Source: Moniliella sp. 'wahieum'
Lineage: Eukaryota
Length of the DNA stretch: 64,000 nt
NCBI GenBank assembly: GCA_003971905.1
Contig: RSEE01000045.1
Location: 310,001-374,000 of the forward strand
Reading direction: 5' to 3'
Part shown: positions 1 through 64,000 of the stretch, in pieces
How the letters are laid out: the number at the start of each line of letters is the position of its first letter
Position numbering within the stretch: the first letter of the stretch is position 1
Program-made: the position numbers and the translations under genes
The notes under the pieces: generated by a model
The model's database searches: none
What the model was told of the DNA's origin: nothing
The model's input: the letters and a program-made list of their open reading frames with translations, nothing else

Positions 1-1661
<1,661 letters not shown>

Positions 1662-3749
1662 TCATGGGGGCAATGGAATGGTGTGAGAGGGAGGACAGGG
1701 GGACATTTGCTTGCGCGGAGGACGGCAGGCAGGCAGGCAGGCAGGCGGGGAGGCGGGCACGGAGCGGGCGAGGCGAGGGAGGCGAAGGGCACAAGGCAGA
1801 GATGGAGGGGGAGGGAGGCAGAAGTGGTGGTGGTGGTGGTGGCGGTGCCGGGGGAGGAGGGAGGCTAAAAGCGCGCCTACCGTTCGTTTGCGTGTTGCGT
1901 TGCCGCGCACGACGCAGGCGGGAGGCAGGGAGCGTTGCTCAGTACCCCCGTGCCGTCTGCTGCGTGCTGCGTGCTGCCGTCTGCCGCTCGTCCAGTGCAG
2001 GAGCAGGACGCATGACGGCGACGCGTGATGAGATGGACGGTGGCCTGGTGGGCGCCCTGGGCCTCCCCCTTACCCGAGCCGGTGACTAGTGAGTAGTGAC
2101 TAGTGACTCGTACCCGTGCCTTGGGCGCAGTGGCTAGGGTGGCCCAGTGCCTAGAACTACCGACCGAGGAGCCCGGGAGCAGGGCAGCAGCCTGTGGGAT
2201 GCGGTGTGGGATCGATGGGAGAGAGCCAGTGCAGTGTGATAGCTACGGAAGCACCTACCAACTCCCCGTCCAAATGAGCAACATTTCATTATTAATCCAG
2301 GCGGCAACAAGGGACCAGTGCCCCAGGCGGAGGGTGAGGCGTGACATGTGTGACAGAGGGGAGCTAGTGGCAAAGCGACGGGTCCTCGTCGAGCGCGTCA
2401 CGCGTCATGCGTCATGCGTCAGACCTTAGAGCTTGGCACGTCCGATTGAACTCTGCACGCAGAGCCCCCCCCGCGCCCTGGTCCTGGCCTGGGGCACGGC
2501 GCTGCTCTGCACCTGCGACATGCACAGTGACCAGGTGGCTTGCGACAGGGCTTGCTGTTGGCCGCAGACACGCCATGCCAGCTCCTGTTCTATGCACAGG
2601 CCACGCAGACCGACTGCTCTCAGACCGAGCTCTCAGACTGAGCACGGGAACCGACTGGCTGTTCCTGCGTGCGCTGAGCACTGCTGAATGGCTGAAGCTT
2701 GAACCAGTCGAACATTGAATGCTGCCCCAGTGCTGCGCCTAACAGGGCCCTCGCTCTTATTCAGCTGGGAATTGCGGCTTTGGGAGGCCGTGGCTACTGG
2801 CGCGTGCATGTGACATGCGACACGTGGTGCATGATACACGATGTGTGACGCGTGATGGTGCAAGTTGGTGGCCAAGCCAGTCACGAATTAGCCGGCGCGC
2901 AGGGTAGGCGCTCATGCATCGCGTTATTTATTAGCGCTTGAGGTACTGGGTAGCACGAGTACTACGTCTGTGTTGCGTATGTGAGTACTCAGGCTCAGAG
3001 TGTACTGAGTAAATAAGTAACGGGGTGAACTGAGTTTTTTTGGCTGGCTCAGTACGTCTCTTGAATAACGACTAAGACGAGTGAGTGACTGAATGCACAC
3101 CTGCGACTTGGAGCTTGGGATGCCGGATGTGTGATATCTGATGCATGATGTCTCCGATCATTGGTGATCATTGCTTGAACCAGCACGTTTATTTGCACCC
3201 TCGGTGCCGCGGGCTAAGTTCTAAATGTTTAGCCTGTGTAGCGTGCAGCCTTGGAGCCTCTTGTAGCTTGTTTATTATTCACGGTTTTAACGCGTAACGC
3301 GCATCGTTTAGCGTTTAGGCATTGCTCTAAGCGGCTAAGCGCTAAACGCATATAGTGCTATCGTGCTAAGCTCAACGCCTCCCGGTTACCGCTTACCGGC
3401 GCTTACCGGTTCCCCGGGAAAATGGACCGCTCTTCAATCTCATTGGTTTCATATTTCAGACCCCGGATCCCAGACCCTACACCCGGCTGGCCCTAAGCTG
3501 TTGCAGCCCATGGAGCGCGGTGCCTGCATTGGATCCCTGCACCTCGCGGCGCCGGAGCCAACTGTCATGCATTGCATCATGGCAACTGTTTACTGTAGCC
3601 TGAGTTATGCAGACGCCATCATGCTTCACTAGCATTTGTCACTTGTCACATGTCGCGTGCCCACTCGTCCCGCCGGCTTTTGCCAGGCCCGGACGGGGGC
3701 GTGAAAAGCAATTAATGTTAGACTGTGATCCTGCAGCTGCTCTTATCCC

Positions 3750-3820
3750 GGCTCGATAGCGTAGTGGTAACGCATCCCTGGCAATAGGCGATGACATGGG
3801 TTCGAATCCCATTCGAGTCT
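3750..3820 (+). tRNA. tRNA-like gene with a defective anticodon arm (possible Cys/Thr-type pseudogene or sequencing error)
   Basis: Acceptor GGCTCGA/TCGAGTC plus T73, D arm GCGT-AGTGGTA-ACGC, T arm ATGGG-TTCGAAT-CCCAT, followed by a T-rich tract. Anticodon stem TCCCT/GGCGA has a mismatch and the loop (GGCAATA) is non-canonical. Confidence 0.65.
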
Positions 3821-4517
3821 CTTCTTTTCCTCACTATTTCCCCCGGGCTGTGCCTTCTCACAATTAACTTGACGCTAACGTGCTGACGGGATTATGAGCC
3901 CCTGTGCCACTCTTCGGCCTGAATATGATATCTGAATCCTGAATAGTGACTAGCACTGGTGACTAGGTGAGTGACTAGTGACTGAACCAGCCAAGCGCCA
4001 AAAGGACATCCTGCATCCAATCCAAACCTGTGGCAACTATCCAACCCATCCTTCGGAGCATGGAATGATCATCAATCGCCGGTCACCGGTCACTGTAGCA
4101 CAGGTACCCCCGGCATCACGAGCTTCACGCATTACCCGTTAAGCTTTACCAAGATGTATACCAGGTGCACCAGTGCTGTACCATCAGGCTGTAGCGGCCA
4201 AGGTGTACCTGGCAATTGGAATAGCCGTGGGGTAGACAGAAACATGGAACGAGAATCGGGCCGGCGAGAGGGCGGGCCGCTGGTTATTGACCGCTCCTTT
4301 CGGTCCTGTTCCGCCTCTGCTCCCCCCCCCCCCCCCCCGCCCCTGTTTGCCCCCCCTGTGGCAGCCCGCCGCCCTTGTGAGAGAAAGCCCGCGCGCATCT
4401 CCTGTGTCGCGTCCTACACCATGCATCATCACCGGTCACCAGAATGAGTTACTGGGGTGGTCGTGGAACGTAGCGTTGAATGATGAAATTGAAACGTTGA
4501 ACGTAACGTTGAATGTC

Positions 4518-4612
4518 TGACAAGAATGGGAATTCGAACCCACGCCCCCAAGTTTGGAGCTACTAGCTGCTACAGCAGGCTAACATATGTATCGACGCTA
4601 GCTTGGACCACT
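4518..4612 (-). pseudogene. Degenerate class II (Leu/Ser-type) tRNA remnant
   Basis: Minus strand reads AGTGGTCCAAG (D loop) ... CTCCAAACTTGGGG (long variable arm) GCGTGGGTTCGAATTCCCATTCTTGTCA (T arm and 3' acceptor resembling tRNA-Leu). The adjacent 5' acceptor strand is missing and replaced by ACTGAGT-type repeats. Confidence 0.55.
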
Positions 4613-6088
4613 GGTACTGAGTATACTGAGTAGTACTGATCGATGATCGATGACGCATGCATCGTACATCATGCATCATGCATCATACATCATGCATCAT
4701 GCATCATGCATCACGCGTCAGGGCGTCAGCACATCTGCATGACAGATCTTAGACTGCAGGGTCCATCAGGGTCTTGCCAGGTAGCACCGGAGGTATCGGG
4801 TTGTGCAAAGGCTGGAGCAGGCTGGAGCGTAGGAGTCGGCTGCGCTGGCGTTTTCTGTTACTGATGCAGATGCAGGTCGGATTCTCAGAATTCAGATGGT
4901 CAGCCGTCAGATGTCGGAGCTCATGCGCTCATGCACGTACCATGCACGTTGCACCGAAGCAACTGATACAGATGATCGATCGATTAATGGTCGATGGTCG
5001 ATGAAGCTTGAAGCTGCCGTAGCAGTGCTGTAGCCTGCAGAAGCTGCTGCAGCTCCGCCGGCCCCATGTCTGGCAAAGCGGGTACCGGACGTGTGACACG
5101 TGACATGTGACTTGGCATGTGATGCAATGCATGATTATCGATGACATATGTGTGACGTGTGATGCATGTGATGTACAATGCCACACGTGACATGTGACGT
5201 GCGGCATGAGTGCAATCAGCATCACATGTCACAGGGACTAGCGACTTCTGACTCTAGTTACTAGTTACTAGTTACTAGTTACTAGCTAATGACTAGCCAC
5301 AGTGACCGGAGTGACTAGTGACTAGTGACTAGTGACAAGCTAGTACGTTGCTAGTGACCTAGTGACCGGAGTAGCTAGTAGTGCTCCAAGCTTGAATTTT
5401 GAAGCCGCAGGCTGTAACCACATTCACAGCCAAGCAACAAAGCCGCCTAGAAAGCGCTGCTAAGCACTGAACTCAGTACGTCCAGTCACTATTCCTAGAG
5501 TGACTTTCGGGGCTTGTGAAAACAAGGGGCAGTCACTAGTCACTAGTCACCGGGTCAGATGGCGGGTGACGTAATGATGGGGTTCATACGCCTGAGCCTC
5601 ACCTCAGATCCCTCAGACGACCCGAATGCGAGCAAAGTAGCAAGGAAGCAAAGGATGCGTTGGGTAGAGAGAAGGAATCATTAATCATTAATCATCACTC
5701 AAGTTAATCAGGATCGGCGAAGAGCGAAGAGTAGCTAGTGATAGTGAGCCCCAGGCCTGATTAGTTCCTGATTAGCGCTTAGCTACTGTGACGCGTGACG
5801 GTGGCAGTATAATTCTGAACGTTGAACGTTGAATGTTAAGGTGAACATTCAGTTGAACGTTGAGCCTCAACGTTGAAGTGAAGGGCGGAATGGGTGGGAG
5901 GGCAGGCGGAGTTTCTGTCACGTGACCGATCTGGACCGGACCGGCCGGCTCAGCGCGCGGAGCGGCTCGGCTGGGCTGCGTTTGGGGGTTGCTGTGCTTT
6001 CGCCCCAACCTGCCCGCGGCCCGCTTCACTCGAGCAGGGCCTGGTGCGCGCATACCCCACCCCCCGCCTCGCCGTCCGCACCCCCAGC

Positions 6089-9000
6089 ATGAGTGCCGCT
6101 TCAACGCTATTTCCACCGTCCTCAACCACCCCACTCGTCGGGCCCACCCCATCGACCCCCACTCGTCTCGCTACCCGCCCTTCTTTTCCCCGCGCTCCCT
6201 CCGGCCGACACCCTCGTCCCCCCCGCTGCCCCTCCTATTGACGCCGAGGCATATGCGCGTGAGACTAGGCCGGCGTGGGGGAAATTGCGACGCCCCCTGC
6301 CGCCCGTGGCTCTGGGCTTGGGGCGGCTGGCACTGGCGTTGTGAGCGAGGAGGAAGACGTGGCGCCACTGGAATCGGTTGCCTTCGGTGTTCTTTGACTT
6401 GGACTATTCCCTGTCCGACCCAAGCTTTGAGCAGGTATTTGAGGTCAGTGCCGCTGTCCCTTTTCCTACGGATGGCACTTCGTCCCTTGCGAGGCCGCCC
6501 AAGAGGCCATTGACAGCATCCCACCCTGCTGGGCGAGAAACTGTCGTTTTATTCGGATGTGATCGAACAGCATCTCGTCACTGCCTTGTCTGAGCGCTCG
6601 GAAGCGATCCTGAATGCCGCCTCTTCTCTGCAAACCCTCACCGAGGCTGGACGCCAATGTGCTTCCGACACGGCTGCGCTCCAGGGCAGCATGCGCGCTT
6701 GGACCAGGACATCACTCACACCGGCACCTCTCTCATCCTACACCAGCACCGCCGCCGCCGACTTCAACTGCTACTGTCCACGCTGGAACGCATCCAAACG
6801 GTTGTTAGCCAATCAGAAACAGTCGAACAGCTTGCTCAGCAACGTAGATGGTTGGACGCGTTGCAGACTGCCAAGCAAGTTCGTCTGTCACTCCAACAGC
6901 CTCTTGTCCTTTCAGCCTCAGCCGGTACAGAGGATCAGCAAGAGGAAAAGCAGCTCAAACTTTCCGACGTTGCCTCCCTGGCAGCATTGTCAACTCGCCT
7001 GGACGGAAGTGCAACACAAACCTCTGAGGCTCTCTGTGGCGAGCTGGAAACGGCATTGAGAGATGGTTCACAAAGAGCATACTGATCTCCTCGTTTCTGA
7101 GGCAGATGACCGCGCGACACCCGGCACTCTTCTCAGTACGATGAGCAATTACGTTCTCTGCGAGCCCGGCGGCCCGCACCTTGCGTTCCTCCATCGCTTT
7201 GGCTGCCGAGCAGTTGGCCGAGGCTACAGCGGAGGCTACCCCTTGCCGGGCACGAGGCCTCCCCTGTCGTCACTGCTTCTCTGATCCAAGGTCCTGATTC
7301 ACTTCCCTCGGGAAGTCGATCCCTTGCCGAAAGGAGATGAAACCCACCTCAAGTTGCAGGAAGAGGGGATGCTGGAGACCATACGGCCCTTGCTTGCTGC
7401 TCTGGCACAAGCCAATTCCCTTGGTTTGGTCCCTCGTACCCTAGAGCAGGCTACCTTTGGGAGCTGTCCAGCAAATTGCCCCGGTTGCTTGGACCGCTGC
7501 CCAGTTCCCAGAGGAAGCGATTCCTGGCCTTGTTCAGCTCGTCAATCCAGAGCCCGGAGTGAATAAACCTCCTGAGGCGGCCATCGCCCACCTTCGCTCT
7601 TGTCTGCCCCCGAGTTTGTGGAGCGAACCCACGTTTACCTGAGCCGTGTTAGACGTGCTTCATGCTTCTGACCAGGCCCTCGTCATCCTTTCGCAATTGC
7701 CCGAAATGATCCAGCTGCCTGCGGACGACGAACGCATAACCCAAGCTCGTATGAATGCTCGCGTGGCAGTTCACACCTCGGCCGCACGTATCTTTTCCGC
7801 GCGGGGTCTTGTGCTGGGATCGCCGCAGCCCGCCCGACCCTAGCCGATCTTGAGGACCCGGCGAACGTCTGGGCTGACCCAGAACTGACCGCTTTCCTTC
7901 CCTCTTTCCAACTGGGATGGGGCTTCATGCTGCGTAGCCGCTTGCCTTCTCACTTGGCAAGCAGTAATAGCGGGTCCAGTAACGGGTCCAGTGGCGGATC
8001 CGATGTGCTGCGCTCCACCCTTCTGCGTTTGGCACGCGAGTTTGTGGGTGTGGTACATGCCCGCAGGTTGTCGGTTGCAGCGGCTGCTGTGGACACGGAG
8101 AAGTGGAGTGCGAAATCGGTGCCAGCCCCAGTTCAAGCACTTGTGGAGATGATGTTGCTTGGGGCAACGGAGGACCCAGCGCAGCTGTTGATGTTGTGTC
8201 AGACTGGTCAAGGATCTATCCAGCAACCGTTGCAAAATGGCAAGACACCACCCAACGCGATCCCAAGACGCTTGAGATCGAGGGCCACCGGTACTTTGTC
8301 GTGGGGGCGACCTTGATTGTGCTCCCCCAGTTGGGGCGGTACTGTCGCCTGGTTGTCAACCTGCCCCTGATCTGTGTCGAAGTTCTTGCCCGTCTCGTCG
8401 AGTTTCTCAAACAATTTAACAGCCGCGTGTGCCAGCTGGTCCTGGCGCAGGTGCGCTCCGCAGTGCCGGTTGACCAATATCAACGCTCGCCATTTGGCGC
8501 TGGCTGAGCAGTCTCTCAGTGCTGTGATGGGCCTACTGCCCTACATTCGCGAGATGGTGCGACGCCACCTGCCAAAGCGGATGAAGCTGATGCTCACTGA
8601 GTTCGATCGTCTGCGACAGGACTACACTGATCATCGGATGGAGATCCAAACTAAACTCGTCTCCATCCTTCAGGAGCGAATTGCTGTTCATTCACGCTCT
8701 CTCCGGGTACGTTACTTCCTTGAGGTGGGTTTGATGTTCTGAATGCTGACCGCTATCTCGATACAGGTTCTGAATTGGGAAAAAGCTGCTGAGGCGGAGC
8801 GTCAGTTCCGACTTGGACTCAAACAAAAAGCGGCCAATACACCTCAAGATGAAGAAACCCCACAGGAGGAAGGGAGCGGGAATGAGAAGGGCGAGGAGGA
8901 ACCTCCTCAGCTGAGTCCCCTAGCTGGACTTCTCAAGGATAGCTCAACGTTATCGACCATCTAAGTCGCTATCTCCCCACTGGTACGCTCGAGTCGATCA

Positions 9001-9290
9001 TGAGGCGGACGGGTGCTCCATTGATTTGCACCTTACCGACACAGTGCGGGCGATCGACTGGGACGCATTTGAAGCGCCCCCGCCAACAAGGTCGAATGGT
9101 ATGGGTTCGGTCCGATCCGGCATGTCCTTGCCTTCTCGGGAATTTGTACGGCCCGAGGTACCTCCACGTGGTGCAATGCACGCCGACTTGGCTCGCTTTG
9201 TCGCGCATCTTCGCAAGCTGAAGGGGATGAGCGCGTGGGATCCGTGCAACTTGCTCAAGCTTCAAGACAACATCCTAGCCCCCCGCCCCC
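6089..9290 (+). CDS. VPS54: GARP complex subunit Vps54 (frameshifted)
   Basis: VPSVFFDLDYSLSDPSFEQV, IEQHLVTALSERS and the Vps54 C-terminal block HRYFVVGATL...EFLKQFNSRVCQLVL...NINARHLALAEQSL...EFDRLRQDYTDHRMEIQTKLVSILQERI; intron ~8707-8767 (GTACGT..CTGAC..CAG). Confidence 0.88.
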
Positions 9291-9293
9291 CCC

Positions 9294-12021
9294 GTGGCAA
9301 CACCCCGGACATCCATGACGACCAGCCGGGCGTCCGTTTCGATGGCGCGTGAATCGCCTACTCAGGCAACCCCGATCGATAAACCCGCTGCTCCCGTCAG
9401 TTCTACGTCCTCAGCCCCCATTCACTCGGTCCTTTCTGAATCAGTTGCCCGGGGTGTTCGGGCGATACGGAAGGACTCCGAGCCTAAACGTTTGGGCTCC
9501 CCAGCTCCCCTAATCCCATCGCAGCAAACTATGCGCCACCGCCTGCCAGGCACGTCCACCAGCCCCAACGATCAAGTACCAACCTCGGCAGCGGCCACCA
9601 CAGAGGCGCAGTACCGCTTCCCCTGCTCCGAGCCCTCCCCCGACGACTTATTGAGCCCCTCGATCGACCCAACCCTGCGTCGACATGGATCCGTGGGATC
9701 GTCAATGGATCGTGCTTTCTCGCCTGCCGGTTTCGCCCCCCAACTTCGCCCTTTCGCCAGGAACGGGACGGGAGTATCCGATCACCACTCCTACATCCCT
9801 CGCCGCCCAGTTCGAGCATGGCCAATGCCCAACACGCCCATCTACGTGCACCGTCGGAGCCTGTGCGTCCAGCCGCTCCCCCCTTGCTTCCCCCGCCCCG
9901 ACGCCTTCCTCGCCCAGTTCCAGCCCGCCCCGATCGACAGTGTCGATTTTGAGTCGGCCGTGCACGCACCTTTGCTTACCCGCCCAGAACCGATCAGAGC
10001 CACAACAGTGCCCGTGACGGACGACGAAGACGATGCACAACCGATCTTGCTTTCTCGCAGAGGGCCACCGGTCCGTGTCACCGCGTCCCCATCCCTGGGA
10101 GGTAGCATGCCCACCATGCCCACCAGCGACGACTCGGACGATGACATCCCACTTGCTCATCGCGCAGCTACGATCGCCAATCGTGCTTCTTACTCACCGG
10201 CTCCGAAACCTTTGCCGCACCCCCCCAACTCCAATGATGCAGACGATCATTACTGAGAGCCCGGCGGGGGCGGACCAGGATGTGCCTCCCCCTGGCCCTC
10301 GGCCCGAAGTGACAGCCCCTGCCCAAGAACCAAACGGCTCCAGTGCCAGCTCCAGTGCAAGCTTCAGTGCAAGCGCAAGCTCCGGAAGATACACCTACTC
10401 CACTGGGCCGACCGATGTGCCCGCCTTGACGGATACTGCTGGTCCCACAACCCTGCCCATATCAGTGCCTGCTTCTGTTCCAGCACCCAATGTGGTCGAA
10501 ACCCCAGCGCCTGATTCACATGCGGCTCCTACAGCAGCGGTGGAGCCTGCGGTCGCTCCTGCACCCACAACCATACCCTCATTGGCTACAGTTCCACTCA
10601 GGCTCCTGCCCCGGCTCCTGTTTCAACAACATCCTGTCAACGCCTTTGACGGCCACACCAGAAAAGCAGCGCAAGCGTCTTTCGCTCAAGAGCGTCTCGC
10701 CGAAGCCACGCGAAAGCGGACTTCGCTAGGCAAGACCCCTATCCCCTATCGTTACCAGCCCTACTGCCTTGCAGACTCGTCCTCTCCTGTCAGATCTACT
10801 CCCGTTTCATCTCCAATGGCCAAAACCGCAACCACTGCCACTCCTGCCTCCGCGGCCGTGGAGGATGTTTCAGTGCCCATCGCACAAACCCGCAAATCTA
10901 CATGGAGGCTGGCAGCCAGGTTTCTAAGGAGAGGCCTGGGGAGAATGGTATGAAGGGCAAATCTGGCACCCCCGTCGCTTCACCACACTTGATGTTGAGA
11001 AGAGCGGAGCACCGCGACGGAGAAGGGTACGGAAGAAAGGGTTGACCCAACCACAGTCGAGGAAAAGGAGACCGCTATCACAGCTGTTCCCATGGTCGCT
11101 GTTGCTGAGACTGTGGCAGAGTCTGTTCCTGGGCAAGAAAAGGTTGTCATGCAGCAACCTCCTCCCCGGCCCAAGAGAGTTGTCATCGCACCCAATACTG
11201 AATCCAATTCGCCCTCACGCTCTGGTCCTGAGCCATCCGATGCTCTGCATCCTACTCCATTCTCCGCACCCCACTTCTTCAAAGGCAATTCCAGAGGGCG
11301 TCATCATAACGCCAGACTCCGCGTTACCTGCTGCAACGACTCCGGGGCACCCGATAAACGAGTCCCTGCGGAGGAGTTGGATCTAGAGGCCCCAAAAGAA
11401 ACGATGGAGACGGCTTCTACCGATTTGGTGGTCGCGCCAGTCAAACCTCAGCCCGACAAGGAGCCAGCCAAATCTGAGCCCGACAAGGAAACTACAAGTC
11501 CTGATACCCGGACGAGCCTGTCGATCGAAGCACGGCAGGATGATGTGGAGCACGCGGGTGTGGTTAAGCCCGAAAACAAGATAATCCAACCCAGCACCTC
11601 GCCTCCATTGGATTCAACCGCATCGGATCCGCCCCTTGGTTTACCCTCTCAAGAAGCGGGGGAAGGCGACGCGGCTGGGCCGGAAAAGAGCACTGTGTCG
11701 TCCATCACAGCTGATCTGATCACCTCAAACGCAACGCCTTCTCCCTGCCCACGCCTGAGCCTGGCCCGAACTCTCGTTACTAGAGGACCAAGTCGAAATG
11801 CGACCCAGATACACAGGTCGCCTCTTCTTCCGGCCTTACCAAGGAAGAAAGGAACGCGAAAACGTCGCCGTAAAAGAAAGCGCAACGGCAGCGCAAGAAA
11901 AAGTAAGCTAGCTTCGTCGTGCACTCGCACTGGTCTCCTATGCCCCGAACCATCCATGAAAATAGACGTTTCGCAAAATATGTCACCGACTCACCTACGA
12001 AAGAAGTCCTTCTTTATCTGA
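9294..12021 (+). CDS. Low-complexity Pro/Ser/Thr/Glu-rich coding region (C-terminal extension of Vps54 or a separate gene)
   Basis: Three chained long plus-strand ORFs (9294-10256, 10033-10953, 11092-12021) of disordered composition, including DDSDDDIPLAHR; no intergenic-looking gap after the Vps54 core. Confidence 0.5.
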
Positions 12022-12101
12022 TAGAAGTCCGCCCACAAAGAGACAGAATCGCACCCCAACTTGGTGGAGTAGATGGATCATTGCACAGGGCAGCCAGGCT
12101 C

Positions 12102-12870
12102 TCATCGCCTACCGAATGCCCAGTTCATCGCCGTGCCCGCGGCCGACCAAGTAGACGCGGCTGCCGGAGCCAGCATGTCGGAGAAGCCAGTGACAGTACC
12201 CGGCATCGCAGCGGCTACGGCGGCGGCGGATCCAGGGATGTTTTTCGCCGATTCGGTCCGGGCCGCCCAATGGCCTGGGCTTGCTTCACCAGCTCGGCCA
12301 TGTTGGTCTCCACCACAATCCCACCTTGGATCATCTCCCCCAGCAAGGCATGGACCCGATCAAAGGCAAATACAAGATCCAGTCGCAGACCGAGGTGAAC
12401 ATACGATCCAGTGCCTCCACAAACACCTGCAAGACAAAAGACATCCAAGGTTAGTAAGCGCCCATATACCAAACCATCCCACGCGACAAGACGGACCTGA
12501 ATCAAATCCAAAATGCCCAGTTCGCTCTCCGCTGCATCAACGACAAAAACGAAGTACAACGTGGCAAACTGGCGGTAAATGATGCGCAAGGGACACGTGT
12601 CAACCGTGCTGGCCGCGCTGGTAGGTCGGCATCATCAAACGGAACCGGCTTGGGAGCGGCAGCTGGGGACCGGCACCGACGAACGAGGCCAGTAACGGTT
12701 GCAGCTCGGGAGCATCAGCAAAGTTGGCTGCTTGTCGGTCGACGCGAGACGAGGCTGTAGATGAGCCGGAGGGCACGCTGCTCCGCCCCACTGCCACCGG
12801 CAAGAGGCGTGTAGAAGCGACTCAGACGCGGGCGGCCGCTGTTGTTGAAGATGAGCACTGCATGAATCAT
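12102..12870 (-). CDS. APS3: AP-3 adaptor complex small (sigma) subunit
   Basis: N-terminus MIHAVLIFNNSGRPRLSRFY; RIIYRQFATLYFVFVVDAAESELGILDLIQV; LDLVFAFDRVHALLGEMIQGGIVVETN; intron ~12428-12497. Confidence 0.9.
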
Positions 12871-13212
12871 CTCCTCATCGTTTCCCGCGCAGAGGCGGGC
12901 AGAGCGGCAGCCGAAGGGAGGACGTCGGGCGATGGTGGGAGGCGCCGCCGCGCCAACGAAACGACACGACAGCGCCGAGGGGGGGGGGCCGAAAGCAACC
13001 CTAGCGCTTGTCCCAGGCCTAGACTGCCCCCGTGCCCTCGGCCTCAGTCAGGGTGTCCAATCGGGGCGGCGGCAGTCGTGCATCATGCATCACTAGTAAC
13101 TGTTTTTTTCCCGCAAGTTCGCCAGCGCCAGCCGGAAGGCGTCTCGACCGTCGCTGTCGCTGCCGCCGTCGCCGTTGCCACCACCATCGCTCCGGTTGGG
13201 CAGCTCACCTAG

Positions 13213-14940
13213 ATGGCCAAACGCAAGCAGCACACCAGCTCACACGCGAAAACGAGGGGATGAACAGGAAGACGCCCCGAGGTTACCGCCGCACCGGCCG
13301 TGCCCATCGAGCGGCGGCCAATGAAGGGGCTGCCCCGCCGCCTGGGTGGCGCCCGGCCGACACCGTCAGCGCCGTCTACGTTGGGCAGCGGAAGCTCTCG
13401 GTTCCCGCTGCGGCGCCTGCCTCCACCGGAGCTTCATCGAAGCCCATGTTTTCTTTGGTGGGGCCGGGACTGCTGCGCCCGCGCCCGCCACAGCCGCCCC
13501 TGCGTTCAACTTTTTCAAGCCTGCCGCCCCCTCTGTGCCCACCTCCACGACCACGCCTGTGCCCAGCGTGGGAGCACCCGTTCCTCCATCGGATCCGCTG
13601 CCTGCTGCGGAAGAGGACAGTGCAACGAGGCGCTCATCTTGTACTTTACCCAACTTCGTGGGCTCAACGCCAGTGTGTCCCGCGCCATCAAAAAGGCACT
13701 GGAGGACGACCCATTTGCCATCTCGGCCCGTACTCCAGTCCTACGCGGCTCACCGGGCCAAAGTTGAAGCAGAGAAACCCGTGCAAAAGCCTTTTCTGCT
13801 CCAGCCCTGCCTTCTGCTGCCCCTTCTGTATCTAAGCCTTCCTTTGCCTTCAACACATTTTCTACCCCTTCCCCGGCGGTTCCACTCCCAAAGCTCCTTC
13901 TCAGTCGCCTTCTTTGACATTTGCCCCGCTACCACGGCACCCAAGGCCACATTTACGTTTAAACCTGCCGAGCCTGTTGCTCCAGCCCCGAGCAAGGTCA
14001 GTGCCGACAGCGACAACCCCGTTGAAAAGGAGTCAACAAAGAGTACTACGCTCCCGCCACCGGAAGCCAAGAAGGCGCCTTCCGCTCCTACAGTGGCCCC
14101 TGGCACGTCGTTCACGTTTGGCGGTAAGTCGGTCGGGTTCTCTCCCTCTACGGGCAATGGTGGTGCCGCACCAGCAGGGGTGCCCAAATTTGATATTCCC
14201 AAGGAGGGGTTCAGCTTTGCTGGGGTTAAGGTGGCGCCCAAACTTCCTCCCCAGTTCATCCAGTACAGAGGCGAAAGACGATGAAGGGACAAAGAAAGAA
14301 AAGACGGAGCCCAAGACGTTCGCCTTCATCCCGCCCTCGGGGGAGAAGAAACCTGAACCAACGACAGCCAAGCCAGCCTTCACGTTTGCCTCGGCGGCGG
14401 CGGTGCCCCCCACATCAAGTGGGTCAACATTCAGCTTCAAACCGTCTAGTAGTGGGGAGAAACCGGTTTCTTCAGCTGGCTCATCGCTATTTGCCACGAC
14501 TGAGCAGGCAGCTCCGACCAAGGTCTCGTTTGGTACGGACGCGCCCCCGACCAGTCTGTTTTCCGATGCATCCAAGAAGCCTGCGCCTGCCTTCAGCTTC
14601 AAGGCGGCAGCGCCCACTAACGCCGAGGAGGAGACACGACCAAAAAGCCGGCGTCCGCCTTTAACTTTGGTTCGGGTGGTTCCGCGTTTGGATCGAGTGC
14701 ATTTGGCGGCTTTGGCTCGACCAGCACACCCGTTAAAGTGGGATTTGGGACGGCTGCGCCTGCCAACCCAGCCGCCAGCGGTTCGCCACCCGCCGTTGGG
14801 TTTGGGTTTGGCAACTCGCCTACGTCCAGCTTTGAAGGGGTGGCTAAGCCGGGCAAGTTCAACTTTAGTGCGGCCAAGGGAGGGGGCATCAAGTTTGGCG
14901 ATGCTACGACGACAAGAAGGGGGACAAGGACAACCAGTAG
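13213..14940 (+). CDS. NUP2: Nup2/Nup50-like FxF(G) nucleoporin (frameshifted)
   Basis: N-terminus MAKR-x-AAHQLTREN resembles the NUP50 N-terminal motif; many FxF/FG repeats (FTFKP, FTFGG, FSFAG, FSFKP, FGFGN, FNFS). Confidence 0.7.
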
Positions 14941-15132
14941 AGTGCCTATTGGTGGTGGAATAATACTAATTTCTATCGTTGCCATCCAGTTGGTCAGACG
15001 GCACAGGCGAAAGGGGGTATCGAGACTCAGAATGAGATTGGGGGAGTGGAGAGGGGTGGCTGCGAGTTGATATAGATGTGTACGAGGTGTGTATTTCGGC
15101 AGATACGCGCGGGCGGCTGATTCAAACACAAG

Positions 15133-18100
15133 CTACAAAATGCCGACCAAATCCATGCAAGCTTGAGGGCTCGGTGTGTTAGCGGCTCCGACGTTCTTCT
15201 TGCCGCATCCCCGACCCCGGTGCCCTCCTCCTCCCGCCTTCCCCTTTATTCCGTGTCCCATTTGGGGGGCATTCGTCTTTCGGGTGCCTCCACCTCCTAC
15301 GAGGTCTATGTCATTGCCTCCACAATAGGCCCGGATGCCCAGTATCATGCAGCCCCACAGGAAAGTACCCACAAGACATGAGTTTGTGCAAAACGTTCCA
15401 ACAGCTACTACATTAAAAGAAGCGATAGTGGCCCGCGCCAGTAGATGCCCCCGTCCCTGTCCTCGTGGGAAGCCCTCCTTCGTTACCCAGCTCGAGAGAC
15501 GAGGTTCTGGGTGACGCAACGCCATTAGCTTGTTTTTGTTCGAAAGTAGGAGCGTCAGAGGGCAGAGATGAAGGCGGAGGCAGATCGCCCAACCCCCACT
15601 CATGTGGCTGGAGCATGGGGAGGAAACTGGCACTGGTAATGCCCCCAAACTGAGGGACGCCCCGCCTCCTTCAAAGGCAGACGAGGAGGAAGGGAACAAA
15701 TTGACCGACCCCAGCGAATCCTGTACCATTTGGTTCCATGTTTGTAAGCCATACGGAGCCAGTTGCAGTCCCACCCCCGCATCATCGGCTAGGGCGTGCA
15801 AGTGAGTCGCCGCCGGAGGTATGTTCCCCCCGGCCATACCCATTTCGTAAAGCAAGGGGAGCGCAGTTTGCCCCATCTCGTCCACAAGTAGGCCCACACT
15901 TTGCTTGTTGTCCCTGCCACTCCCGTTCATCTCTCCTGGGGTGGCGTTGGCAGGCTCTACTACCCTGTGCTCTTCTCAGCCTCGAGGGGCACGGGTGGCT
16001 CAACGGACGTTTGCGCTGGGGGGGAAGAGAAGGGCGCTGAACCGAAGCGCGGGCGGGCTCTGGCTCGGCAGGCACATCAGTCAAATCCGACGCTGCACCG
16101 AGTTTTCGTCTTAACTTGTCAACAAGAGAATGAAGCACCCTGCCCAGCACAGCAGCAGCAGGAAGCGCAAGCTCAAGACGCCGGAGAGCGTCACAGGCCA
16201 ACGCAGCCTCACCGAGTAGCGCTGCTGGGGTTTCGGTGGTGGCAACGGAAGAAGTGGTATCGGCCGTTTTTGATTGCAAGGTCGCTTGCCCTTTGAAGAG
16301 AGAGAAGGTGGCGCCTCCAGGCTGTCAGCGCAAGGTACCCCCCCCGCGACTAGGAGCTGCTGCCATATTCGAGCAAATAAGGTGAGGCGGCGAGCGTGGC
16401 GGCAATGGTTGGAGCCGAACGGATAAGCGTCATTGAGGTCTTGCGACATTCTGTCAAGACGGTTTCCTCCTCCTCCAGCGTGGTTGCGGAGATGTTGACT
16501 TGCTCCTTGAGGCTCCGCGCATAGTCAACTGAGCCAGATAAGATTGACTGGATGAGTGACCGTTGCGTAAGAAGCATCGTTTGACGGTACTGTACGAAAT
16601 GAAAACACGTCAGTCAACCCCTCGGATACAACAAATTGGAAATAGCTCACCATGACTGAAGCAGCACATGACTGGAGAGCCAAGTAATGCCGTGTTGCAT
16701 CTCCAGTATCCTTGAAAGATGTGGCCACACTACTCGAATGACCTTTAGTCTCTGTCTTCTCTTGTACTCGCACTTGAGCTTGAGCATGCTTAAACTGATC
16801 CGGCACTGCGGCAACCAACGATGAAGAGCGCGTACATCATGGAGGGGAGGAATGGCCTCCATGCCATCCCCCTCCTCCCATTCCATGTCCGTTTCCGAAT
16901 TGGACCGTGACTCTTCGTCGTCTTCCCCCGAAACAGAAGAGATGGGCCGTTCCTCCTGGTCGCTGGTTGGCTGATCCGATGCATCATGCTGCGTCCTCCT
17001 GGATGAGGAATGAGATCGGTGTTTCTCCTTGAGCCGGCCCGGCGTTGTCGAACAAACGCGTTGCGAGCCACGCGACCCATCAATCGAGAGATCTTGACCA
17101 TCTCGTTAAACCTCCACCGATCCGAGGATGTAACTCTTCCCCTTGTCTGGGGGAGGGGAGATATTAGTTCCGACAGGTGGGATCAACGGTTCACGAGGGA
17201 ACTGTTGGTCCACACTTTCATCCGCAACTCCACATGGCCGTCCGAGGGAAACAGACAACAGGCGGTCCATCAGGTAGACGCACCACCAAGTCCGTCTCCG
17301 CAGTTCAGGTTCTAACACATCGCCTTTGCTCTGGCTGTGACTTGGTAAGGGTGACCTCAGGTCCAGATCACGATGTAATCCTAGATCTTGGGCCATGCGC
17401 ATGGCACGTCCCATGATGATCCAAGCACGAGCAGCGCAGTTGGATGAAACAAGGTAGTAAGCGCGCAGTCCTATGCAATGTACCATTGCTAGAGACGTTC
17501 GCCCGGCACTAAGCGTGTGGAGCGACAAGAGTTCACTTTGCACGAAGAAATGAAGCCCTGCTAAAGTACCATCAACCTTGCCCCTTGCGCCATCAACAAC
17601 AGGACCAGCAGCTGAGATTTCGTGTGTTGTAGGCAAGTCGTCCCCCGAGCTTGGGTCGACAGGTGTGCCTGCGCTAGAGAACGCCTGGGGAGAGGCGTCT
17701 GGTCGGCTTTTGGAGGAAGGTCGAGAGTCGTACGTTGATGAAGGTACGGGAGGACATACCCTCGGTTCCTGGGCACCTAGCACGCGTGACGCGCAGGCAA
17801 ACACCGCCAAGACGTTGGCAACCAGCATCGGGTCGTTTGCCAGTACGTCTTCTGGGGTCTTTCCCTCGTTGGCAGAGGGCCCCGCGCCATGGACAAAGAT
17901 GGCTTCGGCCTCTCGCCGAAGGGTATAGGGATCAAGAATGGGGAAAAGTGGATGAACAAAATTGATGTACGTGTCCCATAATCGATCGGCAAGCGATTTA
18001 GGCAAGTTTTTGAGATCAGACGCGGGCGTACCTTTCGCTTTCGCAGCATTGGAAAATGCCTCGGCCGCCGAGTTAAAATGCACGGCTGCCTGGGCCATGG

Positions 18101-19145
18101 GAGGAGACTCGTCCGGTCCTGCCGATCTGAGTTGGGGGCGGTGGGCAGGAGGTCGGATATGCAATGGGCTCAAGGCATAGAGCAAATAAGCATCGATCGC
18201 ATCAACATAGGCATCAGGATCCTCCGCCGGGGAACTCGACTTTCTCCTGAGTCCCGAGTTACTGCCAGAGGAGAGGCGATGGGTCAAAGGATCGAGCTAG
18301 CTCTACCACTCCCTTCTTCTCCTGGAACATCTGTGTCAAATGCGCCAGCACCAGTCAAGGCAGAGGCAGCGTCCATGACGAGCGTGACACTTGAGGAGGG
18401 TCCCAAGTACCGGGTATAAGTGTGACCCGAATCGAACTGGAGACGGCCAGAGGATGGCGCATCCCAGTATTGTGGTTTGTCCGGCACAGGCGGAGCAGGT
18501 GTGACGCTCTGGCTCTCGCTCGTGTCGCCTCGTGGAGGCTTCCTGGCGGTAGTCGGCTGAGCCGATGATGGAGGGGGAGCACTGAAGTTGATGTGTGAGA
18601 GGAATCTGCTAGCAACCCCAGCTCACGCGCCTTGGACATAGCAGACGCGCTCAAAGTCGGAGCCAAAACGGCAACAAACTGTTCCATCCGCGCCAAACGG
18701 GACTCAAGAGTCTCTACATAACGGCGCGAATAGGCAGCTTTGTCTTCCATCTCGGCATACGTGCAAACCGAAATAGCGTTGATACGAGCCACTTCAGGGT
18801 CGTTTCCGCCAGGCGCATTCATAGCAGCAACAAGGCAGCGATGGCAAGGGGATTTGCCGTCACTATCACATTTGGCCTTCTTGCGGCGGCAAGGCAAGCA
18901 AGCACGGCCGACCTTGCTGCGTTTGCGCTTGGCGCCGGCAGAAGGTCCAGCATCCGGATCGGCAAGCCCTCGCTGTCATCATCATCGTCAGCTTGGAAAG
19001 ACTGAGAAGGCGGGAGCGATGAGCGGGGCGGGTGCACACTCCCCCCACGGCCCTGCCCGCGACCGCGACCGCGCCGCGAGGGTGCAGATGGAAGGTGCGG
19101 ACGTGGGGGTGCCTGGGGGGGAAGGCGACTCGAAGATGCCGGCAT
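15133..19145 (-). CDS. Zn(II)2Cys6 fungal transcription factor with middle homology region (frameshifted)
   Basis: RACLPCRRKKAKCDSDGKSPCHRC...CTY cluster, YVETLESRLARMEQ dimerisation helix, YINFVHPLFPILD, AWIIMGRAMRMAQDLGLHRD, ELRRRTWWCVYLMDRLLSVSLGRP. 3' end approximate. Confidence 0.9.
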
Positions 19146-20323
19146 AGAAGTACGGCGCCGGGCGCACGTCGATGCGTTGGCCGGCGGGCGGCGGAGCGGG
19201 GGCGATGGGGGCAATGGGGGTGGTGGGGAGGGAGCAGAGGAGGGGGGCAGGGCGGTTGGTTATCGAGTGACTAGGGACTAGTGACTAGTGATACTGCAGG
19301 CTGAGTGGCTGAGCCCAGCCGGATTGAAATGTTTGTTTATCCTCCGGCCGGACCCTTACCCGCTTTCGCCGTGTCAGCCTCTTGGCTGCTCTGAATCTGG
19401 CTGGCGTCGCGTTAGTAGTGGACAGTACCACGGCCGTCAGCAGCACCGCCGCCCCTGCGCTCGGTATCAGGTCGCTGTAGTGGGGGGCTTCGGCTGCCCC
19501 TCGGCACCGTCTTCACTGGCTCGCTATCGCTCGTTTTCCGCCACCAATCATGTGGTGCGTGCATTGAATGGTGGCGATCATATTACCACACCGTTGCAAA
19601 CAACCCTCTCTCGTCGAAGGCACTGCGGCGCAACAGAGAGAGGTATATATCTCTCTCGCTCTCGAATGTGCACAGGGGTTGTACGTTCTTGTCCCCACGG
19701 CATCGGGCCCGGCTTCCAGCGCTTCCATGGCGCTCAAGCAAGGCTCAACGTCTAACGTATAGTATACAAGGGACAACAATGCCCTACTGGTGGGGGGACT
19801 GAGGAGCGTGTGTATTCTATCAGTGTAAAAAATGAGTACGACTGATACTAATCCCATTGGCCATTACGGCTATCGCCAATAACACCGCTCAGTATAGCTA
19901 CAGTTCTTCGTCGGCAGTCAAGGTTCAGCCTGGGGGATGCCTGCTTTGGATTGGAATCAAGATATGAATACGTTGAGTACTACTCAGACTGAGGTTTCAT
20001 ATACATGTACATGACAAGGACTTTGCTTTTCTTTGCTTTGCTCCAAGTAGTAGAGAGAAGAAAAAGAGAAGAGAAAAGTGTATAATTCAGATACTAGGTA
20101 CACCACAATATATAGCGTGAAAGAAAGAAATATTGTACACAACAAAGGGAGAGGGAGAGGGCGGGGAGGGTTCTTCGTTTCTCCTCGAAACTTGATGGAG
20201 GACGGAGAACCGATACTGCGTAACTGCGTAATGCATATAACAATGCTGAACGACGGGGGTACGACGGACACGATGGGTACGATGGGGAGGATGGGTAGGG
20301 GCTCGAAAGGGAAAGAAAATGGA

Positions 20324-22256
20324 TCATCTCGTTGCCGGAGCGAGAGATAAGAGCGCCGAGCGGAGTGCGGCATACAGGGCAGGTATACTTGGTGCGCATC
20401 CTGCGTCCCGCTTGAGCTTCCGCCTGGCGCGCAGCGGCCGTCGACGCACGCAAGGCAATCGCACACGCACGACAGAGACTGTGCGTACACGGTAAGAGAA
20501 GTGTGGTGGACGTTCCCAGAGACAGATCAGGCATTCGCCCTCGGAAGGTGGGTGGGTACTGGGAGCAAGTACCATGGGTGCAGAAAAGCGACTGGTCGTA
20601 CCACCTTCCTCTTCATCTTCCTCCTCCTCGTGGAACGCCGGAGACGTAGCAGCGGACGCTTGCACAGTCGCTGCGGGCGGTAAGGTGCTCAGTCCATACA
20701 GCTCCTTGAGTTGGAACCGATGGTCGTGCACCTCCACCTCCTGTTTCTCCACCCACAGCGACCAGAGTCGCTGGCCACCTCGAGCTTCGACCGAGTGCAG
20801 GCGCAGGTAAGTCGTTTGTAAGTTGACTGGCCGGAGGGGGTGCCCTGTTCATCGTGTTAGCCGAACCCGTCCTATCCAAGTAAAAGGGGTGGGAGATGGG
20901 GGAGGGAGAGAGGGGCATACTGTACATACCGTCTTCACCCAGTGCTTCGACCACAATCACCATCTTGAGGGTTTCCCTGGTGGCTTTTTCGTACTTGGCT
21001 CGCTCCGCAGGGAGCAAGGAAGGTTCATCTCCCTTTCGCAGCGACGGTCCCATGGAGTGGACATTGGATTCTTTTGCAAAGGGAGGACCGGTTCAAATTC
21101 AAGTGGGGTGGGAGAGTGGTGGCCTGGAAGCTTCTGGTCCTCATCCTCCTCAGCCTTGGCCATGGGATCCGTCTTGCTTTCCTTGGTTTAGAGGGGTCGC
21201 AGGTGGGGCATACAGATCCAGGTGAAGTGCAAGGGGGAGAAGAACACGACGTTCAAACCCTCGAGACGCACGATCGGAAATACATGGTACCCCAACACAT
21301 GTTCCGCTGGCTTCCCCAGCTGGGCAAACCAACCTCGATCGGTAGCGGATGATACGGGAGACCAAGTGCCGTGCTTACGCGAAGCACGGACAAACATTGA
21401 TGCTCGCCCACGGAGCGGCCGAGTCGATGTCCAAAGCAAGGAAATGGGTAGGTGGCGGACCATGGTAACCCAATTGATCCTCCATCGTCGTCTGGCTAGC
21501 GGGACGGAGCAAAAGACTGTTCCGTTTGACATTGACATAGGACTGCAACGATGTGACTAACATCGGTTCTCCCATGCCGTCCGGCTCAGCCTCCTTCCCC
21601 TTCCGACTTTTCTTCTCGTTCCCGTCGGACAACGCGGGGTGCGCCATCGCCTGCGATCGGTCCATCCAGGACAACACGTATCGTACCGGACACCCTGTAA
21701 GTCTTCAGAAGGCAACGGGGGCGACGTCTCTTGTAGCGTAGCGTCTCCAAAGCCCAATCCGCTGATTGCTGTGAATCGAGGGACACTGTCCTGGTCTGTA
21801 GGCGCGCTGGGAGCCAAACCAGCCCCAAAGGCCGACACCAACGGGCCAAAGAGCGCAGCCCGGTCATCCTGCTCTTTTTGATCTGACGCCTGTGCCGCGC
21901 AGCTTGACGTGCTTGGCGTGCAAGGTCATCGGGTGGAACGGGACCCGGCATGGTCGACGAAGGGACTGGGAAGGCGCCCCGATTGGGCCCTGGTCGCTGT
22001 AGGCGACCCGGCTCGCGGACAAGCGACCCCATCCCTTCGTCCGGCTCGAGCGGCAGCGTAGCAACCGGGGGAAAAGCAAAAGACCGCACGCCTCGCTCAA
22101 GGGCTCGGCGTTCTTGTACCTCCTGGCATGGGGGAGGAAGAGCGGGACTGGCGGGGAAGCGTCGCCAGTGGCCGCTTGAGCCTCCACGTCGCCGGCGGCT
22201 CTCATCTCCATCTCAGCTTGTTGAGAGGGGGGCTGACGACGGAAAAGGGAGAACAT
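20324..22256 (-). CDS. RING E3 ubiquitin ligase, MGRN1/RNF157/LOG2-like (frameshifted)
   Basis: LQSYVNVKRNSL, VEKQEVEVHDHRFQLKELYGL, then ECLICL..STTLLLPCTHSLCRACAIALR...YTCPVCRTPLGALI, the mahogunin-type arrangement. Confidence 0.8.
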
Positions 22257-23085
22257 CAGTGCGGGTTTGCCTGGGGGGGGGGTATATGGGGACGGGTCAG
22301 GAATGCGGTGGTGTTGGGCAATGCGATGGTAATGGGCGACCTGGGCTGCAGTTCGTCCTCGGTGAGAGAAGGCCGGTGGCGGCGAATGTGATTTTGGATT
22401 GCATCAGGTTCTGGTGGTTATCGATTATCACCTGCTAATGCGCTGATAAAGTCATCGATAAAGCGATGAGCGTTGATCGATGAGCGATCGCAGTGATCGA
22501 TGATCGGGCGAGCGATCGCGTATGGCATGCTATCAAGTTTCTCTCAGCCTCTGCTGGGAGGTCGACAGCCGATAGGAGCGCTGCCAGGAACTCTGCCCTC
22601 TTCCGCCCACCTCTGTCCTGGTGCCTGCCCTGGTCTTGCGATTGAGTAAGCCCCAGGTGCACGTGCCAGGCCTGCCGGGCCTCAGGCTGACCTCAGGCTG
22701 GCATATTGGATGTGACCGGCGGATGCCGATGCCAAGCGAAACGGTCAAGCAAGAGCTGTAATAGGTCAATAGGTCAGATTGCTGGTGAGCGATAGAAGAG
22801 AGCAGCGGAGAGGAGGAGGGAGTGGAAGAGAGGGAAGACTAAGCTACGACTGCCGAAGCTTCGGGGAGGAGACACGTCGGACTGCAAAACTTTCGCCCGC
22901 GGAGGGACCCATAGCGGAGGGCGGATTAGGGTGGAAGCGCCAGAATCCGGCTATGCTCTTGGCACACTGCACTAGTGTTCCAACAATATACCGCAAGCAT
23001 CTCCAGGGCTATCCAACAAGTCACAAGTCTACGACGACTGGGAAAAGAGAGTAGGAAAAGATGCAGATGGAATATACGTGCCTCC

Positions 23086-25137
23086 CTACCATGGCATCTC
23101 CTCCAGCGCCTCCTCGGCGGCCAAGGAAGCGAGACACGTCGCCGTCTCTTCCGGCGCCGGCGTCGGCGTTGGCGTGTGGCGATGGACATGAACGGCGCCC
23201 GAGGCGAGCGCGGCAGTGCGCGATTTGGACGACTTGGATTCGTGCAGGGCGCGTTCCAACAGGTCGGGATCAAATGCACGAAGTCGCTCACAAAAGCGAT
23301 CAAAGATTGTGGGTGCGCTCCACGTCTCATTTCCTTCCGCTTCAGTGTCTGGATCCAGACCATCATGGTCCTCGCACCCTTTGAACCCCGAAAGTTGGTC
23401 CCAGCGGGTAGCCATGAACCGTAGCACCGAAGCCAGCACCGGCCCGGCCGAGACAAAGTTCTGCGTTAGCGCCACACTCTTTCCAGGTTGATCACGATGT
23501 GCCACCAGCCACTGGGGACGTAGACCGTTTCGCCTCGCCCGCAAACGGCCTCTAACAGCGTGCCATCGCCGCCCATGCTACGCGGGCCATGGAGACGCTT
23601 GGTCTCGTCGTAAAACCCATGTACCCACTCAGCAATCGACAAGGGTGCAGTCACCTCCGCCTCGTCTTCCGTCACGTACACTCCGGGGGGAGGGCGGTCG
23701 GGCGGGAGCATCAACCACAGTTTGCTCCCGTCCAAGACGGTGTTCCAAGCGGAGGTCATGTTGGGATCCTTGTGCCAACCGCTCCCACTCCGACGCGGAC
23801 CAGCAATGATCCAGCGAAAGTCGGGACGGTACCCGCCCAAGAGGCGGAACAAGTCCGCCTTGGTTTCACTCCGCGCTAGGTCCTCTCCCACCGCCGAAAG
23901 GGGAGGGGGCAATACGCCCGCAGGCACCGAGCCCAGGTACGCCGGCACACGCCAGTTGCGCTGGGCCTTGGGGTGGGTGGCAAATGTAGCGTCAAAGAGG
24001 TACATGGGCGATTCGTCTGCCACGTTAAGGGGATCCCACCAGGCAGCATCTTGCTCTGGCAGTTCCGCGTCGTCGGTATAGACCCGATCAAAGGCGCCTG
24101 AGGAACGAGCATAGTCACGGTACACGGCAGAGAGCACGAGAAACTCTCAGCTGCAAAAAGTGGCTGATGGCCCTCCGAGTCGGTACCAAACTCTTCGCCA
24201 GGCGATCCAAGGTCCACGTCATACACTCGTATTCTCCGTTGAGCCCGGCGCCAGTCGGATCCTGTACCCCCGATGTGTCAATGATGGCTGGTGTGTTGGT
24301 GAGACAGTAGGAAGTGAAAAACTCCTCGGCTGTCAACGCGGTTGCAGCGAGTACCCCCTCGCCCCGCACGCCGGGGGGATCCCCTGCCGCGCGCATGGAT
24401 ATGCGCTGGATGGGCGTATGAGCAAGCCGGCGCTGCAGGAGCTTGCTGCGGCACGCCCGGGCAGGCTGGCCATCGGTGTACTGAGACACATACGGAAACC
24501 ATTGTGCGAAGGAGAGGGTGGAGAGGTTGAAAGGCTCGTACAATTGGTCCGAGTAGTAATGCCAGCTGGGAAGACGGTCTTGTGACAGCTGCAGTGCGGT
24601 CTGCCGCGGCCGAAGAAGAAATCGGTCCACCGCCGCAGGCTCATTGGCAAGCACAAACTGGCCCACGTAGGACGCACGCCAGCCTTCCCAGCCAGGCGCG
24701 GAGGAGCGAACGGCTAGGACCATCCAGGGGATTGGTGTGCTGTCCTGGCGTAATGGCAGCAGCCCACGTGAAGAGTTCCTTCCACATACGCGGTTGAGCA
24801 AGGAGCACCGCACCCACCCGGCTCACCTGTGCCAGGCGAGCAAGGCACACCGCCGCCCCGGTCGCTGGGTCAGAAGGATGGGACAGCTTTCCGGCAAACT
24901 GGGCGATACGGGGCAGGAGTTCCACCAAGGCCTCGTCGGTAAGCCGGCTCAATGCGCCCAAGCCGGCAGCCCGACGCTGGGTGGTCTGCGAGCGGGCAGA
25001 CCCAAGGCATTGCCGAGCGGGCGGATGCGAAGCGGATGCGGGCGGCGAGCGGGTGCAGCGGGGGGCTGGGTGCGCGCGCGTTTGGACGGCGGGCCCGGCT
25101 GGAGACTGGGCTCAGTGTCAGCGGTGGATATGGGCAT
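23086..25137 (-). CDS. F-box-like plus JmjC-domain protein (JMJD6-related; frameshifted)
   Basis: LSRLTDEALVELL (F-box-like); PMYLFD, RPDFRWIIAGPRRSGSGWHKDPNMTSAWN, GETVYVPSGWWHIVINLE, ALTQNFVS; HxD...H iron triad intact. Confidence 0.85.
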
Positions 25138-25894
25138 GGAAGACGGACAGGGCTGAGAAAACGGAGAGAGAAGAGTGTGGTGGCAAGACTATGTATGTGC
25201 GCGGCTGTGTCGACTGCGTCCAGAGCATGCCCAGGCGCCTGGCCAGCCCAGCCGAATTTTTTTGTTCGCCCGGGAGGATGGCCTGATTAAATGGGCGGGG
25301 CGATCGGTGCATCGTACGCATCAGCCATTGGGCTGGTCACGGGTGGGCGTGGTGTGGCCTGCTGCTGGGGAAGACGGTGCTGTTGAACGTTCAACCGGCC
25401 GTGTGGGTGCACGTACAGTACCCAACTGAGTCTCAGACCGACGTGTTGACAGGAGACAGGGGGCGAGGGCGGCGAGAGTGGCGCGGTGCGGCTCAGGAGG
25501 CCACGCGCTGTTGCCGCCAGCTGCCACGCAGTTAAAGTACGGCGGTGCGCGCAGCTGCTGCGCGGCAGATGCTGCCCCAGTGCGGCGCCAGTGCTGAACC
25601 CCTGCCCACGGTGCTCCTGTCTTTATAGCCGCTACCAACGGGGGTTATTTGTCTGCCCCACCTACACCACCCAGCGCCCCTCCTCACCTCCACCTCCACC
25701 TCTGCCCCCGCCCTCGCCCTCGCCCCCGCCCTTGGCCTGCCACACCACCCTCTCTCCGCCCAACGCACATCCGTCGGCATGCCTCCTGTTGTGCTGATCC
25801 CTACGGCGCGGGCCCCCCCACCCCTGTCTGCATCCATCCCCCCGCCGCCCAACTCTCGCCCAAGTCATTGGCGTCCCGCAGGTCCCCGAGCGTT

Positions 25895-26940
25895 ATGACG
25901 GTACCAACACACATTCACCACTCGCCTCGCCCTTGCGTCTTGCGGCACCCTCCTTGCTCAGCCCCGCACATGCGTCACCTGCGCTGCCGCTGCGTCGGCC
26001 GTGAAGACACCCAACAGCGCATCCCCCTGTCCCTCTCCACGGCCAAGCTCAAGTGCTGCCTCGTCAACGCTCGCAGCCCTCTTGGGGTTCGACACCTCGT
26101 ACTTGTCTTGTACGCCCACGTCGTTGTCAGGCAACATTACGACGTTCGAAGAGGGCGCCTCTCTACCGTCTCTAGTGTCGCCCCCTTTCGGGGGAGGGCA
26201 CACCCCCATTCGGGCTGCGCCTTCGACCTGCTCGGACGAAGAAGAAGAACTGGAACGTCTGTTGAGCCAGTTTGAAGCGCAATTTATGCCCCACCTCCAG
26301 TCGCTGCCACCGCCCTTGCCTACCCTACCTCCGCCTCCACCTCGGTCGCTCTCACTTGCTTCTCCGTCCGACATGTTTTACTCCCCCAGTCGTGCTGCCC
26401 ACACTATGAGACCGCCACCACTTTCTTCCCCTCCAGACCAACCTCTTCCCAAGCCGCCGTGCGCTCACAAGGACCCACCAGCGTCCCCCTCCCCGCCTCG
26501 AACTCGGTACCAGTAGGTCAAGACGACTACATCATCGTTGGCGGCGTCAAGTCCACCATGCCCATCTCCTCGATCCTCCCCCAGGCCACACTGGATTGAC
26601 CAAGATTGATCACGATTGACCCCCCTCCCCTTGCGCTCCATTCTCATATGTCCCCTCCACCGCATTGCCCTCGGCTAGCATACTGTCCCCACCCCGACTA
26701 ATGTAAATCTCCGTGTACCTGGTTACGCACCCCCATCCGTCGTCGTGAAGAGGCAGAATGCAGCATGGTCAGAGACCAGCGTAGTCTTACGTATTCCAGT
26801 CGCTGCTGTCGACGGAGCTGAAGCCACAGGCGGGGAAGAATGTGTCTCCCCTCCTGGACCGTCGGTGTCACGGGCTGCGGCGGACACGAGATGGTCCGAC
26901 CCAAGCTAAGGCCCGCCTGCTCCGCACATGCCCAGTAGAG
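25895..26940 (+). CDS. Hypothetical Pro/Ser-rich protein
   Basis: Chained coding-like ORFs (26001-26516 etc.) with DEEEELERLLSQFEAQF; no recognisable domain; bounds uncertain. Confidence 0.35.
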
Positions 26941-27413
26941 CGTGCTGAGCAGGCCAACAAAGTGTGATGATGGTTGGCTAAATTAAGCATCGTGGCCGAA
27001 GGGCCATGCATCCGCGCGGCAATAGTCGCCCCCCGCCCAAGTCCAAGTCGGCCGGCCTAAATAAGGCCACCGAGCTTCCAGTGCCGTGGCGACGTCTGTC
27101 GCCCCGTCCCGTTTCCGTTTCCTTTCTCGGTCGCGCCTGTGGCGACCAGCCCGCTTTTGACATGTCTTCCTTTCTACACCCCCTTTTTATCCGTTTCCCT
27201 TTTGATCCTGCCTGTACCCACCCTGGTTGATGGGGATCCTTTCCCCCACCTTCCATTCTCGTCATCCTCTCTGAAAGATTGGGGGCTAGGGCGAAGCACT
27301 AGACTAGGCGATCAATGGGTGAGCGCGATGAATCGGTCACACCAATAGAGCCCAGAACCGTGGTTGTCCGTTAACTGAGAAGTAGCTACGCTACCAAGCT
27401 AAGGACGATTGCA

Positions 27414-27618
27414 CTGTGCAGGGTGGGAACAGTCAGAGATAGCTTCTTGTAAGCTCCTGACGCTAGTCCAACCTTCAATGCAACCGATGGACAAGGACAA
27501 GCGCCAGAAGCAGGAAGAGAACAGGAAAGAGAGAACAGGAAGCTCACCTGTGCAGGGTGGGAACAGTCAGAGATAGCTTCTTGTAAGCTCCTGACGCTAG
27601 TCCAACCTTCAATGCAAC
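27414..27618. repeat. Perfect 71-bp direct repeat (27414-27484 and 27548-27618) separated by 63 bp
   Basis: CTGTGCAGGGTGGGAACAGTCAGAGATAGCTTCTTGTAAGCTCCTGACGCTAGTCCAACCTTCAATGCAAC occurs twice. Confidence 0.95.
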
Positions 27619-28969
27619 AGGGAGAAGAGGAAGGAGGGGAACGAGGGCGCGACGGTAACCAATCCGGAGCGCGCGAGTTGCGTAGCTCTATAGCCAGTTC
27701 CGCTTGCCAACAGCGACATGGCCGATCCAGCCATCACACCAAGTGGTGCCACATGCCACCACACTCCAACACTCTCGTCAATTCTCGTCTCAACCCCCTC
27801 GTCTACCCTCCCGCCTATCCTGTCCGGTCCTGCACGTTTTCCAGCTAATTGATCCAGTACAGGCAGCTTGCTCTTGTTAGCGTCCGACTTCTCTTCCGAC
27901 CTCGTCCTCCAGCCATTCGTCAGTCCAGTCGCGCGAGCCCTCCTCTGGCCGCGTCGATTTCCAGTCTCTGTTGAGGCAGTGTTTGTCCGCCGCTGTCTCC
28001 TCCTCCCGCCTTAAGTCCCAGCGGCTTCAGACACGTTACTACGGCCCAAGCCGGTGCAGACGCAGCCTTGCCACACGTGCAGCCGCCCCACCAAAGGCCT
28101 CTCCTCGTCCCTAGCTCCGCTCGGACACACCAACCAGCCTAAGCCCGAAACTACCGTGAGTCGACCTACCGTCGCCTAAGGGATTGTACCCCAAAAACCC
28201 CAGGGCGGCCCTCTGGCGGCGCCCGCCCGTGACGCCCAAGGTGCCAATAGGCCCCGAGCACTTCAGCACTTTAGTGTGGGCGCAGTGTTTCTTGGTTCCA
28301 ACCTTGAGCTCTATCAATGATATGGTTACAGTATACACACCAGCCACTAGAGCTCCTTTCTTAACCACCCGTCCGGTAACCAGCATGGTTCCGTTACCGT
28401 TGCGTGGGTACGGTACAAAGGTGCCACCCGGTAGTCCCACTACATGCGGTTAATAACATTATCTACACATGATACACGCACATTTCATGGTAGTTTTTTC
28501 TGGGTTGAACGTTGATTAATGATTCGGATGAGAAGGCGTGTTCTCCTACACCGTTGCAGTGCGGCCGACTTTTGTTGTCACCTATATTAACTCATGCCGC
28601 GATGCTATAGGGGGGCCTGGGTTGGCCCACAACTATATACATACGTGTTTCGCGTATGGGCCTTATGGCACAACTTCTATATCAGTTGGGAGAGATCCTG
28701 TGCTCGCCTGTTATCAAACAACCGTGTGCCCCATTCATATATACCTCTTTCCAGTCTGTCTAGCGATGTACCCGATCCATCTGCTTTCCTTTCCAACTCT
28801 CATGTTTCCTGATAGTTGAAGACATTGCAGGCCTACGGTCCCATACAAGGTACCTTGTGACGGTATCCTGGACGAAACATTACAGTTGATGTAAGAGAGA
28901 TGTAGGCATTACCGCCTGTGCAGGCTGTTGGAAATTTGAATGAAGACACGTCGGGCCCCGTCCTCAACC

Positions 28970-29108
28970 TCTAGTACTGCAGGTGTAGTGTGTGACCTAT
29001 AGAAATGTAAGTGTAGTGTAACATCTAGTACTGCAGGTGTAGTGTTAAACGGGGGAGGGGCGAAATATTATGGATAGGAAAGGCTCTCGGTGTTCCGCAG
29101 GTGTAGTG
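28970..29108. repeat. 22-bp direct repeat x2 plus partial copies
   Basis: TCTAGTACTGCAGGTGTAGTGT at 28970-28991 and 29024-29045; partial GTGTAGTGT at 29011 and GCAGGTGTAGTG at 29097-29108. Confidence 0.85.
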
Positions 29109-30479
29109 ATACTTACGTGGGAGATCATGTGAGGACTGTCTCCAAACGTGGATTTGGGAGAAGTAGGTGCAGGAACTCCTGCGGGAAGACATGACCATGG
29201 GGTCCCTTTTTTACTGTAGTGGTACGGAAGCGGACTACGCTTCGTCAGCTGCTTCGCTGTATGCAGTGAGAGAGAGAAGGGCGAGAGAAGGAGGAGATGT
29301 GCTGTTGGCGGAGTTTGAAGCTCTTCTCTCTCGATAGAAGCGTGGCGGATTCCTTGCGGCGAGAACCCATAGGGCAGCAAGGACAATCAGTTTGACCGGC
29401 TCATGAGTCTGCCCCTTTTGGATGGGTGGGTGCGGCTGCCCACTCTCCTCGTCGGCAGTGCGCCCAGCAAGTGCACGTTGAGTCTGACGTATTCGCTTGA
29501 ACTCTCATCTTGGTTTGCACCTACACCCAGTCTAAGATTTTGGTAATACGGCAGCTGCTCCTCACGTTCGTGCGCTCCATGGGAAACGGATGGTCTGAAT
29601 GATGAGCTGAGAACGTAGAGGCGATGGTACAGGCTGGTATAGGTGGATTTGGTGTGCAAGCGGGAGGTGATGGTTGGCGATGCACGCGATGACCATCAAA
29701 CCGCGTGTGCTGCGCCAGGCGGCGGGAGGAGCTACAGAGGGGCCTGGTGGGGGGGGTGGGTGACGGGGCGTGTGTTACATCAGTGTTGCATTCCTCCTGC
29801 CGCGTGTAGATCGTTTTCTCCCGCACTGGCCCAGCGATGGATGGTGCCTGATGCATGACCATCCATGGCCGTGTTTGGGCCCAGTAGCATCCAACGCTGC
29901 CCAGCGCCCAGCGGCGCCCACCCCCCGCCCAGACGCATGGCTCCGCGCGGCGCAGGCGCAGTGTCGGCGGAACCCCGCGCGTATTCCGCTGCAGGGTCAC
30001 GTCAGCAAGTTCAGGGCTAAGCACTGGCCCCATGCTTTGAGCGGCACACGGGCAGTGTCCCTGCTGCGTGACCCAGACGCGTGGTGCCAAGGCGCCGGGG
30101 CAGTGTGCACTTCAGGGAGCGCGGCGGGCGACGGCGGCGGGCAGCGGCACTGCGGACGAGATGCAGGCCGGGGGGCAGGCTGGCCGGCGGCTGGCTCTAC
30201 GCCTCCATCTCCCGCTGTGGCTGCCGAAAGTGCGCTGCTGCCTGCTGCTGTCGCCCACCGCCTCCCTTGCGCTCCTGCCCTCCGCCCGGCCACCACACCA
30301 GAGGACACGTCGCCTGCCCCGTGCTGCCCCCCGCGTCTGCCCCCCCTCGCCCCCCCTCGTGCGTATCTCCCCTGCCCCCTGCCCGCGCTCGTCGCCACCA
30401 CCACCCCCTCCCACCCGCATCCCCCCCCTGACCCCATCATGCCCCCGCAGACGTCCCCCGCGCCCTCACCGTTCCCACC

Positions 30480-31764
30480 ATGGACGACGGCTCGCAGAGT
30501 TACCCGTTCAACTACGACCCCCAGCAGGGCTACAGCTATGGCAACATGCCCCCTGGCTACCAGCACATGTACTACCAGCAGATGTACAACAACTTCAACA
30601 TGGTCACCCCCTCCATGATGGCCGCTGGCGGCGGTGCCAACCAGGCCGCGCCCAGGCCCCCCCCAACGCCGCCGTGCCTGGTTCCGTCGCGTCGTCCGCT
30701 GCTCCCTCGGACCCTGCTGCCGCCGCCGCTGCTGCTGCCGCACAGCACTACATGCCTTACGGCCACCCGCAGTACTTTGCCGGAATGATGCCCCCGGGCA
30801 TGTCACCCTACGAGACGGCCGCCGCTTCCGCCGCCGCTGCTGGCTCGAAACACGCCAAGATCAAGGATGCCATGGGTGGTCTGGATGAGCGCAAGTTCAA
30901 AAGAAGGAGATCCCTGTCGTCAAGAAGCCTGCGCGTCCGCACGTGCGGCCGCCAAAGCAAGCGCCGTCGGCCTGGCAGATTTATTTCAACGAGTTTCTTG
31001 CCGATATGCGCGCCAAGAACCCGTCGGAACGATTGAACGTGTCCCATGTCGCCCGTGGTGCTGGGGAGCGGTACAACGCGTTACCTGAGGAGGAGAAGCG
31101 TCGGTACTACGAAGAATCGCTTCGCCGCAAGGCGCAGTGGGAGGCCGATGTGCAGGCTTGGCTTGAGAAGTTGTCGCCCGAGGACATCAAGCTGGAAAAT
31201 GCGTACCGCACCCAGCAGCGCAAGTCGGGCAAGTCGCGCAAGTCGAACTTGAAGGATCCGCATGCGCCCAAGAAACCGCTTTCGGCTTACTTTTTGTTCC
31301 TTCGTTCCATTCGCGCCTCGCCCGAAATGACCAAGGAGGTGTTTAATGACGAGAGTGAAACAACGAAACAAAGTGTCCTCGCTGCTACCAAGTGGCGCGA
31401 GCTCGACGAAGACCGGAAACAGCCCTACCTTCTCAAGGCGGAGCAAGACAAGCAGCGGTACGAGGAGGCGCGCAAGATGTACGATTCGGCAACGTCGGTG
31501 CCTGGTGTAGACGCGTTGGTTGCGCACGAGCAGGCGCAACAGGCAGGCAAGGCAGCGGCCAAGAAGTTTGCTGAGACCAACCCGCAGATCCAAGAGATTA
31601 TTGCGCAAGGCCGTGTCCCTCCGGCGCTGACGTTTGATGTGGACGAGGAAGATGTCCAGTTGGCTGCACAGGCCGCGACACACAAGGACCATGGTCGTCA
31701 CGGTCGCAAGTTGGCCAGTACGAAGCTGAATGAACTGTTGAGCGAGGCGGCCGAATCGAAGTAA
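30480..31764 (+). CDS. Protein with two HMG boxes and a Q/Y/P/A-rich N-terminus (Ixr1-like architecture; frameshifted)
   Basis: RPPKQAPSAWQIYFNEF...AGERYNALPEEEKRRY and DPHAPKKPLSAYFLFLRSIR...AATKWRELDEDRKQPY...DKQRYE. Confidence 0.88.
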
Positions 31765-32944
31765 AAGCCTTTTTACTTCTTCGGGTCTCGATCTCGACGC
31801 GTCGGACGTCGGACGTCGGGCGGACGGGTCTTGTTGTTCTGGTGTACTATTTCCTCCCTGTTCCTGATGGCTATACGCGTCCTAATCCGTTGTCCGTTGT
31901 CCGTTCTCCCTTTCTCTTTCCTTTTTTCTCCTTTCTTTTTCTCTCTCTCTGTCGTCCCCTTTACCTCTTCCTTGCTGCGGGTGGCTCAACTGAACGTTCA
32001 ATTGAACGTTGAACCCTCGTGGCGCCTGAGGATGGCAATCGGTTATGTTGTCTGTACATTGGCTCTTTTGAAGGCTTGCTTGCTTGCTTGCTTGCTGTGC
32101 GTTAGGCCATTGGGCCGTCTGTCCGTCTACAGTTGTGTTCCCTGCATCTTTGATGCCTCAGGTTGAGGCCTCAGGGCCATAGCCCCCGTTCCGTGTCATA
32201 CTCAACGTTCGACGTTAACCTCATCTGAGCCCCGAATCTACCCTGCGTCGTGGCGCCTGGGCAGGCTCAGGCGTACAGGGCTCACGCTCACCACCAAGGG
32301 AAACCCAATCACAAGTAGTGGGGTTGTTGGGGAAAATATGCACGACGCAGATGTGCTGAAGATGAAGGGAAAGACTGAACAGACTTAATGAAACAGAGCA
32401 CTGAGGTACTGAGGACGCCAGCAGTCCAAGCAGACTAGTAGAATTAGCCCGGGAAAGTTTCCCACACCCTCTCAGCCACAAAGGAGAGAGAGTACTTCGG
32501 TTTGGTTCAACGTATAGCGTCCAGACAAGCCGGCCGGGTCTTCTTGACGTAAACAGCCTAGGCAAAAGGAAGGCAAGGAGAGCATGTCGTCTGACGCGTC
32601 GCGTTGCTGGTTGCGCGTGACGAGTGACGCGTGACGCATGACGCGTGAAGCTTGAGCTTGAAGACCGCGCGCGCGCCACCTGGTTTTGAACGTTGCAAGG
32701 TACAGGCGTACTTAAGGGGATGGATGGGTGACATTAGCACGCGACGGTGATGCGACGCGTCGCACGCGGGCAGCCGACGCGCTGCGGGGGCGGGCGGGTG
32801 GCGCGCGGGGCGGAAGGCGGGAGGCGGAAGCGCAGACGGCGTATCGGCAGGTCCTGAATCCTGAATGCCCAGCGGACGCGTCCAGTTGGCGCCACCCCGC
32901 CCCGACCCCCACGTCCCCCCCACCACCTGCCTCGACACGCCACC

Positions 32945-35900
32945 ATGGCAGGCCGCAAGCGCCACTCTGCGCCCCACTCGGACGACGAAGCGGATACCAG
33001 TGTACGTCGGCCCCCTCTGCTCTGTCTGTGTGCGTGGTGCGTGGTGCGTGGTGCTAGCAGGGTGCTAACATGGCGCTGACATGGGACAGGCCAAACGCGC
33101 GCCTCAATGGCGAAGAGGACGACGACAGTGACTACCCCGATGCCCAGCTCTCCGACGCGTCAGGAGGAGCAACCGATGCCCCTGACTGGCGCAGTGTACG
33201 TTATCCCCCCCTCAACCCCCCAACCCCCCAACCCCCCATGCCTGTGCCGCTACCGTGTTTTCTGAGCTGAGCTGACGCGGTGCAGAATACCCATGCTGAG
33301 GCCGGTCCAATCGAGCACATTGAGGTGTTCAACTTTATGTGCCACAAGCGCATGAGCGTCGACCTCTGCCCCAACCTCAACTTTATCGTCGGCCACAATG
33401 GAAGTGGCAAGTCGGCCGTCTTGACCGCCATCACGATTGCCCTGGGTGGAAAGGCGAGCACTACGAACCGCGCCGGCAGCATGAAGAGTTTCATCAAGTC
33501 GGGTGTGAAAAGTATGCTACCCCTGGTTGATGGGCAACGAGTCAGAGCCACTGACCTCATCCTGCAGTTCGGCCGAAATTGTGGTTCGTCTGCGCAACCG
33601 CGGAGAAGATGCGTACAAACACGAGTTATGGCGATAGCATCACCATTGTGCGCCGCATCCACCTCGATGGCGGTGCGTCCTGGAAACTATTGCCCACAAT
33701 GGCAAGACCCGCTCGACGCAGCGTGCCGAGCTCAGTCGTATCCTGGACCACCTCGACATTCAAGTGGACAATCCCATGTCGGTGCTCAACCAAGATGCGG
33801 CGCGGCAGTTCCTCAGTGCCTCCAACCCGGAGGAAAAGTACGCGTTGTTTCTCAAGGGAACACAACTTACTCATCTGGCTCAAGAGATGGATACGCTCAA
33901 GGACCACAATATGGAGATCAAGGCTGCTTTGAGCAACAGAAGGAATACCTGCCTGACCTCAAGGCCGAATACGAGGAAAAGTTGCGTAAGTTTGCGCAGT
34001 TTCAGAAACAACGAGGGCAAGCAGAAACTCGAGGAACTGTCCGACACGTACGTCTGGGCTCAGGTCGCAGAGGCCAAGAGGAAGTACGAGTTGGCAGGCG
34101 AGGAAGTGCGCAAACAGGGCAGTAAGATTACCAAAGCGCAGCAAGCCGCCCAGGTCGTCGCCGGCGATCTCGAGCAAACCGACACGACCCTTTCTCTGAT
34201 CGACCAGGAACGGCAGAATGACCAGAGTGCGGACGACGAGCTTGTTCGTGCGCGTGATGAAGCAAGGGGACGCGCTCATGAAGCCATTAGCCAACGCGAG
34301 GCAGCTCAGGTGAAACTGCAAGAGATCAGCGAGCAGTACCAGGTCTACAAGAATCAGCATGAGAGCGCGCAAGCCAAGTTGGACCAAGAGCTGCGCAAGG
34401 CCAACCAAGCAGGCGAACGAGAGGCGTGGATGGAACAACGCGCTCAGGGCCAAGCCAAGATTGACAGATGGAACAAGAGCTGAATGACCTGCAGGCGCGA
34501 AAGATGAGGTTGAGCGCCAAATTGCGCCGTTGCAAGAAACTCTCCAAAACATCGACACTGACTTTACCCGTCTCGCGCGCAACGTGGCCTCCACCGAGCG
34601 CACCGCACGGGAGATCAAGGCGGCTGCCCAGGACAATCTCTCGGCGTTCGGGCGGTCGATGCCTGCTCTGGTTCGGGCGATTAAGCAAGAAAAGGGATGG
34701 CACACCCCCCCAGTGGGTCCTGTGGGGAGCTACATGAAACTCAAGGACGAGTCTTGGCTTAACATCATCGAGGCCATTCTCGATAAGGACCTGAATGGGT
34801 TTTGTGTGACCAACGAGCACGATCGCAACTTCTCCTGAAATGGACGAGGCGGCTTAATTGTGCGTCCTTTGTCCCCATTCTACGGGGCGATGATGAGCCA
34901 TTTGATTATTCCTCTGGCGAACCCGATCCGGCCCTCACCACCATTCTGCGGGTGTGCGAGTTTGAGTCGGACTACATCAAGCGCCAGCTGATCATTTCGC
35001 GCCACATTGAGCGTACCGTTCTTGTTCGCCAACGCAGCGATGGTGACCGCCTTCTCCGCAGCGGCACGGATTAAATATGGTGCACAGTGCCGATCTCTTT
35101 CGCATCACAGGTGGTGACCGTACCAGTTCCTCCACGCGATGCAACGTCCCCAGGGGGCGCATCGACTGAGTAAGGACAACTCTTCGGCTCTGGCCGAGGC
35201 CGAGGCTGCACTCAAAGAGCTTCGCGTGGAGCAGCAGTTGCTCACTGAGCGCAAAGATCAGGTGCGCGCCGAACTCACCGCCGTGCGGGGACAGCTGCAA
35301 TCTTTGACCAACCAGTCCACCTCCGTGCATCGTAACCTACGGAAACTGCAAGCCGAAGTGGGTCAGCTGAATGGTAAGTTGCAAGCACAGACGACGGTGG
35401 ATGTGGATGTATTCCAAGAGATGGTGGACCAGGCCAAGCAGCACATGGAGGAGGGAGGAGCGTTTCCGTGTGACCAACGTCGAGGTGGAAGAGATGACGA
35501 AAAAGGAGGAAGCCCAAGCTGTTTACGATGAGATTCGACGTCGTTGGAGAGCGGGAAAGCGGACAACGCGCCATGACGGAAGCAGCAGAGCAAGCAGCAC
35601 AAACGAGAGTCGCGCTACGGCACAAGCTCACTCACTTGGACGCAAAGTAACGAGTACTCGGAAGAACTCAACTCGTTGGCCGAGCAGCACGAAATGGACA
35701 AGGCGATTTCGAAGAGTTGGTCAAGCAGGCCAAGGAGCATACGGGATTGGAGTACCATGAGGTGGGTCCTTCGGTTACGTCGGCCAAGATTGAACAAGAG
35801 ATTCGCCAATGGGAACAGTACATGGACAGAATGCGTACCCAGACTGGCGGCAACATTGATGCTGCCAAGATGGAGATTGAAGAGGCCGAGCAGAAATTGG

Positions 35901-36455
35901 AGACGCTCAAATCGAGAATCACCAAATTGGACGAGTTTGCCAAGCAGCTCGATCGTTCGTTCAACGACCGTTGGGTCCGTTGGCACTTTTGGCGAGGTGT
36001 CATTGCCCTCCGTGCCCGCTCACTCTTCACGGCCAACTTGGAGCATCGTGGCTTCTCGGGCAGTTTGTCGTTTGAACATGAAAGCCAAGGTCCGATGGAC
36101 GCCGCTGCCGGGCAAGCTTCTGATCAAGGTACAAACCGAGCATGGTCCAGGTGCTGGGACCAAGAATTTGCAAAAGGAGACCAAGGCTCTGTCGGGGGGA
36201 GAGAAGTCCTTCTCGACCATCTGTCTTTTGCTCTCTCTCTGGGAAGCGATCAACTGCCCCATCCGCTGCTTGGACGAGTTTGATGTGTTTATGGACTCGG
36301 CCAACCGAACAATCTCAACCAAGATGATTGTCGATGCTTGCAAGGTCAACCGACGTGTACAATATGTGCTCATCTCGCCCCAGAGCATGACCTCTACCCA
36401 GTTGGGCGACGATACGCGGGTCATCATGATGAAGGACCCAGAGCGTAACCAGTAG
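32945..36455 (+). CDS. SMC6: Structural maintenance of chromosomes protein 6 (frameshifted)
   Basis: IEVFNFMCHKR...NFIVGHNGSGKSAVLTAITIALGGKASTTNRA (Walker A), DNPMSVLNQDAARQFL, PPVGPVG hinge, LSGGEKSFSTICLLLSLWEAINCPIRCLDEFDVFMD; several short 5' introns. Confidence 0.95.
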
Positions 36456-36853
36456 CCCTTTCATTCTCTCAACCTGACTCTCGACATGTGTGAACTGGAT
36501 CGATTTTATGGTTATCTGTTCTGCCTCGTAAGAGAAATAGCGGTAGTGTAGTTCAAGGACTCCAGGTTGTCCAACTTGTGTATGGGAGCTCGATACAAGA
36601 GAAAGAGAAAGAGACGGAGAAGGCAGTGGCCTGGCTCTCGGCTTCCATCTCCATGTTGAGCGCCAAGCATGGTAAGTGGGGGGAAATACGACGAACAGTG
36701 TATTGAAGCTCAACGTCCACTGCCTAAAAGTGTGAACCTCCTGCCTTGTCCACACCTCCAGAGTGACATACCAATCGGCAGTCCAGTGGAGGCACAGTGA
36801 ATGGGCATATCTGCATGTGACCTAGTTCGTCCGTCCCGTCCCGTGATCACGGA

Positions 36854-38445
36854 TCACGGGCGCTGCAGGATACAGATGCCCTCGACGTGGCTGGCGGACA
36901 GGTCAGTGGTCTGTTGCTCGGAAGGGAGTACAGAATGAGGATGGGACGTACAAGGTCTGAGGGAAAAAGTCGGCGGCGCGAGGGAGATGGAGTACTGGGG
37001 TCGACGACGAAGAAGGAAGCCCACGTCCCTTGCTTGCGTGTGGACATTGCAAGAAACATAGATCACCAGTCGTGGCCGCAAAGCGAGGAGCTGGGTGAGG
37101 AACACTTCATCACACCCCTTTCTCGGTGGATCGATGACACGGTGGTCTGGTCCGGCGCAAATTCATTCAGTTGAGAAAAGATATGCTCGGCAGAAGCAGC
37201 GAGGAAGGTGACATTGTCAATGCTGTTGTGCTGAGCATTGACCTTGGCACACTCGATGGCACGGGAAGAGATTTCAACCCCTGCCACTTGAGAGAAGAGA
37301 GATGCTAGACTTAGAGCAAACAGCCCTGCACCACAGTAGGCGTCCACCAAATAGGTTTTCCCCTCGGGGACAACGGTGCGGCGGAACCGTTCAATCTCGG
37401 AACGAATAAGGTCCACAACAGGCACCAAATGGAACGGTTGTTTTGGAAAAAGTCCCCAGCCGGTCCTTGGAACAGAGCGAGCCCACTCGCTCATGCATCA
37501 CACCGTGCTTCATGTCGGTCACCACCTCGCGTGCACTCGGATCCTCGCTCGAGGGCACAATCGAATCGCGGAACAGCAAAGTGGAGCCATTCGAGTAGGA
37601 GAATATGTCGTCTCGTACCTTCCTCCGCTCGATAGGAAGCGCACGGTTGATGGCCGGAGTAGCAATGGGCATTCCTCAATATCCAGCATGGGCCGGCATC
37701 CGAGTCAAAGCCAATGGGAAACGAGACGTCGGCTTAGGCGTGGAGGGCTCCTTGGAACCTCCTTCGCCATTGTCTCACGAGCGAGGGGAGGTTAAAGTGA
37801 GGTGTGAGCTTAGTCCTGTACCCCATTTGCTCAGGCGAAGCGAGGGTGGGAAGCACGTCGGGTACCTGCTCAGGAAGGAGATCCGAGTAAAACTCAAAGG
37901 CTTTCTGCACCACGTTTCGCTTGATTTCCAACTGGCGCGGGTACGCAACCATTTGGTACTGGCACCCGCCACATTCGTTAAAGTACTGGCACGTTGGTGT
38001 CTCGGTCCTCCACTCGGATTTTTCCAGCACTTGCAAAATGACGGCTTTGGACCTCATCATATCATTCTTGACGATCTTGACCTTGAGCTTATCTCCAGGG
38101 AGCGACTTGGGGACAGCAATAACCCAGTCCTTGAGAAGAGGGTCCTTGGCGAGGCCCAATCCGACAGCCGTCAACACAAGGACCTCCACCTCCATCTCGA
38201 GGCCGAGGGGGTGAGGGCGGTCAAATTGGCTGCCTGCCTCGAAGCGGGCGTCGACCACATCGCCGCCCAAGAGGACGGATCTCGATGAGAAGCGGATCCG
38301 CGCCAAATTTGCCCTCCTTCTTGGCGGCAGCCCGTTGGGCGTTCTGCACACGCTTGCGCTCCAGCTTCGCCCTTTTCTTCGAGTCCTTGTCGATGGGCGA
38401 CGCGGCACGCTTCTCTGGCGCGGCCGGGGCGGATGGGCCAGGCAT
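36854..38445 (-). CDS. TRM2: tRNA (uracil-54-C5) methyltransferase Trm2 (frameshifted)
   Basis: TRAM-like region, CQYFNECGGCQYQ, GYRTKLTPHF, FFQNN, VDAYCGAGLFAL, DPPRKG, IYVSCNVHTQARD, HVEGICIL. Confidence 0.9.
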
Positions 38446-38738
38446 GGTTGATGTATGGCAGACGGCCCGCCGACGCGACTGGCTCGGCCGAGGTGCAAAA
38501 AGGCGCGGCGCCGGCCAGACAAAAAAAAAATAGAACAGGTGCGGTGGGGCTCGCACGCCCCATTCCGCGCACCGGCGGAAGGAAATTTTCTTTCTTGGCC
38601 TGCTCTGCGGTTCTGGCTGGGCAGTCCAGAGCAGCCAAGTCGACCACCTCAACCAGGCGCCCAGCCCCGACCACACCAGGCCCGGCCCGGCCACCCCTCC
38701 CCCACCTCCCCCCACCACCTCCCCCCCCTCGCCACACC
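38446..38738. promoter_or_regulatory. Bidirectional promoter of TRM2 and UTP6 with poly(A) tract and RRPE-like motif
   Basis: ~290 bp between divergent ATGs; A10 at 38521-38530 and GAAATTTTC at 38582-38590. Confidence 0.45.
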
Positions 38739-41304
38739 ATGGAGCGGGTGGCGCTGCGCCTCGAGCAGTCGCTCCCGCAGCTCGAGCAACTCGCCAACGC
38801 GGGTATCTTTTCGCGCGACGAGCTGCGTGCGCTCACCACCCAGCGCTCTGCGCACGAAGCGGCACTCGCTCGTCGGGAAGTGACGTTTGGCGACTACGAA
38901 GCGTACATCAACTTTGAAGACCGTGCGGAGCAACTGCGCGTGTTGCGTACACGCCAGCCCAGTGTCCAAGACAAACTGACGCCTCAGGACGACAAAAAGC
39001 TCAAGAGCGCCTACATTGCCCGCGGGATCAGCATTTTTGAACGTGCTCTCCGGCGCCTCAAGGGATCTGCGCGTTTGGCTTGCGTATGCCGATTGGGCCC
39101 GCAGACATGGAATGAACGTTGTCCTAGGCCGCGTCTTGGGCAGGGCCATCGTCCATCCAAAGCAGCCGTCCCTCTGGATCTTGGCCGCACGCCAAGAACT
39201 CGCCCTCGACCCATGGGGCAAGGAGCCCGCACGCTTTTCCTGCGTGCGTTGAAGGTGAACCAACCCCCTGCAGTTGCTCCCGACGCAGAAGAGCCCCCGC
39301 GGAAGAAGAGCAGACAGTCTAACGGCTTCGTTGCCCGGGACCCGAAACCGCATGAGGGATTACTGTATATCCCCCATGCCCATGTCAGAGACTATATCCA
39401 TCTTGCCCTTGAGTATGTGAGGATGGAAGTGACGATCATCGAGCGCACCCGTCGGCGGTTTACCAAACTCGGGATTGATCTTCAATCGACCCTACCGCCC
39501 CTGCAAAGGGGAGAGCTGCAGCCCGATCAGCAGGGGGCAGGGGATGACGCGGCAGAGCGAGCAGCAGTCAAGATGGCTAACATGCCTGCTACTGAAACCC
39601 CCATTACCGAGGAGCCACTGCTGCTTCCGAAGGAGCTTCTTCAAATGAAGGCCCGAGTGACGACCGGCTCTTGGCCGTTGTACGGCATGCGATCGACAAG
39701 CTGATTCTCCCCCTGCTCCCAAGCGACGCAAGCAAGTTCACATTCCTCGCTGCGGTATATCGTCTTCTCCTTTCGTTCCCCTTTACCGACACGGTGTCTT
39801 CCTGGCAGAGTGGCCAGAAGTTGCGCAACACTATCCTCGGCTTTATCGTGGAAAGATGCCACCTCAAGTTGAAGCAGACTTCCTTAGTGCTGCTAAGGAA
39901 GTAGTGGACCCCACCCCCATTTGGGCTTTGGACCGAAAAATTGCCCAGCATCAAGAGGGGGAAGAGATGGACACGTTTTCCCGTCTCAAAGCAGCCGGGG
40001 AGCTGCGACTTCTCATCTCGGACAGTGAAGTGGGGGACTTGTTCCCCCACGGCCGAAGGTGGCGAAACTTTTTCTCGTCTGAGCGCGATCTTGGCGGGTG
40101 CAGTCAAGGTTCGGAGAGGGCATGACGACACTTCTTTGCCCCCCTCGCTGGTGGCATGGAGTAGGGCGACCTCTACTACTCTCAGCTCGTACCTTGCTGA
40201 GGGGAGAAAAGAGGACGCTCTCTCTTGGCCGAGGGCAATGTCCTCTTCCTCCAAGGAATCCGAGGAGGGGAGTCGACCCAGTTGGGCAAGCTACTGGATG
40301 CGCTTCTAACACAGGCTTACCAGAGCGCCAAAAAGGGAAGATATCTTTCTCCTCGTCTCATCTTTGCCTACTTCAGCTCTCTCCCGCCTGACGACTGGTC
40401 TTCCCGCGCGGAGGCGATCCGCAAGCCTCTTCGTCTGGCTAAGGATTTGACACTCAAGGAGCAAGAGGCGTGGGCTCCGATTTGGGAGCTGTACTTGGAT
40501 GCGCTGGTCCATGCTCACCAAGCAGACCTAGAGAGCAAGGCATCTGATGCCTTGGCCGTGCGGGAACAGCTCTTTAATGAGCACATTTCTGCAACCCAAT
40601 CGACGCCCACCCAACTTGCGGTATGGACCCATGCTATCGCCCTGGCCCGTGGAGGGTTCCAAGTGCGAGACAAAAAGGTGGACAAATGGACCGTCTCTGC
40701 CCTTGAGAAATTGCTCTCCTTATCCCGCAAGGGTGTGAGTGGGAATAGCGACTCATCCCAGGCCGAAGGCAGGCAACTTGTGCACGACCGTCTGCTCGCA
40801 GCCGTGGCTGCCACGCCCACTCAACTGAGTAAGACCCGAAGTGCCAAGTCAACGAGCAAGGTGCGTCAAGCGGTGAGGGGAATGATCCGCTCGGACCCTG
40901 TGGCATCAGCGGCGTTCTGGCTTGCGCATGCCCGATCTGAGTCTGGCCTCTACCGTACTCTTCCCCCCGGAGAGGATAAAGAGGCGGTGCGAACCTATCT
41001 TTCCACGTTGTGGTCGCGACTGCGTAGCTCAACAGCCAGCAGTGCCACACTTTTGATTCCTGCCAGGCTGTTATGGCTGCGTCACCTTCTCTTGGATTTG
41101 AGAGATGGGACAGCAGCATTGGCCGCGTTGGATGTTGCACGTCGAGACGCAGCAACCTTGGATCCTCGTCTGGTGCCCCTCCTTGAATCTGGGTGGCAGC
41201 GCCTGAGTAGCGGTCGCCCCGAGGATGCCGAGGATGAGAATGAGGATGAGGACGACGACGACGACGATGAAGAGGAAAGCGATGAAGAGGAGGAGGAGGA
41301 CTAA
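38739..41304 (+). CDS. UTP6: U3 snoRNA-associated protein 6 (HAT repeats; frameshifted)
   Basis: MERVALRLEQSLPQLEQLANAGIFSRDELRALTTQRSAHEAAL...DYEAYINFE; IFERALRR, VWLAYADWA, PSLWILAA, ARTLFLRALKVN, LEYVRMEV; acidic C-terminus. Confidence 0.88.
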
Positions 41305-42021
41305 AAGACGTGAAGCGATTCCCTGTATTGCATCTCTACATCTTTTCGCACATCTTTCAGGCTGGAACAGGCCAAATCTGCGGTCAGCTAAATAGATACG
41401 CAGTGACTATCCGGTACTAAGTAGCCTCGGCCTCCCTTACCCCTCGGCCATATTGTTGTGCCGTGATGGAACAGAGTACTCTCCGACGAGCAGTCTACAG
41501 GAGAGGTAGCCAGTCGATCGGTTACAAAGAGCGGGAACGACGTGACCGTTATGCGTTGCGAGTGAACTAGCGAAGAGCGGAGCGGTGGTGTGGAGAAACA
41601 GCACACCAACTACAAAAAGGAGGACAGGAAAGGCAGGCGTGCGCGCACCAGCGCGAGCTATGGCATGAACTGGCCTAGTGCCCCTGAGCTGGCACCAGCC
41701 TAGGCATGCTCTCACCCCCACGTAACAATGATATTCCAGTGACCTGCGTTGTTTATACCTGGCCGTAGCTACTAAATAACCACCAACTCCTAAGCAACCA
41801 GGGCTAGTAGCCACCAACTCCTAACCAGCCACATGATCTGTTCCTTTCTGTTTAGACGGCGACTGCGAGTCTGGGGTATAGCGTTTGCGGTTTACACCCT
41901 ACCCGTTAACAAACAGCAAAAGCGAGCAGAAAATGAAGACTCTTTGAAGTGAAAATTGCCCAAGATACTAGCATGGAGACATAGGGGGTGGAGGGGGCCG
42001 GGGAGACATCATTCATGGCAC

Positions 42022-43360
42022 TTAGTAATACACTGTTTGATCGTAACCCTCCTCCGCATACGAAGGATACGGGTACCCATCAATGATCTCTTGCACGACG
42101 TCCGAGTCGAGGGTCTGAGTTTGGTGTTCGGTGACAATGGGCAAAGCGGTGGGCTGAACAAATCGGACATCATACTCGTACAGCACTTCGGACGCCAACT
42201 TTTCTCGTTGGGCCAAGCGGACCTCACTGAGAGCAATCAGGACGTACGTCTGCACTGAAAGCAGGAGTATCCCACCCCACCCAGAACAAGTGGAAGACTC
42301 ACCGTCCGTTCGTACCCGTGCGCGGCGACTTCGTACCACAGACTGTGCAGTGGAGAGTAGACACCGAAAAAGGAAAGACACGCTGCAGGTGGGGTCCAAA
42401 TCTCCATCGCCCGACTGGATGGGGAAGTACAGGATCATCAACGTGTTCCTCTGTGGGTTGGTCTAGACCCGAGGGAGGCGCAAGAATGTAGTACCACACC
42501 GCGCGCAAAACCCAGCGAAGCGCCAGACTTTTTCATTTTGTCAGTATTCCGATACGCGAAATGGGGAAAGAACGTACACGCTCCACCGAAGTGCGGTCTT
42601 AATTCCCAACCAGGCCGCTTTGGAGATAGTAAGCGGTGCTTGGGCTTCCTTGGCGCGTTCCTCCGCCTCGGCCTGGGCGCGGTCGCCAGGCACCAGGCCA
42701 ATTCGCTTGGTATAGGAACGGTAACTCGCCTGGCAGAATAGAGCGTATGCATTCAGCCCCGAAAGGAAGAACAGTCCCAGCATAGCCAGCACAGCAAGCG
42801 TGGAGATGCTCCAAGCAGTCCTGGGAGTGGAAAGGATACGAGGGGTGGTGGAGGTGGTCTGGAAGCGCAAAGTCTGGGCATGGGCATGAGAACGGGCACC
42901 CGCGCCGCGCCGGACAAGCAACAGAAAAAAGGACAAGAGGTGTGCTGCTCCTGCTGCTTTACCTCCAGTCTCGAGCGGGAGCGCTGTGACGTCGGCCCGC
43001 CATTCGGCGGCGGCCTGCAGCAGCGCGTCCCACATTTCCAGAGGGAAGGAGCTGATGCGGTCGTACAGTCCGCGGCGTCGCACCTGCCGACGGAGGGAGC
43101 TGCGGCGACGACGTTGTTTGTCCTTACTCTCCTTGCCCTTGGATGTGGGAGTAGACTTGATGGTCGACATGTCCAGATCAGAACGGAGTGAGTCGTCGTT
43201 GTCGCCAGCCGAGTAAGTGTAGGAAGACAGGCGGCTGCGGCGTGGACCAACATGGGCAAAGGGCACGTTGCGCCGCATCAGTGCAGCGCGGGGCACTGAA
43301 CGCCGACACTTGGCCAAGTGATGCTCGCTGCGACACATACACAGACCCCGAGTCGGCCAT
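42022..43360 (-). CDS. Nuclear rim protein Nur1/Mug154-like (DUF2418) membrane protein
   Basis: RRQVRRRGLYDRISSFPLEMWD, hydrophobic segments, LNAYALF, and C-terminal EKLASEVLYEYDVRFVQP, recalled as typical of DUF2418. Confidence 0.65.
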
Positions 43361-43599
43361 TGTGTTGGAACGGGCGATGGCGAAGACGGCGGTTCGTGAG
43401 AGTCTGGTGTTGGCGTCGGTGTCAACGATGGGCAGGACGGCCGACAGCCTCACGACGTCCGCGTGGGTCACGTGACTATACCCGCTGTCTGTGCTTCGAG
43501 GCGTCAAATTTCAAAGCGCATCAACCACACAAGGTATCGATCGCGTTTGAAAACTGCTGTGGGAGTATACGATGGGTACGCCACTGGTACGCCTGCTCA

Positions 43600-45301
43600 C
43601 TTGAAGGTTGACTTCCAACTGGGGAATTGAAGCTTGAAGCTTGGAGTATCCTTGCACCAAGGTATCCACCACTGTTTTTCGGCCGCCAGGGAGCATATCA
43701 GCTGGCGCCGTAGGCAAAGTATTAGCACCCTCTCTGTACTCCCCTTTTTGATAGTAGCACAGTCAGGTGGGATTCGAATAGAACATGGTATATGCCTAGT
43801 CCCTCGGCACGAAAGGTACACTCGATGCAGCATAATAAGGGAAACTTGGGACAGGGTAGGGGGTACTTGAAGCAGCGTAAGGAGGCACACTCCCTCCAGA
43901 ACGAGGGGGTGGCGGGGGGTAATACATGCCCTGCATCCAAGGGTAGTAAGGGTAATACGGTGGGGGTAAAAGTATGGTGGAATCCCCTCCATAGGGTTAG
44001 GCCCCTCCTCTGTGGTCCCTGTAGGACGAGATGGCGATGGGTAAATTGGGACCTGAGGCGGGGCAGGGGGATCAAACGTTGCTGAGTAGGAGGGGTGGAT
44101 CTCCTCGGGTCTTCCATCACCTGATGGACTTGCTCGAGTAGCGAACCGACCATGCCAATGCTCCGTGTGAGTGCGGTATTGTCTCGATGGCCATGTCTCC
44201 GTTGACCAGGTGGGTGAAGTGACTCTTGCACCTCCGGCTGCTCAACCGAATTGTGAGATACACCAGCATGTGAGGCATGCATTGCAGGGGACGAATTCCT
44301 CCCTTGTTCAGGTAGAAGACTTTCCTCCCGCTGGGCCTTGAATTGGTCGAGAAGAGCCAGAGCGCGATCTATGGCGTCCAACTCCTCATCCTCTTCCGGG
44401 ACAGGGGATGCGCGATAGGTACCCTTGCCGTACGGGCCGGTACTCAATGCGTCCCCAGGGGTAATTGACGGTGAGGGAGGTGTGGATTTTCTCAATTGGG
44501 GGGACTGCACAAGCGACTCGTCGTTTGGTAGGAGAGTGCCTCCTCCCCCCGACGATACAGAGAGAGCAAGCTGTTGCAGCATTTGCGTCAACGCGCCCAC
44601 TTGAGCCGATTGAGCCTGAAACTGATTAGCCAATCGAGCATGAGATTGTCGCAGCTGATCGTTTTCCTCTTTCAGTTCTTTCATGGCCCCAAGCAAATCA
44701 GTCGCATCAGAGGCATTGTCTTCGTCTGGCCGAGAAGAGGGCCAGGCACCGGGGGGTACTTCCGGTTCCTCTTTCCTCACTCCCGGGAGAAGAAGACCCG
44801 AAGAAGACCAAGCGCCTGAAGGAGCGGTAGGTAGAGATGCGGTGGCCGGAGAGGAGGGTGTCGATTTCGGTGTCCCCGTAGGGGAGTATGGCAAGCGGCG
44901 GCTGTGGATCGTAGTCCGGGACACTTCGGGAGCAGACGAGTCCGAGGGCCGAGGACGAAAGCCTTGGGATCTTCTTCCCTTGCCGCGAGCAGGCGGTTGA
45001 GCAGAGCCGTCTTCCTGGGAGGGAGCTACAAGGCTGCGCACCGCCTCTTGCGCAGAGATGGGTGGGAGATCTGGCTGCCACTGGTTGATAGCCTGGGCAG
45101 GAGCATGGCCCGCTAGCAGATGTGCAACAGCGAGAGAGCCTGTGCGCACTGGTGGAAGAGGCGAATTGGCGCGTGGCGACGAGTTGCGGTCAGACACGCC
45201 CATGCCCGTGGCACACCTGCAAGTCCCGTGACTGGGACTGTGGCCAGCGCAGAAAGCAAGATGGTGGTGAGAAGGAACAAGCCCCTGCCAGAACCGCGCA
45301 T
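43600..45301 (-). CDS. Orphan protein with putative signal peptide, coiled coil and Pro/Tyr-rich tail (frameshifted)
   Basis: MRGSGRGLFLLTTILLSALATVPVTG joins the 493-aa ORF 43722-45203 via one frameshift; coiled coil LKEENDQLRQSHARLANQ; 3' end uncertain. Confidence 0.45.
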
Positions 45302-45633
45302 CGCACAGGGGTGGCGGTGCACAGGCGCGGCGCGGCGTGGCGCAGGAGGCACAGGAGGCACCCAGGCAGCAGTTCAGTGTCTATGGATGCAACCCAAAGC
45401 CCCCAGACCTAAAACCTAAGACCTAAGGCCTAGTAGCTAGTAAGTAACTAGTAACTAGTAGCTAGTAACCAGTATGGCCTAGGCCCGAAGGGACGCCACA
45501 GGCGTAGCCTCCAAGATGCACGAAGCTTGAAGCCCCCCGTCCAGGCTGGGCCGCCCTCGTCCACACTATTGACGTGAGGTGTGAGGCCTGAGGATGGGAT
45601 ACAACACTATTGGATCACTAGCCTCTCGTCTTG

Positions 45634-46984
45634 TCATCTCCTTGTGTGGCCAGACTCGGGCATGAGTACTGCGTGGGCATCAAGAGGATGCGCTAAATAG
45701 GGGGTAGGCAACCCTCCATTCGATTCTTGAAAATGTATTTCGAACAATGCGCGGTCGCGGTAAGGGTAGGGAGTGAGGTAGTGGGAGGCTAGATTACGAG
45801 AGGATGAAGTGCTGCACCGAACGATGCTTGTCAATGTGGACGCGCAGCAGCCGCTCAGGTAACGCATGCGGCAACTCGTCCCGGTTCAGGTCGGAAGTTA
45901 CATCCGTTTTTTTGGACCTTGCCGCGAGTGCGAGGTCCGACTTGAGCCACGGTCAGCCTGTCCACCCGAGCCTGGTCCAACAGGGGAGTATGGGGCCAAC
46001 TTGGAGGCCACCCCCGTTGATGTCCACAATTCGTAGATGGGCATGTAGGATGAAAGGAAGTGCATATCCAACTGGTCTTCGGTCGGCGATGCCTGTGATG
46101 ATCCATGCCACCATGCAGATACCAGGTTCCAATCAGGCATGTTGGCGCGCAAAATGTCGTCCTGTTGTAATGCTGTACGCACTCCGACCACGGGCCAGAG
46201 CTGAATTAAAGCGTCAAGATGGGAGCCCCAGCGCTGAGCATACTCTGACACTGCTTCATCCATCTTTTGCAAATGGGCCAGCGAATGCTTGAGGAAGAAA
46301 GGCGAGGTCCCGCCATTGCGCGCTTGTTGACGCGCATGCTCATAGCGCGTCGTCAATAGGTCTCCAAGCGGGGCCAAGCCAAGGCACCATCCCTCCAGTA
46401 GGAACAAATCCAGCTCGCGAGGCCTATTGACATCGTGGCCCACTACCACTCCCGCCTCACAGTGAGGCAAGCATGCAACCTCAGCGGATTGGGTGAATTC
46501 GCGATTGGATGTTTCCGGGTCGGAAGGCCAAAGCGGAGGCTCAGGCTCGCCACGTAGGTTGCACAAAATCCGTTCTCCAAATGCCACATCGTGCGTACCT
46601 GGAACATCGCGGACCCGGAGGAGGGTGTTGGTGGGGTCGCGCCCTGAATTTCTTCCAGCGCCTCATCAGAGAGACGAAGATCGTCGATACCGATCACGGC
46701 GACACGCAGGCCGTAGCCCTCGGAACTGAGTTCTGAGGCAAGGCGGTGGACAACCTGGTGTTTACCTTCTGGATAGTCAGCAGAGTCCGCTACCTACCAA
46801 GACGGGGACGTACCGCTTCCCTGGGGGCCTTGGACGCCGACGATGAGTGGGCGGTCCCGCGCTCGTGCCGGGCGGTTGGCCACTGAGAACAGATGAAGTT
46901 GCGGCACAACTGCCACGTGGCCACTGGCCACATCTCGGCAGCGTCGCGCTCGCGGCCGCGGTTGGGAAAGCGAGGGCGATACAT
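45634..46984 (-). CDS. TDA10: Tda10/D-glycerate-3-kinase-like P-loop kinase (frameshifted)
   Basis: RPLIVGVQGPQGSG-[intron ~46768-46812]-KT Walker A, VIGIDDL, RGPG, FLLEGWCLG, LDALIQL, SYMPIYELW. Confidence 0.7.
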
Positions 46985-47845
46985 GCTCGTGAGAGAGAAA
47001 ACGGCGGTGGAGCAGGCGATTGAGCGGGTGGATCGATAACACGCTGTGTCTCTAGCAAGTTGAATCGTCCCCGCCGCCGGGGCCACAACTGCCACACAAC
47101 ATGCCATGGAGCAGCCAGGGGCCCACACGGCCACAGGCGGAACTCGGGCTGATGTTGCAATTTCAGTGGCTTATTCCGGCCCCGCTGCATAGATAGGTAC
47201 CTGGTTCAACCTGAACGTTCAACCAACCCGCCAGTTCTCTACATCAGCGATGCGACAGATGGCCAAGGGCCGACGACCGATGATAGATCAACGCCAGGCC
47301 AGCTCAAGCACAGATAAATCCAGCCCAACAGGACAGGACCAATCTCCGTCGGCGGCGGGGCCGGCTAACCCTGGCCGTATACTCCCCCGAGAGCCCGTGG
47401 CAGAAAGGGTTGCGGCGCATACCGGTTACCAGCTTCCAGCACTTCTCCCGTATCAGGGCCAGAGGCAGGCCACACAGGAAGCCATCGGTCATCGGACCCA
47501 AACGATCAATAGCATTCAATCTGTTCCTTCACGACCTGGGAAATCTCTATGCCTACCGCGCACATGAGGGTGCCCAAGCCCACAGTTATATATAGTGGAA
47601 ATGGCGCCTCAAGCTCAAGCTTCTCACACGAAAAGGGATACCCAGGCCTCAGGGCATCCGTCAGCCGGTCACGCTCTCTATACGAGGACTGGCATCGACG
47701 GAGCATATGCCGCACACTCAATGCAGTTCCTCCTGAACCATATGTTCCTGAACCGCAACGAGGGAAGGCAATTCTCAATGGGGGTTCCCGTGTTATCGGG
47801 ACTACAGGCGACAACAAAGGGAGTAGGCTTTGCTGTATTCTAACG

Positions 47846-47927
47846 TAGGGTTAGCACCGCAGCGATTTTTGAAAGTGGCGCTGTGCAAATTAATTGCGGT
47901 GATCGTCAGGAAATAACGAAACCCTAA
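47846..47927. promoter_or_regulatory. Telomere-like AACCCTA motifs upstream of RPL12
   Basis: TAGGGTTAG at 47846-47854 and AAACCCTAA at 47919-47927; the same motif occurs upstream of RPS15. Confidence 0.5.
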
Positions 47928-48002
47928 TACCTTCGTGCACCGAGTCGAGTTGCGTGGCTGACGCGTTCAACGTTCATCGTTTCCCACCCACACTTGTTCA
48001 AG

Positions 48003-48567
48003 ATGGCGCCCAAGGCTGACCCCTCGATCCCTGTGACGGTGATCCTGCGTGCGACCGGTGGTGAGGTTGGTGCCTCCTCGGCGCTCGCGCCCAAGATTGG
48101 TCCCCTTGGTCTGGTATGTCCCCCCCCACCCTGTTCTGTCTGCAGCAGGAGCACGACTGACTTTGATTGGAATCACAACAGTCGCCCAAGAAGATTGGTG
48201 AGGACATTGCCAAGGCAACGGGCGAGTGGAAGGGTCTCCGCGTGACGGTTAAGCTGGTTGTGCAGAACCGTCAGGCGGCGGTGTCGGTTGTGCCCTCGGC
48301 CTCTTCGCTTGTCATCCGCGCGCTCAAGGAGCCCCCCCGTGACCGCAAAAAGGAGAAGAACATCAAGCACGGCGGCAACATCCCCTTCGATGAGATTGTC
48401 GAGATTGCGCGCACCATGCGCCCCCGCTCTTTCGCCAAGGACCTCTCGGGTGTTGTGAAGGAGATTCTCGGCACTGCCCAGTCGGTCGGGTGCCGCGTCG
48501 ACCGCCGCCCACCCCACGACATTATCGACGCCATCAACGAGGGCGAGATTGAGGTCCCTCAGAGTAA
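48003..48567 (+). CDS. RPL12: 60S ribosomal protein L12 (uL11)
   Basis: MAPKADP...[48 protein letters not shown]...[15 protein letters not shown]; intron 48114-48181 (GTATGT..CTGAC..CAG). Confidence 0.97.
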
Positions 48568-49588
48568 GCCATTGTGCGTGAGCGGCTCTTTTGGGAGGAT
48601 GCAAGATGGCCTTGTAATGGTTTGCGTCTGGCCCTGTTTTTCTCCTCCATACATGTGCCACTTCATGGCACTGGCACACCGAAAATATATGGCGCATGAC
48701 CATGCGTTGCTTGGTTTTAGCCATCGTAGTGTGAGGGTTACTCAATAGAGATGTGCCCCGGGCACAGTATCGTATCCGTTCGCTTAGTATCGGGATCTCT
48801 TTTGCTTGCAAGATGGGGCGATGAATAAGGTGGGTGCTACAGACAAATTTAGCAGAAAAGTGGCGCGCTCTCTCGACATCATGGCAGACCTGGGATGTGG
48901 CGATTGTAGTCATGGAGATGTTTGTACGTGGACTGGAATAGCCGGCAGTAAATGATGAGCGTAACATGAAGAAGGTTGAACGTTGATAGAGAAAAAGATG
49001 CTGTCCTGCCTTGTGAAGAGTATGTGTCTTGATCTCAGTGCGGATGGGAAGCCTCCGGGGCCTATAGTATGCTCTCAGTTGTATAGGGCAACTGGTGACA
49101 TTTTGCCCGACGAATTTCTGACTAATAACTTTGATGCATGGCCCCTACACACTCCACGTTCAGCAAGCTTTTCCTCATCATGCGCCTCACCATGCTATGC
49201 GTCTGCATATCAAGGCAGTATATCTACGGGCCATTCCAGGTTTGGCAATCATGAAGATACAGACAATCATCGTCTAGCCCGCCATTCATCAAAGAAACAG
49301 TGCCGCTACATGGCACTACGGATGGAACGTGCCACAATCAGACCCTGCAGAAATGAAGTATTGCATGTCTGAACTGCTGTACGAGAGAGACTGCACACCC
49401 CAGTGAAGGCAACACTACTAACGAGAGACTTATGTTTAGCCGAAGGGAGAAAAATTGATTGAAGGCATGCATCAATTGACGTTCTGCATTGCAGAATGAA
49501 CGCAGGTTGACTAGTCGTATGGACAAGTGGGGGCACGAAGGAATTGGCCCAAGAGTCGTGGAAGGTGCGGGGAGAGCGCAAAACGAAA

Positions 49589-52207
49589 TTAGCTCGATCC
49601 CGAGGAGGCTGGGATGGGGTTGGGCAGCCATTGGCCGTTGGGGGCAGGCGCAAATCCATTGACAGGAGGCACTTTGTTGAGCAAAGTGCCCAAGCCCTGC
49701 AGGTTGTTGCCTTCCACTTTGTTGCCCCACCACAAGTTCTCGCCGTTGAACGCGTTGTCGACGGCAAGCAAACGCGTGTTGGGCACCTCGAGACAGAGCG
49801 AGATAAGGAACGACATGATGGCCGCGCCAGCGTCAAAGCCGGCCGAGATAAGGTAGTTGTAGTCCGACCAGAACTCGAAGTAGTGACGACGGAGGAAGTA
49901 CTGGAAGAACCAGCCGACAACGAACCACGAGGTGAAGTTGATACCCGTCGCAGGGGCATCATGCCCGTGCAGCTGAGGAAGACGGGCCAGTTGATGAGGC
50001 GCACCCAGGAGTTGGGGTACTCTTGGCCAGCAGCCAGGTCGGCACAGGAAGCAGAGCACCAATGATGAACATGATGTTCAGTGCACCGTAGGTCTGGCCA
50101 ACAGCGAAGGTACGACCAGGTCCAATCAGACCCCAGATGATACTCGCAGAGTAGAAGGTGTGTTGAGAAGCGCAGACGAAGTGCGCGGGGCTGATCTTCT
50201 CGTTGGGGTTGACACCGCACAGGTTACGCGTCGAGCCAAAGAGGAAGGCAGTGACGGCAACTTGGACGAGACACGCCCAGATGGTCGAGATGACCTGGGC
50301 ATAGAACATGTCGCGCGGGGGGATCTTCATGTAGTGACCCAGCTTGAGGTCACTCACGAACGTGACGGCTTGCGCCATCGAAATGTAGCCAAACGTCTTG
50401 AAAATCATCATGGCAACAGGACGGCCGGGCAGAGCGTAACCCACAATCATCTCAGCGATCACGTTGAGGCCGGGCGTGTTGGAAGTCACAGCAGTAATGA
50501 TTCCAATGGGGATGGTGTAAATCGCACTCATCAGGACGGCAATGATGAAGAGCCAGATGGGCAGATCGGTTTGGTAGCAGTAGATAGCAGGAACAGCCAT
50601 GGCGAAAGAAGCCAAGAAAGTAAGCAAGTACCAGTAGTACGGAACCTCCTTGTAACGAGCCATGAGACGGGCGTGGATGTCGGGCTCCTCCGTAAGAGAG
50701 CGCTTGAACTGGCGAGCAATGTCCTTGCCGTAGTAAAGGCCAACCTGAGTCAGGGTACTGTAACAGTAAAGAGTCAGTCAGTGGTTCAAACTTCATGCAA
50801 CATGAAGGATGCACGTACCTAGTGATCACACCAAAACCGACAGCGTAGGAGATCATGAACGTAGCCGAAAGGTACTCCTTGGAGTAGGTGTTGTACTTCT
50901 CCTCGTCCAACTCGAACCGGTCGTTAACCACATAGTCAACCGAGTATTCGTTGCCAAAGCGGTCGTAAATGCCAGAACTGCTGAACGTGAAGTAACCAGT
51001 GTACCGGGCATTGGTGGCCCAAAGAATGGGGGACACAAAGCCGATGATAACAACGTAGCCAACGAAGGTGTTGACAATGGCAAACCAGGGTTGGTAAATA
51101 GGCGACAGCAGAGCACTGGTAACCTGGAGCCAGTCGAACGAGATGAAGTTGAAGCCAATACCGCCCGAGCCTCCGAAGACAACGTTAACACCCTTGTTGT
51201 TGGGAGCCGCCCAGCAAGGCCAGGAGAAGACGCCGAGACCAGTGAACAAGTAAGTGGGAACGACCTCCCAGACAAACATGATGAGCGCGGCAACAGAGAA
51301 CATCTTGAAACGAGACCATCCACGGAAAGAGCCAACCTTAGCCTTCTCGTGCATCGAGCTCAGGAAGGCAGTTTGAGTCAAGTTCGAGGGCCAGATCATG
51401 GAAGCGGGCCAGACCAGAACTTGACGGCTAAAGCCAGCAAACGAGAACCCAATCATCTGAGTCGAAAGCGTAAGAAGGATCATGTAACCCGCAGAGAGGT
51501 GCTGACGGTAGTACGCGTGCTGCGTGATAAAGATGTCCGTGGAATAAGCCGTGCCGACACCGACAGTCGACATGATAGAGATCATGGTGTGTTCCTTGAT
51601 GTTAAAGGGGCCAGGGTTGACCCAGTCGGCAAGCGGCCAGTTGCGAGGGTAGGGGATTTTGGACATGAACACTCCGATCGGGTATGCAACCAGTTGCACG
51701 GCAATAGGGGGGAAGGTAACGGTAGGCCACTGCACGACAGAGGAATATTAGTTACGCTGAAAGATCATGCAGCCGTGACAACATCATGCAAGGACGTACC
51801 TGGGGAGAGAAATACATGTTGATACCACTCAACACCGTGCAAGCAATCATACCCATGAACCAAGCGCGGAAGGTGTTGGCCCTCATGGTGGGGTCGTCGA
51901 CGTTGCTCACAGCGGCGCGAACTTCAGGGTAGATGGAGTCGTCCTCGATCACATCCTCGAGACGCAGCTCCGCTTTCTGATCGCCCTTGGCCAACGCGCG
52001 GTCAGCTTCACGCAGCAAGGCGGGATCCAAGTTAGGGTCATTGAGGCGGCCATCGGTAATCTCGTGGCGAATGTCCGCCTCGATGCCACCGAAAGCAGCT
52101 TCATGATCGGCCAAGTACTGGGGCTGTTGGCGCTCGAGATCAGGGAGGACAGGCACGTCACTCGCGACGTCCTTGACGTCGTCCTTCTCTGGGTAAGGAC
52201 TAGCCAT
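49589..52207 (-). CDS. OPT-family oligopeptide transporter (frameshifted)
   Basis: DDSIYPEVRAAVSNVDDP, NTFRAWF, NPGPFNIKEH, VWPASMIWP, YKEVPYYWY, DLKLGHYMKIPPR, YNYLISAGFDAG; introns near 51.73-51.80 kb and 50.76-50.82 kb; TATATAAA ~70 bp upstream. Confidence 0.95.
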
Positions 52208-54940
52208 GGCGGACGGAAGGGTGGGTGGTGAGTTGGGTGGTAACGAAAGGCAACAGCTTGCCTCTGGGTGGGGATTTATATACAGGGAATCCTTGCGTGC
52301 TCCCGCCTGCTGATACCGGAATTGGACGAGCCACCGCTGAGCCACTGGCGAACCCACGTAGTCATCTGCGAGCCCCTGCGAAAAACACGGGTTATCTGGA
52401 CGAATGTGACCTTCTAGACCACCCAGGCACACTGTGCAAGATCGAGGCGAGGCCATTTCAGTATGAGACAGCGGGGGGGGCTCTCAGGTGGCGAGTGCGG
52501 TGGGCGACGAACGGTGGACAACGTTGGGTTGCTGGTACTCATCCATCATCACTGTGGGTCTGTAGATAGACGATGACTGTGACAGAGATACGAGTTCGCA
52601 GTAGCATGTGTCGGCGACCTCGGTGGGGAGCTCAGCGCCCCCGTGCCCCCACCCACGGTGCTCACCCACACCGACTCGATCATCGCAACACCACGGCCTG
52701 AGGAGGCAGAGCAGGCCATAGTCCTGTATAGCCTGGCCAACGAGCCCCGAATGACTAATGCCTAGCAATGGCTGAGGAGCCTGAGCGCCTGGGTGACAGC
52801 ACACGTTGGATGCCCAGGAACGCCGTTTCTGGTTCTGTCCCGAAGGACGAAGATGATCCGGCGAAGACACCCAAGACTACGCTAGACCCGCGCCACGGAT
52901 CAATATAGCTATCGCGCAAGCCTCAGGAACATCCCTGGACGAGGCGTGGTTGGTCGACACTGTTATCGTGCGGGGGTGTGTTATCCATATGCTATCGCGC
53001 CGATCACATCCATCACCACCTGTTTGCATGATTGGCTGGGTGACAGTGGCCTGTGACCTCGTCACCCGAGTGGGGCCGTCGCACAGCGCCTGGGGAATGT
53101 GCTGCTCTGCACCATATGGCCCGACGGTTTCTCATCTTTTCATTTCAAACGATTCTTGGCACAGCAACGCTCAGCGCGGTAGTTCGGTTGGAACCGTGAT
53201 GGCTTATCTTCGGGAAAACAATGCCGGCGCGGCTGCCATGCTTCAGCGCCTCGGCCTGCCCGGCTGGGCGGCTGAGCTGAGCTTCGGAGCACGCGCGCCA
53301 CAGCCTGCCGTAGTGCATAGCAGGCCATCGCCTGACGCGCTGAGCCAGCCTAGGTGATGCTCAGGCCTGCTCAGGCTCGACGAGCGCTGAGGTTGAGTCT
53401 GGTTGAGCGCGTCCCAGATCCCACCAGGTCCCAACGCGCAGCGTGCTGGCTCTGGCCATCAATGCATCACATGGCATATGCTCGCAGGACCACCACATGG
53501 CTGTTCGGATGCCACGGCAAGGCCACACCGGTCACGCGGAAAAGGACCGCATGGTTCGACGGTTCGTCCAATTTGTCCGCATTCCCCACCTTTAAGCTTT
53601 GGCGATATATGGACGAGGGGCAGACAGGCTTCTCACTAGCGCAGAGATACAGCAGGACCCACACGCTATTTCTATATTGCCGCAGGCCCGTCGTCACAGA
53701 GATATGCCGAAGCACTGTCACGTTGTCACATGTGGACAACAGACTCATGACCCCGTTTCGGAAATTGTACACGCTGTTACAGGACGGCGGAGTCGAAGTG
53801 GGGGCATGGCAACGGCACTGTTGCAACAAGCTACAGTCTGTTGCAGTTCGCCACATTATCGTCGGCAATCCGCGCAGACGCAGGAAAGCTAGGGGGGAAC
53901 ATACATTCTGAGTATGGAAGGCGTGGACAACGACGGCTTCCAGCACACCGCTCCACCTACAGGGGGGTAAAGAGGCGGGGGCGTAGCGGGGTCGCGAAAA
54001 AGTCGCACATGGATGCAGTTAAGCGGTACCCTCGATGAATTAGTGATCCTCAGGCCTCACGCGAATATACCGCGTACCGGCCAGACCCCCATATGGCCGA
54101 TGTGGTACCAGTCTCGGCGTACACAGCCTGCATGTGCATGTCTGCGGGTCACGCCAGGGTCACGCCGGTCACGCGGTCACGGCAGATCCCGGCAGGCCTC
54201 GGCGCAATTTTCTATGTATACGCACAGTACTGTGGGCAGTACTCAGTGAGTACTCAGGTACACAGTGTGTCCTCAGTATTCCATGCGTTGAATCGATCAC
54301 CGTTCAACGTGATCATCGACCAACTGTAGATACTCTGTGCATACGGGCTTCCCACTATACCTCTCAGAAAGAGGTTTCCGAACCGCAGATAGTGTGGAGG
54401 AGACCGGCTCATACATGCGAGATAACTCGAGTATTAGCATCAGAATTGTGTGTTTGTCAAGGTTCAAACGTTTCGGCATCTCGTTCAATAAAAAGGTGTG
54501 TCTTTTGCCACCCTCTTAGATCAGAGAACCATTATTGTACCCCAGCGTTTTTCTCTTTGTGGTGTATCTCGATATGATGGTTGTGAGTGGCAGTGCTCTG
54601 TCCCTCGCGCCCACAGCCGAGTTGCTGAAGCTGCTAGTTGTGAGCCGCGAGAAGTGATGCCGTTCCAGGTCGAGTTGGACGTTGAACGTTGAATGTTTTG
54701 AGCTCGAGCGCGCTCAGCCTGAGCGCTCCACCGCAGCACCCAACCAGCGCTCAACGCAACGTGCTCAACGTTGATGTTGAGACACTTTGGAATAAGACTT
54801 CCCTCCAAACCAGGACTGATGGTTGTGGTGCATCAAGATGGAGGTTTTTCATTTAACTCAAAAGGCTACCTCTGGTCTAAATCCCTCCTTGGGCGCTTAA
54901 CCGCCGTTCCACACTGTCCACCGTCCCACCGTCCACCGTT

Positions 54941-56080
54941 TCACCGTGCACAGATCCACCGTCCACAGTATGATTGGCTGTAAAAGTCATTGGTAGTACG
55001 GACAAAAAGTAATGCAGAGGTGCGATATATACACCACACAGCGTGTGGCGTTTGTTGCTGATATGCGAACCAAAAATTGGGAGACCGCAGTGGAGTCGCC
55101 AGTAGATCGGGACTCTCTGGCTCTCGCCATAGACTTCCAAAAAGCGGATGAGCCTGAAGTATGAGAATGAGAGCATGGTAGACATGCGAGCGACAATGAA
55201 CCACATTGTATCTCCAATGAGAATCATATTTTGGCAATGTTGGTGGCAAAATACCCGTTAAGTCGTCATGACCAGGGGAACAGTGGCCATTGAAAGCGTC
55301 CATCGAATACTTGGAGTTCTTGTCTTCGCTTTCCGCTTGCTCCAGCAGGCGATGTAGATTCATTTCTGCCGGCGTTCCTCACATGTCACAGGAGCGCGTC
55401 AGGTCTCATCACTCGGCAGTCCGTATAATATGCCTGGCCTTTATCCCGTCCGTCTGGGGTATCGTCCTTCCTCACATATTGGCAATAGAAATAGACCAAA
55501 AACTGAGACTAGTATATATACATGTGAAGCACAACACCCCCAGTAATATGCAACGTGTGTTGTATTGCACACGAAGTCGGAACGAAGAGTATAGGTCACA
55601 ATGATCCGTCTGGTTGTTCACCACGGTCATTCTTTGAGTATCTCTGTACTTGCAAGCATCCTTCATACTCTTGTTTCTCTGGATCTCTGTGAGATAGCCA
55701 AGTGTGGGTGGGTGATGGCAATTCGCACTTGGGCGCCATTTTCTTGTACATATGGCCCCCCTCATCTCCCTCTTTGTTGTACCGCCACAGTAGTTCTAGC
55801 CCTTGGTTCCCTTCAGTGCACATTGGTTGCGATGTTGCTATTAGACGGAGAGCAGGAATACTCTCTAGCCTCTGCGGTTAGCGCATGTGCACAATGCACA
55901 GCCTGTGCTCTGTATGTTAGCCTTCCACGCCGAGAGGTACAATATAGTGCATCTCTTCTCTCTATTGTGGCACCACTTGTGTTGAGTGTGTATTCCACTT
56001 AAGGCTACCTGGCGCACGGTCGGACTTGAGTCCACAGTAGAGTAAGTGCCGCCGTTCCATCTACTAGTCAGCTGTTTCAT
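54941..56080 (-). other. Possible orphan multi-exon gene or relic in lower-GC DNA
   Basis: Several adjacent minus-strand ORFs and GCTAAC..CAG branch/acceptor motifs near 55870-55925; no recognisable domain. Confidence 0.25.
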
Positions 56081-56512
56081 ATAACCGTAGAGGCCATCGC
56101 ATGATGGCAGGGGGATGCACCAAACGTGGCGCATGGGCCTGTGAGATAGGAGTGCTATAGGGTTCCTGCTCGGCCCTCAAGTGATCGCAGTGACGCTTCT
56201 TAGTCGGGCGGAGGGGTTCCCTTCGCAAGCATCAACACAGCGCACCCCATCGCCCCTGCTCGCTCCATCTCTCTTCTCTGTCTCTGTCTCTCCTTATTCC
56301 CTCAGACGTTGCTTGAAAAGATGTGGCTCACCTTTTTGCTTCCAGACATCACGCCTTGTTTGAAGGTTCCGCCTCGTTTAGGAGTTGTGTCCCCGAGTGT
56401 TCGCAAATCGTACTCTACTTGTAGTAGTATTGGCATGCTTTGAATTGACAACACGGCGGTTTCTACACCCTGAGAGAAGAGCCCCTTATCCCTCTGTCAT
56501 GTTATACCCCGC

Positions 56513-56540
56513 GGTTACCGGTTACCGGTTACCGGTTTCC
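56513..56540. repeat. GGTTACC x3 (+1 degenerate) heptamer-palindrome array
   Basis: GGTTACC GGTTACC GGTTACC GGTTTCC read directly. Confidence 0.9.
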
Positions 56541-56890
56541 GATTTGGAGATCGGCAGGTGGGGAGAGCCATGATGGCATGAGACCTGAGGAACAGAATTC
56601 ATGGCGGCCCCAACGCCGCTCGCCCGAGCACCGAGCGCGCGCTCTGAGTTAGTTGTCTTGGGGCCACTGTGGTAGCTCTGTAAATTATCTAATCGTCCCG
56701 CCTTGCGGCAAGCATTGTGGAAATGAAAGTATGAACTTGGTGATTCGATTATTATCGCGCACAATGCGGCGGGTCTCTCCTGTCTTAGATATAGCTATCG
56801 TGGCCAGGCACCCTCCCCATCAAAACAGCAATGCGCCCCAGGCTTTTAGCAAGCTATCTTTTTTCGCTCGCCCCACCACCCGCGACCATC

Positions 56891-57888
56891 ATGCCTATTC
56901 AACGCACAGCTACCGCCATTGAAGCCTCCAAGGAAGAGCAAAGCCTTCGGATCGAGTTACGGGGCGCACGAATTGTCTCCTTTGTCAGCCAGGGGCGGGA
57001 GGTCCTGTTTATGCCAACGGCGTACTCTTCGGAGTTTGGAGGGATCCCACTCTGTTGCCCTGTCTTTGGAAATCCTCGTGGTTGGCCATCCTGGAGACAA
57101 GAAGAAGCCCAAAAGGCAGGCGTGGACCTGGCTACTATGCCACTCCATGGGTTTGTGCGGGACATGGATTTTTCCCCACGAGAGCTTATCGAGACTGACG
57201 AGCGCGTCACAGTTTCGCTTGGTTTGGAGATGCCTGCCCAGTCAGGGTTTCCTTTCCCGCTAAGCTTGCAGTTTGATGTGTATGTGAATTTCCCTTTGCA
57301 TCCAACGTCCGACAGGGCCGAAAGAATACAGGAATAGTCCTAACCCTCCTCCGTGTCGCAGAACAATCGACTGCGACCGACCTAGTTTGAAGATGAGCCT
57401 TTCGGTCTACAATCCCACACACAACGAAATTGGCTTCAATGCTCTTTTCCACACTTACCTTCTTTCTCCTCCCGGTGAGCGCACAGTCAAGGGACTGCAG
57501 GGCAAGTTCTTCGACGCAACCAATTCTTGGCAGGGGCTTCAACTCCGAAGAGGCTCTACCGATTGATATGGAGAAGGGATCCGATGCTGTCTTCCCTTCT
57601 GCGTCTACCACAGGAAAGAAGACGGCGACATTGCATGATTCACGGGGTTGTGCAGGTCTGCACCGAGGGAGGGGGGGATGTTACACTGTGGGTTCCGGGT
57701 AAAGAATTGCAGCCTGAGTTGGGCATCGGCGCGGCCGATGGGTTTGTCTGTATTGAGCCGGGCAAATTTGGGTTTGCTCCTGTGCATCCAGGGGAAACGG
57801 TAAGTTTGAAGACGAAGCAAAGAAGAAGTGTGCTAACCGCTACCACTCTCGACAGTGGAAAGTGACCCAAATACTCACACCTAATTAA
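56891..57888 (+). CDS. Aldose 1-epimerase family (glucose-6-phosphate 1-epimerase-like)
   Basis: GARIVSFVSQGREVLF, GGIPLCCPVFG, HGFVRD, FHTYL, FVCIEPG; introns ~57278-57361 and ~57799-57855. Confidence 0.85.
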
Positions 57889-59056
57889 CGGGGGCGATAC
57901 GATATAATTTCATGGAATTACTAAGAAGAAGAGTCGACCATGGAGTACCGGGGTGAGAAGGGAGAGGGAGACATAGGAGGGAAGCACTCGTATGCCGCCT
58001 AGCGCCAGTTGGGGTGATCATTTGGAATGGGTGCCAGGCAGGTTCGCTCCTGTGCTTCTCCCCCCCACGCGAGATTCGCTGGCCTGAGGCTCTATAGAAA
58101 AGTTATGAGAAGGCGAGCCTGGATGGCACCGAAGGGGTGAAGTAGATATTATCTTACAAATATAATGCCAAAACCTTCGTGTCTTGGGTGTGTGGTGCAC
58201 CGAGCTTATAGGGACTCGTCCTGGGCCGATCTCAACGAAGGGCAAGCACTCTTCAAGATTGATTCCAGGGCTGCTCAGCCCCGCTCCAGCTTCAGACCAT
58301 CTCCGCCCCTACCATCGGCTTTCCGAATCACCGAGTTTGGCTACCTTGCTGAACGTGCCATTATTAACTTAATCCTCTCCTCCGTCTCCCCCAGCTGCAG
58401 CAGGCCATCAGGGGACAACTGCTACCTTAGCACCTCCTATCACGTCCACACGCGAACCAACCACATATTCCACAGCCTGAAGGCTTAACCTGTGATGGCT
58501 TATGTGATTACCTCGATTTCTCAACGGCAGAGATCGTGCAGCGCAAAGGCGCGCATCGCTCATAGGATGCGGCTTTTGCCTGCATGGCTAATCGAGATTT
58601 TCTGGTGCACAATCTTGTGGGCCTTGCCACCTTGAATTTCGTACGTAGTAGTCCTCACATATCTATCCGGAACCTTGTTACCGGCATTTTCGATTAGCTA
58701 TGTGGCATTAAAAGAAGTCAGGCCGCCTTGAGTTGGGAGAGAATGGGTGAGGAACGCGCCTCATCGATCATGATCCTTTTATGAACAGCGCAGTATACCA
58801 CCTGACATGGCATCATCGCGCCGCCTCTATTGCCTCTCTCTCTCTCTCTCATTTCCTGCCTTGATGCTACTATACCAGTCACGGTACCATCCACTTGCCA
58901 TCCATCAAGTACCCCGGTCTCATTAATAAAACGTTGATTCGCCGGCCTGTGAAGACAAGAAGCTACAATGGTACATTGCTTGGTTGCAGTGAATGCTCAC
59001 TGCTGTCCTCCCGGCCTTTGTGGCAGCAGGAGGGTGGTAACAAGAGGAGAGCCAAG

Positions 59057-59360
59057 CTACTGCGTGGTAACCTCTTGGTCGGGTTCGATATAGGAGCTGG
59101 GGATGCGAGGCAAAAGAGGTATTAGGGTCAGACATCCAAAGATACAGAAAGACATACATGTAGGCATGGTCTCCACCAGCAGTGGCCGTGGTCAGGGCGG
59201 ATACTTTTTCCTCAGGAAGCACTGCGGAAAAGCCCTTGAGGATGTCCGAGTCGAACTGTTGGCGAATGGAGCCGCCCTTGGCTTTGACGTCGGCGATTTC
59301 CGTCTCGATGACCTCGGCGGGGGTCTCGGGCTTGAAAATGACCATGTAAGGCTTGCTCAT
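59057..59360 (-). CDS. Peptidase inhibitor I9 (Pbi2/POIA-like subtilisin propeptide homologue)
   Basis: MSKPYMVIFKPETPAEVIE...KGGSIRQQFDSDILKGFSAVLP...[intron]SYIEPDQEVTTQ*; TATATAAA ~100 bp upstream. Confidence 0.85.
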
Positions 59361-59731
59361 CGTAAGGGCGAGAAAGAAACAAGGAAGAGGAGGATGCAGA
59401 AAGCAGGGGGGGGGGGGGTTGGTGGTGAGAGAAAGTGTGTGTGGTTGGCTCGCGCTGGCTTTATATAGGGGTGGGGCCGATGGGACCCGTTGATCTTGCA
59501 GGGGCACAACCTCGGTTTTGAGATAAGATCATCGATAAGACTTAAGCGCCAGCATGGCTCTCGATCATGCCATCGCCATCTCATTACCTAATCCAACCAC
59601 GTGCGGAATTGTGAGCCAATGCCATCCGCCCATTTTTCTCCTCGCCTGCTCCACTTGCCCTCAAGGTCCTCCAGGTTCAAGGGCTAAAACCTCTCCTCAA
59701 GACTTGGCAAACCTATCCTTCCATTTCTCCT

Positions 59732-61782
59732 ATGGCGCCCCCCCCCAAAATGCTCACGCCAGCCGAGATGGCACGCGATCTGGGCGTTGAAATCGCCACG
59801 GATGAGGTAGCGTATCGCGAAGGCAGCGCCTTTGTCGTATTCCCCACCGAACCTTCTGCTCCCTCCACCACCGGTCGGGGAGTTGCTACTGCAATGGTTG
59901 ATGGGCAAGGACCTGATGCAGCAGCCTTTCTCAATCCCGTTCAAGAATTCAACAGAGATTTGTCCATCTGTGCCATTCGTACCTGGCGCCAAATTGTACA
60001 GGCCGAGTACGACGCGCGCCGACGCCGAACCGCTGCGTCGAAAGAAGGAGGGGCGGTCAAAAGCGGTGACCTAGACCAGCACCCTGCTCCTGCTTTCACC
60101 ATTCTCGAAGCCCTTGCTGCCACGGGCCTACGCAGTATTCGCTATGCCAACGAGTTGGACCATGTTGGTTCCATCCTGGCTAATGATCTCTCTGCGTCAG
60201 CCGTTACGGCGATGCGAAGGAATGTAAAACTCAACTCTCTGTCCTCTAACTCCGCGTCGTCCACCCGTCTAAGCAAGATCACGATCAACGAAGATGACGC
60301 CTTGGCTGTCATGTATTCGCACCGCACCAACGACACGGGAAGGTTTGATGTGGATCTCGATCCATACGGAAGCGCCTCAGTCTTCCTCGATGGCGCCGTC
60401 CAAGCAGTGGCCGACGGGGGACTGCTATGCGTCACTTGCACGGACTTGGCCGTGTTGGCGGGTGGACAGTACCCAGAAAAGTCATTCACTTTGTATGGAG
60501 GAATGAACCTCCGTTGTGAGTATAGCCACGAACTAGCGTTGCGTTTGCTGCTTCACGCGATCACTTCGGCGGCTGCACGGTACGGACGCACCATCCAACC
60601 TGTGCTCTCGCTGGCATTGACTTTTACGTGCGCGTCTTTGTCCGCGTCCACACCTCTGTGGCTGAAACCAAGCACCTGGCTAGCCAGACCGCAATGGGGT
60701 GGACATGCCAGTCTTGCTCCCACACTGCCCACCTTCCATTAGCTCGTGTCCGTGCTGGTCCTCTGCCAAAAATGGGGCAAGCCAAATCAAGTTTACTACC
60801 GCTGGTCGCCCTCCTGTAGGCTCATCGTGCAGCCTATGTGGTGGAAGCTACCTTTTGTCCGGTCCGTTTTGGACTGGTCCACTGCATGATCGGGGGTTCT
60901 GTGAACGTTTGATTAACGTGGTCCAGCAGGACGAACAGCAATTTGGTACAGCGGGGCGGATCATTGGCATGGTGGCCACCGCGGCAGATGAGCTGGGTAC
61001 CGCCCATCAGCCGGATCCGTCCTCTTGGCTTTCACTGGCTAAGCCACCCTCAGTCCCATCTTCGAGGCCAGGGGAGGTGCAGGATCAGTTTGGGTACTTC
61101 AGCACCTCTTCAGAGCGTACCTTATTTTACTTCACGTCCAGTTTGGTGGCCCGTTGCTTCCATGGTACATCCGCACCGTTGGAGATATTTGTTCATGCCC
61201 TTCTGCATGCCGGGTATGAAGTGAGTCGATCCCATTGCTGCCGCGGTTCACTCAAAACAAATGCTCCTCATCACGATGTGCTGGACATTTACCGTTACTG
61301 GTTACGCCGAGAGCAGGACGGTTGAACCTGGCCTTATCGCAAGTCTCTCTTTTGGAACAGGACACTAAGCAGAGCCCAACCTCACTGGCCGCAACCAATG
61401 AGCCGCCACCCTCGCTTGTCGGACGAAAGATCGAGATGAGTCGGCGTACCAAAGCCCAGAACGAAAAGGCACCGGCTCATATCTTATCCGATACCCCAAT
61501 CCAAAAAGACTGGAACCTCTCCCCTCACCCCCAGTCGGATCGGATCCTCCTTCCCCAACTCCCGGAAGTGAGGTACCGGCGTCCACTTTGGATGCTATGA
61601 CCGGGGGCAGTGTGACCGCCACAGGTGAACACTTCCACCGCAAGGTGGGCCCCAAGAAGACGAGGATTGTGCGATACCAAGAAAACCCGTCGCCCAATTG
61701 GGGGCCAGCGACAGCCGCCAAGGTCGGGCGGCGACAGCGGTCCGATCGGCTTGGCTCGAGTGACACCGTGCCCAACCCATGA
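59732..61782 (+). CDS. TRM1: tRNA (guanine-26-N2)-dimethyltransferase Trm1 (frameshifted)
   Basis: AFLNPVQEFNRDLSI, ILEALAATGLRSIRYANE, DLDPYGS, GGLLCVTCTD, HELALRLLL, GPFWTGPLHD, YEVSRSHC...LKTNAP, VRYQENPSPNWGP. Confidence 0.95.
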
Positions 61783-62112
61783 AAGAAAGTGTGTGTTCCT
61801 TCTCCGCATGGTCTGACCTGTACACCTGTGACATGTGACTCCAGGTCCATACAAAAGCGAGCGTAAAGGGGCGCTGATCATCCAAAGTACCTATAATGAA
61901 AGCGGGTAGAACATGGGCATTCCTATTCAAGCTGTAAGGTTATACCCCAGAACCCCTCGTGCTGCGTGACGCGAATATTGACAGTTGAACATTGCATCCA
62001 TGCGTTCTCCTTCGCCCTAGTTTGCTCGTAAGCGTAGGGCGCAACAGGGCGTAACGCGTACCGTGTGCCGGGTTTGTTGCAAACGATCTGAAATGTTCGT
62101 ACACATCAGGAT

Positions 62113-62183
62113 CTAACCCTATTTCATTTGGGCGCAATTAACTTTTTGTGATAACCCTACCACAAATCCATGCACAACCCTAC
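62113..62183. promoter_or_regulatory. Three AACCCTA motifs upstream of RPS15
   Basis: CTAACCCTA 62113-62121, TAACCCTAC 62152-62160, AACCCTAC 62176-62183. Confidence 0.5.
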
Positions 62184-62269
62184 TGCCTTCCAGCAAGCTT
62201 CTGCTGTGGCGCTTGCGACACCAGACGGCCGGAGGCGCGTACGTGTGCAAGCCAGACCAACTGCCCAAT

Positions 62270-62922
62270 ATGTGAGTACCTCTTTCCACGCTCGTTCCGG
62301 GGGACGCAGGAGATCTCGCCATACGTGGGTTTGGGGATGATCCTGAGGCGTGTGCTGGTATCGCCCTTGTGATCTTATCCATCCCGGGCTTTTGTCCGTG
62401 TCATGGGAGAAAAGTCGGACATGCGAGGCGTGACTGGGGCTTGAAAGATCTGGGTTGCTAACTTTGTTTGTGTAGGGACTCTTACGACGCTGCTGAGGCG
62501 GCCGCCCTCAAGGCACGCCGGACCTTCAAGAAGTCCTACTACCGCGGGATTGAGCTCTCCAAGCTCCTCGATCTGAGCAACGAGGAGTTCATGGGCATTG
62601 TGCACGCCCGTGCTCGTCGTCGCTTCCAGCGTGGCCTCAAGCGCAAGCCCATGGGTCTCATCAAGAAGCTGCGCAAGGCCAAGCAGGAGGCTCCCCCCAA
62701 CGAACCGCCCTTGTCAAGACCCACTTGCGTAACATGATTGTCGTGCCCGAGATGATCGGCTCGGTGATTGGGATCTACACTGGCAAGGTCTTTGCCACGG
62801 TCGAGATTAAGCCCGAGATGGTCGCCCACTACCTTGGCGAGTTCGCCATGACCTACCTCCCTTCGGCCCACGGTCGCCCTGGTCTCGGTGCCCAGGCTGG
62901 CCGCTTCATTCCCCTCAAGTAA
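62270..62922 (+). CDS. RPS15: 40S ribosomal protein S15 (uS19)
   Basis: ATG directly followed by an intron (GTGAGT..GCTAAC..TAG, to ~62475); [55 protein letters not shown]. Confidence 0.96.
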
Positions 62923-63313
62923 AGGGGCGGCTTCTGTCATGGATTTGGGCCATCATCCATCTCGCTGGAGTTGTGCATCTTTGGCGTCTTGTTGACGGCG
63001 CTATGCACCCTTCTCACCGCGGCTCACCTAAAAGTGTTGGTACCACACCAATATATGTACCCGCATGATGCATGACCCTCATCAGGCTCCTTCGAGTAGT
63101 TGCGTTATATCGTTGCTGTAGCAAATGATCTTGCGTCTACGCCACGACCAGATAACTTGAGATGTATACGGGAGTTAGGTTGACTATGTGCGAGTCATTT
63201 GCAGAGCAAAGGGTAAGGGCACTCTATCCTATGCAAAGACCTTCATCGTGTTTAACAAGCAGTGCATACCACATTTCGAATAGGTAGATTTAACAACGAG
63301 TAAGGCTGCAAAA

Positions 63314-63385
63314 GGGCGGATAGCTCAGGGGTAGAGCGCTTGCTTAGCATGCATGAGGTCCGGGGTTCAATTCCCTGTTCGTCCA
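63314..63385 (+). tRNA. tRNA-Ala (AGC)
   Basis: 72-nt cloverleaf GGGCGGA...TTAGCAT...GGTTCAATTCC...TTCGTCCA, G3:U70 alanine identity pair, followed by TTCTTTT terminator. Confidence 0.95.
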
Positions 63386-63756
63386 TTCTTTTGATTCGCT
63401 GCGCGTTCTTTTTGGAAGAACGGTTTTACACCGATTCACTTGCGTGCATGTCCATCCTGTGAAATAAACTGTGCAAAGAACATGCGGCTCAGAGAGTGCT
63501 CTGTGTTTCATACGGGTCTGGACGTTTGACAACTGGGACATAACGATGGCCTTGAAGCCAACAGGGATCATGGAACCGTACGATTGACGAGAGAGAAAAG
63601 GCGCCAGTAGGATAAGGCAGGAGGTACAAGAATGGTCAAAAGGAAGCGTAGGAGCAGTCCTTTCCAAGCTGGCCATCGGGAGCCGACCTCCACATAGAAG
63701 GAGTCCCAGCCGGAGAACCGCGTCGTTGGTCAAATCTACAGAAGCAGAAAGCCAGA

Positions 63757-64000
63757 TCAAGGGGTCGCGTTCCAGATCTGTACAGTACTGTCCCACGCGG
63801 TAGTGGCCACCTTGTTGGGCGTGAATAGGGCCCAGGACGCCCATGACAAACTCCGTGTGGCCAGTGTGGATTTTGAGCAAGGGATTGCCCCCCCGAGGTG
63901 TCGCGGGTGAGGCAGGGACCCCAGGCGCCTGCAACGCAGACGCCGATTGGGGAGTAAATTTCCACCCTGGTGCTCCTGGCGGAGGGGCGGCTGCTGCGTT
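63757..64000 (-). CDS. PEX7: C-terminal WD40 repeat, probably peroxin-7 (partial)
   Basis: With one frameshift reads LLKIHTGHTEFVMGV..WALFTPNKVATTAWDSTVQIW*; HTEF in the last WD repeat is typical of Pex7. Confidence 0.6.
   Translation of the reverse strand, partial: TQQPPLRQEHQGGNLLPNRRLRCRRLGSLPHPRHLGGAIPCSKSTLATRSLSWASWALFTPNKVATTAWDSTVQIWNATP

Follow-up and report, generated by a model that had tools for sequence, protein, structure and literature searches.

Period-7 tandem arrays of self-complementary heptamers with a T-N-A centre in a Moniliella genome

Why do short tandem arrays that look unrelated to one another share a single period and a single pattern of self-complementarity? The question is raised by a ~4-kb intergenic gap within a 64-kb stretch of DNA from Moniliella sp. 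'wahieum' (hereafter referred to as the window), whose fungal host is indicated by a Fungal_trans domain and by best named matches in Ustilaginomycotina. The first-pass annotation had placed this gap between SKY1 and VPS54, and had described its arrays, at positions 2081–5880, as built from units of the form xy-T-N-A-y'x', with variable complementary arms and a fixed centre. The flanking genes carry a Pkinase domain on the left and a Vps54 domain on the right, the name SKY1 being supported at the level of the kinase domain only, and the arrays were both seen by eye and found by TRF at these coordinates (Table 1). A literature search did not find a description of this repeat grammar.

A palindrome rule among the period-7 arrays

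We defined an exact array as a maximal run in which s[i] = s[i+7], whose unit is primitive and which spans 14 nt or more. By this definition 43 exact period-7 arrays lie in the window, of which 23 have a palindromic rotation xyzNz'y'x'; the centre is T-N-A in 21 of these 23, against one in four by chance (P = 3e-11). The xy-T-N-A-y'x' unit thus accounts for 21/43 arrays, compared with a uniform expectation of 2.7% (64 of 2,340 necklaces; binomial P = 9e-22). One hundred third-order Markov sequences yielded, per 64 kb, 3.9 ± 2.0 period-7 arrays (maximum 8) and 0.05 T-N-A arrays (maximum 1). The unit rule claimed in the first-pass annotation is therefore borne out, as is, in the 64-kb window, an enrichment in period-7 count and in T-N-A units over other odd palindromes and the Markov controls. 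Within 2081–5880, 14 of the 19 exact period-7 arrays are of the T-N-A type, and four of the other five, read by eye, are one position off the rule. Two-thirds of the T-N-A arrays (14/21) therefore lie in 3.8 of 64 kb, an approximately ninefold clustering. The gap has only two arrays each at periods 6 and 8. Sequence identity within it reaches 0.361 at lag 7 and stays near 0.255 at the remaining lags, and outside the gap lag-3 periodicity alone is seen.

The excess of self-complementary units is restricted to period 7 and the T-N-A centre. Single xyTNAy'x' heptamers number 256 in the window (176 ± 13 expected), and heptamers with ANT, CNG and GNC centres occur at expectation. CNG (323) and GNC (296) palindromes are the commoner single sites, yet together they account for at most two arrays. 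At periods 5, 6 and 8, self-complementary units make up 28/103, 10/58 and 0/7 arrays, none above expectation, which disfavours a general hairpin effect. Among hexamer palindromes in the gap, A-NNNN-T occurs 66 times (12.7 expected), compared with 19 for C..G and 23 for G..C (17.5 expected each) and 11 for T..A (12.7 expected). Per site, T-N-A palindromic heptamers are duplicated ~300 times as often as other heptamers (21 arrays at ~176–256 sites versus 22 at ~64,000 other positions) and ~40 times as often as palindromic heptamers with other centres (two arrays at ~800 sites), in agreement with the earlier view of a process more site-specific than ordinary slippage. The duplicated segment is the whole 7-mer, centre base included: the centre base is identical in 15 of 16 adjacent same-arm pairs and different in one. 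As expected of slippage, the arrays consist of head-to-tail exact copies whose numbers fall off roughly geometrically (by tally, 13 T-N-A arrays of ~2 copies, four of ~3, three of ~4 and one of ~5); the unit sequence, however, is not free beyond composition, given 21/43 arrays on the rule and 0.05 expected.

The exact arrays use eight arm dinucleotides (AG, CG, GG, GA, CA, CT, AA and GT). Lenient chains, defined as at least two in-phase units with at most one mismatch each and at least one perfect unit, number 48 and comprise 14 arm types, some of which must be chance, because 12.3 ± 3.3 such chains are expected by chance. The earlier figure of ~12 of 16 arm dinucleotides accordingly stands when imperfect arrays are counted but falls to eight for exact ones. 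Among the units that it listed as examples, CCTGAGG occurs as single units only, and ACTGAGT mainly as the 9-bp unit TACTGAGTA. The second tRNA gene of the window has no comparable array cluster.

Table 1 Arrays, derivatives and flanking or embedded genes, in window coordinates
Position	Strand	Feature
50..1102	-	Pkinase gene fragments, left border of gap
2081..2108		(AGTGACT) chain, 4 units; exact run 2094-2108
2394..2421		(CGTCACG) array grading into cgtcatg variants, a CpG to TpG type change
3288..3301		(CGTAACG) x2
3327..3349		(GCTAAGC) imperfect array, within 44-nt self-inverted stretch 3305-3348
3384..3409		GGTTACC unit, then 10-bp derivative array CGCTTACCGG x2
3636..3654		(TGTCACA)-type array, one arm mismatch
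3750..3821	+	tRNA-Leu(CAA) gene within repeat-rich gap
3940..3983		Degenerate (AGTGACT) array, exact over 3970-3983
4079..4094		(GGTCACC) x2
4614..4639		9-bp odd palindrome TACTGAGTA x2, centre likewise T-G-A
4637..4653		(GATGATC) x2.4
4656..4722		(CATCATG) ~8 units with catcata, catcacg and cgtcagg variants; longest array
4987..5015		(ATGGTCG) x2.4, one-mismatch variant of GATGATC; adjoins (CTTGAAG) x2
5092..5112		(TGTGACA) chain, 3 units
5254..5285		(AGTTACT) x4.6; long hairpin with next array (5310..5337)
5310..5337		(AGTGACT) x3.9
5351..5367		8-bp derivative CTAGTGAC x2
5531..5551		(AGTCACT) x2.9; exact reverse complement of 5310 array
5676..5696		(AATCATT) x2.9
5787..5800		tgtgacg CGTGACG pair
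5816..5882		(GTTGAAC) arrays, including 35-nt self-inverted stretch 5848-5882
8371..8739	+	Vps54 domain of gene at right border of gap
13079..13092		(CATCATG) x2, then in phase CTAG-TAA
19266..19291		(AGTGACT) x3.7, immediately upstream of minus-strand Zn2Cys6 factor gene
25382..25395		GTTGAAC GTTCAAC, perfect 14-bp palindrome; sole adjacent same-arm pair with differing centre bases
32614..32650		(CGTGACG) x5 and variants, leading into CTTGAAG units; HMG-box gene and SMC-type gene on either side
43626..43646		(CTTGAAG) x2.4
45405..45474		(AGACCTA / CCTAAGG), then (AGTAACT) arrays
54674..54697		(GTTGAAC) x3.4
56512..56541		(GGTTACC) x4.3, upstream of aldose-epimerase-like ORF

Proposed seeding by cleavage or transposition

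Our preferred reading, held tentatively at a probability of about 0.35, is that the arrays were seeded by site-specific 7-bp staggered cleavage or by transposon insertion and excision, and were then modified by slippage. It starts from what is observed, namely the rule, the sharp 7-bp period, the duplication of whole units with their centre base and the strong local clustering. From these we infer a DNA-cleaving activity particular to this lineage, for which a DDE-type transposase is the most plausible candidate; it would target short two-fold symmetric sites with a T-N-A centre and make cuts on opposite strands 7 bp apart. Every such event would leave an exact 7-bp tandem duplication, either through insertion followed by an excision retaining both target copies, or through abortive cleavage followed by fill-in and end joining. 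Since the duplication would recreate the target, sites could re-fire and arrays grow; later slippage would add or remove copies, and CpG-to-TpG decay would blur the arrays. One cost of this reading is an extra pairing step that has to be assumed, since recognition by a protein dimer cannot require that arms of any sequence be complementary: the arms would derive their complementarity from base pairing during repair, through P-nucleotides or the opening of hairpins, as happens when hAT, MULE and Transib elements excise. Target duplication or whole-unit copying predicts the shared centre base, which would not be expected if independent 3-nt footprints lay between 4-bp duplications, and the clustering is what local re-insertion would give.

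Hairpin-forming transposons, which occur in Basidiomycota, offer the closest parallel. The hAT7 and Kyakuja elements of basidiomycetes make 7-bp target duplications, equal to the array period, although slippage would give that period equally well; they are reported from Pucciniales and Agaricomycotina, and the word 'Ustilagin' does not occur in that paper (PMC12730594). Ac/Ds excision footprints in fungi are odd palindromes with a single free base in the middle, which arise through hairpin resolution, by pairing whatever the flank; their lengths vary, however, with 28 types among 128 excisions, whereas the array period is sharp (PMC5873905). An inverted-repeat search of the 64-kb window found no element combining terminal inverted repeats with a 7-bp duplication: among 136 inverted-repeat pairs of at least 11 nt, 16 were flanked by a direct repeat of 2–5 bp, and their arms were at most 14 nt. 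Similarly, and as the first-pass annotation had noted for transposases, no transposase domain was detected in 93 of the 157 ORFs of at least 130 aa (the 64 left out being mostly overlapping alternatives) or in 22 ORF segments scanned before. The arrays also reach ~8 copies, and we know of no description of multi-copy arrays as an outcome of transposon footprints. Moreover, the canonical hAT target consensus nTnnnnAn predicts T-NNNN-A plus one base and does not match nnTNAnn; the 66 A-NNNN-T against 11 T-NNNN-A hexamers of the gap show the opposite polarity and count against a hAT-type origin.

Symmetric T-N-A cores at the centre of cleavage are found in the targets of Tn10 (GCTNAGC) and of IS5 and PIF/Harbinger (TNA). 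The duplications made by these elements are 3 bp or 9 bp rather than 7 bp, and to our knowledge none of them leaves tandem arrays with variable complementary arms. A 3-bp duplication of the PIF/Harbinger or IS5 kind was rejected for the present arrays, which repeat every 7 bp and in which both arms are copied along with the centre base.

Rival origins

The main rival, structure-assisted replication slippage, is in our estimate only slightly less probable. Here a looped-out xyTNAy'x' unit would fold back into a mini-hairpin, its arms pairing as a 2-bp stem closed by a T-N-A triloop, longer arrays may form a 5–6-bp stem with a T-N-A loop, and the slipped intermediate may be stabilised or escape loop repair, so that self-complementary heptamers would gain and keep additional copies far more often than others. 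DNA mini-hairpins with a 2-bp stem and a triloop can be very stable, and palindromic loops escape mismatch repair in yeast. Complementarity that is independent of arm sequence is a signature of base pairing, unlike protein recognition, and in the predicted folds of 3-unit arrays a 5-bp stem is closed by a T-N-A loop; the array pair at 5250–5342 is predicted to fold strongly (RNA, −44.3 kcal/mol with z −6.5; DNA, −16.5 kcal/mol with z −3.1). The geometric fall-off in copy number and the whole-unit copying with a constant centre base fit slippage as well. However, slippage leaves unexplained why T-N-A is required when CNG and GNC are commoner singly, why the effect is confined to period 7 when period-5 odd palindromes are at expectation, and why the arrays cluster in one gap. 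Single arrays of 2–4 units, moreover, fold weakly as DNA (−0.3 to −10.5 kcal/mol; z −0.6 to −2.3), not clearly better than shuffles, and structure alone is thus a poor driver of them.

We consider it improbable that the arrays are selected functional elements of non-coding DNA, such as binding platforms, nucleosome or boundary elements, or hairpin-RNA loci. The palindromic units are identical on both strands and may suit orientation-independent protein binding in divergent promoters; all arrays lie outside the ORFs that have a family match, several of them just upstream of genes. Neighbouring same-arm arrays may, in addition, act as small-RNA precursor-like loci: (AGTTACT)4 and (AGTGACT)4 are predicted to form a 27-bp RNA hairpin with G-U pairs (z −6.5), and the 5254/5310 hairpin matches Rfam miRNA precursor models (MIR6288 and others) at a sub-threshold 35.4 bits, the gathering score being 74. 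These matches reflect a generic hairpin shape only, and membership in these Rfam families was rejected. Furthermore, the arrays decay by point changes with no conservation visible, and no single sequence-specific factor fits, because the 8 to 14 arm types share only T.A. It is very improbable that the arrays are artefacts of assembly or base calling, or synthetic DNA present as a contaminant, as they occupy at least nine separate non-coding places over 64 kb with at least eight arm types, show graded mutational decay and are surrounded by intact housekeeping genes whose lag-3 periodicity is normal, and no type of sequencing error known to us would yield exact tandem copies of 7 bp that follow a palindrome rule.

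Heptamer repeats elsewhere and the birth of repeats

The arrays resemble micro- and minisatellites in their head-to-tail copies, geometric fall-off in copy number and decay by point mutation, but unlike slippage satellites, which lack a unit rule, half of the period-7 arrays here obey one fixed-centre palindrome rule, and other periods in the window show none. Bacterial heptanucleotide repeats, such as the cyanobacterial STRR and the heptamer SSRs of Xanthomonas and Nostoc (PMC4692102), likewise have period 7, are intergenic and often form hairpins in pairs; those hairpins arise from inverted array pairs, whereas each fungal unit is itself self-complementary. Membership in such an STRR-like class was rejected, given the fungal host and these individually self-complementary units. 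Many metagenome contigs matched by (AGTNACT)3 carry mixed heptamer arrays of the bacterial kind, and the fungal rule is not common to them: at 117 metagenome loci, counted without three eukaryote-like contigs, 304 of 319 non-seed arrays are non-palindromic, 11 are palindromic with other centres and four are T-N-A units with other arms.

The three eukaryote-like contigs (L071, L008 and L042), for which a Pfam search returned no match, also contain dense short period-7 arrays of self-complementary units, and 43 of their 103 non-seed arrays are palindromic with centres other than T-N-A. Their fixed letters lie in the arms, A(G)...(C)T, with a CTAG or T/A junction, and the centre triplet varies, which is the converse of the fungal rule; they also carry many non-palindromic heptamers and 5-, 6- and 8-bp arrays. 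A rather doubtful proposal, in our estimate, is that microsatellites are seeded here by an undescribed enzyme, either a structure-directed nuclease or one derived from a transposase, whose cuts lie 7 bp apart on either side of T-N-A palindromes. If so, the birth of arrays would be driven by an enzyme and would propagate itself instead of following incidentally from replication, each event writing another copy of the site, and contigs with the converse rule of fixed arms and a free centre would be traces of sister activities in other eukaryotes. More boldly still, paired arrays might be transcribed as long G-U hairpins that feed small-RNA pathways.

The birth of short tandem repeats, as opposed to their growth, is still poorly understood, and here a single class of 7-bp site, which can be defined by sequence, seems to undergo the first duplication several hundred times as readily as other sites. 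The arrays would offer a tractable system for deciding between an enzyme and a DNA structure as the seeder of repeats, and because the sequence rule is simple, reporter variants differing by one or two bases would be directly comparable. Should a transposase prove responsible, its past insertions and excisions could be read from the arrays in a compact fungal genome without nearby elements; a structural cause would make the T-N-A triloop a previously unrecognised determinant of repeat instability.

A T-N-A-centred heptamer rule

The intergenic region at window 2081–5880 contains short tandem arrays that can be seen by eye and are also reported by TRF. The first-pass annotation had proposed that these arrays follow one rule, with a 7-bp period, self-complementary arms and a T-N-A centre (unit xyTNAy′x′, where N is any base), and our counts bear out this proposal. 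The whole window contains 43 exact period-7 arrays (maximal exact runs of at least 14 nt), 23 of which have an odd-palindrome rotation, and 21 of these 23 are centred on T-N-A. Under a uniform null, T-N-A units would make up 2.7% (P = 9e-22), and third-order Markov copies of the window (n = 100) contained 3.9 ± 2.0 arrays and only 0.05 T-N-A arrays each. The region holds 14 of the 21 T-N-A arrays, and the remaining seven lie at seven non-coding spots (13079, 19276, 32624, 43627, 45443, 54679 and 56512). Within the region, 19 exact arrays have period 7, as compared with two each for periods 6 and 8, and sequence identity at lag 7 is 0.361, up from about 0.255 at the lags nearby; the signal recurs at lags 14 and 21. 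Outside the region, the periodicity of the window consists of the coding lag-3 signal only.

The rule extends beyond exact arrays. The enrichment over other odd palindromes and controls that the annotation had implied was found within the window: single xyTNAy′x′ heptamers occur 256 times against 176 ± 13 expected, whereas the other three centre classes match expectation. T-N-A heptamers standing alone in the region show an approximately twofold enrichment (26 versus 12.9 ± 3.7 expected), and leniently defined chains of units number 48 against 12.3 ± 3.3 by chance, including 15 chains of at least three units against 0.9. Self-complementary units are over-represented at period 7 alone (23/43 versus 10% expected); the corresponding values are 28/103 versus 27% at period 5, 10/58 versus 20% at period 6 and 0/7 at period 8. 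The sole 9-bp array of the region, TACTGAGTA, is also an odd palindrome centred on T-G-A.

A T-N-A array can be rewritten as a 6-bp palindrome, A-NNNN-T, followed by one spacer base, as in ACTAGT, ATGCAT, AACGTT, ATCGAT, ACGCGT, ACATGT, ATTAAT, AAGCTT, AGCGCT and ACCGGT. Such hexamers occur 66 times in the region versus 12.7 expected, whereas palindromic hexamers with outer C..G, G..C and T..A pairs occur 19, 23 and 11 times versus 17.5, 17.5 and 12.7 expected. In a third reading, T-N-A alternates with a 4-bp palindrome, and this phase is often kept across neighbouring arrays with different arms, as at 13079 (TGCA-TCA TGCA-TCA CTAG-TAA) and 32616, where CGCG-TGA continues into AGCT-TGA. The start and end phases of the runs in the exact-array list reveal no consistent boundary.

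A G or C occupies the centre of 17 of the 21 T-N-A arrays, and an A or T that of the other four (tallied on exact-array units). The centre base is identical in 15 of 16 adjacent perfect same-arm units, indicating that the centre is copied along with the unit; the single mismatched pair, GTTGAAC GTTCAAC, lies at 25382. A Tc1/mariner-style model, in which a 4-bp palindromic target is combined with a 3-nt footprint, was rejected because it predicts varying centres within an array, contrary to the data (15 same, 1 different). Unit variants match two-strand CpG decay, with ACGCGT passing to ATGCAT via the intermediates cgtcatg and catcacg, both of which are present, and AACGTT units grading into AATGTT and AACATT are consistent with the same process. 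CpG to TpG/CpA changes dominate the variants at 2394–2421, 4656–4722, 5816–5834 and 32614–32650, which may be a sign that cytosines in these repeats are methylated or deaminated. Among arm types, two-strand decay accounts only for the step from CGCG to TGCA, and it is unlikely that point mutation of a single ancestral unit gave rise to every arm type, since most routes cross non-palindromic states. A reading of T-G-A and T-A-A as stop codons was dropped; the opposite orientation gives TCA or TTA, and the arrays are non-coding.

Genomic setting

The window is fungal DNA (64 kb, 57% G+C), and one of its ORFs contains a Fungal_trans domain. The named best matches of its OPT transporter are from Tilletiaria, Jaminaea, Parajaminaea and Violaceomyces, at about 43–46% identity, with another relative at 75%; these protein relatives point to an under-sampled lineage of Ustilaginomycotina as the host. 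The gap between the flanking genes is about 4.2 kb, and its ORFs had no credible family match in a domain scan.

Features of the window in and around the array region
Feature	Window coordinates	Strand	Basis
Protein-kinase gene fragments, left of gap	Pkinase 50–1102	−	Domain match
Short GGCA/GGCG-rich repeats, just upstream of kinase gene	1722–1790		
(GTG)8, just upstream of kinase gene	1824–1847		
tRNA-Leu(CAA) gene, within gap	3750–3821		
C run of about 22 (90% pure), within gap	4322–4343		
14-nt GGAATTCGAACCCA, near-exact inverse of tRNA-Leu T-arm (3797–3810)	4529–4542	−	
Vps54-domain gene, right of gap	Vps54 8371–8739	+	Domain match
493-aa ORF with ATG start	43722–45203	−	
Second tRNA gene	63314–63385		

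The inverted T-arm stretch may be a tRNA relic; neither ARAGORN nor Rfam (E values up to 1) identifies a tRNA at this position. Proximity to a tRNA gene was rejected as the cause of the arrays, because the second tRNA gene has no cluster. The 493-aa ORF matches no Pfam family, and a search of a large protein collection returned no relatives of near length; it may be lineage-specific or spurious.

The annotation had noted no transposase in the window, and no transposase family turned up in our scan, which covered 93 of the 157 ORFs of 130 aa or longer as well as 22 ORF segments. A search of the window for terminal inverted repeats and MITEs yielded nothing convincing, and no pair had a 7-bp flanking repeat. 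Self-BLAST of the gap revealed no segmental or larger duplication and no fold-back symmetry, the only matches being among the arrays themselves. A fold-back transposon with arms at 2076–2101 and 5531–5556 was dropped, as the array order is not mirrored.

Related arrays in other sequences

A metagenome scan for (AGTNACT)3 returned at least 125 stretches, of which 120 non-overlapping loci (722 kb) were analysed. Excluding the AGTNACT seed arrays, T-N-A centres with other arms account for 8 of 422 period-7 arrays (1.9%) in these 120 loci among the matches listed, which is about the chance rate; the fungal grammar is therefore not carried along with the AGTNACT unit. Most contigs among the matches listed have mixed, mainly non-palindromic heptamers of bacterial type. 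Many such loci (including L006, L007, L021, L054 and L073) have about 52–57% G+C, several being labelled as human-gut or bioreactor metagenomes, and contain non-palindromic AGTCACC, AGGGATT, TGAACCT, CATTTCT and AATGAGA arrays beside AGTSACT arrays, resembling bacterial STRR-type heptamer repeats.

Three contigs are eukaryote-like (L071, 1–8664; L008, 1–10129; L042, 1–19436), with a G+C content of 0.44–0.45 and dense short arrays of 5–8 bp. In these contigs, 43 of 103 non-seed period-7 arrays are odd palindromes with non-T-N-A centres, such as AGACTCT, AGGCCCT, AGGACCT and AGCTGCT. Their rule is the converse of the fungal one: a centre triplet that varies is enclosed by near-fixed arms, A(G)...(C)T. 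Pfam returned no family for the long ORFs of these contigs, and all Atlas scores are below 0.9. The 'palindromic microsatellites' described in PMC7218506 are mitochondrial (A)n/(T)n palindromes, unrelated to the fungal arrays.

Possible origins of the arrays

The fixed T and A on either side of the centre, the single sharp period and the strong clustering resemble the action of an enzyme that has two-fold symmetry and cuts with a stagger of 7 bp, whereas arms of any sequence that are nevertheless obligatorily complementary resemble the outcome of base pairing. We tentatively prefer enzymatic seeding followed by slippage (probability about 0.35), a model close to the annotation's proposal of an enzyme acting at TNA-centred sites. 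This model must accommodate the lack of an element in the window, the sharpness of the period and a polarity of A-NNNN-T in the region that is opposite to that of the hAT target logo.

Slippage assisted by hairpin formation, which is only slightly less probable than enzymatic seeding, accounts for the arm complementarity but leaves unexplained why the centre is T-N-A and why period 7 alone is affected, as well as the clustering and the weak folds. Single arrays are predicted to be poor DNA hairpins (−0.3 to −10.5 kcal/mol; z = −0.6 to −2.3 versus dinucleotide shuffles) and, where folding is predicted, form a 5-bp stem with T-N-A as the loop. At 5250–5342, (AGTTACT)4 and (AGTGACT)4, 26 nt apart, are predicted to form a 27-bp stem with a G-U wobble at each unit centre (RNA, −44.3 kcal/mol, z = −6.5; DNA, −16.5 kcal/mol, z = −3.1). 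Rfam matches to this segment are several miRNA-precursor models, all sub-threshold (best, 35.4 bits versus a gathering score of 74), and reflect hairpin shape alone. A selected function of the arrays is improbable, ranking below both leading models, and an artefact is the least credible origin, far below either of them.

Under enzymatic seeding, the arrays would be founded by the staggered cuts of the symmetric enzyme and expanded by slippage, and some additional base pairing would be required, for example through the opening of hairpins on the flanks. PMC12730594 reports that two groups of transposon families, hAT7 in Pucciniales and Kyakuja in Agaricomycotina, produce target duplications of 7 bp. 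In Ac/Ds excision in Candida, as described in PMC5873905, the sites left behind carry deletions and P-nucleotide palindromes whose centre is the complement of the element-adjacent base; the 128 events yielded 28 footprint types. In a palindromic unit, hairpin opening would recreate the same junction, and such units would thus be stable end states. A literature search found no description of a sequence grammar of this kind; the T-N-A rule, documented from one 64-kb window, is real, highly non-random and apparently new to the literature.

Follow-up and report, generated by a model that had tools for sequence, protein, structure and literature searches.

The window analysed here is a single stretch of DNA of 64 kb, and all positions are counted from its first base. 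Its gene content is fungal and includes a Fungal_trans domain, a Zn2Cys6 cluster, OPT, Vps54, Utp6, SMC and TRM1, and the TRM1 frame is nearest to Ustilaginomycotina proteins (top identity 58%; Tilletiaria anomala 52%). An Rfam scan of the window returned two tRNAs and nothing else, with no match at 4400-4700. Tandem Repeats Finder reported many period-7 arrays, mostly rotations of a 4-bp palindrome plus TGA, TCA, TTA or TAA. Expressed as a 4-bp palindrome between two TNA triplets (TNA-pal4-TNA), the repeats amount to 80 units at 64 loci, of which 52 hold a single unit and 12 are arrays of two or more units. Open frames of 150 aa or longer make up 67% of the window, and most of these loci (51/64) fall outside them; 30 of the 64 are clustered in a 4-kb gene-poor gap (1900..5900) around tRNA-Leu. 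We note that the motif was defined post hoc, after inspection of this one window. Shuffled sequences supplied background counts (dinucleotide shuffles for palindrome-N3-palindrome), and real DNA for comparison came from 80 eukaryotic loci (720,369 bp) fetched via TRM1 relatives, with the subset of 42 loci of at least 5 kb serving for the TNA unit count.

The array at the focus of this study reads TACA-TCA-(TGCA-TCA)2-TACA-TCA-(TGCA-TCA)3-CGCG-TCA. The TACA variant returns every 21 bp (period 21, 3.1 copies), which indicates a duplication of three units together. When the strand of the focal array was folded, it performed no better than shuffled sequences (z = -0.48), and a long hairpin structure is not supported. 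The principal sites are collected in Table 1, in which a gap between two copies is called P-type if its bases repeat the neighbouring end as an inverted complement.

Table 1. Focal arrays, family junctions and doubled 7-mers in the 64-kb window.
Positions	Sequence feature	Remark
2079..2106	CCGG-TGA-CTAG-TGA-GTAG-TGA-CTAG-TGA, then CT	
4615..4632	tandem TACTGAGTA x2, 9-bp copy centred on TGA (ACTGAGT-at-ACTGAGT)	just upstream of the focal arrays; gap of 2, not P-type
4633..4653	GTAC-TGA-TCGA-TGA-TCGA-TGA, mixed families in register	TGA orientation
4665..4720	eight TCA-orientation units: TACA, TGCA, TGCA, TACA, TGCA, TGCA, TGCA, CGCG	closes by switching family to CGCG
4919..4933	GCTCATG-c-GCTCATG	1 P-type base
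4998..5015	TCGA-TGA-AGCT-TGA-AGCT, in-register family switch	new family repeated in right flank
5158..5173	TGTGATG-ca-TGTGATG, whole 7-mer doubled	2 P-type bases between the copies
5254..5335	arrays (CTAG-TTA)4 and (TGA-CTAG)3-TGA	
5353..5367	AGTGACC-t-AGTGACC	1 P-type base
5602..5617	CCTCAGA-tc-CCTCAGA, 7-mer doubled	2 P-type bases from the left copy
13079..13099	(TGCA-TCA)2-CTAG-TAA, then CT; family switch	flank CT equals the CTAG half; N changes from C to A at the junction
28504..28524	GT-TGA-ACGT-TGA-TTAA-TGA-TT	clearest case: GT on the left seeds ACGT, TT on the right seeds TTAA
32400..32414	ACTGAGG-t-ACTGAGG	1 P-type base
32614..32655	degenerate CGCG-TGA array passing to AGCT-TGA	32639-32655 reads TGA-CGCG-TGA-AGCT-TGA
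53359..53375	GCTCAGG-cct-GCTCAGG	3 P-type bases
54147..54181	GGTCACG x4 with gaps ccag, cc, c	cc and c are P-type

The window contains 265 palindrome-N3-palindrome arrangements, compared with 223 +/- 13 in dinucleotide shuffles, and the excess falls in TNA linkers (51 vs 10.8 expected; TGA 24, TCA 18, TTA 7). TNA-pal4-TNA units with the same TNA on both sides are found 67 times, compared with 2.0 +/- 1.4 in shuffles, and TNA-palindrome-TNA with palindromes of 2, 6 or 8 bp shows no excess over shuffles. Among TNA-4mer-TNA strings with equal N, perfect palindromes number 67 vs 2.2 expected, those with one broken pair 36 vs 14.7, and those with two broken pairs 26 vs 22. The 4-mers are, by this gradation, slowly decaying palindromes rather than arbitrary 7-bp repeats. 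The 6-bp palindromes of the form A....T are also enriched (269 vs 173.5), and the other three classes are not.

Different palindrome families are joined in phase. The initial annotation had quoted six junction strings, all of which are present in the window sequence, and had proposed that the palindrome changes while the 7-bp phase is held; unlike units indeed stand at offset 7 in 7 cases vs 0.28 expected, and offsets 4 to 13 apart from 7, nine in all, together give 8 cases. Its expectation that family switches fall at TNA more often than chance agrees with the counts of mixed P1-TNA-P2 in this window (24 vs 9.95 +/- 3.1). It had further argued against the insertion of a fixed sequence. There are 13 different palindromes (ACGT 12, CTAG 9, TCGA 8, CGCG 7, TGCA 7, AGCT 6, CATG 5, and others), so the insert is neither a fixed sequence nor a pair of element termini, and the palindromes are templated by the flank.

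The templating is seen in the unique sequence next to each locus. Of 128 sides, 52 (vs 8.9 expected; p about 7e-27) have a proximal flank dinucleotide equal to the neighbouring half of the palindrome, and the prediction that arm identity follows the unique flanking dinucleotide is thus borne out within the window. The distal dinucleotide, two bases further out, matches on 29 sides, and matches restricted to the proximal position outnumber those restricted to the distal one (40 vs 17, p = 0.003). At least one flank matches at 44/64 loci. The stronger claim, that each side of a TNA has grown from its own two flanking bases, describes the site at 28504-28524. No matching flank is present at 20/64 loci, TCGA and CGCG at the focal locus among them. 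The right- and left-templated forms are balanced, with 26 and 26 loci and 34 and 35 occurrences.

The triplet itself is copied directly. N is identical on both sides in 67 of the 80 units, and the complementary TGA..TCA form accounts for 8 units only; among G/C pairs, the comparison of same N with complementary N is 56 vs 8. Of the 67 same-N units, 56 have G or C at N, and both orientations occur (TGA 34, TCA 22). The direct repeat also reaches beyond the triplet. Period-7 identity runs of exactly 5 nt, in which the 2-nt gap is an inverted copy of an end, number 28 vs 4.5 expected; in about 13 of these 28 the triplet is other than TNA, and several of those are near variants (TGG, TGT, TGC, TTG). 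Counted on both strands, TNAXY-nn-TNAXY occurs 96 times vs 5.2 expected, and the gap equals Y'X' in 69 of the 96 vs 0.24 expected. These 69 occurrences form the main scar class (TNAXY-Y'X'-TNAXY, both strands counted). TNAXY repeats of the same logic with gaps of 0, 1 and 3 nt number 8, 9 and 1, respectively.

In other cases the whole TNA-centred 7-mer (abTNAXY) is doubled, with gaps of 1-3 nt, and 11 such cases were found. The gap is P-type in 8 of the 11 (7 loci) vs about 0.1 in shuffles, and by gap size the P-type share is 4/4 for 1 nt, 3/4 for 2 nt (TGTGATG-ca, CCTCAGA-tc, GGTCACG-cc) and 1/3 for 3 nt (GCTCAGG-cct). One scar type dominates, with 69 occurrences; the P1, P2 and P3 variants, in which neither 7-mer has lost bases, make up 8 cases at 7 loci. 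No class templated independently from the TN end of the triplet was found; the 12 hits scored for it appear by eye to be TGCA-TCA arrays read on the other strand, where the two rules give the same result. Scars of the p=1/d=1 class number 2 vs 0.2, one of the two inside an array, and show no enrichment, and plain retention of both target duplications is at chance (26 vs 22).

The pattern is not general in the control DNA. The 42 control loci of 5 kb or more contain 33 TNA units vs about 33 expected, showing no excess, and the 80 control loci contain 3 main-class units in 720,369 bp vs 69 in the 64-kb window. P-type gaps make up 3/47 in the 80 loci, and flank matches 3/40 in the control loci.

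From these patterns and counts, which are observed directly, we infer a transposon, hairpins and hairpin opening at +2. The reading that we favour, with a confidence a little above even, is that the heptamers may be excision footprints of a cut-and-paste, flank-hairpin-forming (hAT-like) transposon with a 7-bp nnTNAnn target duplication. Such an element would insert at a 7-bp TNA-centred target, abTNAXY, and duplicate it. Upon excision, each flank would be closed as a hairpin, and a host nuclease would nick each of the two 2 nt 3' of its tip, leaving the self-complementary 4-nt overhangs XYY'X' and b'a'ab. If one overhang were retained and filled in and the other trimmed, the sealed donor site would read abTNAXY-Y'X'-TNAXY or its mirror abTNA-b'a'-abTNAXY, with a net gain of 7 bp and a 4-bp palindrome between identical TNAs. 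Every TNA inside a scar would be a fresh target, and re-insertion and excision within the scar would add units of the same family. A hit at the edge of a scar would let the unique flank dinucleotide seed a new palindrome in phase, giving a family switch at the 'hinge'. Arrays would also lengthen by multi-unit slippage.

Hairpin excision of this kind predicts that the period is 7 bp, that N is identical on both sides, that the flank sets the palindrome and that left and right forms are balanced; it also predicts the lack of a TN-end class and the variants with intact 7-mers. The 7-bp length of the putative duplication is read from the scars alone, that is, from the doubled TNA-centred 7-mers, the +7 main class and the TN-end class judged missing by eye. 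A 5-bp duplication with 2 P nucleotides was also considered and would give the same main product, but it predicts neither the doubled 7-mers nor the missing TN-end class, and the left/right balance likewise follows from 7 bp and not from 5 bp. The location of the loci, mostly outside long open frames, fits insertions that cause frameshifts. Tandem copying of a target 7-mer that was already palindromic was rejected, as both flanks match at only 8/64 loci.

The fold-back or hairpin origin preferred in the initial annotation survives in part: a hairpin is the simplest chemistry for the two inverted nucleotides, and a simple fold-back at TNA itself does not stand, since TNA is copied directly (67/80 units with the same N; complementary N at 8 loci, with the 67 same-N units at other loci). 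Of the accompanying view that TNA is the recognised or cut site, the cutting was not upheld. TNA appears to be the duplicated centre, and the putative hairpin tips would lie 2 nt outside it. The mechanism also needs a target-site duplication step, which was absent from the earlier proposal.

Several observations stand against a transposon. No convincing pair of terminal inverted repeats (TIRs) flanked by TNA-type duplications of 3, 5 or 7 bp was found in the window. Inverted-repeat and TIR scans turned up arrays matching themselves, one 12/12 pair within Vps54 and otherwise chance-level pairs, and no transposase Pfam domain, hAT included, was detected among the 234 stop-to-stop frames of at least 110 aa in the window. 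Two scans took in 150 and 75 of these frames, and the remaining 9 were scanned with their stop codon included. For footprints, 64 loci in 64 kb, with 30 inside 4 kb, is a very high density, and the uniformity of the scars exceeds that of experimental hAT footprints. The 20/64 loci without a matching flank, and the lack of enrichment of the p=1/d=1 class and of plain retention, count against the transposon reading as well, as do the roughly 13 of 28 period-7 runs with another triplet, the unremarkable folding energy of the array strand and the post hoc definition of the pattern in one window.

These observations bring in a rival that we consider rather unlikely and yet live, in which the scars come from a host enzyme and no mobile element is involved. 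Non-coding TNA sites would be marked repeatedly, for example by a hairpin-forming transposase that has been domesticated or by a TNA-directed nuclease; in the nuclease version, staggered breaks would be repaired with a 7-bp duplication and 2 inverted bases. The 64-kb window holds neither an element nor a transposase, its scars are very dense, locally clustered and highly stereotyped, and there is a fungal precedent in Kat1 of Kluyveromyces lactis (PMC4763223), a hAT transposase that has been domesticated and whose breaks are capped by hairpins. However, a break without insertion does not in itself duplicate a 7-bp target, whereas insertion followed by excision yields both the duplication and the hairpins by known chemistry. 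No candidate gene for such an enzyme was found, and one element-less window of 64 kb says little about a whole genome. Replication slippage alone, with hairpin-prone microsatellites that expand and contract and palindromes that are incidental, is a very improbable origin. It would account for the 12/64 loci with two or more units and for the 21-bp higher-order period of the focal array, where three units were copied together, and P-TNA-P can, as read from the sequence, form a 3-nt loop closed by a 4-bp stem. Like heptanucleotide microsatellites, the arrays consist of head-to-tail 7-bp units and change by multi-unit copy steps. But 52/64 loci are single units, with 5 nt repeated at period 7 and a 2-nt inverted copy, a structure that slippage cannot make; unlike those of microsatellites, the units of this window are born at TNA as a 5-7-nt direct copy plus a 2-nt inverted copy, not by copying an existing 7-mer. 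Slippage also does not explain why perfect palindromes with the same N are in excess (67 vs 2.2) when non-palindromic units are at chance (26 vs 22), nor the restriction to TNA and the in-register family switches, and the focal strand does not fold better than shuffles (z = -0.48). Slippage is thus contradicted as the origin of the units, and it is valid as a secondary mode of growth.

Two further readings invoke other sources for the palindrome. TNA, or TWA, is the target duplication of Harbinger-type elements, and a 3-bp direct repeat around a 4-bp palindrome is the product expected of two inverted termini. The units could on that basis be footprints that carry terminal transposon bases, with a TNA (PIF/Harbinger-like) or TA-like (Tc1/mariner-like) duplication and 2 + 2 nt of inverted element ends between, and we regard this as extremely unlikely. 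The 13 palindromes would require as many different element termini, and the dependence of the palindrome on the unique flank (52/128 vs 8.9) is not expected of element-derived bases; this explanation is contradicted by the flank test. PIF/Harbinger-type elements, moreover, have a 3-bp TWA duplication and a flank-independent scar, unlike the window, where N is G or C rather than A or T in 56/67 units, the direct repeat reaches beyond TNA to 5-7 nt and the palindrome depends on the flank. Selection on cis-elements, either arrays of A-NNNN-T palindromic protein-binding sites or stop-rich or terminator-like spacers, has in its favour the enrichment of A....T 6-bp palindromes (269 vs 173.5), the non-coding position of the units and their clustering near a tRNA gene, and the fact that TGA and TAA are stop codons. 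A binding-site model would show no preference for the same N, and the observed preference among G/C pairs is 56 vs 8; it does not predict the dependence of the palindrome on unique flanks, and there are 13 different cores with both orientations freely used (TGA 34, TCA 22). Such selection is contradicted by these counts and hard to credit.

Hairpin excision footprints are of a known kind, and we rate their dense, stereotyped, array-building form as the new aspect. According to passages of PMC5499845, flank hairpins are made by hAT, Transib, MULE and RAG systems, and host enzymes open them before end joining leaves footprints. PMC5873905 describes Ac/Ds footprints in Candida albicans as deletions and P-nucleotide palindromes, with a host-specific palindrome length and two predominant types, and gives 28 footprint types in 128 events for experimental hAT excision. 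The scars of the window resemble these hairpin-type footprints (Ac/Ds, MULE, Transib and RAG coding joints) in having a duplicated target around a short, flank-templated palindromic addition, together with variants of 1-3 P nucleotides. In such systems the distance from the tip at which a hairpin is opened is set by the host (PMC5499845, PMC5873905), as it would be here. The scars of the window differ in that the window contains no element and one dominant scar type, and that its scars are dense enough for re-targeting, phased arrays and family switches, arrays of which the hairpin-footprint literature covered gives no example. In the open-access literature, no description was found of TNA-centred palindromic heptamers, flank templating or in-phase family switches, and querying the literature with six 10-base strings taken from this DNA gave primer-like matches only; PMC8120014 offered nothing relevant.

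The target proposed here has relatives among hAT elements. PMC3499496 gives the target consensus of TcBuster, a hAT element, as nnnTAnnn, which is the even-length analogue of nnTNAnn, both being symmetric with a central T..A. Section 3.1.2 of PMC12730594 reports hAT families with 7-bp duplications in rust fungi, which are basidiomycetes; they share with the putative element a superfamily with hairpin chemistry and the 7-bp duplication, and they differ in belonging to another subphylum and in that no hAT domain occurs in the window. Transib duplications, given as 5 bp in PMC1131882, fit the 7-mer data less well. A parallel closer in lineage may be Ustilago maydis, of the same subphylum, in which small 10-bp intergenic repeats were read, in PMC4081816, as footprints in an element-poor genome. 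TNA-pal4-TNA is also small, 10 bp long and mostly outside long open frames; the two are likened by length and description, not by motif sequence, and 11 of the 15 supplement files of PMC4081816 gave no match. We consider it unlikely, but worth stating as an idea, that the scars may have been written by an endogenous, element-free and domesticated hairpin-forming enzyme at nnTNAnn in open non-coding DNA of this lineage or, alternatively, may be the same as the unexplained 10-bp repeats of Ustilago maydis.

If the transposon reading is correct, the non-coding DNA of this smut-related fungus would document past transposition unusually densely, with about 1 in 10 non-coding TNA sites carrying a readable scar, as a rough estimate. 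Sequence by itself would then reveal the target of the transposon (nnTNAnn), its chemistry (flank hairpins) and the opening of hairpins by the host (2 nt from the tip). It would also show new microsatellite families being founded, and joined in phase, by a mutational process and not by slippage or selection. The reading also offers a concrete hypothesis for footprints without elements in the smut lineage, and if the scars are the same as the 10-bp repeats of Ustilago maydis, a 7-bp target, hairpin opening at +2 and the keeping of one overhang would explain a long-noted oddity of element-poor smut genomes. At 54147-54181, the four 7-mer copies and their gaps look like one site that may have been scarred repeatedly.

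The tRNA-Leu gene is surrounded by the densest cluster of putative excision scars in the 64-kb window, with 30 of the 64 TNA-centered loci, and this clustering might arise if open or Pol III-associated chromatin is targeted, or through local hopping. A further tRNA-related sequence, a stretch with a T-arm-like motif, immediately adjoins the focal heptamer array. No tRNA was called in this stretch by either ARAGORN or Rfam, and it may represent a decayed or intron-bearing tRNA gene.

The unit structure of the scars, a 5-nt direct repeat with a 2-nt inverted gap, is also found around triplets other than TNA. There are ~13 such cases in the window, against a chance expectation of ~4.5 for the class as a whole, and therefore the target preference may be loose, or units may have been copied after mutation.

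A 22-nt inverted repeat pair has a core matching at 12 of 12 positions (AACCCACCTCAA), and TGA adjoins each arm. The pair spans ~1.4 kb containing Vps54-domain frames and is probably a chance or gene-internal feature rather than an element. The poly-C tract and the 26-bp-period repeat have no relation to the heptamers.

Sequence features in the window
Feature	Position	Strand	Details
tRNA-Leu(CAA) gene	3750-3821
tRNA-Ala(AGC) gene	63314-63385
Stretch with a T-arm-like tRNA motif	4520-4612	minus	GGTTCGAATTCCC
Non-TNA unit structures	3107-3124, 3260-3271, 3990-4001, 4007-4018, 19854-19865, 45167-45178, 54068-54079		central triplets TGG, ATG, TGT, CAA, TCC, ATT, TAC
Inverted repeat arms	7332-7353, 8719-8740		22 nt, 86% complementary
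Poly-C tract	4322-4343		22 nt
26-bp-period repeat	28966-29045		3 copies, 72% matches
TRM1 gene	59615-61322		N2,N2-dimethylguanosine tRNA methyltransferase; two frames

The split of TRM1 over two frames (59615-60742 and 60684-61322) suggests an intron. Its closest database relative shares just 58% identity, so the protein collection offers no sequenced near relative of this lineage.
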